Assembly (NCBI GenBank): GCA_038727515.1 | Contig: JAVYVS010000001.1 | Location: 384,001-448,000, forward strand | Source of the DNA: Candidatus Methanomethylicia archaeon | Lineage (GTDB): Archaea > Thermoproteota > Methanomethylicia > Culexarchaeales > Culexarchaeaceae | Direction: 5' to 3' | DNA length: 64,000 nucleotides | In this document: positions 1-64,000 of the stretch, piece by piece | How the letters are laid out: every line of letters starts with the position of its first letter | Numbering within the stretch: position 1 is the stretch's first letter | Notes under the pieces: model-generated | The model's database searches: none | What the model saw: the letters and a program-made list of their open reading frames with translations, nothing else | What the model was told of the DNA's origin: nothing | Program-made: the position numbers and the translations under genes

Positions 1-753
1 AATTCTACCAAGACCATAAGATCCTATGGGACCTCTAATAACAATCCCACTGAAAAAACGTTTTATACTTGCATTTGAAATTAAACCTTCATCCATAACA
101 TGCTTCAAGAGCAATCGCATTAACGTAATCACATCAACAGAATTTCTAACAGTTAAACCAATAATACACTTATCATCACCAATAGGTATAAACCAAGAAA
201 AGTAATCACTTAAACCATCAATATAAACATGTATATAATTACTATGAACTCTACAATGGACATAAGCTTGAAAACCAAGAAAATCATCACTATAATTTAT
301 CAAACCCAAACGCCTAGAGAAAAATCTCTTAGAACCTTCAGCTAAAATTATCAAATTAGATTTAAATCTGCGATCATCATCAACCTTTAATAAACCATTA
401 ACATCAATAAAAGAAACAAAACTATCAAGATGGATTGAATGACCCTTACTCAAACACCTATCATAAAAATATTGCTCAATGCCAACACGATCAACCTTTA
501 AAGCTAAAGGTTTACCCAACCAATACAACTTATAACCATTAAAACAAATAACAAAACCATCATATTCAGCTTCAATAAATTTCTTTGAAACACCAAGCAT
601 ATTAAAGGTTTTAGGACTAATGATACCAGCACAATGCATAGGTAAACCAATATTTGAATGCTCTTCAAAAATATGTACATCACCATCAATCATACTAGAT
701 AGATATAAACCTGAAAAACCGCCACCAACAACACAAACATCAACACTCCTCAT
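1..753 (-). CDS. Geranylgeranyl reductase-family FAD-dependent oxidoreductase (3' end outside window)
   Basis: Hand translation from ATG at 753: MRSVDVCVVGGGFSGLYLS...EEHSNIGLPMHCAGIIS, with the GxGxxG FAD motif and GGR-type CAG motif. Not in the ORF track because it runs off the window. Confidence 0.8.
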   Translation of the reverse strand, partial: MRSVDVCVVGGGFSGLYLSSMIDGDVHIFEEHSNIGLPMHCAGIISPKTFNMLGVSKKFIEAEYDGFVICFNGYKLYWLGKPLALKVDRVGIEQYFYDRCLSKGHSIHLDSFVSFIDVNGLLKVDDDRRFKSNLIILAEGSKRFFSRRLGLINYSDDFLGFQAYVHCRVHSNYIHVYIDGLSDYFSWFIPIGDDKCIIGLTVRNSVDVITLMRLLLKHVMDEGLISNASIKRFFSGIVIRGPIGSYGLGRI

Positions 754-858
754 AAATTCCAACCAATACAAAATAATTTATAGAAACAATCAACTTAATG
801 ATTTCCATAACCCAAAAATTAAATAACTTAAATTAAGAAGTTTATTCCATAGATGTAA

Positions 859-1635
859 ATGAATAATGAAGAATTATTTCGCAAAATAACCGAATTACTA
901 AGTGAAAGGAAAACTGTAGCTCTATGTACAGTAATAGAGAAAATTGGTTCTGGACCTAGAGATATTGGCGCGAAAATGATAGTATATGATGATGGTAAAA
1001 CCATGGGTAGTATAGGGGGAGGGCATATTGAGAGAATAATAGTTAAAGAAGCTTTAAAAGCCATTAAAGAAAATAAGAGTAGAGAAATAACACTTTCACT
1101 AGGTTCAGGTGAAGGTATAGAAACTGGATTGATATGTGGTGGAAGTATTAGAATTTTCATAGACATAATAAATCCGAAACCAAGATTAATAATAATTGGA
1201 TCTGGAAATATAGCAAAACCATTAGCTGAAATTGCAAATATAGTTGGATTTGATGTAATAATCGTAGATGATAATATGGAAACCGCAACAAAAGATAGAT
1301 TTCCAATGGTAAGTAAAATAATAGTGAATCAATTAACAAAGGGAATAGAAGAATTAGATATAAAAAGTGAAGATTTCATAGCAATAGTTCATGGAGATGT
1401 GGAAAAGGAATATGAAGTATTAAAAAAGATCTTGAAAACAAAAGTGAGGTATCTTGGTTTACTTGGAAGTAAAAGGAAAAGCTCTGAAATAAAAAGGAGG
1501 TTAATTGAGGAGGGATATAATAAGGAAGATGTTGAAAAAATACATTCACCAATAGGTTTAGATATAGGTGCAGAAACACCCGAAGAAATAGCTGTAAGCA
1601 TAACTGCAGAATTAATAGCAGTATTAAGGGGGTAA
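859..1635 (+). CDS. xdhC: XdhC/CoxI-family molybdenum cofactor insertion chaperone
   Basis: GSGPR..GAKM, GSIGGG, CGG, YLGLLGS, SPIGLDIGAETPEEIA motifs. Confidence 0.92.
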   Translation: MNNEELFRKITELLSERKTVALCTVIEKIGSGPRDIGAKMIVYDDGKTMGSIGGGHIERIIVKEALKAIKENKSREITLSLGSGEGIETGLICGGSIRIFIDIINPKPRLIIIGSGNIAKPLAEIANIVGFDVIIVDDNMETATKDRFPMVSKIIVNQLTKGIEELDIKSEDFIAIVHGDVEKEYEVLKKILKTKVRYLGLLGSKRKSSEIKRRLIEEGYNKEDVEKIHSPIGLDIGAETPEEIAVSITAELIAVLRG

Positions 1636-1638
1636 AAT

Positions 1639-2232
1639 ATGATTGCAGCAATAATACTTGCAGCTGGACACTCAAAAAGATTTGGCAGAAATAAACTACT
1701 AGAACCAATAAATGGAAAGCCAATGATAAAATGGACTATAGAAACAGCATTAAAAAGCAATGTAGGAAAAGTGGTAATTGTATTAGGATTTGAAGCAGAA
1801 AGAATCTATGAAGTAATAAAGGATCTACCATGTGAAAAAATTGTAAATCCAAAGTATGAATTAGGAATGAGTACATCAGTGAAATGTGGAGTTGAAAAAG
1901 TTATGGATAAAAATGAAGCAGTATTAATAATTCCAGGAGACTGCCCCTTCATAGATGAAAATACAATAAAAAACATTATAGATAGATATAGAGAAACTAA
2001 AGCACCAATAATTATAGCCACATATCAAGGTAGAAGAGGGCATCCAATATTGATAAGTAAAGAACTATATCAAGAAGTTATGAATATAAGCGAAGAGAAA
2101 ATGGGATTAAAAGAGGTAGTGAGAAAACATGAGGGAGAAATAGTTCATGTTGAAACAGATAATATGGGGGTAATAATAGATATAGATACACCAGAAGATT
2201 TAGAAAAAGCAATAGAGAAGCTTTTAAAATAA
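1639..2232 (+). CDS. mocA: Molybdenum cofactor cytidylyltransferase (MocA-like nucleotidyltransferase)
   Basis: ILAAGxSKRFG..KLL, GMSTS, GDxP, GHP, DIDTPED motifs; adjacent to xdhC. Confidence 0.88.
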   Translation: MIAAIILAAGHSKRFGRNKLLEPINGKPMIKWTIETALKSNVGKVVIVLGFEAERIYEVIKDLPCEKIVNPKYELGMSTSVKCGVEKVMDKNEAVLIIPGDCPFIDENTIKNIIDRYRETKAPIIIATYQGRRGHPILISKELYQEVMNISEEKMGLKEVVRKHEGEIVHVETDNMGVIIDIDTPEDLEKAIEKLLK

Positions 2233-2259
2233 AGCTATTAAATTAATTAAGACTATGAT

Positions 2260-3498
2260 ATGGTTAAAGGATTTAGATATATACCTCCAGAAAAAGCATT
2301 AGAAGAAGTTTTAAAACATATCCAAAGTATAAATGAAGTTGAAGAAATTCCAATACTTAATTCTGTGGGTAGAATATTAGCAGAAGATATAATAGTAAAA
2401 GAGGATATACCGCCAAGAGATACATCTCACTTTGATGGATATGCAGCAAATTATGAAGATACATTAAATGCATCATATGAAAACCCAGTAAGATTAAAGA
2501 TTAAGGGGGATATAGCACCAAATGAAGTACATAACTATGAAATTTCAAAGGGTGAAGTATATAGGATAAGTACAGGAGGCTACCTACCGAAAGGTGCTAA
2601 TACGATAATACCAGTGGAAGCAGTAAGAGTATTAGATAAAGAGACAATACAAATAACACGTAAATCAAAACCAATGGAGCATGTAATAAAATGTGGAGAA
2701 GACTATAAAAGCGGTGAAATAGCGCTGAAGATAGGTAGAATCATAAGACCTGTAGACATAGATTTAATGGCTTATATTAAGATTAAAAGGGTAAAGGTAT
2801 ATAGAAAACCAGTGATAGCAGTATTAGCCGTTGGAGATGAATTAATAATTGAAGAAACTTCACCACACACATACATGATAATGAAATTAATTGAAGAATT
2901 TGGTGCAACACCAATAGATATGGGGATAGCTAAAGATGATAACATGGATATAATGTATAAAATTGGAAAATCACTAAAGATATGTGACTTATTAATAACA
3001 ATTGGAGGATGTTCAGTGGGTGAAATGGATTTAGTTCCAGATGCAGTAATGTCAATGCCAAAATCAAAGATTATTGTTAGGGGAATAATGAGAGTTCCAG
3101 GTAGACAAACGAGTTTTGCAATTGTAGATGGAAAACCAATACTAATGCTTCCAGGATTAATACAATCTACAATCATAGGATTCTATACGCTTGGACTTCC
3201 ACTAATTTTAAAACTAAGCAATAATAATGCTAAACCCATGAAATTAAAGGTTAAATCATTTAGGGAAATAATAATTGAAAATATGCTTCCATTTGAGAGA
3301 GCAGTATTTGGTAGAATAATTGAATTAAAGGAAATACCAATAGTTGAAATATTAACTGGAAAATCATTATTGAGGAGAATGATGATAGATTCACATGGAT
3401 TTATAGTTATTCCCCCATTTAAAAATGCCATAAATAAAGGGGAGAATTTAGAACTTAATCTATTTAAGCCAAATTTATATGATAATTATGGGGATTGA
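2260..3498 (+). CDS. moeA: Molybdopterin molybdotransferase MoeA (divergent)
   Basis: GRILAEDI, DGYA, ISTGGxLPxGA, GDEL, GGxSVG motifs; the canonical LPGNP is altered. Confidence 0.82.
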   Translation: MVKGFRYIPPEKALEEVLKHIQSINEVEEIPILNSVGRILAEDIIVKEDIPPRDTSHFDGYAANYEDTLNASYENPVRLKIKGDIAPNEVHNYEISKGEVYRISTGGYLPKGANTIIPVEAVRVLDKETIQITRKSKPMEHVIKCGEDYKSGEIALKIGRIIRPVDIDLMAYIKIKRVKVYRKPVIAVLAVGDELIIEETSPHTYMIMKLIEEFGATPIDMGIAKDDNMDIMYKIGKSLKICDLLITIGGCSVGEMDLVPDAVMSMPKSKIIVRGIMRVPGRQTSFAIVDGKPILMLPGLIQSTIIGFYTLGLPLILKLSNNNAKPMKLKVKSFREIIIENMLPFERAVFGRIIELKEIPIVEILTGKSLLRRMMIDSHGFIVIPPFKNAINKGENLELNLFKPNLYDNYGD

Positions 3499-3805
3499 AA
3501 TTAAAGAGATATCACTGGAACAATTAATTTCAAAATTCAATATAAATTTAAATGAAATCATAGCAGAACTGGAAAAATTGAATGTAGATGTGAAGGATAC
3601 AAGGATATTTCTAGAGGATTATGTACCAATACGTTTACAAGAAATATTCTCCTATATAAACGGTAAATATAATTTGGATGTTATTGAAACAATGGTTTTA
3701 GAAGGTAATTTAGTAATAATATGTGTAAAAAGGAGAGTAAATGGAAGTAAAACAATACTTGGTTTAACAGCTACTCACAATAACCACACCAATCAAGGAT
3801 CATAG
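3488..3805 (+). CDS. Hypothetical protein
   Basis: Open frame coupled to the moeA stop with host-like codon usage; 3' end overlaps the convergent gene by 35 bp. Confidence 0.5.
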   Translation: MGIEIKEISLEQLISKFNINLNEIIAELEKLNVDVKDTRIFLEDYVPIRLQEIFSYINGKYNLDVIETMVLEGNLVIICVKRRVNGSKTILGLTATHNNHTNQGS

Positions 3806-5060
3806 TAGCCATAACCTTGACAGCATTAATAACATTCTTTAAATCAACCCATTCGTTATATGCATGCATTTGCGTTATAGTTCCAGGACCAAAGCATACA
3901 GTTGGAATACCCATCTTCATTAAGATCCTCATATCAGTAGCACCTTCATGTCCTTTAACAATAGGCTCAGAATTCAATGATTTCCTATATGCATTCATAA
4001 GGGTTGAAACCAATGGATGACTCAATTGTATTTCTACACCCTCACCAGCATAACCCTCTTGTGAAATTTCAGGGGGATTATGTTTAAGCCAAGGATCAGT
4101 TTCACAATACTTTAATATGAAATTCCTTAATTCACTTATTGCATCACTTATAGTTTCACCTGGAAGTAAACCCATTCTCCCACGCATTTCAGCTTCATCA
4201 GGTATAACGCTGGGATAACTACCAGCATTAAACATCCCAATAAATAATGCCAATGCACCTCTAGGATCTGGATATAATGGATGCTTCTTCTCTAAAACCC
4301 TAATATCATAAAATCTTTTAATAGTTTCATAAATTTTATATGCTTGTTCAATAACATTTACACCCTCCCAAATCCTAGACATAGATGCTGTTTTTCCCCT
4401 AACTTTAATCTTAAACCACATACTACCAGAAACTGCAGGTTGGATTTCCATATCACTAGCTTCAGCATTTATAGCTCCATCAGCAACATAACCTCTTAGA
4501 AGAGCTGCAAGAGTACCATTGCTACTGTACTCTTCATCTATAACGTAATGTAAATATATGTCTCCAAGAGGTTTAACCCCAACATCCAGGAGTAGTTTAA
4601 CAGCCATAGTATAAGCAGCAACACCACTCTTCATATCTGAAGCTCCTCTACCATAAAGTCTTCCATCCACAATTTCCCCTTTAAAAGGATCATAGCTCCA
4701 TGAAGACCTTGAACCTGCTGGGATAACATCAATATGACCATTGAAAGCTAGAGATCTTCCTCCACCTTCACCCTTAACTATCCCAACGAGCATAGGTCTA
4801 TCCTTATAACTTAATTTAATTTTCTCAGCCAGAGGATTCTTGAGAAGTTCTTTTTCATCTATAAACCACATATCATACTTTAAACCCCAATCTCTAAGTT
4901 TAGAAGCTATAAACTCTTGTATACCACTCTCTTCACCAGTAACACTTGGAATACTAATTAAATCCCTTAAGAAATTTATTATTTCATCCCTACAATTATC
5001 AATATTATTTAAAACTTTCTCTAAAATCGTCTTCTTACCCAAAGATATCACCAAAACCAC
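3771..5060 (-). CDS. M20 family ArgE/DapE-type deacylase
   Basis: NGHIDV, GRGASDMKSG, DEE, GATD and FGPG..MH..NE motifs. Confidence 0.88.
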   Translation of the reverse strand: MVLVISLGKKTILEKVLNNIDNCRDEIINFLRDLISIPSVTGEESGIQEFIASKLRDWGLKYDMWFIDEKELLKNPLAEKIKLSYKDRPMLVGIVKGEGGGRSLAFNGHIDVIPAGSRSSWSYDPFKGEIVDGRLYGRGASDMKSGVAAYTMAVKLLLDVGVKPLGDIYLHYVIDEEYSSNGTLAALLRGYVADGAINAEASDMEIQPAVSGSMWFKIKVRGKTASMSRIWEGVNVIEQAYKIYETIKRFYDIRVLEKKHPLYPDPRGALALFIGMFNAGSYPSVIPDEAEMRGRMGLLPGETISDAISELRNFILKYCETDPWLKHNPPEISQEGYAGEGVEIQLSHPLVSTLMNAYRKSLNSEPIVKGHEGATDMRILMKMGIPTVCFGPGTITQMHAYNEWVDLKNVINAVKVMATMILDWCGYCE

Positions 5061-5135
5061 TTATATATGAAGATGAAAATAATATTTTGCATCAACAATA
5101 TATGCAACGAAATAAACAAGTATTTTGATGTATAA

Positions 5136-6167
5136 ATGAGAGCAGCCATATTAAATTCCCCAAGGAACTTAACAATATCAGAAGTTCAAACACCATTAAA
5201 TCCTAGAATGGATGAAGTAATAATAAAGGTTAAATATGCAGCAATATGTGGAACAGATCTCCATTTATACAGAGGAGAGACACCAGCCAAATATCCAGTT
5301 ATACTTGGACATGAATATGCAGGAGAGGTATTAATGGTGGGATCAGGCATAAGAACATTTAAACCTGGAGATAGAGTTATAGGTTCATATATGGTATCAT
5401 GTGGAAAATGTAGATTTTGCATTATTGGAAAACCACATTTATGTGAAAGAAGATTAATGTTTGGAATAAATATTGATGGTTCTTTCGCTGAATATATGAG
5501 GATTCCATTAGCGGAAAGAGTACTAGTGAAAATTCCAGATGAAATAAACTTAGAAGATGCAGTATTAATTCCAGATACATTTTTAACAGCATTAAACGCT
5601 GTAGAAATAGGTTTGAAAGCTGGAGAAACCATATTGATAACTGGACTTGGAAGTATAGGATTATCAGCAGTAATAGCAGCAAAAATTATGGGGGCTGGAA
5701 AAATAATTGGAACCGTGAGAAGAGAAAAACCTGCAAAAATAGCAGAAGAATTAGGAGTAAATTATATCATTAATCCTGAAGATGAAAATATACTAAATAA
5801 GATAATGAAATTAACAGATAATTATGGTGTAGATATATCAATAGAAACTAGTGGAAGTCCCAAGAATATTAGGTTAGCATTTGAATCTCTAAAACCAGGT
5901 GGAAAATTAATTCAAGTAGCAATACCAATAGAACCAGTAACTCTAGACTTAAAATATATGATTGGAATGGAAAAAAGTATTATAGGAGCATTAAATCCTG
6001 GAACAATAATACACATAGAAAAAGCATTAAACCTAATTAAAGATAGAATAAGTGACCTTAGGAAAATAGTTACACATAAATATGATTTAGAAGAATTAAA
6101 TAAGGCTATGGAAATCCTTGAAAAGAGAATTGAAGATCCAGTAAAAGTGATGATAAGGATAGATTGA
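5136..6167 (+). CDS. Zn-dependent (MDR) alcohol dehydrogenase
   Basis: CGTD, GHE, CxxCxxC-x7-C structural Zn site, GLGSIG nucleotide-binding motif. Confidence 0.9.
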   Translation: MRAAILNSPRNLTISEVQTPLNPRMDEVIIKVKYAAICGTDLHLYRGETPAKYPVILGHEYAGEVLMVGSGIRTFKPGDRVIGSYMVSCGKCRFCIIGKPHLCERRLMFGINIDGSFAEYMRIPLAERVLVKIPDEINLEDAVLIPDTFLTALNAVEIGLKAGETILITGLGSIGLSAVIAAKIMGAGKIIGTVRREKPAKIAEELGVNYIINPEDENILNKIMKLTDNYGVDISIETSGSPKNIRLAFESLKPGGKLIQVAIPIEPVTLDLKYMIGMEKSIIGALNPGTIIHIEKALNLIKDRISDLRKIVTHKYDLEELNKAMEILEKRIEDPVKVMIRID

Positions 6168-6217
6168 AATTAAACTGTTATATGTATCTATAAACAATAT
6201 TAACTGGAGGATGTAAA

Positions 6218-7540
6218 ATGCCAAAGGTATCAATAGTAAGAGTGAAAGAACCAATAAATGAAGATAATGTTTATGAAGCTGTAGAAAAGGCAGTAAACAT
6301 GATTGGAGGAATAAGTAAATTTGTAAAAAGTGGAGAAAGAGTTTTAATAAAACCAAATTTAGTGAGTCCAAGACCTCCACCAGTAACCACTGACCCAAAA
6401 GTTGTGAGAGCAATAGCATTAATGGTAAAAGATTCTGGAGGAAAACCAATAATAGGAGAATCATGTTCAGCCATGACCCATTGGTGGAGGGAGGGTATGA
6501 ATACAAGGCAAGTAATGGAGGTATTAGGATATATGAAGATGGCAAAAGAAATTGGAGTGGAAATTAAGCCATTTGATGAATATGGAGTATTTAAATCAGT
6601 TAAAATGAAGGTCCCAAATGGATTAATACTAAAGGAAATTGAAGTTGCAGAATTAATACAAGAAGTTGACAAGATAATAGGAGTACCGGTATTAAAGACT
6701 AGCATGGAAGGTGGAGGTATAACTGGATGTATAAAGTTAATGCATGGAGTAGTGAATACATTCAATGATAGATTGAAATGGCATAGAACAGATTTATGGT
6801 ATAAATTAATTGATGAAATAAAACCATACAGAGACAAATATGTTCTAGGCGTAATAGATGCAATTAAATGTATGGAGGGTGATGGTCCAATACATGGAAG
6901 TCCAGTAGATTTAAACTTGATAATAGCAGGTGAAGACCCGGTTGCAACCGATGCTATTGCAGCAAAAGTAATTGGATATGAATATCCAAATCTAGAAGTT
7001 GGACCTATAGCAATAGCTCATACACAAGGATTGGGTATTGGAGATCCAACTCAAATAGAAGTTTTAGGTGAACCAATAGAAAAGGTTAAGAGGAGATTTA
7101 AATTTGCAACATGTGAAATAATTGAACCACACTTTCCAAATACAATAGTTATAGATGGAGCTACATGTAGAACATGTAAAGCATGGATAAAATTCACATT
7201 GTATATGCTAAAGGATACTGGATTCTTTAATGATATTAAAGCAATGGGGAAGAAATTATACATATATACAGGCTTAAATACTCCAATACCACAAGAATTA
7301 GATGAATTAAAGAAGATTTGTGGAGAAGGATTAATAATAGTATTTGGTGAATGTGCAGTGTCAACAACAGCAAGAGAAATCTATTGGATTTTAACTCAAG
7401 GTGAAATTAAAGATAAAGTGGTTATGGTATATGGATGTCCTCCCTTTGCAGTATCCCATTATGCATCTGAAATAAGGATGAAAATGGGTTTGGAAGTCGG
7501 AGAAAGAGAAAGGGAAGCATTTAAATATGTTCCAACATAG
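6218..7540 (+). CDS. DUF362-domain Fe-S protein with C-terminal CxxC..GxC..GCPP domain
   Basis: VLIKPNL, TTDP, PVLKT, MEGDGP, DPVATDA motifs; GGAGG RBS upstream. Confidence 0.82.
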   Translation: MPKVSIVRVKEPINEDNVYEAVEKAVNMIGGISKFVKSGERVLIKPNLVSPRPPPVTTDPKVVRAIALMVKDSGGKPIIGESCSAMTHWWREGMNTRQVMEVLGYMKMAKEIGVEIKPFDEYGVFKSVKMKVPNGLILKEIEVAELIQEVDKIIGVPVLKTSMEGGGITGCIKLMHGVVNTFNDRLKWHRTDLWYKLIDEIKPYRDKYVLGVIDAIKCMEGDGPIHGSPVDLNLIIAGEDPVATDAIAAKVIGYEYPNLEVGPIAIAHTQGLGIGDPTQIEVLGEPIEKVKRRFKFATCEIIEPHFPNTIVIDGATCRTCKAWIKFTLYMLKDTGFFNDIKAMGKKLYIYTGLNTPIPQELDELKKICGEGLIIVFGECAVSTTAREIYWILTQGEIKDKVVMVYGCPPFAVSHYASEIRMKMGLEVGEREREAFKYVPT

Positions 7541-7542
7541 GT

Positions 7543-9879
7543 ATGGTGCATAACATGAGTGAAGCAATAAAACTAATAGAGAAGTGGCTTAAAGCTGAAG
7601 AATTCATAATTGTAGGGAAATCCATAGATAGAGTAGATGCAATAGATAAAGCAACTGGAAAAGCAAAATTCATGGAAGATTACACATTACCGGGAATGCT
7701 ATATGCAAAATTAGTTTTAAGTAGTGAATCACATGCAAAAATAATAGAAGTAAATTCTCAAAATGCATTGAAAGATTCAAGGGTTGTAAGAGTTATAACT
7801 GCAAGAGATATACCGGGTGAAAATCAAGTTGGATATGCACTACCAGATCAACCATTATTAGCAGAGGGGAAAGTTAGATATCATGGAGAACCTATAGCAA
7901 TTGTAGTTGCAGAAGATCCAGAAGCAGCTATAATTGGAGCTTCAGAAGTAAAAGTCAAGTATAGCCGATTGCCAGTATTATTAGATCCTTTAGAAGCAAT
8001 GAAGAGAACAGATGTATTAATACATGAAAATATTGGAAGCAATATAGCATTTAAAACAAAAGTTAGAAGAGGAGATGTTAAGAGGGGATTTGAAGAATCA
8101 GAGGTAATAGTAGAAAATGAATATAGAACTCAACATCAAGAACACTTATATCTAGAAACTGAAGGTGCTTTAGCAATACCGGAGAAAAGTGGGGAATACA
8201 CAATATTATCATGTGCACAATATCCACATTTAGCACAAGCAATAACAGCTAGAGTTCTAGGGATACCGACAAGTAAGATAAAGATAATACAACCATATAT
8301 TGGTGGAGGATTTGGTGGAAAAGATGATACAGGACCTCTTGTAGCAGCTCAAGCAGCATTAGCAGCCTATTTAACTGGAAGACCAACACTATTAATATAT
8401 TCTAGAGAAGAATCTTTTAGAGTACATTGCAAACGTGAACAAAGTATAATAAGATATAAATCTGGAGCAACAATAAATGGAAAATTAACAGCTATAGAAG
8501 TTGAAATAATAATGGATGCAGGTGCATACTCTAACAGAGGACCCTTCATACTCTGGAGAGCAACTATGCATGCTTCAGGACCATACTACATTGAAAATGC
8601 AAAGATAGATGGATATTGTGTATATACAAACAAGGTTTATCAAGGATCCTTTAGAGGATTTGGAAATCCAGATATACAATTTGCAGCAGAATCTCAAATA
8701 GATGAAATAGCCAATAAAATAGGTATTGATCCATTAGAACTTAGACTTAAAAACCTTCTAAAACCAGGGATGCCGACAATAACGGGACAATTACTAGATG
8801 AATCTGTTGGAATAAGTGAAGCATTAAAAATTCTCTCTGAAAGAGCTGAATGGAAAATTAAAAGATCAATGTATAAAGCTGATAAGGGAAGATATAAGAG
8901 GGGTATAGGAGTAGCATGTGGATGGCATGGAATAAGTACAAGTAGAGGAGTTCCAGATTGGTCTAATGCTATAATAAAAGTAAACAAGGATGGAGGAGTA
9001 GAAGTATATACTGGAATAACGGAAATAGGACAAGGAACTCCAACAACATCACACATACAAATAGTAAGTGAAATATTAGGGGTACCACCAGAACAAATAA
9101 CCATACATTTTGGAACAACAGATGCCCCAGATACAGGTGCAACACATGCCTCTAGAGGGACAAGTATAGGTGCAATAGGAGTTTTGGTTGCAGCTGCAAG
9201 AATAAGGGAGAGACTTACAAATTTAGCATCAGAAATACTTCAATGTAAACCAGAAGAATTAAAATTTGAGAATGGAAGAGTATACTCAAGGGAAAAACCA
9301 GAAAAGGAGATTGATTGGAAAAGGTTAGTATTAAAAGCATATGAAAGTGGAATAGAATTATCATCAACAGGATACTTCTATCTACCAAAGGGTACCTTTG
9401 ACCATGAAGTTGGACAAGGATATGCATATCCAGCATATAGCTACATTGTAAATATAGCTGAAGTTGAAGTAGATATGGAAACGGGAATGATAAAAGTATT
9501 AAGGGTATGGCCTGCAATAGCTAGTGGAAGAATAATAAATCCAAAGGCTGTAGAGGGACAGATAGAGGGAGCAATAGCTCAAGGAATAGGATTAGCATTA
9601 ATGGAGAAATTGGAATTTGATGATAAAGGAGTTATAATAAATGCCAATCTAACAGATTATGTAGTTCCAACAGCATTGGATATGCCTAAAATAGAAAAAC
9701 CAGTATTCATTGAAGATTTATTTAAATATGGACCCTTTGGAGCTAAAGGTGTTGGAGAAATGGCGTTAATACCAACACCAGCAGCAATAGCTAATGCAGT
9801 TGCACATGCTATAGGTAAAAGGATATATGAACTACCATTGACTCCAGAAAGAGTATACTTTACCATAAGGAGGAATTAA
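7543..9879 (+). CDS. Xanthine dehydrogenase/aldehyde oxidoreductase family molybdopterin-binding subunit
   Basis: GGGFGGK, FRGFG, EIGQG, GQIEG, GAKGVGE motifs. Confidence 0.93.
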   Translation: MVHNMSEAIKLIEKWLKAEEFIIVGKSIDRVDAIDKATGKAKFMEDYTLPGMLYAKLVLSSESHAKIIEVNSQNALKDSRVVRVITARDIPGENQVGYALPDQPLLAEGKVRYHGEPIAIVVAEDPEAAIIGASEVKVKYSRLPVLLDPLEAMKRTDVLIHENIGSNIAFKTKVRRGDVKRGFEESEVIVENEYRTQHQEHLYLETEGALAIPEKSGEYTILSCAQYPHLAQAITARVLGIPTSKIKIIQPYIGGGFGGKDDTGPLVAAQAALAAYLTGRPTLLIYSREESFRVHCKREQSIIRYKSGATINGKLTAIEVEIIMDAGAYSNRGPFILWRATMHASGPYYIENAKIDGYCVYTNKVYQGSFRGFGNPDIQFAAESQIDEIANKIGIDPLELRLKNLLKPGMPTITGQLLDESVGISEALKILSERAEWKIKRSMYKADKGRYKRGIGVACGWHGISTSRGVPDWSNAIIKVNKDGGVEVYTGITEIGQGTPTTSHIQIVSEILGVPPEQITIHFGTTDAPDTGATHASRGTSIGAIGVLVAAARIRERLTNLASEILQCKPEELKFENGRVYSREKPEKEIDWKRLVLKAYESGIELSSTGYFYLPKGTFDHEVGQGYAYPAYSYIVNIAEVEVDMETGMIKVLRVWPAIASGRIINPKAVEGQIEGAIAQGIGLALMEKLEFDDKGVIINANLTDYVVPTALDMPKIEKPVFIEDLFKYGPFGAKGVGEMALIPTPAAIANAVAHAIGKRIYELPLTPERVYFTIRRN

Positions 9880-9880
9880 A

Positions 9881-10165
9881 ATGCCAAAGATAACATTGAA
9901 GATAATGTTTGGACCCTTAAGAAGTATGATAGGTTTAGATGAATATACTGTAGAGGTAGAGAGCTTTAAAGAATTATTGGATAAAATATCTGAGAAATAT
10001 GGTGAACAAATATATGAATTATTCTTCGCAAAAAATGGCAAAGATTACCCCTTCAACCATATAATAATCGATGGGAAAATATATAGAGCTTCAGAAATTA
10101 TGAACATAAAATTCCATGAGGATAAAATCATATACATATGGCCCGCATTAAATGGAGGTGTATAA
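9881..10165 (+). CDS. MoaD/ThiS/SAMP-like ubiquitin-fold protein ending in GG-V
   Basis: 94 aa, beta-grasp-like pattern, C-terminus WPALNGGV; AGGAGG RBS. Confidence 0.75.
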   Translation: MPKITLKIMFGPLRSMIGLDEYTVEVESFKELLDKISEKYGEQIYELFFAKNGKDYPFNHIIIDGKIYRASEIMNIKFHEDKIIYIWPALNGGV

Positions 10166-11045
10166 ATTGGCATTATTCTACTTAGTACCAGAATTAAAAT
10201 ATCATAAACCAAAAACTCTACAGGAAGCATTGGAATTAATGAATGAATTAGAAAATGCAAAACCAATTGCAGGAGGAACAGACTTAATAATAGACTTAAA
10301 AACTGGAAGAATCAAATTGAAAAATTTAGTAGATATATCTGAAATAAGAGAACTGAAGAAAATTGAATTATTAGAAGATGAAATAGTTATAGGAGCATCA
10401 ACAACACTCCAAGAATTAATTGAAAATAAAAGTTTGAAAAATATGGTTCCAGCATTGATTGAAGCTATTGAAAATATGGGGTCTTGGCAAATAAGAAATG
10501 TAGCTACTATTGGAGGGAATATATGTAATGCATCACCAGCAGCAGATACAGCACCACCATTAATGATATTAAATTCAAAATTAAAGGTTAAGAGTATTGA
10601 TGGTGAAAGGATAATACCAATAGAAAAATTCTTTCATGGACCTAGACAAACAGATTTGAAAAGTAATGAGATATTAACAGAAATAATAATACCGAAAAGA
10701 TCATGTGAAATGGGAATGAAATTCTTAAAGTTAGGTAGGAGGAGGGCACATACACTCTCAATAGTTGCAGTAGCTGTAGCAGTAAAAATGGAAGATGAAA
10801 TAATTAGAGATATTAGGATATCATTAAATTCAGTGGCACCAACACCAATAAGAGCATATAAAACTGAAAGAGAATTAATTAATTCAAACATCAATGAAAT
10901 AGAGGATAAGACAAAGATTTTAAATGAAGAAATAAAGCCAATAAGTGATATTAGAGCATCAGCAGAATATCGTAGGGAAATGTCGATAAGATTAACGATA
11001 GACGCAATAAAATTAGCATTCGAAAATTGGAGGATGAGAAAATGA
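10152..11045 (+). CDS. Mo-hydroxylase FAD-binding subunit (likely start TTG 10167)
   Basis: IAGGTDL, QIRNVATIGGNI.NASPAAD, PISDIRASAEYR motifs. Confidence 0.92.
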   Translation: MEVYKLALFYLVPELKYHKPKTLQEALELMNELENAKPIAGGTDLIIDLKTGRIKLKNLVDISEIRELKKIELLEDEIVIGASTTLQELIENKSLKNMVPALIEAIENMGSWQIRNVATIGGNICNASPAADTAPPLMILNSKLKVKSIDGERIIPIEKFFHGPRQTDLKSNEILTEIIIPKRSCEMGMKFLKLGRRRAHTLSIVAVAVAVKMEDEIIRDIRISLNSVAPTPIRAYKTERELINSNINEIEDKTKILNEEIKPISDIRASAEYRREMSIRLTIDAIKLAFENWRMRK

Positions 11046-11521
11046 AAATATCATTTAAATTAAATGGTGAAGAAAGGATACTAGATATACCAGAAAACAT
11101 AATGTTACTAGATATGCTTAGAAGATACGCTAATACAACAAGTGTTAAAAGAGGATGTGAAAGAGGGGAATGTGGAGTATGCACAGTTTTAATAGATGGA
11201 AAACCAGTATGTTCATGTATTACACCAGCATTAAAAGTAGAGGGGAAAGAAGTAATAACAATTGAATATTTATCAAAGAATGGAAAGCTACATCCAATAC
11301 AAGAAGCATTTATAAAATCTGGAGCTATACAATGTGGATTTTGTACAACAGCATTCATATTAACAACATATGCTCTACTACAGAGAAATAGAAATCCAGA
11401 TGAAGAAGAGATTAAAAAGGCATTTGATGGTATAATATGTAGATGTACAGGATATGTAAAGATAATTGAAGCAGTTAAAATGGCTGCAGAAATTCTTAAA
11501 GGAAACAATAACTGTTATTAA
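11042..11521 (+). CDS. Mo-hydroxylase [2Fe-2S] subunit
   Basis: GCxxGECGxC, QCGFC, CRCTGY motifs; ATGA overlap with the upstream gene. Confidence 0.93.
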   Translation: MKISFKLNGEERILDIPENIMLLDMLRRYANTTSVKRGCERGECGVCTVLIDGKPVCSCITPALKVEGKEVITIEYLSKNGKLHPIQEAFIKSGAIQCGFCTTAFILTTYALLQRNRNPDEEEIKKAFDGIICRCTGYVKIIEAVKMAAEILKGNNNCY

Positions 11522-11556
11522 CCTTTAAACTGTAATATTATTCGAGGAAGAACAAA

Positions 11557-12882
11557 ATGGAAAAAGAGATAGATACTCAAAAAATTATTGAAACCCAAAA
11601 GAAAACTATGTTTCCATGTATGCCAAGATATAGACAACCAATAGTACTTGTAGAGGGAAGGGGGGCAATAGTAAAAGATCTAGAAGGTAGAGAATATGTG
11701 GATTTATTCGCTGGATATGCAGCTGTAAACATTGGGCATTGCCATCCAAAAGTTGTTGAAGCAATATTATATTGGGCTCAGAGGTTGCATCACACATCAT
11801 ACGATTACCATAACATACCATCAGCAGAATTAGCAGAAAAACTTGTAAAAATACTGCCAATAAAAGGTGAGAAAAAGGTATTTTTCTGCACAAGTGGAGC
11901 TGAAGCAGTGGAAGGATCAGTAAAACTAATGAGGAAATACATGTTAAAGAAAGTTAATAAAACTGGATTTGAAGTTATAACCCTTAGATATAGCTTCCAT
12001 GGTAGAACACATTTAACAACAACTTTAACTGGACAAAGCAAATATAAGAAGGGTATGGCAGCAGTAGTCTCTATACCAGGGATAAAGATAGCTCCAGCAC
12101 CATACTGTTATAGATGCCCATTTAAAAAGAGTTATCCAGAATGCGATTTACTATGCGCTAAATACATTGAAGATGTAATTAAATATGAAACATCAACAGA
12201 TATAGGTGCATTCATAGCAGAACCAATACTTGGAGAAGGAGGAATAATAGTTCCACCAAAAGAATATTTTAAAGAAGTAGTGAAAATAGTAAGAGACTAT
12301 GGAGGATTATTTATAGTAGATGAAGTACAAACGGGGTTTGCAAGAACTGGGAAAATATTTGGAATAGAAAACTTCGATGTTGAACCAGATATAGTGGCAA
12401 TGGCAAAGGGATTAACAAGTGGACTACCATTAGGAGCAATAGGTGCAAAAGCAGAAATAGCAGATGCCTTTGAACCAGGAGACCACTCATCCACATGGGG
12501 TCCAAATGTAGTATCATGTGCAGCAGCCAATGCAGTAATAGATGTAATAATAAATGAAAAAACCCATGAAAAAGTAAATGAAATAGGGAAAGTATTAATG
12601 GATGGACTAAAAGAACTATATAATAAACATAAGTTAATTGGGGAAGTTAGAGGTTTAGGATTAATGGTGGGAGTAGAGTTAGTTAAAGACAGAAATACAA
12701 AAACTCCAGCTGTTGAAGAAGCAATAAAAATTAGAGACTACATGAGGGAAATGGGATTCTTAATAGGTGCAGGAGGAGCTTATGGATCTACACTAAGAAT
12801 AGAGCCACCCCTAATGATAACAAACCAACAAATAGAATTAGCATTGAGAGCATTGGATCAAGCATTAAGCAAAGTACAATAA
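11557..12882 (+). CDS. Class III PLP aminotransferase (4-aminobutyrate/acetylornithine type)
   Basis: SGAEAVE, FHGRT, EPILGEGG, DEVQTGFARTG, MAKG motifs. Confidence 0.92.
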   Translation: MEKEIDTQKIIETQKKTMFPCMPRYRQPIVLVEGRGAIVKDLEGREYVDLFAGYAAVNIGHCHPKVVEAILYWAQRLHHTSYDYHNIPSAELAEKLVKILPIKGEKKVFFCTSGAEAVEGSVKLMRKYMLKKVNKTGFEVITLRYSFHGRTHLTTTLTGQSKYKKGMAAVVSIPGIKIAPAPYCYRCPFKKSYPECDLLCAKYIEDVIKYETSTDIGAFIAEPILGEGGIIVPPKEYFKEVVKIVRDYGGLFIVDEVQTGFARTGKIFGIENFDVEPDIVAMAKGLTSGLPLGAIGAKAEIADAFEPGDHSSTWGPNVVSCAAANAVIDVIINEKTHEKVNEIGKVLMDGLKELYNKHKLIGEVRGLGLMVGVELVKDRNTKTPAVEEAIKIRDYMREMGFLIGAGGAYGSTLRIEPPLMITNQQIELALRALDQALSKVQ

Positions 12883-12952
12883 AATATGAAAATACATAAA
12901 ATAAATTATTATTTATTACGTAACAAAGTTTAAGGGATGTTACTTCAATAGT

Positions 12953-13003
12953 AAATTGGTCTATATTAGACCAGTTTCATTTATAAATTGGTCTAATATA
13001 GAC
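12953..13003. promoter_or_regulatory. Tandem palindromic operator-like sites TGGTCTA-N3-TAGAC(CA)
   Basis: AAATTGGTCTATATTAGACCAGTTT (12953-12977) and AAATTGGTCTAATATAGAC (12985-13003) directly upstream of the ATPase RBS. Confidence 0.65.
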
Positions 13004-13018
13004 TTATATGGTGATTAT

Positions 13019-14269
13019 TTGAGAATTGAAGATTTCAAGTATGTTATTACTGAATGGCTTCAACAAGGGATTCCTGAAGTTAAAAGTAGAGAGATAACTC
13101 TACCATTAGACTCAAATCTCATAATTGCTATTACTGGTGGTAGAAGAACTGGTAAAACTTACCTTCTATTCTCAACAATTAGGAAGATTATTGAGAGTGG
13201 TAAATCCAATTTAGATGAAATTCTATATGTTGATTTTGAACATGTTAAATTGAAAGGTGTAAATGTATCTGATTTAGATGATATGATTTTAGCATTTTAT
13301 GAACTTACTGGTAAAAAGCCTAAATATATATTCCTTGATGAAATACAAACTGTAAAAAATTATGGAGGTTGGTTTAGAAAAAGATTGAATGCTAGAATAT
13401 ACATTTCTGGATCTTCATCTTCTTTAACGCCTAGGAAAATAGCTGAAGAATTAAGGGGTAGATGTATTAATTATGAGATTTACCCCTTATCCTTTAGAGA
13501 ATATCTATCATTCCTAGGATATGATCCAAAACCTGAAATATTATTATATAGTGAAGAGAGAGGGAAGATACTAGCCATACTAAGAGAATACCTCTATAAT
13601 GGAGCATATCCAGCTGTAGCTCTTGAAAGTGATAAGAAACGTATAATAAAAGCATATTTCGAATCCATACTAGTTAGAGATCTTGGAGGAACACCTCTAG
13701 CTGAAGCATTCTCATTATACCTAATATCAAATTACGCACAATTAATAACTATAAATAAGGTATATAATTATCTACGCTCACTTGGATTCTCAATAGGTAA
13801 AGAGAAAATTATAGAATTATTTAATAAAGCAAGAGAAACCTATTTTGCATTCACTACTGAAATATTTCAGAAAAGTGAGAGGAAGAGGAAAATAAACCCA
13901 AAAAAACTGTATATAATAGATGTAGGATACCCCACATCATTGGGATATGAATTTTCAATCTCGAGAGCAATGGAAAACACAGTATACCTAGAACTATTAA
14001 GGAGGGGAAATAGAGAAATATATTACTGGAAGGAGTATGGGAAAAGTAGTGGAGCAGAAGTAGACTTCGTAATAAGTAGAAATTTCGAAGTGGAAGAATT
14101 AATACAAGTAACATATGCAGAGGATACACTAAAGGAAAGAGAATTAAAATCATTGAAAAAAGCACAAAGAGAATTAAAACCAAAGAAAGCAACGATAATA
14201 ACATGGAATTACAAAGGGAAGATAGATGATATAGAAGTCACACCCTTATGGTATTGGCTACTAACCTAA
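13019..14269 (+). CDS. Archaeal AAA+ ATPase (AAA_14 + DUF4143 type)
   Basis: Walker A GGRRTGKT, Walker B FLDEIQ, SGSS, LRGR, EVDFV; GGTGA RBS at 13010 favours a TTG start at 13019. Confidence 0.88.
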   Translation: MRIEDFKYVITEWLQQGIPEVKSREITLPLDSNLIIAITGGRRTGKTYLLFSTIRKIIESGKSNLDEILYVDFEHVKLKGVNVSDLDDMILAFYELTGKKPKYIFLDEIQTVKNYGGWFRKRLNARIYISGSSSSLTPRKIAEELRGRCINYEIYPLSFREYLSFLGYDPKPEILLYSEERGKILAILREYLYNGAYPAVALESDKKRIIKAYFESILVRDLGGTPLAEAFSLYLISNYAQLITINKVYNYLRSLGFSIGKEKIIELFNKARETYFAFTTEIFQKSERKRKINPKKLYIIDVGYPTSLGYEFSISRAMENTVYLELLRRGNREIYYWKEYGKSSGAEVDFVISRNFEVEELIQVTYAEDTLKERELKSLKKAQRELKPKKATIITWNYKGKIDDIEVTPLWYWLLT

Positions 14270-14320
14270 AAATTTACAACATAAACATAGAAAATAAAAA
14301 TAAAATTCAAATATTCATAA

Positions 14321-15124
14321 TCATATCATAAAGCTTGGTATTCCATTTGGCTTATACGCTATTTTCGGTTTTAAGTTTCTCATTCTTAATATTTCAATTA
14401 CATGTGGATACAAGATTATGTATTCTTCATCAATTTCTTCTGAAAGTTTTGGATGTATCATTGATAAACGTTCTTTAAATTTTACATAATTTTCATCACT
14501 ACTAAAACTTAGCATTACAGCTGGATAAACTTGTTCACCTGGATTAAACCCTACATTTATTAGGTTCTCCAATGCTTTAAACTGTAATCTATAGTATTCT
14601 GGTTTGGCTAAAGTTAATGTTTGAAATTCTTCTTCACATGTACCTTTAAATGAAACTCTAACTATAAGATTACTAAAATGAGAAAGTTCTTCAGCATAAC
14701 TTTTATCAAAACCAATCAATATACCATTAGTCTCCAATATAAATCTATACTTAGTGTTTTCAAAATACTTAAGTAATTCAATTAAGTGACGTCTAGATAT
14801 AGTAGGTTCACCACCACTTAACCTAACAAGTCTATAACCACGTCTATTAGCTATCTCCATAAGTTTTTGATACACGTCCCTAGGGGTACAAAAGAATCCT
14901 TTAACCATATTGTGACTTGCATCTCTCCAACTCCAACAAAATCCACATCTCAAATTACATCCAACAACATCACCAGTAGCTATACCACCATACCATCTTC
15001 CACCTCTAAACCTATAGTACTTCCTTAATTCAAAACCATCAACATCAACTTTAACTACAAATCTTTTAACAATTTCAGTTAATTCAATAGGATCATAACC
15101 AGGTTTAACATTCAAATCCATCAT
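14321..15124 (-). CDS. Radical SAM protein
   Basis: CNLRCGFC (CxxxCxxC), SGGEP, ETNG motifs. Confidence 0.88.
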   Translation of the reverse strand: MMDLNVKPGYDPIELTEIVKRFVVKVDVDGFELRKYYRFRGGRWYGGIATGDVVGCNLRCGFCWSWRDASHNMVKGFFCTPRDVYQKLMEIANRRGYRLVRLSGGEPTISRRHLIELLKYFENTKYRFILETNGILIGFDKSYAEELSHFSNLIVRVSFKGTCEEEFQTLTLAKPEYYRLQFKALENLINVGFNPGEQVYPAVMLSFSSDENYVKFKERLSMIHPKLSEEIDEEYIILYPHVIEILRMRNLKPKIAYKPNGIPSFMI

Positions 15125-16044
15125 CTCTTAATTATACCAGCTGGATCTACACCTCTACTTAAATATAAACTTCCATATAGATATGTTGCCGTTTGAAGCC
15201 AACCAGCCATAACCCCAAATCTCTTCATTAAAAATGCCATTAAACATTTATCATCAATTGGACATAAATTCACATTTAACAAACAATCATATTTCAAGCA
15301 TAAGCTCTTCTTAGGTGTTGTAAATTCATCAATTAAATTCAAAGACTTAATAATTAAGATTAAATGTCTATCAACTGGTGCAATTGAAGTTAAACCAAAA
15401 CAGAAAATTCCAAATGCATGAACACTCTTAGAACCAACATAAGGAATATTTAAAAGCTTACGTTTCAAATCAGAATATACATCAATTGAAAATAAAGTGT
15501 TTAATCCAAAGATAAAATCATCAAAAATCAAATGTAATTTATCTTTAACTTCAGAAAGCTGTTTAAGTTGATAACTTCCACCATAATTCATGGGATTAAT
15601 AAATCTTAAACTATATTCATCAATAGCTTTACTCAACATATTACGAAGCCAACGAACAGTATTATTATGATAATCAGTATTCCGTGATAGAAAAATTGAA
15701 TAGAAAATTGCTCTAACATCCCATGGATCAATAGCTATACCAAGCCCAGGAAAAACCTCAATAAATCTATAGACAATTGAATATTCACATCTACCAAGAT
15801 TCTTCACATATTCAAATGGATTAAACCATGCACCACTTAAAATTAAAGCCTCCTTTAAACCACAACCACTAAACAAAATCCTTTTACCATCAACTTTAAA
15901 CTTCAATCCACGATTAAAACCATACAACTTACCATATAAACCAGGTTTAAATTCAATAAATAATGGTAATGAAAAACTAGCTTTAAGTGAAATTTCTAAA
16001 TTAAATCCATCCCAAACTTCAAGAGTTGAGAAATCCATATTCAA
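15121..16044 (-). CDS. HhH-GPD DNA glycosylase-like protein with Cys cluster
   Basis: HhH-like LLNIPYVGSKS, PVDRH, GWLQ tail; four Cys in the C-terminal region. Confidence 0.55.
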   Translation of the reverse strand: MNMDFSTLEVWDGFNLEISLKASFSLPLFIEFKPGLYGKLYGFNRGLKFKVDGKRILFSGCGLKEALILSGAWFNPFEYVKNLGRCEYSIVYRFIEVFPGLGIAIDPWDVRAIFYSIFLSRNTDYHNNTVRWLRNMLSKAIDEYSLRFINPMNYGGSYQLKQLSEVKDKLHLIFDDFIFGLNTLFSIDVYSDLKRKLLNIPYVGSKSVHAFGIFCFGLTSIAPVDRHLILIIKSLNLIDEFTTPKKSLCLKYDCLLNVNLCPIDDKCLMAFLMKRFGVMAGWLQTATYLYGSLYLSRGVDPAGIIKR

Positions 16045-16703
16045 CCCTTAATTTTACTCAAAATTTCTGGAAGTTTAACTATACTATTAATAATGTGATC
16101 AGCACCAAACTTTAAAAGTCTCCATTCAGGTTCATGACCAGTTAAAACACCAATAGCAGTAATACCAATCTTCTTAGCAGAATACATATCAACCCAATAA
16201 TCACCAACAAAAATAACATCACTAGGCTCTAATTTAAAATCAGATAATATTCTACGCAGTAAGCCACTTCTATCAAATAAAACATCTTCTTCAGATGGAT
16301 CTTGATCACATAAACTATAAACGCCATCAATAAAATCAGTAAGAGAGAAATACGTTAGCTCCCTAATGATATCCATCCTAGAACATTCCCTACCAGTACA
16401 AACAATTATCTTAACCCCTAAACCCTTAAGCCAATTTAAAACTTCATATACGCCATCAATAGGTTTATCTAATTCATGAATAAAACTGCAATAACTCTTC
16501 CTAAAAAGATTCCAGAAAACATTTTTATCGCAATTAGTAGGTATAAGTGTATCCAAAGTATCATTAGAATAATTTCTAATGAAGAGATCCCAAGAAACTG
16601 GTGAACCTCCAAAGTAAGTTAAAGTAAGATTAAAAACCTCATGAAACCTATGAATAGTATCAATTAAAGTCTGATCTAAATCAAAAATCACAAGTTTAAC
16701 CAT
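16041..16703 (-). CDS. HAD-superfamily hydrolase (phosphoglycolate phosphatase-like)
   Basis: DLDQT motif I, FVGD...D motif; ATG at 16703 is the probable start. Confidence 0.85.
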   Translation of the reverse strand: MVKLVIFDLDQTLIDTIHRFHEVFNLTLTYFGGSPVSWDLFIRNYSNDTLDTLIPTNCDKNVFWNLFRKSYCSFIHELDKPIDGVYEVLNWLKGLGVKIIVCTGRECSRMDIIRELTYFSLTDFIDGVYSLCDQDPSEEDVLFDRSGLLRRILSDFKLEPSDVIFVGDYWVDMYSAKKIGITAIGVLTGHEPEWRLLKFGADHIINSIVKLPEILSKIKG

Positions 16704-16829
16704 AAAATCAATAAAAATTATACTAGATAGAAATTTAATGATTACCACTATCGATCATCATAAATAAGCCTTAACTTTCATGGGTGATTTAAGCTTCTCA
16801 ATCATGCTAAAATTTATACGTTAAACAAA

Positions 16830-18000
16830 ATGATTAAGAGGAATGATTGTATGGAAAGAGTTCGTGAAGGCAAAAGTAGAAGAATCCTCATGCTTTATGG
16901 ATTTACATCAAGTTTCATAGGAAATACATATTCCCCATTTCTATCTATATTCATATTTGAAATAGCTGGTGGAAGCTTTCTTAGAACTGGCTTAGGAAGT
17001 CAACTTCCATCAATTGTATCAATAATTATGGGTTATACCTGGGCTTTCATATCAGATACTACACGTAAAAGAAGGATATTCATTCAAATGGCTTTGTTAA
17101 ACCAACATTTTTACAACATTATGTTTAAGTTATGTATGGAGCATTGAGCAACTTATAGCAATACAATTAATTGGATCATTAACTGGTAGTGCTGGTGGAT
17201 CAGTATTTTCAGCATTACTTGCAGAAGTATTAAAGGAGCATAGAGGGGAAAGCCTTGGGAAATACAATGCATTTGTAGTTGTTGGAGGATTTCTTGGAAA
17301 TATAATTTCGGGTATACTATATAATACTATTGGCTTTAGAAATATGCTTAGACTCATAGCAGCATTAAACTTTATACCATTAACTTTAATATCGATTATA
17401 CCTAAAGATCCACATGAAAATTGGAATTTAAAAGAATCAAATTGGAGGAATTTTATTCCTAGAATTCCAAGGGAATTCTGGGGTATATATCCAGTAAGAT
17501 TAATTTTAACATTACCTGGAGCTTTAAGTGGAGGTATTTTAGGAATATATTATTTGAAGTATCTTGGTGGCAGCCCTGAAAGTTGGTCTATTGTAGTTGC
17601 TCTCACAACATTACTTGGATTAACAACAATTCCATATGGAAAACTTGCAGATAAACTACCCATTAAAAAAATGTTTATATTTGCAGGTTTAGGATGGACA
17701 ATACTATATCTTGGATACTATATTTCACCAACACCAATAATATTTGCAATATTCTTCATAATACCAATATGGCCAGCATTTTGGATTACATATAACAAAT
17801 GTTTAATGGAATTAAGTGATAAAACTGAAAGAGCAAAATTCTATGCTTTTGAGGGAACATTAAGCACGATATACGGTAATATTATAGGAATAATCTCGGG
17901 ATATCTAGCAGATATCTTCGGACCGAGAGAAATGTTTCTAATATCTTCAGCATCAGCAATCATAGCAACAATATACATAAATTTAAAATTGAAAATTTAG
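16830..18000 (+). pseudogene. MFS transporter interrupted by a frameshift near 17100
   Basis: N-terminal MFS frame (SDTTRKRR motif) continues in the +1 frame from 17101 (TNIFTTLCLSY...GFRN) straight into ORF 17344-18000. Confidence 0.8.
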
Positions 18001-18100
18001 CTTAAAACAATTCAACTTTTCCCCTAAAATATTAATCACAAAATCATTTAGAAGTATATTCTCAGTAACTTTAATAATAATTTAATGGATATTTATTGAT

Positions 18101-19480
18101 ATGAAGAAGGTTGATTTAATTTTAAAAGGTAAAATTTTCCTTCCATCAGGTTTAATTGAAGCAAATATTGGAATTGAAGAAGGTAAGATAGTTGCAATAT
18201 CAAAATTGGATGATTTAATTCATGGAGATAAAAAGATTAAATTAAATGATGAAGAAGTGGTTATTCCAGGTGTAATAGATGCCCACACTCATATTAGGGG
18301 GATGGGTAGATCTGATTGGGAAGATTTTTATACTGGTTCAATGGCTGCAGCAGCTGGAGGAGTAACAACAATATTTGAAATGCCAATAACATTACCCTCC
18401 ACTTCCACTGCAACAGCATTAGAGGAAAAGATAAAGCAGGCATCTAAACAATCAATAGTTAATTTTGCATTTCATGGCGCTGGAGGATTTGAATCAATAC
18501 CTGAAATACCAAAAATGGCAAGTATTGGAGCTATTTCCTTTAAAATATTTATGCATCCACCTCCCCCTGGGAGAGAAGATGAATTCAAAGGATTATACGT
18601 TGAAGATGATTCTCAACTCTTTGAAAGTCTTGCAACAATAAAGGAAACAGGTAAAGTAGCATATATACATGCTGAAAATCATGTATTATCAGAATACTTT
18701 AAGAGAAAGCAAATTGAAAGTGGTGGAAGAGATTTAATAGCCTATATGAAGTCTAAGCCAAGTATAACTGAAAGTGAAGCTATAAATCGAGTATCACTTT
18801 TAACATCATATATAAATGCAAAAATACACATAGCACATGTATCTTCAAAAGAGAGCATAGAAATTTTAGATTTCCTAAAGAAGAAAGGAATAAAAATTAC
18901 AGCTGAAACAGCACCACACTACCTCCATTTCACAATTGACCAAATAGAACATTTAGGACCTTATGCTAAGGTTAATCCTCCAATACGATTTAAAGAGGAT
19001 AGATTAGCATTATGGAATGCAATTTCAACTGGTGTTATTGATATTGTAGCTTCTGATCATGCTGCATATCCAAAAGATGTTAAAGAAGTTGGAGAAGCAG
19101 ATATATGGAAAGCATATATGGGAGTCCCAGGAATTGAATGTTTAGTACCAATAGTCTTAGATGGTGTAAATAAAGATTTAATAACATTTGAAAGAGCTAT
19201 TGAAGTTTTAAGTACAAATGTAGCTAAAATATTTGGTTTATATCCGAATAAGGGTGTAATCGCCGTAGGTAGCGATGCAGATCTAACTATAATAAAATTA
19301 AAGGAAGAAAGGATATTAAGGGCGTCAGAATTCTATACGAAGGCAAGGGAAATAGCACTTTTATACGATAATGTTAAGGTTATAGGCATACCTACAATGA
19401 CCATTGTTAATGGAGAAATAGTTATGGAAAATGGAGAAGTAATTGGGAAATCAGGTATTGGAAGATTCATAAAAGTATAA
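18101..19480 (+). CDS. Cyclic amidohydrolase (allantoinase/dihydroorotase/hydantoinase family)
   Basis: PGVIDAHTH, AAAGGVTT, HAEN, KVNPPIR, ASDHA motifs. Confidence 0.85.
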   Translation: MKKVDLILKGKIFLPSGLIEANIGIEEGKIVAISKLDDLIHGDKKIKLNDEEVVIPGVIDAHTHIRGMGRSDWEDFYTGSMAAAAGGVTTIFEMPITLPSTSTATALEEKIKQASKQSIVNFAFHGAGGFESIPEIPKMASIGAISFKIFMHPPPPGREDEFKGLYVEDDSQLFESLATIKETGKVAYIHAENHVLSEYFKRKQIESGGRDLIAYMKSKPSITESEAINRVSLLTSYINAKIHIAHVSSKESIEILDFLKKKGIKITAETAPHYLHFTIDQIEHLGPYAKVNPPIRFKEDRLALWNAISTGVIDIVASDHAAYPKDVKEVGEADIWKAYMGVPGIECLVPIVLDGVNKDLITFERAIEVLSTNVAKIFGLYPNKGVIAVGSDADLTIIKLKEERILRASEFYTKAREIALLYDNVKVIGIPTMTIVNGEIVMENGEVIGKSGIGRFIKV

Positions 19481-19495
19481 ATTGACCTTAATGAG

Positions 19496-20728
19496 GTGAT
19501 TTATTTGATTGAAATAGATTCAAAATGGATTGAAGATAAACTTAGAATTCTTAAGAATTTTACGGATGAAGGACCTGGAATAACTAGAATCACATATACT
19601 AAACCATGGCTTAAAGCTCATGAATATATTAAAAAGTTAATGATTGAAGAAGAATTGGAAGTTAAAGTTGATGGTGTTGGAAATATAATTGGATCTTTTA
19701 AACCTAAAGGAAAGTTAAGTAAAAGAGTTTCAACAGGTTCACATATAGATTCAGTAAGAAATGGAGGAAATTACGATGGAATTGTAGGAGTATTATCAGC
19801 AATAGAAATTATTAGGGTTATTAAAAGATTGAAAATAGAAATTGATAAACAAATAGATGTAATAGTTTTTGCAGCGGAAGAAGGGGAGAGATTCAATATT
19901 GGATGTTTAGGGAGTAAAGCAATAACTGGAAAACTAACAGAAGAACAATTGAATTCAATAAGAGATCGTGAAGGAAAAACATTATTACAAGCAATTCAAG
20001 AATGTGGATTTTCAGGGAAAATTGATGAATGTAGAATAGCAAAGGGATATTACAATAATTTTATAGAGTTACATATTGAACAGGGGCCGATACTTGAATC
20101 TAAAGGGAAAGATATTGGAGTAGTAACGGGTATAAGTACACCTTCAAGAATAAAAGTAACATTTAAGGGTATGGCGGGACATTCTGGAACTGTTCCAATG
20201 GATCATAGACGTGATGCATTAATACCATTAGCAGAAACTATATTGGAAGTTAGGAGAATAATAGAACCAGTAAAAGATTTAGCTGTAGGAACTGTTGGAT
20301 TCATACAAGTAAAACCTAACGTAGCAACAATAATACCAGAAGAAGCAACAGCTATAATTGAATTTAGAAGTCTAAATAAAGAGGTTAAAGATCAATTAAT
20401 TGAAACAATCTTAACGAGAATTGGAGAAATAAGCACAAAAAATAAAGTTGATTATGATGCAAAAGTTATAGTCGATGAAAAACCGGTTTACATTCCAACA
20501 TATATTATAGAACTAATAGAAAAAGTTGCTAATAATCTTGGGTATAAAACCTTGAGAATACCCAGTGGTGCAAGTCATGATGCAGCACATATGATGGAAA
20601 TATGTGATGTGGGAATGATATTTATACCATGTAAAGGAGGATATAGCCATATGCCAAAAGAAGAAACATCAATTGAAAATATTGTAAAAGGAGTAAAAAC
20701 ACTTGTACATACAATACTATCAATATAG
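19496..20728 (+). CDS. Allantoate amidohydrolase / N-carbamoyl-amino-acid hydrolase (M20)
   Basis: GSHIDSV..GGNYDG, EEG, ELHIEQGP, GHSGT, SGASHDA motifs. Confidence 0.88.
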   Translation: MIYLIEIDSKWIEDKLRILKNFTDEGPGITRITYTKPWLKAHEYIKKLMIEEELEVKVDGVGNIIGSFKPKGKLSKRVSTGSHIDSVRNGGNYDGIVGVLSAIEIIRVIKRLKIEIDKQIDVIVFAAEEGERFNIGCLGSKAITGKLTEEQLNSIRDREGKTLLQAIQECGFSGKIDECRIAKGYYNNFIELHIEQGPILESKGKDIGVVTGISTPSRIKVTFKGMAGHSGTVPMDHRRDALIPLAETILEVRRIIEPVKDLAVGTVGFIQVKPNVATIIPEEATAIIEFRSLNKEVKDQLIETILTRIGEISTKNKVDYDAKVIVDEKPVYIPTYIIELIEKVANNLGYKTLRIPSGASHDAAHMMEICDVGMIFIPCKGGYSHMPKEETSIENIVKGVKTLVHTILSI

Positions 20729-20792
20729 CTTAATAAATATATAATAATGTATAATATATCCACATTTTTACTCTATAAACCCTAATTAACCT

Positions 20793-20954
20793 TTAAATCT
20801 TAAGTGGTAATTCTTCAAACCCCTCACATTCAATTTTGTTTAGATCATCTATAAAATCATTAAAGAATGAGCAATAATAGTATATTGCATCTTCATCCAA
20901 TATAATTTCCAAATTTTTACATAACCTACATAAAGTATTGGAATTTTTGTCCAT
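20793..20954 (-). CDS. Small Cys4 protein (CxxC..C..CxxF)
   Basis: MDKNSNTLCRLCKNLE...YYYCSFF...IECEGFEE. Confidence 0.55.
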   Translation of the reverse strand: MDKNSNTLCRLCKNLEIILDEDAIYYYCSFFNDFIDDLNKIECEGFEELPLKI

Positions 20955-21075
20955 TGAGATTAAATACCAGATTAAAGACCACATATGAAATCAACATATA
21001 CAGTAAGTGGAGACTTATAAATGTATCATGATTGTAAATAATGAGACTTAACCTATGAAATTGAATAATTTAGAT

Positions 21076-24066
21076 TTATTTTTCAATGTATATTGCTGGT
21101 CTAGTAGGTATTGCAGAATCTTTCTTTGGTGATACTCCTTCTTCTTCATTTTCAACAATAACTTTTACGCCAAGTTCTTTTGAAAGGAATGATTCAGATT
21201 CCTTTAAAATACTATATTCCATGTCAACTGGAATTAATAAATCGAGAATCTCTGGATTTTTAGCTATAATTTGAGATAATTGTGAGCATATTTTTGCATC
21301 TAATCGCATTTTCTTAATGGTATTTCTAATGGCATCACCCAATTTAATTCCACTCTTCACATTATTTTTAACTTCAAAGGCAAAATCATACTTCCATTTT
21401 GAAGCCACAGTTATCCTAATGGTTTTAGCTTGCTTTAGTAATCTAATAAGTTCTCTACAATCTTCTAAAACTCTTATAACTATTTCTTCAGCTAATTCTA
21501 TTTCAGGTTTAATTTTTGATTCATCACATTCAGGCCATGGATGTATAGATGCATAACCACTCTTCCCAATAGCTTCCCAAATTTCATCTGCAATATGTGG
21601 AATGAAAGGTGCAAGAATTAGAGTTTGAGTTTCAATGAACTTTTTAAGTAGATCTCTATTTGGAGTTTCCGCTCTCCTTAAATACCATCTAAATTTATTC
21701 TGTAAGTTATAGTAGCCTTCCAATAGAGCAGATTTATACATAGTTTTATCCATTAACTCCGTAACCCTCTTAATAATCTTATTAAGAACACTTTCAAACC
21801 ATTCATCAATTTTAAGTTTATCCAATCTGCCACTACCATAATTTTTACATGCAAAATTCATCCATCCAAGAATTTCATTTACAGCTAAATCAGCAATGGA
21901 AGGTTCGAAATTTGGATCTTCAAGTGTTGAATCAGCTCCAGCCATAATTTCAGCCCATCTAATGGCGCTAGCACTCCAACTTTTAATAGCATCCCTTAAT
22001 AGAATGAAATTTCCTTTACTCTTACTCATCTTTTCACCTGCAACCATGATCCAACCATTAATACTTATACCCCTAGGCCAATACTCCCTTGGAAATATTG
22101 CTATGTGATGCATTAAGAAGAAAACTAAATGATTATATAATAGATCTTTACCACTAATCCTTAAATCCACTGGATACCAATATGAAAATTCACGTTTAAT
22201 AGCTTCAATTAAATCCACTGGTATACCAGTAGACTTTGACACACTTAGGGCATCACCAATACCGAGAAGTACGTAATCAAAGAATTCAGGTTTAAGTTGT
22301 TCAGGTTTAATACCATAAATTTCAGGATGCTGTAAATATTTTGCTAGGGTATAATATGCCATATATATTGTTGAATCACTTAGACTTTCAATAACCCAAT
22401 CTTGATCCCATGGTAATCTAGTTCCAAGTTCACCTTTATGTGTAAAAGCCCAATCTCTAAGATTAATTATAGTCTTCTTTAATTCTTCACGAATCTCTTC
22501 TGGATATAAATTCATATGATTAAGCCATTCAATTGTAAAATCTTTCCATTCAGGATTACTATACAATAAGAACCATTGATCTTCCACTATCTTAACATGC
22601 GTCCTAGTACCACAACGACAATATACTCTTACAGGAAGAGTATAAACCTTAATAGCGTAACCTTTAGATTCAAGCCAATTTATTATTTCATCTTTAACTT
22701 CACATACAATTCTACCAGCCCAAACACCAGTATTATCCAATAGTATACCCTTATAATACTCCTTTGAATAAATTTCACTAGTAGCAGCCTCAAGACCACT
22801 TTTATCATTTTGATTTTTAACACCTCTAGCTAAAACAGCATCTCTAGCTGGAAATTCACTATAACCTTCAAGTTTAATTAGAGGTATAGGTTTAATTTCA
22901 GAAACAAGTTTAGGGTCTATATTATACTTTGAAATGAGATCAAGATCCCCCTTAAGATCTTCTAAAGCTATATAATCATAGGGTGCATGTGCTGGAACAC
23001 TCATAACAATACCAGAACCAAGTTCTGGATCAACAAACCATGCTGGTAAAATTGGAACCCAAACTTCAGTTACTGGATTATAAGCATTCCTTCCAATAAG
23101 CTCTAAACCATTAATAAAACCTTTAACAACGACTTTATGATGTTGATCCATTAATTCTTCAGCCATATATCTACTTAATATCCAAATTTCACCATCAACT
23201 TCAGCAATAACATAAGTAGCCTCAGGATGAACCCAAATATTAGTTACACCATAGATAGTTTCAGGTCTAAAGGTTAATGTAGGTATAATTCTACCATCAT
23301 CAAGCTTAAACTTAATTATAACAGCATCTACAAAACTAATTCCCACATATTCATCAGGTCTATCATGATCACCAACAACCTTAAACTCCTTGGGACACCA
23401 AACCACTGGATGAGTCCCTTTACCAATAAATCCCTTCTCCTTCAACTTCAAATACTGCCATTCAATAAACCTACTATAATATGGATTTAGATATGTAGTG
23501 AAGAATTCTCTTCTCCAATCAATACTTAAACCATAACTTATCAAATCTCTTTTCCACTTCTCAGCAAAATATTTAACCCAATATTCAGGATTAGAGAATT
23601 TTTGAATATCAGCTTCAGGAACACCCATAGACAATAAATCAGAAATAATCTTCTTATCACCCTCTCTAACCCTAAGAGCTGCTGAAACTATTGGACCACC
23701 AGTAGCATGCCAACCTTGAGCGAAAAGAACATTAAATCCCCTCATCCTCTTATATCTAGCAGTTACATCAACCCTAAGAATTGTAAATGCACTACCAATA
23801 TGGGTAAGCCCATTAACATATGGATATGGAAATGTAACAAAGAATTTAGGCTTAAGAGGGTTAGGTTCAGCTTCAAAAAGTTTATCTCTAAACCATCTTT
23901 CAATCCACTTCTCTTCTAAAGCTATAAGTTTATCAACAGAAGCTTTATCAACCTTAGGCTTCAGACGATTTTCACCTACAATTCCAACCAAAAACACCGA
24001 ACCAAAGATATACGGCATAAAACATATAAAGTTTTTCATATGATTAACATCAACCTTCCACAGCAA
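21076..24066 (-). CDS. leuS: Leucine--tRNA ligase, archaeal type (true start probably 23964-23991)
   Basis: FPYPYVNG, HIGS (HIGH-like), RPET, SVPAHAP, SLSDSTIY, KMSKS motifs. Confidence 0.93.
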   Translation of the reverse strand: MLWKVDVNHMKNFICFMPYIFGSVFLVGIVGENRLKPKVDKASVDKLIALEEKWIERWFRDKLFEAEPNPLKPKFFVTFPYPYVNGLTHIGSAFTILRVDVTARYKRMRGFNVLFAQGWHATGGPIVSAALRVREGDKKIISDLLSMGVPEADIQKFSNPEYWVKYFAEKWKRDLISYGLSIDWRREFFTTYLNPYYSRFIEWQYLKLKEKGFIGKGTHPVVWCPKEFKVVGDHDRPDEYVGISFVDAVIIKFKLDDGRIIPTLTFRPETIYGVTNIWVHPEATYVIAEVDGEIWILSRYMAEELMDQHHKVVVKGFINGLELIGRNAYNPVTEVWVPILPAWFVDPELGSGIVMSVPAHAPYDYIALEDLKGDLDLISKYNIDPKLVSEIKPIPLIKLEGYSEFPARDAVLARGVKNQNDKSGLEAATSEIYSKEYYKGILLDNTGVWAGRIVCEVKDEIINWLESKGYAIKVYTLPVRVYCRCGTRTHVKIVEDQWFLLYSNPEWKDFTIEWLNHMNLYPEEIREELKKTIINLRDWAFTHKGELGTRLPWDQDWVIESLSDSTIYMAYYTLAKYLQHPEIYGIKPEQLKPEFFDYVLLGIGDALSVSKSTGIPVDLIEAIKREFSYWYPVDLRISGKDLLYNHLVFFLMHHIAIFPREYWPRGISINGWIMVAGEKMSKSKGNFILLRDAIKSWSASAIRWAEIMAGADSTLEDPNFEPSIADLAVNEILGWMNFACKNYGSGRLDKLKIDEWFESVLNKIIKRVTELMDKTMYKSALLEGYYNLQNKFRWYLRRAETPNRDLLKKFIETQTLILAPFIPHIADEIWEAIGKSGYASIHPWPECDESKIKPEIELAEEIVIRVLEDCRELIRLLKQAKTIRITVASKWKYDFAFEVKNNVKSGIKLGDAIRNTIKKMRLDAKICSQLSQIIAKNPEILDLLIPVDMEYSILKESESFLSKELGVKVIVENEEEGVSPKKDSAIPTRPAIYIEK

Positions 24067-25273
24067 AATTTTCAGAAATCACATAGAGCATTGGAATAAC
24101 TATAAAAACTTCTATAATTACTGGAATTATCAAAACAGTACTTGTAAAACCAAAATCCCATAATAAACCTACAATTATAGATGCATACAATCTAGAAAGA
24201 GAAGATATTGAACCATCTAAACCATAAAGTTTACCTCTACTCTCAGTACCAACAACCTCCCAAAACATCGTTATGAAGGGAGTAAAAGCTGCACCTCCAA
24301 TACCACCAATACCAATGCCCAAAATACTTGCTAAAATCAAATATTCAAAGGATGGAGAATAAATTAAAATGATAACACCTAAACAATAAAATAATGTAAA
24401 AAGATAATACGCCTTCTTCCTACCAAATCTATCAGCCAATTTACCCACTGGGACTTGTGAAACTAAAGATGTAAATATAGCTATAGTAGTTAAAATCCCA
24501 AGTTTAAAAGCATCAACACCCTTAAATTCCACAAGCCACAATGGAAGAAATAAAACTGAGGAATATTGAAATCCATCTCTAAGCAATCTTACTACTATCC
24601 ATAGAATTAAATCCCGCTTACCTCTAATAAAATCCCTATATCCATAAACGATGCTATTAAGATTTAAAGTGAAATTTCTAATCTCTGAGCTTTTACTTAA
24701 ATAAATTTCTTCAAAGAATATGTAGATAACAATAAATATGGAAATGAAGATTATAATTGAAATATAATAGAGGGGGCGAATACCATAAACATTAATTCCA
24801 CCAAAATAGTTAACAATAAATGCAGCTAATAAAGGTGCGGAAACCTGTAATAAACCCCAAAAAATCCGTGAAAAACCCATGATAGTCACTCTTTCTTCAG
24901 GTTTAGTAAAAGAAACAAAAATCATATCAGCAATAGGTATCTGCCTAACCACTTGAGTATACATTAAAAATGCAGGTATAAGCATAATCCAATTATTAGC
25001 AAAAATGAAAAATAACATGGCAAAAATATCAAAAAACAAACCACAAAGAATTATCTTCTTCAAAGAATAAAACTCCATAATAAAACCCATAAAAATTGAA
25101 AATAAACTTGCTAAAAATGCTCCCAAAAAATTAATAAAACCAATATCAAAACCACTAGCACCTAGAAGGGAGAGGAAAAGAACATTATATTGAGATAACA
25201 TCTGTATTGAAAAATAATAAATCCCCTCTACTAAAATAGTCATTTTAACCCTTTTATCCAACCGCTTAAACAT
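24050..25273 (-). CDS. MFS transporter
   Basis: About 12 hydrophobic segments; GKLADRFGRK motif A. Confidence 0.88.
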   Translation of the reverse strand: MFKRLDKRVKMTILVEGIYYFSIQMLSQYNVLFLSLLGASGFDIGFINFLGAFLASLFSIFMGFIMEFYSLKKIILCGLFFDIFAMLFFIFANNWIMLIPAFLMYTQVVRQIPIADMIFVSFTKPEERVTIMGFSRIFWGLLQVSAPLLAAFIVNYFGGINVYGIRPLYYISIIIFISIFIVIYIFFEEIYLSKSSEIRNFTLNLNSIVYGYRDFIRGKRDLILWIVVRLLRDGFQYSSVLFLPLWLVEFKGVDAFKLGILTTIAIFTSLVSQVPVGKLADRFGRKKAYYLFTLFYCLGVIILIYSPSFEYLILASILGIGIGGIGGAAFTPFITMFWEVVGTESRGKLYGLDGSISSLSRLYASIIVGLLWDFGFTSTVLIIPVIIEVFIVIPMLYVISENFAVEG

Positions 25274-25495
25274 ATGAAAACCACTACTAAAACAAGTGAA
25301 TATTAAAGTCGATAAAAAATTAATGGAAACAAAAAATTAAATTTAGAAAATCTGAATACACTTCAACAAATGTGGAAATTCCTTCAAAAATATACTAAAT
25401 ATCACTATTGAAACACGAAAATTTACATAAGATAGATCTAACAATCTCTAGATAACATTTATATATGTTTTATTGGAAAGTGTTGAAGGGTTTCC

Positions 25496-26950
25496 ATGGA
25501 TTATAAGGGAGTAGATGTATTCTTCAACCCCAAGGGAGTTGCAATAATAGGAGCTGCGAGAGAATCCTATAAACCTGGACACGTAATATTGAGAAACTTC
25601 CTTGAAAACATGATAAACAATGTATTTAAAGGAGAATTATATGCAGTAAATCCAAATGCTGATAAAATTCTAGGATTAAAATGCTATAAATCAGTAAAGA
25701 ATATTGAGGGAATAGTAGATTTATCAGTTATTGCAATCCCAGCAAAACTTGTACCTCAAGCCATTGAAGAATGTGGTGAAGCAAACGTTAAAGGGACAAT
25801 AATAATTAGTAGTGGATTTAAAGAAGTAGGTAATTACGAACTTGAAGAAGAAGTAAAGAGAATAGCTAGGAGATATGGTATTAGGATTATAGGTCCCAAT
25901 TGTGTTGGAGTATATGATGCATATACAGGGGTTGATACAATATTCCTCCAACAAACCAAAACTGTGGGGGGAACACCAATCTTAGCAACTCCAAGACCTA
26001 AACCTGGACCCATATCAATAATAACACAAAGTGGAGCTATGGGAGCTGCAATGCTTGATTATATGAGTGGAGTTGAAATGGGAATTAGTAAATTCATAAG
26101 TTATGGTAATAAAGCAGATGTTGATGAAGTAGATTTAATAGAGTATCTTAGAAATGATGAAAATACAAGAGTAATAATTCTATATGTTGAATCTATTGAT
26201 AGAGGAAGGGAATTCATAAAAGTTGCCCGTGAAACATCACTTAAAAAACCAATTGTGGTGTTAAAGGCTGGTAGAAGTGAAGGGGGTATGAGGGCAGCGG
26301 CTTCACATACAGGTGCTTTAGCCGGTTCATACAAGATATATGAAGCTGCATTTGAACAATCAGGAGTTATATTAACTAAAACTTTAGAGGAACTTATGGA
26401 TTGTGCAAAAGCATTAGCCTATCAACCACCAGCACCAGAAGGAAATATAGTTATAGTTACTAATGGTGGAGGAGCTGGAATAATGACTGTAGATACACTT
26501 GAAAGTTTAGGTATAAAGGTCAATATACCACCAAAAGAGTTAATAGAGGAATTTGAAATTATGAGGAGTAAGGGAGTTATACCCCCCTTTGCATCAATCA
26601 AAAACCCAATAGACCTCACTGGAATATCCACAACCGAAATGTATATTGAAACACTTAAAAAACTTGTAAATAGTGATTGGGTTAATTGCATCTTAATGAT
26701 TGCTCTACATCACATACCAACACTTGAAGGGGATTTCCAAGATAAACTAATAGAAATATGTAAAGAAGCAAAGAAGCCAATAGTAGTATGCGATATTGGA
26801 GAAGCAGAAATGGGTAAACGTGTAAGGATAAGATTTGAAAAAGCAGGAATACCAGCATATTCAACTCCTGAGAGAGCTGCCATAGCCGCATGGAGCCTCA
26901 TAGAATATGGTAAACTAATAAGGAAAATAAAATCTCAAAACTCACTCTAA
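25496..26950 (+). CDS. acdA: NDP-forming acyl-CoA synthetase alpha subunit
   Basis: IIGPNCVG, QSGA, GNKAD, KAGRS...SHTGALAG (phospho-His), NGGG, NPIDL motifs. Confidence 0.88.
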   Translation: MDYKGVDVFFNPKGVAIIGAARESYKPGHVILRNFLENMINNVFKGELYAVNPNADKILGLKCYKSVKNIEGIVDLSVIAIPAKLVPQAIEECGEANVKGTIIISSGFKEVGNYELEEEVKRIARRYGIRIIGPNCVGVYDAYTGVDTIFLQQTKTVGGTPILATPRPKPGPISIITQSGAMGAAMLDYMSGVEMGISKFISYGNKADVDEVDLIEYLRNDENTRVIILYVESIDRGREFIKVARETSLKKPIVVLKAGRSEGGMRAAASHTGALAGSYKIYEAAFEQSGVILTKTLEELMDCAKALAYQPPAPEGNIVIVTNGGGAGIMTVDTLESLGIKVNIPPKELIEEFEIMRSKGVIPPFASIKNPIDLTGISTTEMYIETLKKLVNSDWVNCILMIALHHIPTLEGDFQDKLIEICKEAKKPIVVCDIGEAEMGKRVRIRFEKAGIPAYSTPERAAIAAWSLIEYGKLIRKIKSQNSL

Positions 26951-26965
26951 ATAAATTACTCAAAT

Positions 26966-28711
26966 TTATTTGAATTCAACTATTGGATTTACGAATTCCA
27001 TTCTTCCAGTATCAGTATTATGCCAAATCAACCCTTTATCTGTAATTTTCAATTCAGGAATAACTGGTAATGCTATAAAAGATAATGTCATAAAAGGCTC
27101 TTTAAGTTTACAACCAATATCCATAACTATCTTATTCAATTCTAAAAGTTTATTTGAAACAGAATAAACATCTTCATCACTCATTAAACCAGCTATTGGA
27201 AGAGGTAAACAACCTAATAAAGAATTGTCTTTTACAATAGCTATTCCACCACCTAATTCAATAATTTTCCTTACAGCATAAGCCATATCACTAGAATTAA
27301 CGCCTACAACAATAATATTATGGCTATCATGAGATATACTCGACGCTAAAGATCCACGTTTTAAACCAAATCCTCTAACAAAACCTAAACCAATATTCCC
27401 AGTAGCTTTATGACGTTCAATAACTGCAACCTGTAAAACATCATTTTCAACATCAACATTCACAACACCATTGAAAATTGGTAATTCAATAAAACTCTGT
27501 TTAGTATACAATGATCCATCTTCAACATCAATAACACGAACAATGGCTCTCCCATAATCTAAATTCACTTTAAATTTAAAATCATCCCCACAAGGAATTC
27601 TTTTAACATTAATTGATTTATAGGCTTTAATAGGATAAAACCATCTATCAATTTGTGTAATCAATTTACCATTACTTGCAACCACTCTACCATTAGCAAT
27701 AGTCATTTTAACATCAACTTTATCTAAATCTCCTAAAACAATGAGATTAGCCTTTAAACCGGGGGCTACAGCTCCAATCTCATGATCTAAACGATAATAT
27801 GTAGCTGGATTTAAAGTTGCCATTCTAATAGCATCAATGGGATCAAAACCAATTTCAATAGCCATTCTAACAAGTCCATTAATATGATGCTTTAAAACAT
27901 CAATAGGATTTATATCATCAGTTACAAACATAATTCTATGCGTATCAACATCAACCTTAAATAGAAAACTTAAAATTTCACTTAAATTCTTTGATATAGA
28001 ACCCTCTCTAACCATAATCCACATTCCAAACCTAAGTTTTTCAAAAGCCTCAATACCACTTATACACTCATGATCTGAACTAATACCCACAGAAATATAC
28101 CTCTGAAGAGCATCTCCAGTTAATGATGGAGCATGACCATCAACCCGTTTACCTAAGGAATGAGCTAAAAATATCTTCTTCAACAAAATCTCATTTCCAT
28201 TTAAAACTCCAGGAAAATCCATAACTTCACCTAAACCAACAACATTAGGAAGTTTAAGGAGATCTTCAATATCCTCCACATTCAATTCAGCTCCAGAAGT
28301 ATCTAAACCTGGAGCTGCAGGAACACAACTTGGAACTGTAAAATAAACATCTAAAGGAATCCTTTTAGATTCTTCAATAAGCATTTTAATACCATCAACA
28401 CCAAGTACATTAGCAATTTCATGTGGATCAATAATAATAGTAGTTGTTCCATGAGGTAAAACAGCTTTAGCAAATTCACTCAATGTAATCATACTACTTT
28501 CAACATGTAAATGTGCATCAATAAAACCAGGACATATATAATTACCATCAATATTAACCTTAATAGTAGAATTACCAATCAAACCATCAACTTTACCTAC
28601 ACCAATAATCCTATTGGATTTTATAGCTATAGAACCACTATAAATATCCCCAGAATAAACATCAACAATATTTGCATTTAAAATAACTAAATCAGCCTTT
28701 AAACTTACCAT
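26966..28711 (-). CDS. ade: Adenine deaminase
   Basis: PGFIDAHLHVESS, DPHEIANV, DGHAP, SDHE, REGS, HDSHN motifs. Confidence 0.92.
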   Translation of the reverse strand: MVSLKADLVILNANIVDVYSGDIYSGSIAIKSNRIIGVGKVDGLIGNSTIKVNIDGNYICPGFIDAHLHVESSMITLSEFAKAVLPHGTTTIIIDPHEIANVLGVDGIKMLIEESKRIPLDVYFTVPSCVPAAPGLDTSGAELNVEDIEDLLKLPNVVGLGEVMDFPGVLNGNEILLKKIFLAHSLGKRVDGHAPSLTGDALQRYISVGISSDHECISGIEAFEKLRFGMWIMVREGSISKNLSEILSFLFKVDVDTHRIMFVTDDINPIDVLKHHINGLVRMAIEIGFDPIDAIRMATLNPATYYRLDHEIGAVAPGLKANLIVLGDLDKVDVKMTIANGRVVASNGKLITQIDRWFYPIKAYKSINVKRIPCGDDFKFKVNLDYGRAIVRVIDVEDGSLYTKQSFIELPIFNGVVNVDVENDVLQVAVIERHKATGNIGLGFVRGFGLKRGSLASSISHDSHNIIVVGVNSSDMAYAVRKIIELGGGIAIVKDNSLLGCLPLPIAGLMSDEDVYSVSNKLLELNKIVMDIGCKLKEPFMTLSFIALPVIPELKITDKGLIWHNTDTGRMEFVNPIVEFK

Positions 28712-28878
28712 CAAAAATATATAAGCAATTAACAATATAAAATTTAAAATTAAAATTACCTAACCATAATCTTTTATAAAGGAAAAAATCAACCATTGAA
28801 AATTCAATCAACTATAATATGCATCAACCATTAAGAAAACGCTCAAAACAATTATAATTAAACATAATACAGTATTAT

Positions 28879-29862
28879 ATGATGAAGTTAAAAATAATAA
28901 TTATCACAATAACAATTTTAATAACACTTATAATACCACATACATATGCAGATAGAGGTATAATCTTCATCAAACCCAATGTCTCAGTATATGAAACTGG
29001 ACAAAAAGCCATTATAGCATGGAATGGATTTGAAGAAATATTGATACTATCAACAGATGTAATAGGGGAAGAAGAAGGTATGGCAGCAGAGATATTACCA
29101 TTACCATCAAAACCAATAATTCAAAAAGCCGATTTCAAATCCTTTGAAGAACTACAGAAGATAATTATGAATAGAGCTTTTGAAATTTCAAGGAGTTATG
29201 GTAAAGGATTAGGTGATTTAAAGAGTTTAGAAATAGTATTTCACGAGAAAATAGGTTTACATGATATCACCCTTATTAAAGCATTAAGTGCAAAGGAATT
29301 AACATATTGGATAGAGGAATATCTAAGAAAAGTTAACATTACACAAAAACTACAATTAGAATCACTTGAATACTTAATTCAAGACTATATTGACAGAGGA
29401 TTTCAATACTACTCCATAGACTTAGTAACAGTATCAAAAATTGAGAAAAGCATAAACCCAATACTCTATAGGTTTAATACAAGCTTCCTATACTATCCAC
29501 TAAAAATTTCAAGTATAATTTCAGGTCAAACACAAATAACAATATTCATAATAACAAAGGAGAAAACAATAGTGGAACACCCCCACCTTCAAAAAGCATA
29601 CTACATTGGATTTGGAATAAAATATCCAATAGAATTCCAAATTTCAAAAATGGAATTAGAGAAAATAGATTCAAGAATAGGTGAATTATTCAATGATTAT
29701 GCTTGGCTAAAGGTATTAGAATACAGAGGATATCTAAACATGTTAAAATATGATCTAATAATAACAGTAAAACAACCAGAAATACCAATATATAACATAG
29801 CAATAATAATCACCACATTAGCAATTACATTAATTGCAATGAAGATAAAAAGAGTGGAATAA
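28879..29862 (+). CDS. Exported membrane-anchored protein, DUF2330-like
   Basis: Signal-peptide-like N-terminus, QKAIIAWNG..EILIL, LPLPS motif, C-terminal TM anchor. Confidence 0.6.
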   Translation: MMKLKIIIITITILITLIIPHTYADRGIIFIKPNVSVYETGQKAIIAWNGFEEILILSTDVIGEEEGMAAEILPLPSKPIIQKADFKSFEELQKIIMNRAFEISRSYGKGLGDLKSLEIVFHEKIGLHDITLIKALSAKELTYWIEEYLRKVNITQKLQLESLEYLIQDYIDRGFQYYSIDLVTVSKIEKSINPILYRFNTSFLYYPLKISSIISGQTQITIFIITKEKTIVEHPHLQKAYYIGFGIKYPIEFQISKMELEKIDSRIGELFNDYAWLKVLEYRGYLNMLKYDLIITVKQPEIPIYNIAIIITTLAITLIAMKIKRVE

Positions 29863-29981
29863 ACATCTCTAAATTAGTTATTTCAAATGGAGATTCAATA
29901 GACATATTTGAAAATATGTTAACCAAAATATTCAACATAATTATAAAATATGTGTCAGAAATTACGGATTTAATCTTACGT

Positions 29982-30330
29982 ATGAAACCATGGTGAATTG
30001 AAAAAGAAGATTGAAGAAGTAAATGGGATTAAAAACATACATCTCCCTTTAAAGATTTAGAAAAATATCTCTACACAAGCAGATTTGCTAAAGATCTTAT
30101 GTATTCTTTGATGAAATCCAATATATTCAAATTCTTTGGAGAAATAGCCTAGGGAAATAGATATAATTCATAGGGGAATACCAATAGAAATAAATTTTTG
30201 GAGGAAAAATAAATAGGAAAAACTTAGAAACATAATAAGATCCTAAAGGAAATTCAAAGTAATAAGGCAATAGTAATAACAAGGGATATAGAGATAGAGT
30301 TCAAATCAATTATTAAATAAATTCCTATAC
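29982..30330 (+). pseudogene. Heavily deleted remnant of an AAA+ (DUF4143-type) ATPase
   Basis: Fragments MKPW*, VFFDEIQYI (30101-30127, Walker B), EIDII..IPIEI and KAIVITRD in colinear order, with stops and frameshifts. Confidence 0.6.
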
Positions 30331-30396
30331 AATAAATATTCAAGTCTTATGTAAGATTTTATTATTAAGACTTTAGAAAAGATTGCTAAAATGATA

Positions 30397-30648
30397 TTAT
30401 GACTTTGATTTTAGCTTTTTAGCCAACTCCTTAATCTTTCTCCTATTAACCATACATGAATATGCAACATATATTTCAATGAAAACAAAAATTACGCCAA
30501 GAACTATATGTATGTGGAAAGCTAAAATCATAAACCAAAAAAGTATACAAAATAAAAATAGATATGAAATACATTTAAATTTTAAATTTTCCAGTTTTCG
30601 TCTTTCCTCCAATGTATTATCATTATTCAATGTAATCAACTGTAACAA
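30397..30648 (-). CDS. Small two-TM hypothetical protein
   Basis: Two hydrophobic segments and a basic tail. Confidence 0.5.
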   Translation of the reverse strand: MLQLITLNNDNTLEERRKLENLKFKCISYLFLFCILFWFMILAFHIHIVLGVIFVFIEIYVAYSCMVNRRKIKELAKKLKSKS

Positions 30649-30726
30649 TTATATTGCCTTCTTCAATTCTAAAAATTTTCTATTAATTACCTAAATTTTA
30701 AATTTAAAATTCTAATAGATGATTAT

Positions 30727-31500
30727 ATGAATCGAAAAATTTGGATTCAAGAAATGACTTGGAAAGAGGTTGAAGAAGCTTTATCTGAAGGTAGAGATGT
30801 AATTATCATACCCATTGGTAGCATTGAGCAACATGGTTACCACTTACCATTAGGATCCGATACATATGTTGCCATAGCTTTAGCTGAAGATGCTGCATTA
30901 AAAACTGGAGCTTTAATAACTCCTCCAATATGGTTTGGTTGGAGTCCACATCACATGGCTTTACCTGGAACAATAAATATAAGACCTGAAGTACTAATTG
31001 AATTCCTACACGATATTTTAACTTCATTAATAAAACATGGATTTAGAAAATTTGTAATTATAAATGGTCATAGGATAGTTAATATTCCATGGATACAAAT
31101 AACAGCAGAAAAAGTTCAAAGAGAATATAATGTTAAAATATCTATCTTCGATCCAGCTTACATGAGTAAGGAAATTGCAGATAAACTTGGTTTTGGACCT
31201 ATTGGTCATGCAGAAGAAATAGAGACATCCCATATATTATTTAAATTTCCAGATTTAACAAGTATGGAAAAAGCTAAAGATTATATTCCAATGGAAAGAA
31301 AACTCTACCATATAGATCCGCGATCAAACAAGGATACGCTCTGCTACATTCCAAGTAGGAAGGAGGATATTGAAAGGATAAGGGATATTTCTGGTGGAGC
31401 TATTGGTAACCCAACAAAGGCCTCTCAAGAAAAGGGCAAAGTCTACCATGAACACCTACTCTTAAGACTAATAGAAGTCATAGAAACATTAAAAAGTTAG
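30727..31500 (+). CDS. Creatininase-family amidohydrolase
   Basis: GSIEQHGxHLPLGSD, GWSPHH, NGH, HAxxxETS motifs. Confidence 0.88.
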   Translation: MNRKIWIQEMTWKEVEEALSEGRDVIIIPIGSIEQHGYHLPLGSDTYVAIALAEDAALKTGALITPPIWFGWSPHHMALPGTINIRPEVLIEFLHDILTSLIKHGFRKFVIINGHRIVNIPWIQITAEKVQREYNVKISIFDPAYMSKEIADKLGFGPIGHAEEIETSHILFKFPDLTSMEKAKDYIPMERKLYHIDPRSNKDTLCYIPSRKEDIERIRDISGGAIGNPTKASQEKGKVYHEHLLLRLIEVIETLKS

Positions 31501-31608
31501 GATGATCTTTCATATGAAATATAAATTAAATTTATAATTTCTTTACTGCAATAGCTAATATTTCATTTGATATTATGTGGTATTCATTTTTCTCCTCAAT
31601 GAAAACCT

Positions 31609-31746
31609 GTGGCGGCGGAAGGAACTTTTAGCTGATAAACCTATGAGGTGGAGAGAGTTAAAGATGGCTCTAGAATTTAGTGAAAAAGAGGTTTAGGTTT
31701 GGGAAAGGAAGGTTATTATTTGATTTAAAGTTCCTTCAGCCGCCAC
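31609..31746. mobile_element. MITE-like element with 20-bp terminal inverted repeats
   Basis: GTGGCGGCGGAAGGAACTTT (31609-31628) vs AAAGTTCCTTCAGCCGCCAC (31727-31746): 19/20 complementary; no ORF inside; no clear target-site duplication. Confidence 0.65.
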
Positions 31747-31784
31747 GCTGTAGCTTCCATCTTAAATGGATATGTCGTATAGTA

Positions 31785-31973
31785 TTATGTGTGTCTTGTG
31801 CGGTCATAGCAGTATTCCGTTTCAAAGTTTGTTAGAAAAGTTTTGACACAGTCCTTGCAACGCACTTCTTTGAACATGCTGTCTTTTACTGGCTGGACAG
31901 CTTTTAAGGATTCTGCTGCTTCTTGGGCGCAGGGGTAGGGGCGTTTTACTCCGAAATAGTTTCGGTTTGTCAT
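31785..31973 (-). CDS. Small Cys-containing protein at the end of the ars-like operon (possibly decayed Zn finger)
   Basis: ATG immediately after the permease stop; CKDC...CYD(R). Confidence 0.45.
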   Translation of the reverse strand: MTNRNYFGVKRPYPCAQEAAESLKAVQPVKDSMFKEVRCKDCVKTFLTNFETEYCYDRTRHT

Positions 31974-31975
31974 GG

Positions 31976-33034
31976 CTATAGAGACCCGCTTAAAAAGCCG
32001 TATAGTAGTCCAAAGGTTACGCTTCCAGCCCAAGCGATTATCACGTATGTGGCTACAATCTTCCATTTGACTATTCTTGAAACAGCCATAGCGTTGGCAA
32101 AATCATAGGGCTGCCCCATAAGCCAACTTAACAAAGCGCCTTTTGACATACCCTTACTCCATAACTCTTGCCCCAATGCAATTTCAACAAGGGTTGGCGT
32201 ATACAATGGACCGCCGAGAATCGACGCTATCAAAACGCCAGTAACACCTGTTAAGTATGCTTCAACAATCTCCTCCGAGATGAACGCTGAAAGATAGCCC
32301 ACCACTATAAGCCCTATGATGAAGGATGGAAGAATCTGTTTTGCTAAGTACCCCGCAAATTTAAGCGCTGCCCAAAGCCTCTCGTCTAAAGGAGGCTTAA
32401 CAATTTCTATCTTCGCCGAAATCACAGCGGAATTGGCTACTTGAAACTCTTTTTCGATGGCTTTGCCCCACGACGTTTGGGAAATGATTAAACCTGCAAT
32501 TAAGGCTACAGCCGCGGATACTATTATGCGCACTCCAGCCATTTCCCATGAAATCATTTCGCCAGTCATTAGAATTGTTAAGATGTTTGCCGCTGGCGCC
32601 ATCAGAAGGAATGTAATTGCGGGCCCTATTCCGGCCCCAGCGTATAACACTCCGCTGAAAAGTGGAACCATTGTACATGAACAAACGGTTAGGAAAGGCG
32701 CCATTCCAAGAGCTAATCCATATCCGACAGCCTTCCCCCTTCCCATATATTTTGTCATCGTTTCCTTTGGTACAAACTCATAGATTAGTCCAGCGACGCT
32801 GAACGCGAAGAGGAGGCATATCCAGGCATGGCTGAAATAGTCGGCGATATATAACGCTGGAATAGCTAAGTACACGAGTGGTGTTTCCCATAAGCCCAAC
32901 GCGTCCAATTTGTCCTTGAACGTTTCCTTTGTAGGCCTAGCTGTGACTCGACTATAGATTAGTAAGCCTATAACTATGATAAAGAAGGCTAGCAGAATGC
33001 TGGTTCTAATAATCCTCTTTGTTTTTTCTTCCAT
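31976..33034 (-). CDS. DUF318/ArsP-family permease
   Basis: TVCSCTMVP motif, FLLMAP, multiple TM segments; operon with thioredoxin-like gene, divergent from ArsR. Confidence 0.85.
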   Translation of the reverse strand: MEEKTKRIIRTSILLAFFIIVIGLLIYSRVTARPTKETFKDKLDALGLWETPLVYLAIPALYIADYFSHAWICLLFAFSVAGLIYEFVPKETMTKYMGRGKAVGYGLALGMAPFLTVCSCTMVPLFSGVLYAGAGIGPAITFLLMAPAANILTILMTGEMISWEMAGVRIIVSAAVALIAGLIISQTSWGKAIEKEFQVANSAVISAKIEIVKPPLDERLWAALKFAGYLAKQILPSFIIGLIVVGYLSAFISEEIVEAYLTGVTGVLIASILGGPLYTPTLVEIALGQELWSKGMSKGALLSWLMGQPYDFANAMAVSRIVKWKIVATYVIIAWAGSVTFGLLYGFLSGSL

Positions 33035-33052
33035 AATATTTTTTTCGCCCCT

Positions 33053-33325
33053 TTACTTGACTGCTTCCCTTATCAGCTTTTCAACTTCTTCCGAGCTTGG
33101 AACCCGCCCTATGATTTTTACTGTGTTGTTTATGGCTATGGCTGGCGAAACTAATACGCCGTATTTTTGAACTATTTCCTTTGACATTATGTTGGCTTTT
33201 TCAATACTCACTATAACGCCAGCCTGCCTAAGCTTTTCAGCAGCTTTTTCCACGGCTTTTTTTGCTGCTTGGCACCGCATGCATGACGGTTCCGGTCCGA
33301 TGACTTCTACTTTGACTTCTTTCAT
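33053..33325 (-). CDS. Small thioredoxin-like redox protein
   Basis: CMRC, YGVLVSPAIAIN, GRVP motifs. Confidence 0.88.
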   Translation of the reverse strand: MKEVKVEVIGPEPSCMRCQAAKKAVEKAAEKLRQAGVIVSIEKANIMSKEIVQKYGVLVSPAIAINNTVKIIGRVPSSEEVEKLIREAVK

Positions 33326-33353
33326 GCCTTTTCATCTCGTAGATTAGTGAGAG

Positions 33354-33379
33354 TATAGCAATATTTAAATATTGTTATA
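33354..33379. promoter_or_regulatory. Probable ArsR operator palindrome
   Basis: TATAGCAATATTT|AAATATTGTTATA, 12/13 symmetric, between divergent arsR and trx-permease genes. Confidence 0.7.
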
Positions 33380-33405
33380 GAGTTGTTTTAAACGTGCATC
33401 CAATA

Positions 33406-33717
33406 ATGAAAAACATTGACAAGTTTAGGGCTAAGGTCTTCAACGCACTTGCTGACCCTGTTAGACTTAAGATTCTCGAGTTCTTACGTGGTGGCGAGCG
33501 GTGTGTATGCGAAATCGTTCTCTATGTAGGTGTAGCTCAGCCGCTGGTTTCTAGGCACTTGGCAATCTTAAAGCGATGCGGACTTGTAAAGGACAGAAAA
33601 GAGGGAAACAAGCGTTTCTACTCGGTGACTAGTCCGGCTGTTTTCAGATTGATTGATGCTGTTGACGCAGATTTTGTGAATGCACTTGTGAGGCACGTTG
33701 TTGAGCAAATAGTTTAG
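33406..33717 (+). CDS. arsR: ArsR/SmtB transcriptional regulator
   Basis: FNALADPVRLKIL, ERCVCEI metal site, SRHLAILK helix-turn-helix. Confidence 0.9.
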   Translation: MKNIDKFRAKVFNALADPVRLKILEFLRGGERCVCEIVLYVGVAQPLVSRHLAILKRCGLVKDRKEGNKRFYSVTSPAVFRLIDAVDADFVNALVRHVVEQIV

Positions 33718-33822
33718 GGAAAAGTGAAACCCGAGATGGTTATGAAGGTTGAACTTTCACGGCTAAACCGCCACGTGCGGGTTGCCTAAAACTGCTGGAA
33801 TATGCGGATTTAATTACGGTGT

Positions 33823-36800
33823 TTACCATAATTTAAAAAATACTTTTTCCATATATTGATTTAAAGATATTATTTTCGGTTTGTTTAATATACTCCAACT
33901 TATCACCTTTAGTAATGCATATGCACCTTCTAATGTTGTCATTATTGGAATTCCAAGTTCTACAGCCTTCCTCCTTATAACGTATTCATCTTGAAGCATT
34001 TCAAAATATTTGTTTAAAGTTAGAGATGATGGTATATTTACGATTAAATCTATTTCATGATTTAATAATGCATCCATAATGTTCGGCTTTCTACTGGGCT
34101 CTTTAACTTTATATAGGATTTTAACATCTTTGAATCCTTTCTCCATTAAGAATTCCGCTGTATGTTCTGTAGCATAAATGTTGAAACCTAAATTCTTAAA
34201 TGCTTTTGCTATTGGTAGAATCTTTTCCTTCAATTCTAAACCACCAACAGTTATCAATATGTTACTCCCATTTCTCGGTATTTTGAAGCCAGCTGAAAGT
34301 AAAGCTTTGTAAAGTGCTTCTGGAAGTGATTCACCTAAACATGCAACTTCACCAGTAGATCTCATTTCAACCCCAAGTATTGGATCTGCACCTTCAAGCT
34401 GCATAAAGGAGAACTGTGGAACCTTTACTCCAACAATCATAGTGGAAGTTTCATTTGGAATATCCAAAGGTATCTTTTCACCCATAATTGGATATGATGC
34501 AATTTTCATTAAGTTTATAGCTTTTACCTTTGATGTAAAAGGCATAGACCTTGATGCTCTAAGATTACATTCTATGACATATACAATTCCATTTTTAACT
34601 AAGAATTGAATGTTAAAGGGACCTTTAATCCTAAGATTTTTCGCTATGAGCTTTGTATATTCAATTATTTTCCTAATGGTTTCTTGATCTATGCTTTGTG
34701 GAGGTATAACCATCATAGCATCTCCAGAATGTATTCCAGCATGTTCTATGTGCTCTATTACTGCTCCTATAATAGTGTTTTCACCATCAGATACTGCATC
34801 AACTTCAACTTCAATTGCTTCTTCAATAAATTTACTTATGACAACGGGATGCTCTGGACTTACATTTGTAGCATTCATGAGGAAATCCCTCAATTGATTT
34901 GTAGTCCAAGCAATCCTCATCGCAGCACCACTTAAAACATATGATGGTCTAACTAAAACTGGATAACCTATTTCTCTAGCAAATTTTTCAGCTTCTTCAA
35001 TAGATTCAAATTTAGCCCATGGAGGTTGAGGTATACCCAGTTCATCTAATAATTTACTAAACTTCTCTCTATCTTCAGCTCTATCCACATCAACCCCCGA
35101 AGTGCCTAAAATCCTTATACCAAGTTTTTCAAGTTTTAGTGCAAGATTATTTGGTATCTGACCACCAACACATGTTACAACACCAATGGGATTCTCCTTT
35201 AAACATATATCCATAACCCTCTCCACAGTGAGCTCCTCAAAATATAGTTTGTCACTCATATCATAATCTGTAGATACAGTTTCAGGATTACAATTCACCA
35301 CTATAACTTCATCAACCCCCCTCTCCTTTAAAGACCAAACCATATTCATAGTACACCAATCAAATTCTACAGAACTACCGATCCTATAAGTTCCAGATCC
35401 TAAAACCACAACTTTACTAATATTACGTTTAAAATCAATATCATCTTCATCACCACCATAAGTAACATACAAATAATTTGTTTGAGCAGGCCATTCAGCA
35501 GCTAAAGTATCTATTTGTTTAACTACTGGAATAATCCCCTTCCTATACCTAAAATTCCTAATATCATCTTCACTTAATCCAAGAAGTGATGCAATTTGCT
35601 TATCGGAAAAACCAAGTTTCTTTGCCTCCCTTATAACATTTATACAATCATCTAAAGGTTTACCCCTAAGAGATTTTAAACGATCCTCCATAACCACAAT
35701 ATTCCTAATCTTTTCAATAAACCAAGCATCAATATAAGTTAACTTAGATATTTCATCAACAGTAAAACCAGCTTTTAAGGCTGCAGCTATATCAAAGAAT
35801 ATTTCATCAGTAGGTTCCCTAAGTCTATTTTCAAGGAGACTTCTATCAGTAATATTACTTGAAGTTAAACCATATCTACCAATATCAAGCATTCTAATAG
35901 CCTTCTGAAGAACTTCTTCAAAACATCTACCTATAGCCATAACTTCACCAACAGATTTCATTTGAGTACCAAGCCTCCTATCAATACCATCAAACTTCTG
36001 GAAATCCCATCTTGGAAACTTCAATACAATATAATCTAATGCAGGTTCAAAACATGCAGTTGTCTTATTAGTGACCTTATTTATAAGTTCATGAAGCCTA
36101 TAACCAAGAGCTAATTTAGCAGCCATATAAGCAAGTGGATAACCAGTAGCTTTAGAAGCTAATGCTGAACTCCTAGACATTCTAGGATTCATCTCTATAA
36201 TATAGAAAGCTTCAGATTTTGGATCTAAAGCCAATTGAACATTACATTCACCAATTATTTGAAGTGTATCAGCAGCTTTAATAGATGCAGATCTCAAAAT
36301 ATGGTACTCCCTATTGCTCAATGTTTGTGAAGGTGCAACAACAATATTATCACCAGTATGAACCCTCATACCCAAAATATTCTCCATATTACAAACAGTT
36401 ACACTATTACCATAGTAATCCCTCATAACTTCATACTCAATTTGCTTCCAAGATGATATACATTCCTCAATTAATACTTGACCAATCATACTGTGTGCAA
36501 GACCCCTCCTAACGATCTCCTCAAGTTCATTTCTATTCCTAGCAACACCAGAAGCTTTACCACCAAGGGTATATGCCACTCTAACCATAACTGGAAATCC
36601 AATTTCCCTAGCATATTCAATAGCTTCATCAACAGTATAAGCAGCTTTACTATTAGGCATAGGTAAACCAGCAGATTCCATAGCCTTCTTAAATAGAAGT
36701 CTATCAGAACACTTCTTTATACTTTCAATAGGAGTTCCAAGAATTTTAACTCCATATTTATCCAGTATACCCATATCATATAATTTAACACCACAATTAA

Positions 36801-37083
36801 GAGCTGTTTGACCACCAAAACCAAGCATTATACCATCAGGTCTCTCTTCCTCAATAACTTCAGCAACAAACTCTGGTAAAACAGGCAAAAGATAAACTCT
36901 ACCAGAAAGCTTAGGATCAGTTTGAATAGTAGCAACATTGGGATTAACAAGAATAGTTTCAATACCCTCCTCTCTAATAGCTTTAAGAGCCTGAGAACCA
37001 CTATAATCAAATTCTCCAGCTTCACCAATCTTAATAGCACCAGAACCAAGAACTAAAACTTTCCTAATATTCTCCTTAATCAT
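33823..37083 (-). CDS. carB: Carbamoyl-phosphate synthase large subunit
   Basis: GSGAIKIGEAGEFDYSGSQA, NPRMSRSSALASKATG, NCNPETVSTDYD; two ATP-grasp halves plus MGS domain. Confidence 0.97.
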   Translation of the reverse strand: MIKENIRKVLVLGSGAIKIGEAGEFDYSGSQALKAIREEGIETILVNPNVATIQTDPKLSGRVYLLPVLPEFVAEVIEEERPDGIMLGFGGQTALNCGVKLYDMGILDKYGVKILGTPIESIKKCSDRLLFKKAMESAGLPMPNSKAAYTVDEAIEYAREIGFPVMVRVAYTLGGKASGVARNRNELEEIVRRGLAHSMIGQVLIEECISSWKQIEYEVMRDYYGNSVTVCNMENILGMRVHTGDNIVVAPSQTLSNREYHILRSASIKAADTLQIIGECNVQLALDPKSEAFYIIEMNPRMSRSSALASKATGYPLAYMAAKLALGYRLHELINKVTNKTTACFEPALDYIVLKFPRWDFQKFDGIDRRLGTQMKSVGEVMAIGRCFEEVLQKAIRMLDIGRYGLTSSNITDRSLLENRLREPTDEIFFDIAAALKAGFTVDEISKLTYIDAWFIEKIRNIVVMEDRLKSLRGKPLDDCINVIREAKKLGFSDKQIASLLGLSEDDIRNFRYRKGIIPVVKQIDTLAAEWPAQTNYLYVTYGGDEDDIDFKRNISKVVVLGSGTYRIGSSVEFDWCTMNMVWSLKERGVDEVIVVNCNPETVSTDYDMSDKLYFEELTVERVMDICLKENPIGVVTCVGGQIPNNLALKLEKLGIRILGTSGVDVDRAEDREKFSKLLDELGIPQPPWAKFESIEEAEKFAREIGYPVLVRPSYVLSGAAMRIAWTTNQLRDFLMNATNVSPEHPVVISKFIEEAIEVEVDAVSDGENTIIGAVIEHIEHAGIHSGDAMMVIPPQSIDQETIRKIIEYTKLIAKNLRIKGPFNIQFLVKNGIVYVIECNLRASRSMPFTSKVKAINLMKIASYPIMGEKIPLDIPNETSTMIVGVKVPQFSFMQLEGADPILGVEMRSTGEVACLGESLPEALYKALLSAGFKIPRNGSNILITVGGLELKEKILPIAKAFKNLGFNIYATEHTAEFLMEKGFKDVKILYKVKEPSRKPNIMDALLNHEIDLIVNIPSSLTLNKYFEMLQDEYVIRRKAVELGIPIMTTLEGAYALLKVISWSILNKPKIISLNQYMEKVFFKLW

Positions 37084-38210
37084 ACCCTATTCAACTCCAT
37101 CAATTCAATAAACATATCAAAAACAAAACTAGCATCATAAGGTCCGGGAGAAGCTTCAGGATGAAATTGAACTGAAATCAAAGGCTTCTTAGAATGCTTC
37201 AAACCTTCAATAGTTTTATCATCAGCATTCAACCACCAAACAATTAAACCAGAACCATCAAGTGAATCTTCTCTAATAGCAAAACCATGATTTTGACTAG
37301 TAACATAACATCTATTAAAATCGAGATTTATACATGGCTTATTCTGACCTCTATGACCATATTTAAGTTTAAATGTTGAAGCTCCAAGAGCAAGACCAAT
37401 CATTTGATTCCCAAGGCAAATACCAAGTATTGGAATACCAATTTCAATAAGCCCATGAATACATTTAATAGTTTCAACATTAACCTCAGGATTCCCAGGA
37501 CCATTACTAATAACAACACCCTTAGGATCAAAACTAAGTATTTTATCAACACCATAATCCCTAGGAACTCTAACAACTCTTAAACCCCTATATAATAGAC
37601 TTCTAATAATACCATATTTAACACCACAATCGATAACCACAACCGTAGGACCATTATTCTCATAAACCACTGGCTTTTCAATTGTAACTTCACCCACGAG
37701 ATCCAGCATATCATATCTCGGAGCCTTTTCAATTAATGAGAAAAGTGATTCAACATCTATGTCACCCTCTGAAACTTGAAGTACACCAAGCATAACACCC
37801 TTGGATCTAAGCTTCTTAGTAAGCATTCTAGTATCAATACCATAAATACCGGGAATACCTTCATTAAAAAGCCATTCATGAAGACTCATACCACAAGACC
37901 AATGACTAGGTCTTTCACATAATTCATGAACAATAACTCCAAGTACATGAGGTTTATCAGATTCAAAATTTATAGGAATACCCCAACTATCCTTTAAATC
38001 AAATCTTGGAACACCATAATTACCAATTAATGGATAAGTAAAACATAAAATCTGACCACGATAAGATGGATCAGTTATAGATTCAGGGTAACCAACCATA
38101 CCAGTAGTAAAAACAACTTCACCAACAACAGTCTTAGGAAAACCAAAACCCCTACCATAGAAGATAGAACCATCCTCTAAAACTAGAACAGCATTAAGAC
38201 TACCCACCAT
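37080..38210 (-). CDS. carA: Carbamoyl-phosphate synthase small subunit
   Basis: GEVVFTTGM.GY, SNGPGNP, GICLG, HPEA.PGP motifs. Confidence 0.97.
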   Translation of the reverse strand: MVGSLNAVLVLEDGSIFYGRGFGFPKTVVGEVVFTTGMVGYPESITDPSYRGQILCFTYPLIGNYGVPRFDLKDSWGIPINFESDKPHVLGVIVHELCERPSHWSCGMSLHEWLFNEGIPGIYGIDTRMLTKKLRSKGVMLGVLQVSEGDIDVESLFSLIEKAPRYDMLDLVGEVTIEKPVVYENNGPTVVVIDCGVKYGIIRSLLYRGLRVVRVPRDYGVDKILSFDPKGVVISNGPGNPEVNVETIKCIHGLIEIGIPILGICLGNQMIGLALGASTFKLKYGHRGQNKPCINLDFNRCYVTSQNHGFAIREDSLDGSGLIVWWLNADDKTIEGLKHSKKPLISVQFHPEASPGPYDASFVFDMFIELMELNRV

Positions 38211-38530
38211 AATACCTACAAAAACCCTTCACACCATTTATGTAAGGGATATATAAGATTTTTGAGAAATATGATATATAAAACCATGAGAAATGTTACA
38301 ATTAAAACAGACAATCTAAATAGAATGCAAAATATTGATATGGAGAGGTATATAAGTACCATTAAAAATCGAATACGGAAATATAAAGTATCCAATACTA
38401 GAATTTAAAATCTCCAACTAAACACGTAAATCCACCCTTTACTCAATACGCTTCCAGATACAAAACATCTTATAACGTAGTGGAATTATTGAAGGAGTTA
38501 TAGTCCTATAGAAAAGGTAATCTATAGTCT

Positions 38531-39112
38531 TTATCTCGAAATCCTTGAAGCATCAATTAACCTTCTTATGGTGATAGACGTTAATCTAGTTATGATCTCT
38601 ACCGTTGGAAGATAGTTTATTATGGTTTCATCAAACATAACATTACTTGATGGAGATACCTCCTCATCTCCACCCCAAACAATCAACACTATTGGAACCC
38701 TTGGGAGAGAATATATTTTTATTGAAGCATCACCTAAATCTAATACTTCATGTTTAAAGAATCTCGCTGCTGAAAACAATAAACTCAAATTATAACCGAA
38801 GGTTGATTCAAAATTCTTAAGAACCTCCCTCCCAAGCGTAGGGCAGGGTCCAATAATCTTAGATAAATCCATGAATGTTATGAGCCTACCAGATAAACCA
38901 ATATCATTGGATGTTAAAGAATAATTATGTAAAATAAAGTATAGTGGCAATCGCTCCTTAAACTCCAATTTCCTATTCAAAATCTCATCAAAAACCTCTC
39001 CATTTGAAAGGGATAATCTAAAACCTAGAAAATGAAGTTCATCAACATCTTCAAAACCCAATCTTCCACGGAGAGATCTAATACTATCCTTAACCCTATC
39101 CCAATTCCACAA
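38531..39112 (-). CDS. DUF3786-like hypothetical protein
   Basis: ILHNY, GDAS, LPRVPI.LIVWGGDEE, FD pattern typical of DUF3786. Confidence 0.65.
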   Translation of the reverse strand: MWNWDRVKDSIRSLRGRLGFEDVDELHFLGFRLSLSNGEVFDEILNRKLEFKERLPLYFILHNYSLTSNDIGLSGRLITFMDLSKIIGPCPTLGREVLKNFESTFGYNLSLLFSAARFFKHEVLDLGDASIKIYSLPRVPIVLIVWGGDEEVSPSSNVMFDETIINYLPTVEIITRLTSITIRRLIDASRISR

Positions 39113-39265
39113 TTCCTCAGGACCCTTAGTCCAAATAATTATTCACCATAAAACTATATACATAAAAAACACCTATAAACATTATCAGGATAAAGAAGCT
39201 GAACAAATCAAATAAATATTTGACAAGAAATTTATACAAAAAAGAGTAAAGTATAATTCATAATA

Positions 39266-39973
39266 TTGGTGTTTAAGTTGGAAGAGTTTTGGCAAGGTAG
39301 AGATTGGAAGATGAAAGTTTTATATTCTAAAGCTGGAGTTGCAACGCAAATACTAGTATCCACAATTAAATATGATTTACTCATAGATGTAGGGGATGGT
39401 ATTTTAAGAGATTTACTTGAGGAAAACTACGATTTCAATAAATTAGAAGCTATAATCATAACCCATGGACACTACGATCACATGGGAGGCTTATGGACAT
39501 TACTGGGATTCCTCAGAATGCTTGGAAGGAAGAAGAATCTAAAGATAATTGCACCAAAGAATTGTATTGAAGTTAAAAGTTTAATTGAAAATTTCATAAA
39601 AATATATGGGAAAACAATACCATATGAGATTATTTTAATCGAAGTTTCAGATGGAGAAGAGATAATTATTGGAGAAACAGTCATTCAAGCATTCTCAGTT
39701 ATACATAGAGGATCAATTAGACATTTAGGGGTATTGGAACCCATACCAGCACTTGGATACTCAATAAGGTATGGAGATCAAAGAATAGTTGTGAGTGGCG
39801 ATACAGGGTTATGTGAAAATCTAATAAAATACGTTGAAAATGCAGATCTCGCATTAATTGAAGCTACAATCAAAGAAAAAAGTTTGGAAACCTCAGAAGT
39901 ACATCTATCCATAGATGAAGCTATAAGTATTGGAAGCAAAGCTAAAAAGTTCATTCTAATACATAAAAGATGA
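39266..39973 (+). CDS. MBL-fold metallohydrolase (short RNase Z-like)
   Basis: DVGDG, HGHYDH, SGDT, EAT, HL motifs. Confidence 0.8.
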   Translation: MVFKLEEFWQGRDWKMKVLYSKAGVATQILVSTIKYDLLIDVGDGILRDLLEENYDFNKLEAIIITHGHYDHMGGLWTLLGFLRMLGRKKNLKIIAPKNCIEVKSLIENFIKIYGKTIPYEIILIEVSDGEEIIIGETVIQAFSVIHRGSIRHLGVLEPIPALGYSIRYGDQRIVVSGDTGLCENLIKYVENADLALIEATIKEKSLETSEVHLSIDEAISIGSKAKKFILIHKR

Positions 39974-40390
39974 TATAATGAAAATCAACCAGATGAATTC
40001 CATCAACCACATAAAAATAAATTCCCAAAATATATGAGTAAACCCTTTTCATTCCATAACATTAAAGTAAGCATATGAATAATATTATCTCCCAACAATA
40101 CTGCCTCCAACCATATAAAAGAGTAGAAGAACTTTACACTCAAAAATCTTGTAATGATGACATAAAATGCAAATTGAAGTAAAGACTAGTAGGATCATAT
40201 TTAATATCGATATGAAGAAATCCTCCTTAACATCCATGTTTACTCCATTGAATAAATATTAGCGTATTTTATGATCTAGTTAGAATTTCAATATTGTTTT
40301 TCACATACTTTTAAATCCTCTGAAGATAATTTTAATTATATAAATTCACAAATATGTGTTTAGAAAAATAAAGAAGTGGGGATGTAATTA

Positions 40391-41320
40391 ATGGATTACA
40401 TTGTACTATTGGATAAGGTCTCTAAATATTATAATGGTTTTAAGGCGCTGGATGATGTTTCTTTAAGTATTAAACGTGGTGAGATCTATGTGGTTTTAGG
40501 TCCTAATGGTGCTGGCAAAACTACATTATTCAATATAATCGCAGGAGTTTTAAAACCATCTTCTGGATTCATGAAAGTGTTTGGTGTTGATCCATCAGAC
40601 CCTAAAATCCATCATAAGATTTCATATCTACCATCAACATCAATACTATATCCATGGCTTACGTCAATGGAGAATATTGAATATTATGCTTCAATCTATG
40701 GATTAGAGAAAGATGTTTTAAAGGAGAGATCCAATGAGTTATTTGATTATTTTGGTATTAATGATTTAAAGTTTAAATTAGCTTCAAAACTTTCCACTGG
40801 TCAGAGCAAATTAATTTCAATTATTATTACTTTGATCGTTAAACCAGAATTAATTATTTTAGATGAACCTACCACTGGACTTGACCCTAATATGAGGAGG
40901 AAAATCTTAGATTTAATACGTAAATTATCAATTGAAAACGCCACAGTAATGTTTGCAACACATATAGTAAATGAAGCTGAAGAACTTATGGGTAGAGTAG
41001 CAATAATGGATAGAGGTAAGATAATAGTTGAGGGAGGTGTAGAAGAATTAAAGAAATCTTATGCTCCACCCTCAGTTATAACAATAAAAACTTTTGAAGA
41101 ATATATTGATAAAGCAAGTACCATTTTAAAGCATTATTGTAATGATGTTTTCACTATAAATGATGAATTGAGAATACATAGTAATGACCCAGATATGGAT
41201 ATGCCTAAATACATTTTAAAATTAAGTGAATCAGGAGTGAAAATTTCAAGTGTAAAAATAGATAATCCAACACTTGAAGATGTATTTTTAAAATTGACTG
41301 GGAGGGGTTTGAGAGAATGA
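40391..41320 (+). CDS. ABC-2 exporter ATP-binding subunit
   Basis: GPNGAGKT, LSTGQ signature, LDEPTTGLDP. Confidence 0.92.
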   Translation: MDYIVLLDKVSKYYNGFKALDDVSLSIKRGEIYVVLGPNGAGKTTLFNIIAGVLKPSSGFMKVFGVDPSDPKIHHKISYLPSTSILYPWLTSMENIEYYASIYGLEKDVLKERSNELFDYFGINDLKFKLASKLSTGQSKLISIIITLIVKPELIILDEPTTGLDPNMRRKILDLIRKLSIENATVMFATHIVNEAEELMGRVAIMDRGKIIVEGGVEELKKSYAPPSVITIKTFEEYIDKASTILKHYCNDVFTINDELRIHSNDPDMDMPKYILKLSESGVKISSVKIDNPTLEDVFLKLTGRGLRE

Positions 41321-42573
41321 AATTAAAGACGATAATTGCATTCATTAAATGTGAAATTAAACGATACTATAGGGAGAAGATCTTATTGTTTTGGCTTTTA
41401 ATTTGGCCATTAATATGGATACTCATGACAGCATACGTATTTGTACCACCAACAACCACTAATCAATTTATAAACTTAAATATTGGAGTAATAAATTACG
41501 ATAAATCTAATACACCATTTAATGGTACAACATTCATTAAAATTCTAAGAGAAATAGAGTATAATGGTACAAGGATATTCAGTATAAGTGAATATAAAAC
41601 TGTAGAGGAAGCTGTTCAAAGTCTAAAGAGGGGGATTCTTGATGCATTAATAATAATACCAGAGGATTTTGGATTTGAAATATTTAATGTGATAAGTTCA
41701 GTGGAGATAAAGGTGTATGTGGGTGCTAAAACCCCACAAACAAAGCAAATAACTGAAACAATAATTACCAGTGTTATAAGAGGATTTTCAGAGGAAATTT
41801 CATCGGAGAGAGTTAAATATATTCTTAGCTATATTCCAGAAGAGTATAGGTATTGGTCTAAGATAGTCTTAAAGAATTTAGTAAACCCAGTTAACATGAG
41901 TATAGGATATATTTTACCAGAGGTATTTCAAGAACGTTCAAGGATAATTGGATGGTATACTATTGGAGCTATTGGAATGCTATTCCTATACACTGGATTT
42001 TCATCAGGATCCACAATGATAATATCTGAAAAAGAAAGAGGAACCTTAAAGAAGCTTTTATCAACACCTTTAACAGCAAGTGAATTCATAATTGGAAGAA
42101 TGATATCATTAATGATACCAATGTTAATATCAACAATAATACTCATATTGATAAGTATTTCACCAATAATAGGAGCACATATAACATTCAATCCTACAAA
42201 TCCAATACATATACTATCAGCAATATTCATAGTGTGTGGTGCGTTAATGAGTATAAGTATAGGAGCAATAATATCCATGATAGCAAAAACAAGAGAAGGA
42301 GCATCAAGTATGGGGGTTATTCTAGGACTACTACTCTCATTTACAACTGGAATATGGTTTCCAATAGAATGGATGCCTCAACCCATAAGAATACTAGCAA
42401 AAATATTTCCACCAGCATGGAGCATTGAAATAAGTAGGAGAATAATAGTATTTGAACCACCATATGAAACACTACTAATAGACACAATAAAAATCATAAC
42501 ATCAACAATAATACTCTTAACCATAGCCATAACCATATATAAGAAAACAATACAAAAACAAATGGAAATATAA
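41317..42573 (+). CDS. ABC-2 exporter permease
   Basis: EKERGTLKKLLSTP motif, N-terminal TM plus large loop plus 5 TM. Confidence 0.9.
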   Translation: MKLKTIIAFIKCEIKRYYREKILLFWLLIWPLIWILMTAYVFVPPTTTNQFINLNIGVINYDKSNTPFNGTTFIKILREIEYNGTRIFSISEYKTVEEAVQSLKRGILDALIIIPEDFGFEIFNVISSVEIKVYVGAKTPQTKQITETIITSVIRGFSEEISSERVKYILSYIPEEYRYWSKIVLKNLVNPVNMSIGYILPEVFQERSRIIGWYTIGAIGMLFLYTGFSSGSTMIISEKERGTLKKLLSTPLTASEFIIGRMISLMIPMLISTIILILISISPIIGAHITFNPTNPIHILSAIFIVCGALMSISIGAIISMIAKTREGASSMGVILGLLLSFTTGIWFPIEWMPQPIRILAKIFPPAWSIEISRRIIVFEPPYETLLIDTIKIITSTIILLTIAITIYKKTIQKQMEI

Positions 42574-42734
42574 TTAACAAATAAATAATAATAAGTTTTA
42601 ATCGAGAGCATAATTGGAAATTTTTTAAAGTAATGGGGAAGACTATGTTAAGCTTGAAGAAGTAGTTACGAAGCATCGTATAAATTAAATAATCTAAAAT
42701 TTATTGATAGAAAATCTTTTCAATAGATCGTTCA

Positions 42735-43514
42735 ATGGATTATTTGACGATTATGGTTAATAAGTTGAAGGAGAAATTACTTCGTAATGAAATTGCTTAT
42801 GGTGTTTGGATTACAATGAATTGTCCTGATATTGTTGAAGCTTTATCTATGTTGGATTTTGATTGGATGCTTATTGATATGGAGCATGCACCATTAACAA
42901 TTAGTGATGTTCAAAGATTACTGCAAGTAATAGATGAAGAAAAGATTACTCCAATAGTTAGAGTTTGGTGGAATGATTTTGTACAAATAAAACTTGCTTT
43001 AGATGTAGGAGCTATGGGCATTATGATTCCATGGATTAATAATGCTAAACAAGCTGAAGAAGCAGTTAAAGCCATAAGATATCCACCAAGGGGTATAAGA
43101 GGTTATGGTCCAAGGAGAGCTGCAAAATATGGATTAAAGTTAAAGGAGTATCTTGAAAGAGTTGATGAAGATATAATATTAATATCACAAATAGAAACTT
43201 TAGAAGCTGTAAAGAATTTAGATGAGATAATTAGTGTTGAAGGTGTAGATGCACTCTTCATAGGACCTTACGATTTAGCAACATCATTAGGATATCTTGG
43301 AAATCCACAACACTCAGAAGTTCAAAAAATAATAAGTGAAATACTCAATAAATGTTTAGAGAAGAATAAACCTATAGGGATATATAGTTCACTGGAAATG
43401 GCAGAAAAGCATAGAGATATGGGATTTAAAATGATCGCTATTGGAAGTGAAATAAATGCATTAATATCAACATTTAAAAACAAATTAAATGAATTAAAGG
43501 GCTCATCAAAATAA
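42735..43514 (+). CDS. HpcH/HpaI class II pyruvate aldolase
   Basis: IDMEH, LDVGA.GI..P, RYPP.G.RG, QIET, FIGPYDL motifs. Confidence 0.9.
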   Translation: MDYLTIMVNKLKEKLLRNEIAYGVWITMNCPDIVEALSMLDFDWMLIDMEHAPLTISDVQRLLQVIDEEKITPIVRVWWNDFVQIKLALDVGAMGIMIPWINNAKQAEEAVKAIRYPPRGIRGYGPRRAAKYGLKLKEYLERVDEDIILISQIETLEAVKNLDEIISVEGVDALFIGPYDLATSLGYLGNPQHSEVQKIISEILNKCLEKNKPIGIYSSLEMAEKHRDMGFKMIAIGSEINALISTFKNKLNELKGSSK

Positions 43515-43550
43515 TTTTATATAAATTAATTATTTCAATAATTTTTCCAT

Positions 43551-43712
43551 TTACAAACTACGTTTCGGTATTTCATATAGTATTTGATCTTCTGAAAGAA
43601 TTAGTATACTACCACATTTTAAACATCTATAATACTTATTAACTCCATGCTCACCTTTTTGTTCACCTAGAAATTCAACTTCACCATGACTACACTTAAT
43701 CTTCTTCTCCAT
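43551..43712 (-). CDS. Small Zn-ribbon-like protein (53 aa, not in ORF track)
   Basis: Hand translation MEKKIKCSHGEVEFLGEQKGEHGVNKYYRCLKCGSILILSEDQILYEIPKRSL*. Confidence 0.7.
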   Translation of the reverse strand: MEKKIKCSHGEVEFLGEQKGEHGVNKYYRCLKCGSILILSEDQILYEIPKRSL

Positions 43713-43863
43713 AGAGACCATGATAAAATATGAAAAACAATATTAAAAATATTCATTACTCAAAAGAGAATGTTCAAATTAGGTAAGTAAATATCTCAAA
43801 AATAAAAATGTATGTGGAGGAATTATTGAAGATTATTTACAATATTATTAAATAATTTCAAAT

Positions 43864-45462
43864 TCATTTTCGTATATGCTTCCTTAAAACTCTTCCAGGT
43901 TTTGCACCTGTATGTTTCCCATTAAATACCACTGGTACACCATTTACTATAACATGAATTATACCTGTTGGTAGTTGATGTGGATCTGTAAATATAGCGT
44001 TATCCTTTACAGTTTCTGGATTGAATACCACTATATCTGCATATGCTCCTTCACGTATTATTCCACGATCTCTAAATCCAAGTCTCCATGCTGGTAGATA
44101 AGTCATTTTTCTTATAGCTTGCTCTAAACTTATAATTTTACGTTCACGTGAATATACACCTAAAACCCTTGGGAATGTCCCATAATATCTTGGGTGAGGT
44201 TTACCTTTACCTAAAACTCCCTCCGGAGCTACTGCACTCCCATCAGATCCAACCATAACCCATGGAAGTTTCATGGCAAATTCAACATCTTCTTCACACA
44301 TACCAAAGCTTATATGTGAAACTCTACTCTCTTCATCTAATAAAAGCTTTATAACTGTATCCACGGGATTTAAACCAAGTATTCTAGATATTTCACTAAT
44401 GGTTTTCCCTAGGAATTGTTTATTCTTTTCTAAGTATGATATCATTATCCTATCCCAATAATCAGGTTCTCTCTTAGAATATCCTTCAAGATGAGCTTTG
44501 ATTTTAATTAGATCTTCAGGGTTTTTCAATCTCTCTAATAATTTTTCAGCTCCACCTTCATGAGCCCAATCTGGAAGTAATGCACTTAAACTTGTGCTTG
44601 AAGCGATGTATGGGTATTGATCTGCAGTTACATCTACACCCCTATTTCTAGCTTCTTCAATTAATTTAGCTGCATCTCTAATTTTACCCCAATTTAATTT
44701 TCCACTAGCTTTAAAATGACTAATCTCCACTGGGATTCCAGCTTCCTCCCCTATACGTATAGCTTCTTTAACAGCTTCAAGTAGAGTTGCACCTTCACCT
44801 CTAATGTGACTTGCATATATACCACCATATTGAGCTACAACTTTAGCTAATTCAATTATCTCCTCAGTTTTAGCATAACAACTTGGAGGATAAATTAAAC
44901 CTGTACTTAAACCTACAGCTCCATCCATCATAGCTTCAGCTACAAGCCTTTTCATCTCCTCCAATTCATTCCTTGTGGGTTCTCTATTTACAAAACCCAT
45001 AACATAAGATCTAACCGTAGAATGCCCTACATGGGAAGCCACATTGACAGATATACCACCCTTTTCAAGTTTATTGAAGTATTCACCCATGGTAGACCAA
45101 TCCAATTTAATTTGCCCTTCAAATTCAGGTAAAACAAATTTCTCCATGTAAACTTTCATTAAATCATTAAGTGGAGCTGCAGAACTACCACAATTACCCA
45201 CAACCTCCAATGTAACACCTTGATGAATCTTACTAATAGCTCTACCATCAACAAGCAATTCCAAATCAGAATGACTATGCATATCAATAAACCCTGGAGA
45301 AACAGCTAAACCTCTAGCATCAATAATAATCTTAGCATCCATACCCTTAGCACTACCAATAAAGGATATCTTATCATTTAAAACTCCAATATCACCATAA
45401 AACCATGGATTACCAGTACCATCAAAAATCTTTCCACCAACAATAAGTAAATCAAACTCCAT
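43864..45462 (-). CDS. N-acyl-D-amino-acid deacylase (D-aminoacylase)
   Basis: DGTGNP, PGFIDMHSHSD, GNCG, SHIRGE, DQYPY, HPRYYGTFPR motifs. Confidence 0.92.
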   Translation of the reverse strand: MEFDLLIVGGKIFDGTGNPWFYGDIGVLNDKISFIGSAKGMDAKIIIDARGLAVSPGFIDMHSHSDLELLVDGRAISKIHQGVTLEVVGNCGSSAAPLNDLMKVYMEKFVLPEFEGQIKLDWSTMGEYFNKLEKGGISVNVASHVGHSTVRSYVMGFVNREPTRNELEEMKRLVAEAMMDGAVGLSTGLIYPPSCYAKTEEIIELAKVVAQYGGIYASHIRGEGATLLEAVKEAIRIGEEAGIPVEISHFKASGKLNWGKIRDAAKLIEEARNRGVDVTADQYPYIASSTSLSALLPDWAHEGGAEKLLERLKNPEDLIKIKAHLEGYSKREPDYWDRIMISYLEKNKQFLGKTISEISRILGLNPVDTVIKLLLDEESRVSHISFGMCEEDVEFAMKLPWVMVGSDGSAVAPEGVLGKGKPHPRYYGTFPRVLGVYSRERKIISLEQAIRKMTYLPAWRLGFRDRGIIREGAYADIVVFNPETVKDNAIFTDPHQLPTGIIHVIVNGVPVVFNGKHTGAKPGRVLRKHIRK

Positions 45463-45560
45463 ATAATATCAAACCTATATTTAAATGAGAAATATAAAAA
45501 TGATTCCATAAACAATTAAATCTCAAATATATGAATAGATTAGACCTTTACAATAAACTT

Positions 45561-47012
45561 CTATAATGGTTTACACATGTATGGACTATCCTTAAGTTTT
45601 CTATAACCTAAACGTCTATAATAACTTCTAACACCAATACCAGATAACACTAAAATCTTCTTTGCATCAAATTCCTCCATAGATATTCTTTCAGCTTCAG
45701 ATAGCAACATTGCTCCAAGACCTTTATGTTGCCATTCAATAGTTGATTTAACACCTACTGGAACTTGAGGTCCATAAACATGTAATTCTCTAACTATTGT
45801 TGTTTTAGAATTTATTTGACGTCTATGAGCTAATGGTGATGGATATCTAAGTCTAAGGAAGGCTAGTAATATATCCCTAACACTATCTTCAATAGACAAG
45901 AATACTTCAACACCACCACTAGCTTCAAATCTCTCAATAAACAACTTAATATCCTCCAATTTTGGGTATACATTTTCCTTCAACATTTTATGCCCAACTT
46001 CTCTACATCTAATACAATTACACTTTAAACCCATACTCTTCAATCTCTCATGTACAACCTCCCTTAAATGCCCTATATTAACTCCTGCTTCCACAACATT
46101 TAACGGTATATCCCTTTGAATACGCATAATCCTAACCCACCTTGGAATTCTCGGTAAAACCTTTATTAAAAGTTCAATAGCATCTTCAGTTGTAAATGGC
46201 TTATATAAACCCTTAATCCAAAGATCATAAAGTCCAGTTCCCTTAACAACTATAGTTGGATAAATCTTAAGCATATCAGGCATAAAATTTGGATCACTAA
46301 AAATAGTTTCAAAAACCTTAAGATCCATATCTAAATCACTACCTGGAAGTCCAGGCATAATATGATAACATACTTTGAATCCACAATCCTTCAATATTCT
46401 AGTAGATTCTATTGTATCCTTAACACTATGACCTCTACGAACTTTAACTAGAATATCATCAAAAATGGTTTGTACACCCAATTCAACCCTAGTACCCCCA
46501 AGCATTAACATTCTATCAGCATGTACCTCCTTCCCCCAATCAGGTCTAGTTTCAAAAGTCATCCCCACACATCTAATCTTTGCATACTCATTCCTCCTCT
46601 GAGCATATTCTAAACTAATCCATTTATCAGATCTAGGATTTGGATACCTATTCATAGCTTCTAAACACATGGTTACAAACCATTCTTGATAATCAAGAGG
46701 CATAGCTGGAAATGTTCCACCCATAATTATTAATTCAATTTTAGATGGATTATGACCTAGAGAATAATATTGATTCAATCTAGCCCTAACTTGCTCATAT
46801 GGATCATAATTAAATTCTTGAGCCCTCATTAAAGCTGGCTCCCTACCATAATAGCTCTGTGGAGTACCATATTCAGGTCCACCTGGACAATAAATACATT
46901 TACCATGTGGACATGGATATGGATGAGCCATAACGGCAACTACATTAACACCAGAAATACTCCTAATAGGCTTCTTCAAACCCTTAAAATACTCAATCAA
47001 ACTATCAAGCAT
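45561..47012 (-). CDS. elp3: tRNA U34 carboxymethyltransferase Elp3 (radical SAM + GNAT)
   Basis: RSISGV, CPHGKCIYCPGG, ETRPD, KIYPT, RELHVYG, QHKGLG motifs. Confidence 0.95.
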   Translation of the reverse strand: MLDSLIEYFKGLKKPIRSISGVNVVAVMAHPYPCPHGKCIYCPGGPEYGTPQSYYGREPALMRAQEFNYDPYEQVRARLNQYYSLGHNPSKIELIIMGGTFPAMPLDYQEWFVTMCLEAMNRYPNPRSDKWISLEYAQRRNEYAKIRCVGMTFETRPDWGKEVHADRMLMLGGTRVELGVQTIFDDILVKVRRGHSVKDTIESTRILKDCGFKVCYHIMPGLPGSDLDMDLKVFETIFSDPNFMPDMLKIYPTIVVKGTGLYDLWIKGLYKPFTTEDAIELLIKVLPRIPRWVRIMRIQRDIPLNVVEAGVNIGHLREVVHERLKSMGLKCNCIRCREVGHKMLKENVYPKLEDIKLFIERFEASGGVEVFLSIEDSVRDILLAFLRLRYPSPLAHRRQINSKTTIVRELHVYGPQVPVGVKSTIEWQHKGLGAMLLSEAERISMEEFDAKKILVLSGIGVRSYYRRLGYRKLKDSPYMCKPL

Positions 47013-47047
47013 AACAATTAAATAAATGGAATAGTGAGATAAAAGGT

Positions 47048-47767
47048 TTAAGGCTTAAATAATATAGCCACATGATTCTCAGAAAATCTAGTCTTCCTAA
47101 AACTTTTACCATAAAAATATGCTAAATGAAATTTTGAAGATCTACAAAGCCTAAGAAATTCCCTCCTAGAAAATAGATGATGGAAACGTAGATAAACACC
47201 ACCTCGAGATTTCCATGGAATATATACGTCACCATATTCTTTAACACGCCTTAAAAAACGATTAAACAACATTTTAGGAATCAATTTGAAAAATCTATAT
47301 TGATATAAAGCCCAAACACTTAAAACTAATATCCCAAACTTCCTTAAAACCCTAAAAATCTCATTTAAAGCATCAACCCTACACTTAAACAATGGAATAT
47401 GATGGATAGTAGCTAAACATAGAGCATGATCTATAGAACAAGATCTAAATGGTAGAAAGTTAATATCACATACAACTCCATTAATAAACCTATAACTCTC
47501 CCTAAACCTAACCTTAGATAAACATAATTTAACCATAACTGGAGAGATATCAACAGCTAAAACTTCACATCCCTCATTAACTAAAGCTATAGAATGTCTA
47601 CCAGAACCACAACCTAAATCAACAATTAAACCACCAAACCTAGATAAAAGATAAACTTCACTCCAAGGCTTAACCCTAGTAACATCAAATTCATATGCAA
47701 TACTACTAAAAACATCCATAACACTCCTCTTAACATTAAAAGTATAACCCATAGAATCACTCAACAC
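47048..47767 (-). CDS. Class I SAM methyltransferase, Trm9/ALKBH8-like
   Basis: DLGCGSGR, ATIHHI..R..AL.E..RVL, VWA..Q, DVYIPW, RFHHLF pattern shared with Trm9/ALKBH8 MTase domains. Confidence 0.75.
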   Translation of the reverse strand: MLSDSMGYTFNVKRSVMDVFSSIAYEFDVTRVKPWSEVYLLSRFGGLIVDLGCGSGRHSIALVNEGCEVLAVDISPVMVKLCLSKVRFRESYRFINGVVCDINFLPFRSCSIDHALCLATIHHIPLFKCRVDALNEIFRVLRKFGILVLSVWALYQYRFFKLIPKMLFNRFLRRVKEYGDVYIPWKSRGGVYLRFHHLFSRREFLRLCRSSKFHLAYFYGKSFRKTRFSENHVAILFKP

Positions 47768-47958
47768 CCCTTAAAAACCTTCTCTTTAAACTTCATAACA
47801 ACATAGGGGACCAATCGTTTATCATCAACCTTATACAATACTAAACCCAAGGAAAAAACAATACGCTTACCACAATTAAAACACTGAAAACTTTTAACAC
47901 CAGCCCTAACAGCCCTAACATCACCACAATAAGGACACTTAACAACTAAATAACTCAT
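47761..47958 (-). CDS. Small Zn-ribbon protein (DUF1922-like)
   Basis: CPYCG...CFNCG; stop overlaps the MTase 5' end. Confidence 0.75.
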   Translation of the reverse strand: MSYLVVKCPYCGDVRAVRAGVKSFQCFNCGKRIVFSLGLVLYKVDDKRLVPYVVMKFKEKVFKGC

Positions 47959-48017
47959 ACATATAATTAAGAAGTGAACATCATATTTAAAGGAAACGTA
48001 AATAAATTAAAAGGTGT

Positions 48018-48872
48018 ATGATGACATTAAGAGAAATAAAAAGACTTTGGCTTAGAAGCCTAGACGTAATAGGAGATATAGCAATAATAGAATTAAAACC
48101 AGAATTTAAAGACAGAAAAATTGAAGTAGCAAAGAAAATACTTGAAGAAGTAAAATACATAAAGGTTGTTGTAGAGAAGAAGAGTCCAATAAGTGGAGAC
48201 TATAGGATTATGGATTTAGAATGGCTTGCAGGAGAAAAAAGATTTACCACAATACATAGAGAATATGGATGCATATTCAAGTTAGATATATCAAAAGTAT
48301 ATTTCACACCAAGACTATCCACAGAGAGAATGAGAATAGCTGAAAAAGTTTTAGCTGGAGAAACTATAGTGAACATGTTTGCTGGAATAGGAACATACTC
48401 AATAGTAATAGCTAGAAAAGCCAAAAATAAACCATCAAAGATATATTCTATAGACATAAACCCAGAAGCACATAAATACGCCATAGAAAACATAAAATTA
48501 AACAAAGTTGAAGACATAGTAATACCATTACTTGGAGATGCAAAAGAAATTATAATGGAAAAACTAGTTGAAATAGCCGATAGAGTTCTAATGCCATACC
48601 CAGAATTAGCATTAAAATACCTACCCTATGCAATAATAGCATTAAAAGAAACTGGAGGAGTAATACATGCCTACGACTTCATAAAATACATGAAAGGAGA
48701 AAACCCAAAGGAAAAAATGAAAAGTAGATATGAAGAAGAACTTACTAAACTTGGAGTAGAATATGAAATAATAGATGTTAGAAGAACTGGAGAAGTTGCA
48801 CCAAGAGAATACAGAATGGCCATAGACATAAAAATAAACAGTAAAACTGGCTTAAGATTTCTTAAGTCATGA
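48018..48872 (+). CDS. Trm5/Taw2-family (Met10+) tRNA methyltransferase, short form
   Basis: DVIGDIA, T.HREYG..F.LD..KVYF.PRL..ER, MFAGIG, DINP, DRVLMPYP motifs. Confidence 0.88.
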   Translation: MMTLREIKRLWLRSLDVIGDIAIIELKPEFKDRKIEVAKKILEEVKYIKVVVEKKSPISGDYRIMDLEWLAGEKRFTTIHREYGCIFKLDISKVYFTPRLSTERMRIAEKVLAGETIVNMFAGIGTYSIVIARKAKNKPSKIYSIDINPEAHKYAIENIKLNKVEDIVIPLLGDAKEIIMEKLVEIADRVLMPYPELALKYLPYAIIALKETGGVIHAYDFIKYMKGENPKEKMKSRYEEELTKLGVEYEIIDVRRTGEVAPREYRMAIDIKINSKTGLRFLKS

Positions 48873-49908
48873 TTATTTGATTTATAGTTAGATTTAACAC
48901 TATTTCAGCAATATCACTTGCATATTCCCCAAATCTTCTAATACTTTCTAAAATCATCCTTATATTTGAAATCAATACCTTGTCGGTTTTCCCTCCAACA
49001 AGAGTCTTTATTATTTCATTTTCCATTGATGCTATTTTCTTAGTTTCTGATATGGTTTTTTCTGCTAGAAGATAATCCATTTTAAATAGGGATTCCACAG
49101 ATCTTTCAAATATTGATTTAACAAAGTTGCTCATATCTAAAATTTTTTGCAAAATTGATTCATCTAATTTTTCATCAATTAAAAGAACATTTCTAGATAT
49201 CTTAACCGTATGATCAGCTGCCCTTTCAACAAATTTTATCACAACTCTATAACCCAAACAATCCTTTGGATTTGAAAGTCCAATTTCTTTTAGAATTTTA
49301 TTATTTTGTACAGCAAATTTTAATTGTCTAATTATGTAAAAGCTAAAGCGATCAACTTCATCGTCTAGTTCAATTACATTCTTAGCAAGTTCTTTATCTA
49401 AATTGACCAATGCTTTAACAGCATCATTAAACATTGAAGATGTAATTAAACAAACACGTCTAAGAGCACTCTCCACAGAAAGCTCTGGATAACTGACTAA
49501 AACTTTAATTATGATTTCTTGAGATGAATCAAATATGATCTCTGTACCAACTAACTTTCTCTTTACCAATTCCCTTATAGCATTTCTTTGTGATGGAGTT
49601 ATATTATTATCATCTACAGTTTTAATTCTAATAGAGCTGTACCCATTGAGGTATATGGATATTATTGCTCTAGCAATTTTCTCCGGAGTATCATCAACAG
49701 ATATTTTGAGTATAGCTTCAGGGAAACTTATCTTTGGTTTAGCTAAATCCTTTGGAATTAAAATAAGTGATTCTCCTTCCTGAAGTATTACAATAGAACT
49801 ACCAGCTTTAAGACCCATTTCAGAAACCCATTTTTTCGGTAAAGAGACTGTATACGTTGATCCTCCAGTTAATTGAATCCGCCTTATTTCCTCATTCTCC
49901 ATAAACAC
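48862..49908 (-). CDS. Archaeal phosphate regulator (AbrB-like N-terminus + two PhoU repeats)
   Basis: RRIQLTGGSTYTVSLPK.W; DDEVDR, ERAADH. Confidence 0.9.
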   Translation of the reverse strand: MFMENEEIRRIQLTGGSTYTVSLPKKWVSEMGLKAGSSIVILQEGESLILIPKDLAKPKISFPEAILKISVDDTPEKIARAIISIYLNGYSSIRIKTVDDNNITPSQRNAIRELVKRKLVGTEIIFDSSQEIIIKVLVSYPELSVESALRRVCLITSSMFNDAVKALVNLDKELAKNVIELDDEVDRFSFYIIRQLKFAVQNNKILKEIGLSNPKDCLGYRVVIKFVERAADHTVKISRNVLLIDEKLDESILQKILDMSNFVKSIFERSVESLFKMDYLLAEKTISETKKIASMENEIIKTLVGGKTDKVLISNIRMILESIRRFGEYASDIAEIVLNLTINQIIMT

Positions 49909-49936
49909 TCAACCTATCTATATAGTTTACTTTCGT

Positions 49937-49966
49937 ATATATATTTTATTTTGATAAAATATATAT
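49937..49966. promoter_or_regulatory. Palindrome in the divergent pst promoter
   Basis: ATATATATTTTAT-tttg-ATAAAATATATAT, perfect 13-bp arms. Confidence 0.5.
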
Positions 49967-50002
49967 TTTTCCCAACAGCATAAATGCCATAGGGATTAAA
50001 AT

Positions 50003-51118
50003 ATGAAGATGATCAATAAAATCGTAATAATGGTTATGATCGCCATAATAGCAACTACAAGCTTCATAGCTTACCAAAAAATCACATTACAACAAGAAAA
50101 AGAGATATCCCTTAATGGTGCAGGTGCAACGTTCCCCTTTCCATTAATTGATAAATGGATTGCTGAATATCGTAAAGTTAATTCAAAAGTTCTAATAAAT
50201 TATCAACCTATTGGTAGTGGTGGTGGGATTAGAGCTCATATGGAAAAAACTGTACACTTTGCAGCTAGCGATGCCCCACTCAGCGATGTCCAATTTAGAA
50301 ATGCCACTGGAACACTACATATACCAATAACTATAGGAGGAGTTGTTCCAATATATAATTTACCGGGAATATCAATTTATTTAAATTTCACAGGCGAAGT
50401 CCTATCTAAGATATTCCTAGGGGAAATAAGAAGATGGAATGACCCAAGCATAAAGGCAATAAATCCTGGAGTAAACCTCCCAGACAAAGAAATAATTGTT
50501 GTCCATAGATCTGATGGTAGTGGAACTACATTTGTCTGGACTAGCTATCTTTCAGCTGTTAGCAATAAATGGAGGGAAACTGTTGGCAAAGGAACTTCCG
50601 TAAATTGGCCTATTGGAATTGGAGCTAAGGGTAATGAGGGGGTCGCCGCTTTTGTTCAGCAAACACCATATTCCATAGGTTATGTGGAATTTGCTTATGC
50701 AAAAAAGAATAACCTACTATATGGCCGTATACAAAATGCTGCTGGAGAATTCATTGAACCAAATATAGAAGCTTTCATGAAAGCTGCAGCAACCTCTGCT
50801 ATCACTCTACCAAAAGGAGATGAAAACTGGTCAAATGTTTCAATAATAGATAGCATAGTAAATAATAAAGAAGCAAAAGGAGCATATCCAATCACGAGCT
50901 TTTCCTATATACTAGTATATAAGGAGCTCAGCATTTTGCCAAACATAAATGAAGATACAGCCAAAGAACTAGTTTATTTCCTCTGGTGGATTATTCATGA
51001 TGGACAAAATTATGCAACCAGTTTATACTATGTTCCATTACCTAAAGAAATTGTTAAACAAAATGAGGAAACCATTAAGATGATGACCTTTAATGGACGG
51101 CAAATTTACAGAGGTTAA
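50003..51118 (+). CDS. pstS: Phosphate ABC transporter substrate-binding protein
   Basis: GAGATFP, GSGGG, HRSDGSGTT, GNEGV motifs. Confidence 0.95.
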   Translation: MKMINKIVIMVMIAIIATTSFIAYQKITLQQEKEISLNGAGATFPFPLIDKWIAEYRKVNSKVLINYQPIGSGGGIRAHMEKTVHFAASDAPLSDVQFRNATGTLHIPITIGGVVPIYNLPGISIYLNFTGEVLSKIFLGEIRRWNDPSIKAINPGVNLPDKEIIVVHRSDGSGTTFVWTSYLSAVSNKWRETVGKGTSVNWPIGIGAKGNEGVAAFVQQTPYSIGYVEFAYAKKNNLLYGRIQNAAGEFIEPNIEAFMKAAATSAITLPKGDENWSNVSIIDSIVNNKEAKGAYPITSFSYILVYKELSILPNINEDTAKELVYFLWWIIHDGQNYATSLYYVPLPKEIVKQNEETIKMMTFNGRQIYRG

Positions 51119-51129
51119 TTGGTGAGAAA

Positions 51130-52131
51130 ATGAAAAATCTTAAGGAAAAAATTCCTAGTTCTATTTTTTATTACTTAAAATCACGAATATCTTCACTTTT
51201 TAAACTTTCATTAAATGGAGATTACATCTTTAAAATTTTTAGTGGTCTTATTGCATCAAGTACCATTTTGATTCTCGGTTTAATCATATACGAGTTGATT
51301 CTCGGTTCTAGACTCTCAATGGAAACCTTTGGTTTAAGATTTATAGTTGGCGTAGAATGGGATCCAGCAATAAAACGTAGCTTTGGGGCTCTACCATTAA
51401 TACTTGGTACATTAACAACTTCTGCAATAGCATTGTTAATAAGTCTTCCAATAAGCCTTGGTGTAGCTCTAGCACTCTCCGAATATATGCCAAAAAAACT
51501 TAGCTATTTCTTCTCTTTCCTTGTGGAACTTTTAGCAGCCGTTCCAAGCGTAGTTTATGGAATTTGGGGAGTATATGTTTTAATACCATTTTTGCGCGAC
51601 CATGTTTATTCAACTTTACAGATCACATTAGGCTTTATTCCATTATTCTCTGGACCTATATATGGCGGTGGAGTTTTGACTGGTGGAATACTACTTGCCA
51701 TAATGATCATACCAATTATCTCCTCAGTTTTAAGAGATCTATTTTCATTAGTTCCATCATCTATAAAGGAAGCCATTATCTCATTGGGAGCAACGAAATG
51801 GGAAACTGTAAAGATGATGATGAGTTATACACGCTCTGGGATTCTAGGTGCAACCATGCTCGGATTAGGAAGAGCTATTGGTGAAACTATGGCTATAACA
51901 ATGGTTATTGGAAACAAATTTAAGGTTTTTCCATCATCGCTCTTTGATTCTTGGTATACTATGTCAGCAATAATTGCAAACGAATTTCTAGAAGCAACAT
52001 ACGACTTATATATTAGCGCATTGATAAATGTCGGTTTAATACTCTTACTAATAAACTTGACAATAGTAATTTTAGCGAGATTGATTATTTGGCGCTCTCT
52101 TAGAATAGTTAGGGGGATAATGAGAGAATGA
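51130..52131 (+). CDS. pstC: Phosphate ABC permease PstC
   Basis: ELLAAVPSVVYGIWG, LGRAIGETMA. Confidence 0.94.
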   Translation: MKNLKEKIPSSIFYYLKSRISSLFKLSLNGDYIFKIFSGLIASSTILILGLIIYELILGSRLSMETFGLRFIVGVEWDPAIKRSFGALPLILGTLTTSAIALLISLPISLGVALALSEYMPKKLSYFFSFLVELLAAVPSVVYGIWGVYVLIPFLRDHVYSTLQITLGFIPLFSGPIYGGGVLTGGILLAIMIIPIISSVLRDLFSLVPSSIKEAIISLGATKWETVKMMMSYTRSGILGATMLGLGRAIGETMAITMVIGNKFKVFPSSLFDSWYTMSAIIANEFLEATYDLYISALINVGLILLLINLTIVILARLIIWRSLRIVRGIMRE

Positions 52132-52964
52132 AAATGACAACCCAAAAAATAAGGAAAATTAAGGATATAGTGATGCACTTCATGATATATTTGACACTTC
52201 TAATTGCTATACTCCCACTTTTTAGCGTAATGTTTGAGGTTATTAAAAGAGGATTTATGGCAATTGACTTAGACTTCTTTATTAAAACAACTCCCACAGT
52301 AGGAGAAGCTAAAGGTGGAATAGCAAATGCCATACAAGGTACGCTCATAACAATTGGGCTAGCATCTTTGATAGGGGTTCCGATAGGAGTTATTTCAGGT
52401 ATATTTCTGAGTGAATATGGAGAAAACAAATTTTCAACAATTATAAGATTCTTTAATGAAGTGCTAAATGGAGTTCCATCAATAATTATTGGAATTTTTA
52501 GCTATACCCTCATATCCCCCATCACAGGTTTTTCACTTATATCGGCATCTTTTGCTCTTGCCATAATAATGATCCCAATAGTTACAAGGACTACTGAAGA
52601 AGCCCTAAAACTCATACCAACAATGATAAGGGAAGCTGCAATAGCACTTGGAATTCCAAGATGGAAAACGATACTACACATAGTGTTGAAAGGAGCTAAG
52701 AAATCCATAATTACAGGAATACTACTTGCAATTGCTAGAATCTCCGGGGAGTCAGCGCCAATTCTTGTTACAATGGGTTATTGGAGATGGTGGTTTCACG
52801 GACTGAATAGACCAGTAGCTAACCTTGCACTAAATATCTTTCTATTTGCTAATTCACCATTTGAGAATTGGGTAACTTTAGCATGGGGATCAGCTTTGAT
52901 ACTCATCCTCATGATCCTTGGAATAAATATTATTACTAGAATGTTAATGAGGGGGAGTTTTTAG
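52128..52964 (+). CDS. pstA: Phosphate ABC permease PstA
   Basis: [24 protein letters not shown]. Confidence 0.94.
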
Positions 52965-52966
52965 TC

Positions 52967-53728
52967 ATGTCTATCTATAAAATTGAAATTGAAAATTTAA
53001 ACGCTTGGTTTGGCTCTAAACAAGTTTTAAAGAATATTAACATTAAGATTAAGGATAGAGTTGTAACAGCAATAATTGGACCTTCAGGCTGTGGTAAAAC
53101 GACACTTTTGCGTTGTATAAATAGGATGCATGAGCTTGTTCCAGGAGCCCGCATTTCTGGAAAAGTATTTTTTAATGGTGTAAATATATATAATAATGGG
53201 GTTGACCCGGTTCAAATAAGAAGGAAAATTGGTATGGTTTTCCAGAAGCCCAATCCATTCCCAATGTTATCAATCTATGATAATGTTGCTATAGGCCCAA
53301 AATTGAATGGTATAAATGATAAAAGGACTCTTGACTCAATTGTTAAGCGAAGTTTGATACTTGTTGGATTGTGGGATGAAGTGAAAGATGAATTAAACAA
53401 ACCAGGAACCAGCCTTTCAGGTGGACAACAACAAAGGCTTTGTATAGCTAGGGCATTAGCCATCGAACCGGAGGTTCTGTTGATGGATGAACCAACTTCA
53501 GCTTTAGACCCGATATCAGCATCAAAGATAGAAACTTTGATAAGGAAACTTGCGGAGGATTATACAGTAATTATTGTGACACATAACATACAACAAGCAG
53601 CAAGAGTATCCGATTATATAGCTTTCCTATATCTTGGTGAATTAGTGGAGTATGGAGCAACAAAAGACATTTTTGAAAAACCAAAGAAGAAGTTAACCGA
53701 AGAATATATAACTGGGAAATTTAGTTGA
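52967..53728 (+). CDS. pstB: Phosphate ABC ATPase PstB
   Basis: [29 protein letters not shown]. Confidence 0.96.
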
Positions 53729-53729
53729 G

Positions 53730-54383
53730 GTGAAATTTATTATTAGAATAATAGATTTAAAGTTAAGAGAAATTTCAGCAGTAATCCATAAGATGGGTGA
53801 TTTAGCATATCAAGCAATATCAATAGCTATTAAAGAAAACTTTTACAATGGAAACTCATATCATAAAATCAAGGAAATATCTGATATATTGCTCACATTA
53901 AATGATCAAATTGAGGATAAAGCTTTTGAGATTATTGCAAGGTTTCAACCAGTAGCCTCAGATTTACGTACAATAAAATCATACATGAAAATATCATATG
54001 ATTTTACTCGTCTTGGGAGATATGCTCTAGATATATCCTATGTTAATAAACACTTTGGAGGATTAAAAGGATGCAATGGATGGATATTCTCATATGCTAT
54101 GGAAATGAGTGAAAAAGTTTTAAACACAATAAAGATAAGCATAGAAGCATTAAAAAAACAGAATATAGAAATTGCTAAAAGCATATCAGAAATAGAGAAA
54201 GATATCGATAAAATCTACTTCGAATTCCTAGACAAAATAATTGAAGAAAAGAATGTTGAAAGTAGAATTATTGTTTCAAGCATACTTACAATAAGACATC
54301 TTGAAAGAATAGCTGATCATGCAACATACATCTGTGAATCAATAATATACGCATTAACTGGAGTAAAAGAATTTCTAAGATAA
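53730..54383 (+). CDS. phoU: Phosphate signalling protein PhoU
   Basis: QPVASDLR, LERIADHA. Confidence 0.92.
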   Translation: MKFIIRIIDLKLREISAVIHKMGDLAYQAISIAIKENFYNGNSYHKIKEISDILLTLNDQIEDKAFEIIARFQPVASDLRTIKSYMKISYDFTRLGRYALDISYVNKHFGGLKGCNGWIFSYAMEMSEKVLNTIKISIEALKKQNIEIAKSISEIEKDIDKIYFEFLDKIIEEKNVESRIIVSSILTIRHLERIADHATYICESIIYALTGVKEFLR

Positions 54384-54524
54384 TAAATAAAATATTTATC
54401 ATTAATATTAAACATATTTCTTTCAGAATAATTTAAGAATTTCAACCATTGTTATTATTTTAAATATTTTAGAAAATTGCAACTATATAATCCTCCTAAA
54501 AGAAGTTTAAACATAAAAAAGGGT

Positions 54525-54710
54525 TTATGATGTTTTTGAAGCTGGTTTGCCGGCTATACCCCAATTACTCTTCTCAATATCATGTAAAATTACAGTTACA
54601 GCTTCTGCTGGCACACCTAAATTTACAAAAACCTCTGTTATCCCTTTAATTATTTTCTCTTTGACTTCAGGGGTTCTACCAGCCCACATGTATACATGGA
54701 CTACAGGCAT
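54525..54710 (-). CDS. 4-oxalocrotonate tautomerase family protein
   Basis: Catalytic Pro-1, GRT.E.K, WGIAG; AGGTGA RBS. Confidence 0.9.
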   Translation of the reverse strand: MPVVHVYMWAGRTPEVKEKIIKGITEVFVNLGVPAEAVTVILHDIEKSNWGIAGKPASKTS

Positions 54711-54756
54711 CTAAATTCACCTTAAATGATTATCTAATATAAACTATAAAGGGTTT

Positions 54757-54816
54757 TTGGCTCAGCTCTGGTATCACTCTTCACACTTCAGTTTTACCAG
54801 CTATCTTCATCGCCAA
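54757..54816 (-). ncRNA. Box C/D-like sRNA
   Basis: TTGGC-G-ATGAAGA(C)-TAGCTGGTAAAA-CTGA(D')-AGT-GTGAAGA(C')-GTGATACCAGAG-CTGA(D)-GCCAA: two 12-nt spacers and a 5-bp terminal stem. Confidence 0.78.
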
Positions 54817-54870
54817 ATAAATATTTCTGATAACTAAGATAAATATGTTTATGGAAGTTGATGTTCTGGG

Positions 54871-56175
54871 ATGGTAATAGAAATGTGTGTAAATTTTAGG
54901 AGATACGTTAGTGGAGATGAGAAGGGTATAGTGGATTTATTGAAGATTTGTTTTAGAAGTTTTAATTCTTGGGGTTTAAGTGTTGAAGATTGGCTTGATT
55001 ATTGTGAAGATGATGATGGATTTAAACTGGAAAATGCATTGGTGGCAGAGAATGGTGGTAAAATAGTTGGACATATACAATTGATGCATAGAAAGATTAG
55101 AATTAACAAGAGTATATTAGATTGTGGAGGGATAGCTAATGTATCTACGCATCCAGATTATAGGAGACAGGGGATAGCTACGAAATTATTATCTATGGCC
55201 ATTGAAATATGTAGAGGGAATGGATGGCCGATATCATCATTATTCACTGGATATGGTGGTGAAGGATATAGGGTTTATAGAGCTATGGGTTATGCTGATA
55301 CAACATTTATATGTGAATACATTGGAACTAGGGAGAGGGCTGAAAAGACATTGAAGATTTTACCAGAAGAAGATGTGGAAATTGAAGAAATCAATATGGG
55401 TAATTTAGGGTATGTTATGAAGATGTATGAAGAATGTAGTAGAAGGATTAATGGATCTTGTTATAGATCCATGGATTATTGGGTTAAGAAGATTATAGAG
55501 AAAACATATCATCAAAGCTTCTTTTATGAAGATAAAACTGCGGGAATTAGGATTATGGTTAAGAAAAATGGGAATATTGTTGGATATGCATTAGCATTTA
55601 ATGGTTTAAAGGCTTTAAGAAGTAGATGGTTAAATAAGACGGGTTTAATACTTGAGATTATGGCGAAGAATCCCTTGAATAGAATTATGGTTTTTAGGGA
55701 GATATTGAGTAGATTATTATCAGAGGATGTAAAACTCTTCGTATTAAGGATTCCGAGAAATTATCTTCCTAAAAATGTATTGAAATATTTTGAGGAAATG
55801 AAGGGAGCAATATATATGGATTACATAACTGATCAAAGAAGATTATTTGAAGAATTAAAACCTGAATTGGAAGATAGATTAAAGAATTTCGAAAATGAAA
55901 TTGAAACCGAAATATGTATTAGAACCCCATATGGAAAAACTAAAATGGAGATTGTGGGTGATGAAATTAATTTTTCTGATGATGAAAACGCTGAAAATCA
56001 TATTGAATTCACAAGGGATGGAATTACAAAGTTAATCTATGGGATTAAGAGTTTTAAAGAATTGTTAAAAGAGGATTATATCATTGAGTTTAAGATGAAT
56101 GATTATGTTTTAAGAATGTTTAATGCTATGTTTCCAAAGAAGATGTTTAATATAAGTTCAATTGATGATTGGTAA
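54871..56175 (+). CDS. GNAT acetyltransferase, Eis-like tandem fold
   Basis: GGIANVSTHPDYRRQGIA, LF..., YRAMGY motifs. Confidence 0.8.
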   Translation: MVIEMCVNFRRYVSGDEKGIVDLLKICFRSFNSWGLSVEDWLDYCEDDDGFKLENALVAENGGKIVGHIQLMHRKIRINKSILDCGGIANVSTHPDYRRQGIATKLLSMAIEICRGNGWPISSLFTGYGGEGYRVYRAMGYADTTFICEYIGTRERAEKTLKILPEEDVEIEEINMGNLGYVMKMYEECSRRINGSCYRSMDYWVKKIIEKTYHQSFFYEDKTAGIRIMVKKNGNIVGYALAFNGLKALRSRWLNKTGLILEIMAKNPLNRIMVFREILSRLLSEDVKLFVLRIPRNYLPKNVLKYFEEMKGAIYMDYITDQRRLFEELKPELEDRLKNFENEIETEICIRTPYGKTKMEIVGDEINFSDDENAENHIEFTRDGITKLIYGIKSFKELLKEDYIIEFKMNDYVLRMFNAMFPKKMFNISSIDDW

Positions 56176-56880
56176 TTATTCGAGGATCACTGGAATATTT
56201 CCACCCCAAGTTAAACTCATGGAATCAACCAATAAAAAAGTTTTACAAGCATGAATCTTAACACCAGTTTCATAAGCTTCCAATAAAGACTTTGAGAACC
56301 TTTCATCAACAACCCAATTGGGTTTAAAAACTCTAGCTCCAGGATGTGTTATAAGAAAAATTATCATAGCATCATAACCATTCCTTAAAGCATCAATTAA
56401 ACCGTAAACATGTCTTCTACCTCTAATTGTAGGTGCATCTGGAAACATTGCAACACTATCAACCACAAGTGTACAACCCTTAACCTCCAATAAACACTTT
56501 CCACCCATTGAAGATTTCAAAAGGAAATCATACCTACTATCCATAAACTTATACTCCCTCTTAACAATTTCAAAACCATTTAAATCAGGGATAAAACCGG
56601 AATTTAAAATCCAAATGAAAATATCATTGTGAAGAGCAGAATCCACTAAAACCCATCCATCCATGGAGTGGACAGCAAAAAGATAGTAATCAGTTTTATT
56701 AATGTTTAAATGTGGTCTAACGAGAACTTCAACCCCTGGCTTAAGTAATTCATTAAGTCTCCCAGGATCATGTATATGTGCAGAATAAATCACATCATCA
56801 ACATTAATTAGACACTTAAATCTATTTAATCTCTTTAAGAATACTGCCCTATAAATAAATGGATAATTCAATTTCATCAA
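56176..56880 (-). CDS. sfsA: DNA/RNA nuclease SfsA
   Basis: RLNRF, HDPGRL.ELL, EVKGCTL, FPDAPT.RGRRH. Confidence 0.92.
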   Translation of the reverse strand: MMKLNYPFIYRAVFLKRLNRFKCLINVDDVIYSAHIHDPGRLNELLKPGVEVLVRPHLNINKTDYYLFAVHSMDGWVLVDSALHNDIFIWILNSGFIPDLNGFEIVKREYKFMDSRYDFLLKSSMGGKCLLEVKGCTLVVDSVAMFPDAPTIRGRRHVYGLIDALRNGYDAMIIFLITHPGARVFKPNWVVDERFSKSLLEAYETGVKIHACKTFLLVDSMSLTWGGNIPVILE

Positions 56881-56902
56881 GTAGAATCAACTCTTAATTA
56901 GA

Positions 56903-58300
56903 TTAATAGGTTATGAAGCCGGGTTTTTTAGAAACGAATTTCGGGAAATATCCAATCCTCTTCGGATAGCCCATAGACTCACTATCAAGTTTAGATAGAA
57001 ATTCATTAAGGGAAATCTCATATTGCTCACCAGTCTTCCTATACCTAACATTAACAGTACCCTCAGCTTCTTCTCTATCTCCAACAACCACTATATATGG
57101 AATCCATTCTCTCTCAGCATCCACAATCTTCCTAGAAACAGATCTATCAGTATCATCAATGTCAACTCTAAATCCATGCGAATTCAATTCATCACAAACC
57201 TTAATAGCATAATTAAGATTCCTCTTATCTACAGGTACTACTCTAACCTGTACTGGAGAAATCCAAAATGGAAGCATAGGTTTCTCCATCTTAAGCGCTG
57301 TATCAAAAAGCATGTATATATAACGTTCAATACTCCCAAGTATAGCTGTATGTAAAATTATTGGATTATGCTCTAAACCATCTTCACCCATATACTTTAT
57401 ACCAAATCTCTTAGCATTTCCAATATCTATTTGTACAGTAGCTATCTCCCTAGGCCTCTTAGCAATATCAACAATCATATACTCAACGTTAACAGTCCAA
57501 TAATAATTCAATCCAGTAGCCGGATAAATACAAACCAAAATAGGTTTACCAACATCTTTAGCCAAATCCAATATCAACCCCTTATTCAAAGCATATTCAT
57601 CTGGATTAACAACATTAACTAGAATTTCATAAGTTCTACCAACTTTAGATGCTTCTTCCATAATTTTCCTATGAATCTTCATAAACCAATTCATAGCTTC
57701 ACGAATATCTTTAGTGAAGACATGTAAATCAGGCATGAAAAATCTTCTAAGCCTAAAACATAATTCTACTTCACCACTTTGCTCAAACCTATAGGAATCA
57801 GCTATTTCAAGAGCGCCAAATGGAAGATTCCTATATGAAAAATGCCAATCTTTAATCATAGAAAATTGTTGATGACATGCAGCATACCTCAAAACCAATT
57901 TACCCTTATCACTCTCCACAATGTAAAGTCTATCACCATAAAGTTTTGCATGCTCAGAAACAGCACTTACATTTAAATCAAAGAATGCAGTACCTCTAAC
58001 TTCAACTATAGGTAAATCTAAATCTCTTGCGGCTTTACGAGCAGCCTCAGCAACAAGATCAAATATCAAAGTTGCATATGGGCCAAAACGCATATGACCA
58101 TAATCAGAATTTTCCTCCCATTCAAAACCAAACCTCTTAAGATAACCATGAATTTTAGAAGCTCCTCTACCAACCTCTTCCTTTAAAGCCTCTTTTCTAA
58201 CTATAACCCTAAAATCTTCATTAAATTCTTTAAGAGAAACTTTAAATGGATCAAGCTCTCTACCATCAGGAGTTAAAATCAAATATTTACGGATGCTCAT
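56903..58300 (-). CDS. thrS: Threonine--tRNA ligase, catalytic + anticodon-binding domains only
   Basis: RYAAC, YRFEQSGE, RLRRF.MPDLH, QID, HTA..GSIER; about 465 aa with no N-terminal editing domain. Confidence 0.92.
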   Translation of the reverse strand: MSIRKYLILTPDGRELDPFKVSLKEFNEDFRVIVRKEALKEEVGRGASKIHGYLKRFGFEWEENSDYGHMRFGPYATLIFDLVAEAARKAARDLDLPIVEVRGTAFFDLNVSAVSEHAKLYGDRLYIVESDKGKLVLRYAACHQQFSMIKDWHFSYRNLPFGALEIADSYRFEQSGEVELCFRLRRFFMPDLHVFTKDIREAMNWFMKIHRKIMEEASKVGRTYEILVNVVNPDEYALNKGLILDLAKDVGKPILVCIYPATGLNYYWTVNVEYMIVDIAKRPREIATVQIDIGNAKRFGIKYMGEDGLEHNPIILHTAILGSIERYIYMLFDTALKMEKPMLPFWISPVQVRVVPVDKRNLNYAIKVCDELNSHGFRVDIDDTDRSVSRKIVDAEREWIPYIVVVGDREEAEGTVNVRYRKTGEQYEISLNEFLSKLDSESMGYPKRIGYFPKFVSKKPGFITY

Positions 58301-58360
58301 AAAATCAACCTTAACATAGAAATAAATCATTTAAGTAACCTTTAACTTTTACTATGATAA

Positions 58361-59086
58361 GTGGTAAATGTGAGGATTATAGTTGGGGTTAGTGCAGCAT
58401 ACGATTGGACTAGAAATACATATAGTATTAGTGAAGCATATATTAAATCCATTGAAATTGCAGGTGGAACACCAATAATAATACCACCAACATATAATAT
58501 GAGCATTGAAGAGATACTTGATAGAATTGATGCAGTAATATTGAGTGGTGGACCAGACATAGACCCATACCTATATGGAGAAATACCAATACCAAAAATG
58601 GGGCAGATAAATCCATTAAGAGATAAATTTGAAATAGAATTAGCAAGGAAAACTGTGGAGAAGGGGAAACCACTACTAGCGATTTGTAGAGGCATCCAAG
58701 TTTTAAATGTAGCTTTCAATGGAACATTATATCAAGATATAAATACACAAATACCAAATTCCATTAGACATGCATGGCATACGACCACTGGAACAGAAGT
58801 ACCACCCAATTATCCAACACATACAGTAAAATTAAAGAGGGATTCAAAAATCTACAGAATATTCAATAAAGAAGTTTTAAGAGTAAATAGTTTTCATCAT
58901 CAAGCAGTAAAAGATGTTGCTAAAGGTTTTGAAGCTACAGCATGGGCAGATGATGGAGTAATAGAAGCAATAGAATATATTGGAGATAAATTTGTAATTG
59001 GAGTGCAATGGCATCCAGAATGGATGTGGGATAGTGAAATGATAAAAATATTTAAAGCATTAATAGAAGCAGCAAAAACTAAATAA
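58361..59086 (+). CDS. Gamma-glutamyl-GABA hydrolase family (peptidase C26)
   Basis: SGGPDIDP, AICRGIQ, VNSFHHQ, VQWHPE. Confidence 0.9.
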   Translation: MVNVRIIVGVSAAYDWTRNTYSISEAYIKSIEIAGGTPIIIPPTYNMSIEEILDRIDAVILSGGPDIDPYLYGEIPIPKMGQINPLRDKFEIELARKTVEKGKPLLAICRGIQVLNVAFNGTLYQDINTQIPNSIRHAWHTTTGTEVPPNYPTHTVKLKRDSKIYRIFNKEVLRVNSFHHQAVKDVAKGFEATAWADDGVIEAIEYIGDKFVIGVQWHPEWMWDSEMIKIFKALIEAAKTK

Positions 59087-59125
59087 TCAAACCCTCTTTT
59101 TACAAGTTTTTACAAGTGAATTAAA

Positions 59126-59389
59126 ATGTCAAATATATACATATCCATTATAATAGGGGTATTGATAGGATATCTAATTAGTAAAAAAGGCTATTATAAA
59201 AGAAAGGAGATTATTGAAAAGAGTACAACAATAACACTGTTAATACTAGTGTTTATAATAGGCGTTGGAATAGGTGTAGAATCAACCTCCATAAAAATTG
59301 AAGCAATAACCATAATAATAGTAATAACAATTCTAAACATAATTATCCCAATAATAATTGAAGTAATGAAAAGCATATGGAGAAAATAG
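59126..59389 (+). CDS. LysO/DUF340 exporter N-terminal partner
   Basis: Three hydrophobic segments with IGxLIG and LVFIIGVGIG patterns; coupled to the next gene. Confidence 0.65.
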   Translation: MSNIYISIIIGVLIGYLISKKGYYKRKEIIEKSTTITLLILVFIIGVGIGVESTSIKIEAITIIIVITILNIIIPIIIEVMKSIWRK

Positions 59390-59390
59390 T

Positions 59391-59972
59391 ATGAGGGCAA
59401 TACACATAATACTAACATTAATAAGCGGTATAGTAATTGGAGTATTAAATCAGAGAATTGGCATATTAATACAAGCATTAGATTCAATACTCTTCATATT
59501 AATATTGCAAATAGGGATAGAAGTTGGATTAAAGTATAAAGATATAATGCGATCAATTAAGAAATTAAAGAATCAATTACATCTACCAATAATAACAATA
59601 ATCTCATCAATAATAGCAGGAATAATATCTTCAAAAATACTAAACATAGACACTAGAATTGTATTGGCAATATCACTTGGAATGGGATGGTATAGTTTTA
59701 CAGGAGCATACCTAACATTAAAATTAAATCCATATTATGGAGCTATAGCATTTGCAAGTAATATGCTTAGAGAGGCAGCAACCATCATAATAACACCAAT
59801 ACTACCAAGAAAATTCAAAAGAGCTGGAGTAATTATAGGTGGCGCTACAACAATGGATACAACACTACCAATAATTGTAAAAGAATTTGGAGAAGAAGAA
59901 ATGATATTGGCATTATACCATGGTTTAATAATAACATTAATAATACCAATAATTCTATCAACAATAATATAA
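59391..59972 (+). CDS. LysO (DUF340) lysine exporter family
   Basis: GMGWYS, NMLRE, GGATTMDTTLP. Confidence 0.88.
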   Translation: MRAIHIILTLISGIVIGVLNQRIGILIQALDSILFILILQIGIEVGLKYKDIMRSIKKLKNQLHLPIITIISSIIAGIISSKILNIDTRIVLAISLGMGWYSFTGAYLTLKLNPYYGAIAFASNMLREAATIIITPILPRKFKRAGVIIGGATTMDTTLPIIVKEFGEEEMILALYHGLIITLIIPIILSTII

Positions 59973-60016
59973 AATCATTAAAATATTAAGTGATATAATA
60001 TTATTGGTGATTTCAA

Positions 60017-60997
60017 ATGGTTTTAGTAATAAGTAGGGAAGAAGTAGAGAAGATATTGACAATGGAAGAAACAATAGAAGAAGTGGAAAAAGCCTTCAAA
60101 AACTTATCATTAAAGAAAGTGATAATGCCAATTAGAAGCAATATTCCACTTAAAAAATACAATGGAATCATATACTATATGCCAGCATACATAGAAGAAA
60201 CAGATGCATTAGCAGTCAAAATAGTATCGGTACACTCAGAAAACTATAAATATGGATTACCAACAACACAAGCAACAATACTATTAAATGAAGCAAAAAC
60301 TGGAAGACTATTAGCAATAATGGATGGAGGATATATAACAGCTATGCGAACTGGAGCAGCAAGTGGAGTAGCCACAAAATATCTAGCAAAGAAAAAGGCT
60401 AAAACTGCTGGAATATTTGGTGCAGGAGTACAGGCCAGAACACAATTAATAGCGGTATGCAAAGTTAGACCAATAGAAATAGCATATGTATACGATATAA
60501 GAATGGAGGTAGCTAAGAAGTATGCTGATGAAATGTCTAAAATTCTTGGGATAAATGTGAAAGTTGTAGATGATCCAAAGAAGCTCGTGGAAGAAAGTGA
60601 AGTAATCTGTGCAGCTACAATATCGAAAACACCAATATTCAATGGAGAATGGTTAAAGAATGGAACACATATAAATGGTATAGGTGCACACACTCCAGAT
60701 GCTAGAGAATTAGATACTACCACTATAAAGAGGAGTAAGGTAGTTGTAGATTCCTATGAAGCATGCTTAAAAGAGGCTGGAGAAATAATAATACCATTAA
60801 ATGAGGGGGAAATAACAAAAGAACACATATATGCAGAATTAGGGGAAATAGTGGCTGGAATAAAACCTGGAAGGGAAAGTGATGATGAAATAACATTATT
60901 TAAATCAGTGGGATTAGCAATACAAGATGCAGCAACAGCACTAAGAGTATATCAAAAAGCATTAGAAAGCAATATTGGAAGGGAAATAAAGATATAA
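60017..60997 (+). CDS. Ornithine cyclodeaminase / archaeal alanine dehydrogenase family
   Basis: MPAY, KIV, TAMRTGAA, GAGVQA, FKSVGLAIQD. Confidence 0.9.
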   Translation: MVLVISREEVEKILTMEETIEEVEKAFKNLSLKKVIMPIRSNIPLKKYNGIIYYMPAYIEETDALAVKIVSVHSENYKYGLPTTQATILLNEAKTGRLLAIMDGGYITAMRTGAASGVATKYLAKKKAKTAGIFGAGVQARTQLIAVCKVRPIEIAYVYDIRMEVAKKYADEMSKILGINVKVVDDPKKLVEESEVICAATISKTPIFNGEWLKNGTHINGIGAHTPDARELDTTTIKRSKVVVDSYEACLKEAGEIIIPLNEGEITKEHIYAELGEIVAGIKPGRESDDEITLFKSVGLAIQDAATALRVYQKALESNIGREIKI

Positions 60998-61063
60998 TCA
61001 TCAATAAATAAACCACTATTTTTATAATTTAATATTAAACCCAAAAAAGATTAAATGAATTAT

Positions 61064-61927
61064 TTAACCAGCATCTCTCTGCAATATGTTGGCAACAGCA
61101 GAACCAGCTAGAATTAAAAGTTCAAATAGTTTATATGCGGAAAGCATATCTTCACAAACATACTCTACAGTTAATCCATTAATCCTCTTAACATTTGGAG
61201 CTAAAGCTGCAACATCAGCAAAATGACTTGCAAGAAAAGTTACTTCAAATCTCACGGGATGTTTGGGTTTCAAAGGTTTAACTTCACCATTATTAAATTT
61301 ATCCACAGCCTTCTTAACAGCAGATCTCAATTCCAATTCAATTTTAGACATACTTGGACTTTTAGCTGAAACACGACTTAAGGAATTCTTCAAAACCACA
61401 GCTTCAGCCCAAGGTGTAAAAATCTTAACATCATCTTCAATTAATTTAGCTTCACCAGCCACGAGAATTAATGGTATATTAAATTCACCTAAAACATATC
61501 CATTCAATAAGAATTCACTAGCTGGAATTCCATTAACTTTAACTTCCCTGATAGTTCCACCACTATATGTATGGTCAAAAGTGGAAAGTGGAGTACCATA
61601 TTTTGCATGATAACCTAAAAATAATGCTGCATTACAACCTTCAGAACCAGCTATCATACTCAATGGTCTTGGAAATCCTCTAATAATTTCAACATATTCT
61701 GGTATAGATTCCACAAGTAGATTAACCATAGGCCCATGACTATCAGCTACAATAATTTCATCAAATCCACATTTATGGAGTTCATCACAAACAATATTTG
61801 TCACTTTTGTAGCTATATCTCTAGCTTCCTTATACAATGATCCTCTAATACTTAATTGTGCTGGTGTAACTATGTATGGCATACCCTCTAAATCCACAGA
61901 GATAAATGCCTTCAAAATCTTCACCAA
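61064..61927 (-). CDS. M55 D-aminopeptidase (DppA-type)
   Basis: SVDLEG, DSHG, GYHA, HT motifs. Confidence 0.9.
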   Translation of the reverse strand: MVKILKAFISVDLEGMPYIVTPAQLSIRGSLYKEARDIATKVTNIVCDELHKCGFDEIIVADSHGPMVNLLVESIPEYVEIIRGFPRPLSMIAGSEGCNAALFLGYHAKYGTPLSTFDHTYSGGTIREVKVNGIPASEFLLNGYVLGEFNIPLILVAGEAKLIEDDVKIFTPWAEAVVLKNSLSRVSAKSPSMSKIELELRSAVKKAVDKFNNGEVKPLKPKHPVRFEVTFLASHFADVAALAPNVKRINGLTVEYVCEDMLSAYKLFELLILAGSAVANILQRDAG

Positions 61928-61961
61928 AAAATTATATGTATAATGTTGTATTAATGGTTAT

Positions 61962-62129
61962 TTATTTAGGTTCAAACATATTGCAATTATGGCTATCTCT
62001 GCCAATCCTCATGAACTTCCATTTTCCATTGAAATTCCCTTTATTACACCTTACAAACAAATTGTTCGGCGATATTTCACTTCTATTTAACTCTGCATAC
62101 TTACAATTTAAACAAGCAATTTCAGGCAT
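61962..62129 (-). CDS. Small Cys4 protein (55 aa, not in ORF track)
   Basis: MPEIACLNCKYAELNRSEISPNNLFVRCNKGNFNGKWKFMRIGRDSHNCNMFEPK*, with an AGGTG RBS upstream. Confidence 0.7.
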   Translation of the reverse strand: MPEIACLNCKYAELNRSEISPNNLFVRCNKGNFNGKWKFMRIGRDSHNCNMFEPK

Positions 62130-62220
62130 AAAAGCACCTAAACTATAATATTGGATAATAGGATTTATTTAAACTTTCCCATAGAAAGTGATAAATATAT
62201 TAAAATTTATGTTAAAAATA

Positions 62221-63177
62221 CTATTTCACATAATTTTTTATGAATCCTATACCTTCAATATTAACTTCAACAATATCGCCACTTTTAAGGAATACTGGTG
62301 GATTCCTTCTAAAACCAACACCACTAGGTGTACCAGTCAATATAACATCACCAGGCATTAAAGTCATATCCTGCGATAAATGATTAATTAAATCTTCAAC
62401 TCCAAAAATCATATCATCCACATATGAATCTTGCATAACAACATTATTTAAAATAGTTTTAATCCTAAACTTCCTCCAATCATTGACAAAGTCACCTAGC
62501 AATATTCCAGGACCCATTGGGCAAAATGTATCAAGAGATTTACTTCTAAAGAATTGATGAATTGAATCCATAAATTCTATATCTCTAGCTGTAACATCAT
62601 TTGCAATCGTGTAACCTAAAACATAATTTAAAGCTTCACTTCGAGATACATATTTACATTTCTTACCAATAACTATTACGAGTTCACCTTCAAAATCAAT
62701 TTGATTAGAGATTTTAGGAAGAATTATATCATCATAAGGACCAATAATTGAAGTTACAGCCTTAGTAAATACAATAGGCGCTTTAGGAATCTTAGATCCT
62801 GTTTCCTCTACGTGACGTCTATAATTCAATCCTATACCCATAAGTTTACCTGGATTGGGGACTGGAGCATGAAGTTTAACTTCATTCAAATTATATGTAA
62901 CACCCTTAACACCAATAAAATTCTTTAAATAATCACGGATTTCATATAGCAATGGCACTATATCTAAACCCCTATTTATAAGAGACATAATGTTTCTAGG
63001 CATAATTTTATATGATCTACGTTTAGCCTCAATAGCGCTAAAACCTTTATCTAAGAGAAGCCTCTGATAAGCAGCATTCAAATCTACAATAATATCATCC
63101 ATTAAAAGTCCTGAAGAAGCCCTATTTAAATCAGGTGTGGAGAAGGATACTATTAACATTTTAACACCAATAAACAT
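62221..63177 (-). CDS. Fumarylacetoacetate hydrolase family protein
   Basis: GLNY..H, DFEGEL, NDVTARD, KSLDTFCPMGP, TGTPSGVG. Confidence 0.92.
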   Translation of the reverse strand: MFIGVKMLIVSFSTPDLNRASSGLLMDDIIVDLNAAYQRLLLDKGFSAIEAKRRSYKIMPRNIMSLINRGLDIVPLLYEIRDYLKNFIGVKGVTYNLNEVKLHAPVPNPGKLMGIGLNYRRHVEETGSKIPKAPIVFTKAVTSIIGPYDDIILPKISNQIDFEGELVIVIGKKCKYVSRSEALNYVLGYTIANDVTARDIEFMDSIHQFFRSKSLDTFCPMGPGILLGDFVNDWRKFRIKTILNNVVMQDSYVDDMIFGVEDLINHLSQDMTLMPGDVILTGTPSGVGFRRNPPVFLKSGDIVEVNIEGIGFIKNYVK

Positions 63178-63223
63178 AGCATACTAAAATTAATAACCAT
63201 TACCATTCTAAATCAAAATATAA

Positions 63224-64000
63224 TTAATTACCATACAATTTTGAATACTCAAAGAACATAACGAAGATGATTAATAATGATATGAAAACGAAAATTGATA
63301 AACACATATATGAGAAATCTAAACCATAAATATTTGCGAGAAAACTTGTTAAAACTGATGAAGCAGAACCTAAAGAGAAATTTATGCAAAAGAATAATCC
63401 ATAAACATATCCCCTAGCTTCTAAATCCACAAGTTCACTTTGAAGTTTTGTGGATGGGGGTTGATGCGCATAGAATGAAAAACCATAAAGTAAAACTCCA
63501 ATTAATGTAAATATATTGTTTACACCACCAAATACTATAAACATTAAACTTATGAAAACCATTATAAAACTTGTTAAAAGAGCTTTAATAGAGTTGGAAT
63601 AATCAGCAATATAACCTCCAAAAATCTGTCCTAAAACTCCAGCAAGAAGAGATAGAGACATTATTAAAGCAGCATTGGAAGTATCAAAACCTCTAAATAT
63701 AAGTAGTGAAGGTAGGTATAGTTCTAAACCACGGGAAGATAAACCTAGAAAAATTGAGAAGAGAATTATCCATTTAATTCTACCATAAGGAATATGTATT
63801 TTCGATTTAAAATTAACATTTATAGAGCCACCACCATAAAATGCCAATGAAATAATCATGGAAGCAATACCTAAAGTAACGAGAGAAAACCTCCAATTAA
63901 GAATATTAGAAATATAAACAGATATGATTGGTATAAAAGCAGAACAAAAACTTCCACCTAAACCATGTAAACCCATAATTTTACCCATATCTTCAGGATA
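63224..64000 (-). CDS. MFS transporter (5' end outside window)
   Basis: GGYIAD motif and multiple TM segments; frame open to the window edge. Confidence 0.85.
   Translation of the reverse strand, partial: YPEDMGKIMGLHGLGGSFCSAFIPIISVYISNILNWRFSLVTLGIASMIISLAFYGGGSINVNFKSKIHIPYGRIKWIILFSIFLGLSSRGLELYLPSLLIFRGFDTSNAALIMSLSLLAGVLGQIFGGYIADYSNSIKALLTSFIMVFISLMFIVFGGVNNIFTLIGVLLYGFSFYAHQPPSTKLQSELVDLEARGYVYGLFFCINFSLGSASSVLTSFLANIYGLDFSYMCLSIFVFISLLIIFVMFFEYSKLYGN

Follow-up and report, generated by a model that had tools for sequence, protein, structure and literature searches.

Our analysis makes it likely that the locus described here, part of a 64,000-nucleotide stretch of archaeal DNA (the window), is an archaeal Trm9-Elp3 wobble-uridine gene pair, and that the small Zn-ribbon protein encoded alongside it is not a pathway-specific subunit. 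Elp3 and the methyltransferase are an already described archaeal gene pair for mcm5U wobble modification, and the main outcome of the work is correct annotation. We infer the wobble-uridine chemistry of this locus from three kinds of observation, namely the families to which the proteins belong, the conservation of key residues and the linkage of the genes.

An ORF check confirmed the four ORFs of the locus at the positions given in the preliminary description (Table 1), which had correctly recognized the Zn-ribbon, methyltransferase and Elp3 genes as a closely packed, co-oriented set on the minus strand. If the methyltransferase begins at its annotated GTG codon, the end of the Zn-ribbon gene overlaps it by 7 nt. 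The true start of the methyltransferase may be an alternative ATG at 47752, in which case the Zn-ribbon stop ends 8 nt upstream of it. A gap of 35 nt separates the methyltransferase from Elp3, and the Zn-ribbon is probably co-transcribed with these two genes as the first of the unit. In one metatranscriptome, three short contigs map to Elp3 and the methyltransferase, and none of the three bridges a gene junction. The divergent intergenic region between the Zn-ribbon and Trm5-family genes is 59 bp long and has at its middle, about 30 nt from the start codon on either side, an A/T octamer that is a possible TATA box common to both directions. An Rfam search of 43000-50500 returned no matches. 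A sigma-70 promoter scan gave a score not above that of shuffled sequences and is irrelevant because the host is an archaeon.

Table 1. Features of the Trm9-Elp3 locus (positions in the window)
Feature	Position	Strand	Length	Assignment
Elp3	45561-47012	-	483 aa	Radical-SAM and acetyltransferase enzyme, predicted to form cm5U34 on tRNA
Trm9/ALKBH8-family SAM methyltransferase	47048-47767	-	239 aa	Predicted cm5U34 to mcm5U34
Zn-ribbon, DUF1922/DUF5817 family, MTH1184 homologue	47761-47958	-	65 aa	Probable first gene of operon
A/T octamer	47984-47991	TATTTAAA on +, TTTAAATA on -		Read directly from the sequence; possible TATA box
Trm5-family tRNA methyltransferase	48018-48872	+		Divergent; Trm5b-like, probably m1G37

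The Elp3 translation contains the Cx4Cx2C radical-SAM motif CPHGKCIYC and scores 699 bits against TIGR01211, above the curated cut-off of 350, with model positions 57-521 of 522 covered. The Pfam domains Radical_SAM and Radical_SAM_C are both found, and the GNAT match is weak (17.5 bits). The gene that the preliminary description had placed divergently from the operon does belong to the Trm5 family, as it matches PF02475 at 172 bits (cut-off 28) and TYW2_N_2 at 46.6 bits. Its best NCBIfam model is Trm5b (229 bits, under the model's cut-off of 600), it is the sole full-length member of the family in the genome, and its product is probably an m1G37 enzyme.

In the methyltransferase the SAM motif DxGxGxG is present, with D50, G52, G54 and G56 invariant in relatives, and the AF2 model (pLDDT 94.8) has a Rossmann-type methyltransferase topology. 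The protein matches Methyltransf_11 at 68 bits, and the only Pfam and NCBIfam models that it matches above cut-off are generic methyltransferase models, as would be the case if the enzyme simply resembled Trm9 and acted on some other substrate, for instance another carboxylate or a small molecule. Its linkage to Elp3 would then reflect a different chemistry, such as formation of another cm5U derivative. Family-level comparisons speak against this reading. When the methyltransferase family profile was compared with the PDB, the first match was Yarrowia lipolytica Trm9 (5cm2_Z, E 3.2e-24, 88.9 bits; next match 70.2), and among long proteins the best four matches, one of them named ALKBH8, all carry an AlkB domain (153-100 bits; next match 78). 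The enzyme thus scores closer to Trm9 and ALKBH8 than to other methyltransferase families, with the profile setting these two apart from all others by at least 19-22 bits. Relatives have been named TRM9 or ALKBH8 by JGI annotators. The gene is single-copy (332 bits, with paralogues at no more than 80 bits).

The motifs that had first suggested a relationship to Trm9 and ALKBH8 are all present in the translation, namely TIHHIP (120-125), VWALYQ (151-156), DVYIPW (180-185) and RFHHLF (194-199). Mutagenesis of yeast Trm9 has mapped the functional residues R29, D72, H115, H116, W145, Q149, W168, R241, Y243 and N271 (PMC4678810), and we read the alignment of the window enzyme to 5cm2_Z against Table 2 of that study. 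Nine residues align to mapped positions (R31, D73, H122, H123, W152, Q156, W185, R194 and H196), of which all except H196 are identical to their yeast counterparts, and these eight are invariant across 30 relatives. H196 takes the place of Tyr243, a residue important for the function of yeast Trm9, and most relatives have Tyr at this position; its replacement by His in the window enzyme is a point in favor of a different substrate, set against the eight conserved residues, which argue the other way. The invariant N231 is likely the counterpart of yeast N271, which falls outside the aligned stretch.

Fold and tree comparisons are less discriminating. With the methyltransferase model as query, Foldseek places the uncharacterized archaeal methyltransferases 3sm3 and 1ve3 slightly above Trm9 5cm2, a ranking that could be taken to favor another substrate and that means the fold search cannot tell Trm9 apart from other methyltransferases. 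In trees that left out named archaeal Trm9 proteins such as HVO_1032, ALKBH8 domains and the window enzyme share one set. The branch separating the Trm9/ALKBH8 set from other class I methyltransferases has 82% SH-aLRT support in a quick tree of 89 rows and 95% in a quick tree of 36 rows, and in a careful tree of the same 36 rows the split has 94% SH-aLRT and 63% ultrafast bootstrap support, with two long-branch paralogues in a polytomy. Across the trees one or two such paralogues are misplaced. The low bootstrap value again favors the other-substrate reading, although that reading must also accommodate the conserved adjacency to Elp3 and the detection of mcm5U-type nucleosides in another lineage of the Thermoproteota (PMC12124282), and we regard it as very improbable. 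Taken together, the Trm9 signature residues, the ranking of profile matches and the conserved adjacency to Elp3 support assignment of the methyltransferase to the Trm9/ALKBH8 family and bear out its original description as Trm9/ALKBH8-like.

This adjacency extends well beyond the window. The synteny survey called for in the preliminary description finds the methyltransferase directly upstream of Elp3, and co-oriented with it, in families f1 (the window's family), f2, f3, f4, f5 and f8 of the class, and in a sample of the phylum Elp3 adjoins a Trm9-like gene in 17 of the 36 genomes with a strong Trm9-like match. These observations support a functional link between the Trm9-type methyltransferase and Elp3. 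Clustering of the two genes was published for S. solfataricus by Grosjean et al. in 2008 (PMC2584109), the Haloferax volcanii Trm9 (HVO_1032)-Trm112 complex makes mcm5U (van Tran et al. 2018, PMC6144793), and work from 2025 detected both mcm5U and mcm5s2U in Sulfolobus (PMC12124282). The suggestion that a TACK archaeon with linked Elp3 and Trm9 genes provides a new clue to the origin of Elongator does not survive, because the linkage was published in 2008 and our trees do not place eukaryotic Trm9. CPR bacteria hold close homologues of the methyltransferase.

The proposal that the operon encodes the whole minimal mcm5U pathway also has to be given up, because another contig of the genome encodes both an NcsA-like thiolase (227 bits, below the model cut-off of 500) and Trm112 (PF03966, 46.8 bits; Trm112 lies around 28165-28425 of contig 3). 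Nine U34 tRNA genes are present, including those for Lys-UUU, Glu-UUC, Gln-UUG and Gly-UCC. Members of the Elp3 family use SAM and acetyl-CoA to provide the carboxymethyl group at C5 of U34 (e.g. PMC6367351), and Elp3 would in this way carboxymethylate C5 of U34 in the wobble-uridine tRNAs. The Trm9-family enzyme encoded upstream of Elp3 would then methyl-esterify cm5U to mcm5U, most likely in complex with the Trm112 encoded on the other contig, by analogy with Haloferax Trm9-Trm112 (PMC6144793), and the NcsA-like thiolase could add the s2 group to give mcm5s2U.

We sought to place the Zn-ribbon protein by profile and by fold. As a single sequence it falls under the Pfam cut-offs for DUF1922 and DUF5817 (17.7 against 30, and 20.6 against 31). 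At the level of the family, DUF1922 matches 15 of 18 members (best E 4.9e-9) and DUF5817 all 18 (best E 2.4e-8), and the family profile finds 1gh9, the structure of MTH1184, over its full length with an E of 1.9e-8. The AF2 model (pLDDT 89.5) has 1gh9 as its best fold match (Foldseek TM 0.61; VIA Z 5.2, rmsd 3.1, 61 residues aligned), and the nearest Atlas clusters are DUF5817/DUF1922. The protein is a DUF1922/DUF5817 protein and a homologue of MTH1184; the earlier label of DUF1922-like is upheld by profile and fold alike. The window gene is the one member of its family in the genome. Its knuckles read CPYC...CFNC, with the four Cys invariant in 18 relatives, in a pattern of rubredoxin-like CxxCG knuckles. 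Literature searches for DUF1922, MTH1184 and DUF5817 found no paper.

The genomic neighbors of the Zn-ribbon gene point away from Trm9. The gene directly adjoins Trm9 only in f1. A co-oriented TrmO-like gene intervenes in f2 and an opposite-strand membrane-protein gene in f3, and in the other families examined the Zn-ribbon and Trm9 genes lie far apart. Placement beside Trm9 is thus found only in this taxonomic order, and a single operon only in the window's family and one sister family. Across the Thermoproteota sample the two genes occur in the same genome 19 times, against 19.3 expected, and the presence of the Zn-ribbon is independent of that of Trm9. Its commonest neighbor is instead the Fap7/AK6 kinase, which lies no more than 1.5 kb away in 24 of the 63 genomes, the 24 being spread over eight families. 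In other Thermoproteota the Zn-ribbon gene usually lies directly downstream of Fap7/AK6, and in three of these families it is upstream of an Lsm gene. Fap7/AK6 functions in maturation of the small ribosomal subunit. Our best guess is that the Zn-ribbon protein assists maturation of the translation apparatus as a small helper that binds RNA or protein, and that its gene came to head the Trm9-Elp3 operon in this order only. Two further candidate associations were set aside. In a second genome a weak Zn-ribbon match next to a Trm9-like gene lies outside this family, being a TFIIB-type ribbon of a generic kind that ends a 288-aa protein, and the NcsA/TtuA-like genes near the Zn-ribbon in two families (f18 and f29) are convergent with it at distances of 3-800 nt, too thin an association to count.

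The preliminary description had suggested that the Zn-ribbon protein might be a Trm112 analogue or a Kti11-like cofactor of Elp3. At least in this order, it would then be a dedicated cofactor of the pathway, either activating Trm9 as Trm112 does or assisting Elp3 in the manner of Kti11/Dph3, where it might bind metal and carry electrons, or serve as a tRNA adaptor. The arrangement of the genes lends this some appeal. In all five f1 loci that contain the pair (the window and four f1 genomes) the spacing is operonic, with a gap between the Zn-ribbon and methyltransferase genes of at most 10 nt, as expected of a functional partner; the neighborhood is kept in f2 and f3, and the four invariant Cys in their rubredoxin-like setting would suit a cofactor. 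Set against this, the protein has no match to Trm112p (PF03966) in Pfam at E <=0.01, whereas the true Trm112 of the genome is recognized by that model, and this, with the chance-level co-occurrence with Trm9, leaves the comparison with Trm112 unsupported. The Kti11 comparison likewise lacks support, as Pfam finds no CSL zinc ribbon (PF05207) in the protein, which is a homologue of MTH1184 and most commonly neighbors Fap7. A search of the whole genome for the CSL zinc ribbon found none at E <=1, and neither Trm112 nor Kti11/Dph3 is among the structural matches listed for the Zn-ribbon model, for which MTH1184 is the best match by fold and by profile. Outside f1, f2 and f3 the family is far from Elp3 as well as from Trm9 in every family examined, and the Trm9-Elp3 genomes of f4 (in part), f8, g16, f14 and f25 have no detectable Zn-ribbon at all. 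We therefore consider a dedicated cofactor unlikely.

A further reading is that the DUF1922/DUF5817 Zn-ribbon is an accessory of translation maturation, normally associated with Fap7, that has been recruited as a Trm9-Elp3 cofactor in this order, where it may, for instance, bind tRNA or deliver electrons to Elp3. We give this idea little credence. If true, it would provide the first dedicated helper of a stand-alone archaeal Elp3.

Under the favored annotation of a Trm9-Elp3 pair, mcm5U or mcm5s2U wobble modification is predicted for the class Methanomethylicia, whose members include hot-spring archaea related to methanogens, with the pair kept together within the class. As regards the origin of Elongator, the locus offers nothing beyond published work, given the same pair in other archaea and the methyltransferase homologues in CPR bacteria. 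It is an ordinary locus that adds no new linkage and in which the Zn-ribbon is probably one minor passenger gene. The recurrent placement of DUF1922/DUF5817 genes behind Fap7 provides a testable lead on what this widespread family of archaeal proteins does.

The Zn-ribbon protein resembles MTH1184 (PDB 1GH9) in its similar length and in having a C-terminal helix after the beta strands of the zinc-ribbon region, but has two CxxC knuckles where MTH1184 has CxC pairs. With Trm112 and Kti11/Dph3 it shares the character of a small Cys-rich metal-binding protein linked to wobble-uridine modification, yet its sequence resembles neither family. The window enzyme and the eukaryotic Trm9-Trm112 and ALKBH8-TRMT112 systems (5CM2, PMC4678810) have in common the class I methyltransferase fold and conserved R29, D72, H115, H116, W145, Q149, W168 and R241 (yeast numbering). 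The archaeal system differs in lacking AlkB and RRM domains and a six-subunit Elongator, in having His for Tyr243 in the window's family, and in an identity to Yarrowia Trm9 of only ~25%. The closest parallels are the S. solfataricus cluster and Haloferax Trm9-Trm112, which likewise have a stand-alone archaeal Elp3 next to a Trm9-family methyltransferase, a Trm112 encoded in the genome and mcm5U34 as the predicted product. Unlike those systems, the window comes from a hot-spring MAG of the Methanomethylicia class, and has the methyltransferase gene upstream of Elp3 and co-oriented with it, preceded in the window's family by a DUF1922-type Zn-ribbon gene.

Three close-set, co-oriented genes encode a small zinc-ribbon protein with a CxxC...CxxC pattern, a methyltransferase and Elp3, and are divergent from a Trm5-family gene; all four reading frames are present as given in the preliminary description. 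The stop codon of the zinc-ribbon gene overlaps the methyltransferase start by 7 nt if GTG is used and lies 8 nt ahead of it if the alternative ATG is used, and 35 nt separate the methyltransferase from Elp3. Elp3 matches TIGR01211 at 699 bits (cut-off 350) and has the radical-SAM motif CPHGKCIYC in its translation. The Trm5-family protein (PF02475, 172 bits) is the sole full-length member of its family in the genome, a 1.59-Mb assembly of 12 contigs that is 94% complete. Hot-spring metagenomes of several studies also contain this stretch. Convergent with the Trm5-family gene is a gene whose product combines an AbrB/MazE-type domain at the N-terminus with a PhoU domain; it lies upstream of an operon for a phosphate ABC transporter (PstS-like gene at 50003, permease at 51130), an ordinary phosphate-regulon context.

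Features of the Elp3 locus and its surroundings (positions in the window)
Feature	Position	Strand	Remarks
56-aa ORF	43551-43721	-	pattern HGE...CLKCG
Elp3	45561-47012	-	483 aa
Methyltransferase (Trm9 family)	47048-47767	-	239 aa; GTG start, alternative ATG at 47752
Zn-ribbon protein	47761-47958	-	65 aa
Divergent intergenic region	47959-48017		59 bp
Octamer TATTTAAA/TTTAAATA	47984-47991
Trm5-family gene	48018-48872	+	284 aa
PhoU-domain protein	48862-49908	-

The 59 bp that separate the zinc-ribbon gene from the Trm5-family gene contain a single central octamer, TATTTAAA/TTTAAATA, equidistant (~30 nt) from both start codons, which may be a shared TATA element for two leaderless transcripts. In one metatranscriptome short contigs are present on Elp3 and on the methyltransferase, and none spans a gene junction.

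By sequence, the methyltransferase belongs to the Trm9 family. Searches of Pfam and NCBIfam return only generic class-I methyltransferase matches, and in a fold search 3sm3 and 1ve3 stand just above 5cm2, a ranking that does not discriminate. The identification as Trm9/ALKBH8-like, already made in the preliminary description, is upheld by four other lines of evidence. Firstly, a profile built from 30 orthologues in related genomes has Yarrowia lipolytica Trm9 (5cm2_Z) as its top PDB match (E 3.2e-24, 88.9 bits; runner-up 70.2 bits), and only the Trm9 alignment covers the C-terminal half. Secondly, in that alignment R31, D73, H122, H123, W152, Q156, W185 and R194 correspond to yeast R29, D72, H115, H116, W145, Q149, W168 and R241 (for a mutational map of Trm9 residues see PMC4678810), and all eight vary little or not at all among the 30 orthologues. 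The counterpart of yeast Y243 is H196, a position that is Tyr in most relatives; yeast N271 falls outside the aligned part, its counterpart likely being the invariant N231. Thirdly, when the profile search is confined to proteins of more than 441 aa, its four top matches (153-100 bits) all carry an AlkB domain, one being named ALKBH8, and generic methyltransferases follow at 78 bits or below. Finally, the genome has one Trm9-type gene (332 bits); paralogues score at most 80 bits, and the best of them is without the Trm9 motifs. Close homologues are labelled Methanomethylicia, Nezhaarchaeales and Methanosuratincola, and also occur in Patescibacteria.

The trees, built without named Trm9 sequences from haloarchaea or Sulfolobales, give weaker support for this identity than the profile, residue and copy-number evidence. 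ALKBH8 domains and the window methyltransferase share one set, and the branch separating this set from other methyltransferases receives 82% SH-aLRT in an 89-row quick tree, 95% in a 36-row quick tree, and 63% bootstrap with 94% SH-aLRT in a careful 36-row tree, where two long-branch paralogues fall in a polytomy. Neither the 89-row nor the 36-row trees place the branching point of eukaryotic Trm9.

The zinc-ribbon protein had been proposed as a Trm112 analogue or a Kti11-like cofactor of Elp3. As a single sequence it matches DUF5817 and DUF1922 below threshold; among 18 relatives sharing four invariant cysteines, DUF5817 is matched by all 18 and DUF1922 by 15, and the profile of these relatives gives a full-length match to MTH1184 (1gh9; E 1.9e-8). 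Five short strands and a helix at the C-terminus make up the AF2 model (pLDDT 89.5), whose closest structure is again 1gh9 (Foldseek TM 0.61; VIA-align Z 5.2, rmsd 3.1, 61 residues), followed by generic ribosomal zinc ribbons, with no Trm112 or Kti11 entry among the matches listed. ESM Atlas neighbours belong to DUF5817/DUF1922 clusters from several archaeal phyla, and a literature search on these small proteins returned no paper. For the 56-aa ORF downstream of an amidohydrolase gene, neither Pfam nor NCBIfam gives a match, and its resemblance to the zinc-ribbon profile is very weak (14.4 bits).

Contig 3 of the genome carries the gene for a genuine Trm112 (PF03966, 46.8 bits; 135 aa, CPxC...CxxC), and a genome-wide search found no CSL/Kti11-type zinc ribbon. 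An NcsA-like PP-loop thiolase (227 bits, under the model cut-off of 500) is also on contig 3, and the claim that the operon comprises the whole minimal mcm5U pathway thus fails, both partners lying outside it. Nine U34 tRNA genes are present, including Lys-UUU, Glu-UUC, Gln-UUG, Gly-UCC and Arg-UCG.

The zinc-ribbon gene lies immediately upstream of the methyltransferase only in the window's family (f1). A co-oriented TrmO-like gene intervenes in a sister family (f2), and an opposite-strand membrane-protein gene in a third (f3); elsewhere in the class the lone homologue is distant from the methyltransferase and has no common neighbour. At one sister-family locus (L014) the intervening gene (2205-2657, minus strand) encodes a 150-aa TrmO_N-domain protein (101.8 bits), making a co-oriented four-gene tRNA-modification cluster of zinc ribbon, TrmO_N, Trm9 and Elp3. 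In 121 evenly sampled Thermoproteota genomes, the zinc-ribbon family was detected in 76 (robust matches in 65), adjoins Trm9 in the window's family only, and is found together with Trm9 in 19 genomes against 19.3 expected under independence. The tight spacing in the window's family points to a lineage-specific role in the mcm5U pathway, which we consider improbable.

The commonest neighbour of the zinc-ribbon gene encodes a ~195-aa protein matching PRK03839 and the P. abyssi Fap7/AK6 kinase (4cvn, E 3.9e-33). In 24 of 63 genomes, spread over eight families, this gene is no more than 1.5 kb away (for example L055:2382-3698; also L056, L065, L068, L069 and others), usually directly upstream and co-oriented where orientation was checked, and in three families (f10, f21, f26) an Lsm + Lsm_C gene lies downstream. 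In the window's genome the zinc-ribbon family has a single member, and no similar gene adjoins that genome's own Fap7, so the gene studied here corresponds to those that accompany Fap7 in other genomes. The best interpretation of its product is a small protein connected with translation, whose gene heads the Trm9-Elp3 operon in one lineage, and the recurrent Fap7/AK6 adjacency and downstream Lsm gene hint at a role of the DUF1922/DUF5817 family in the maturation of ribosomes or RNA. At a further locus (L053, family f29), a TtuA/NcsA-like tRNA thiolase gene (1044-2222, plus strand) with an N-terminal ubiquitin-like extension (UBXL-type, 22.4 bits) lies ~800 nt from a DUF1922-like gene, convergent with it.

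We read the Trm9-Elp3 pair as the functional unit. The methyltransferase was found in 40 of 41 related genomes and, at the fetched loci, is directly upstream of and co-oriented with Elp3 in six families (f1-f5 and f8), though not immediately upstream in f7. Elp3 was detected in 109 of the 121 Thermoproteota genomes and a strong Trm9-like gene in ~36; the two adjoin in 17 of these 36, comprising the window's class and one genome each from f31 and f25, the f25 pair being convergent. The linkage on which an argument about Elongator origin had been based is present, but it is already known: Elp3 and Trm9 genes were reported as clustered in S. solfataricus in 2008 (Grosjean et al., PMC2584109), as restated by van Tran et al. 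in 2018 (PMC6144793), who show that mcm5U is made by Haloferax Trm9-Trm112, and in Sulfolobus a nucleoside survey published in 2025 detected mcm5U, mcm5s2U and mcm5Um (PMC12124282).
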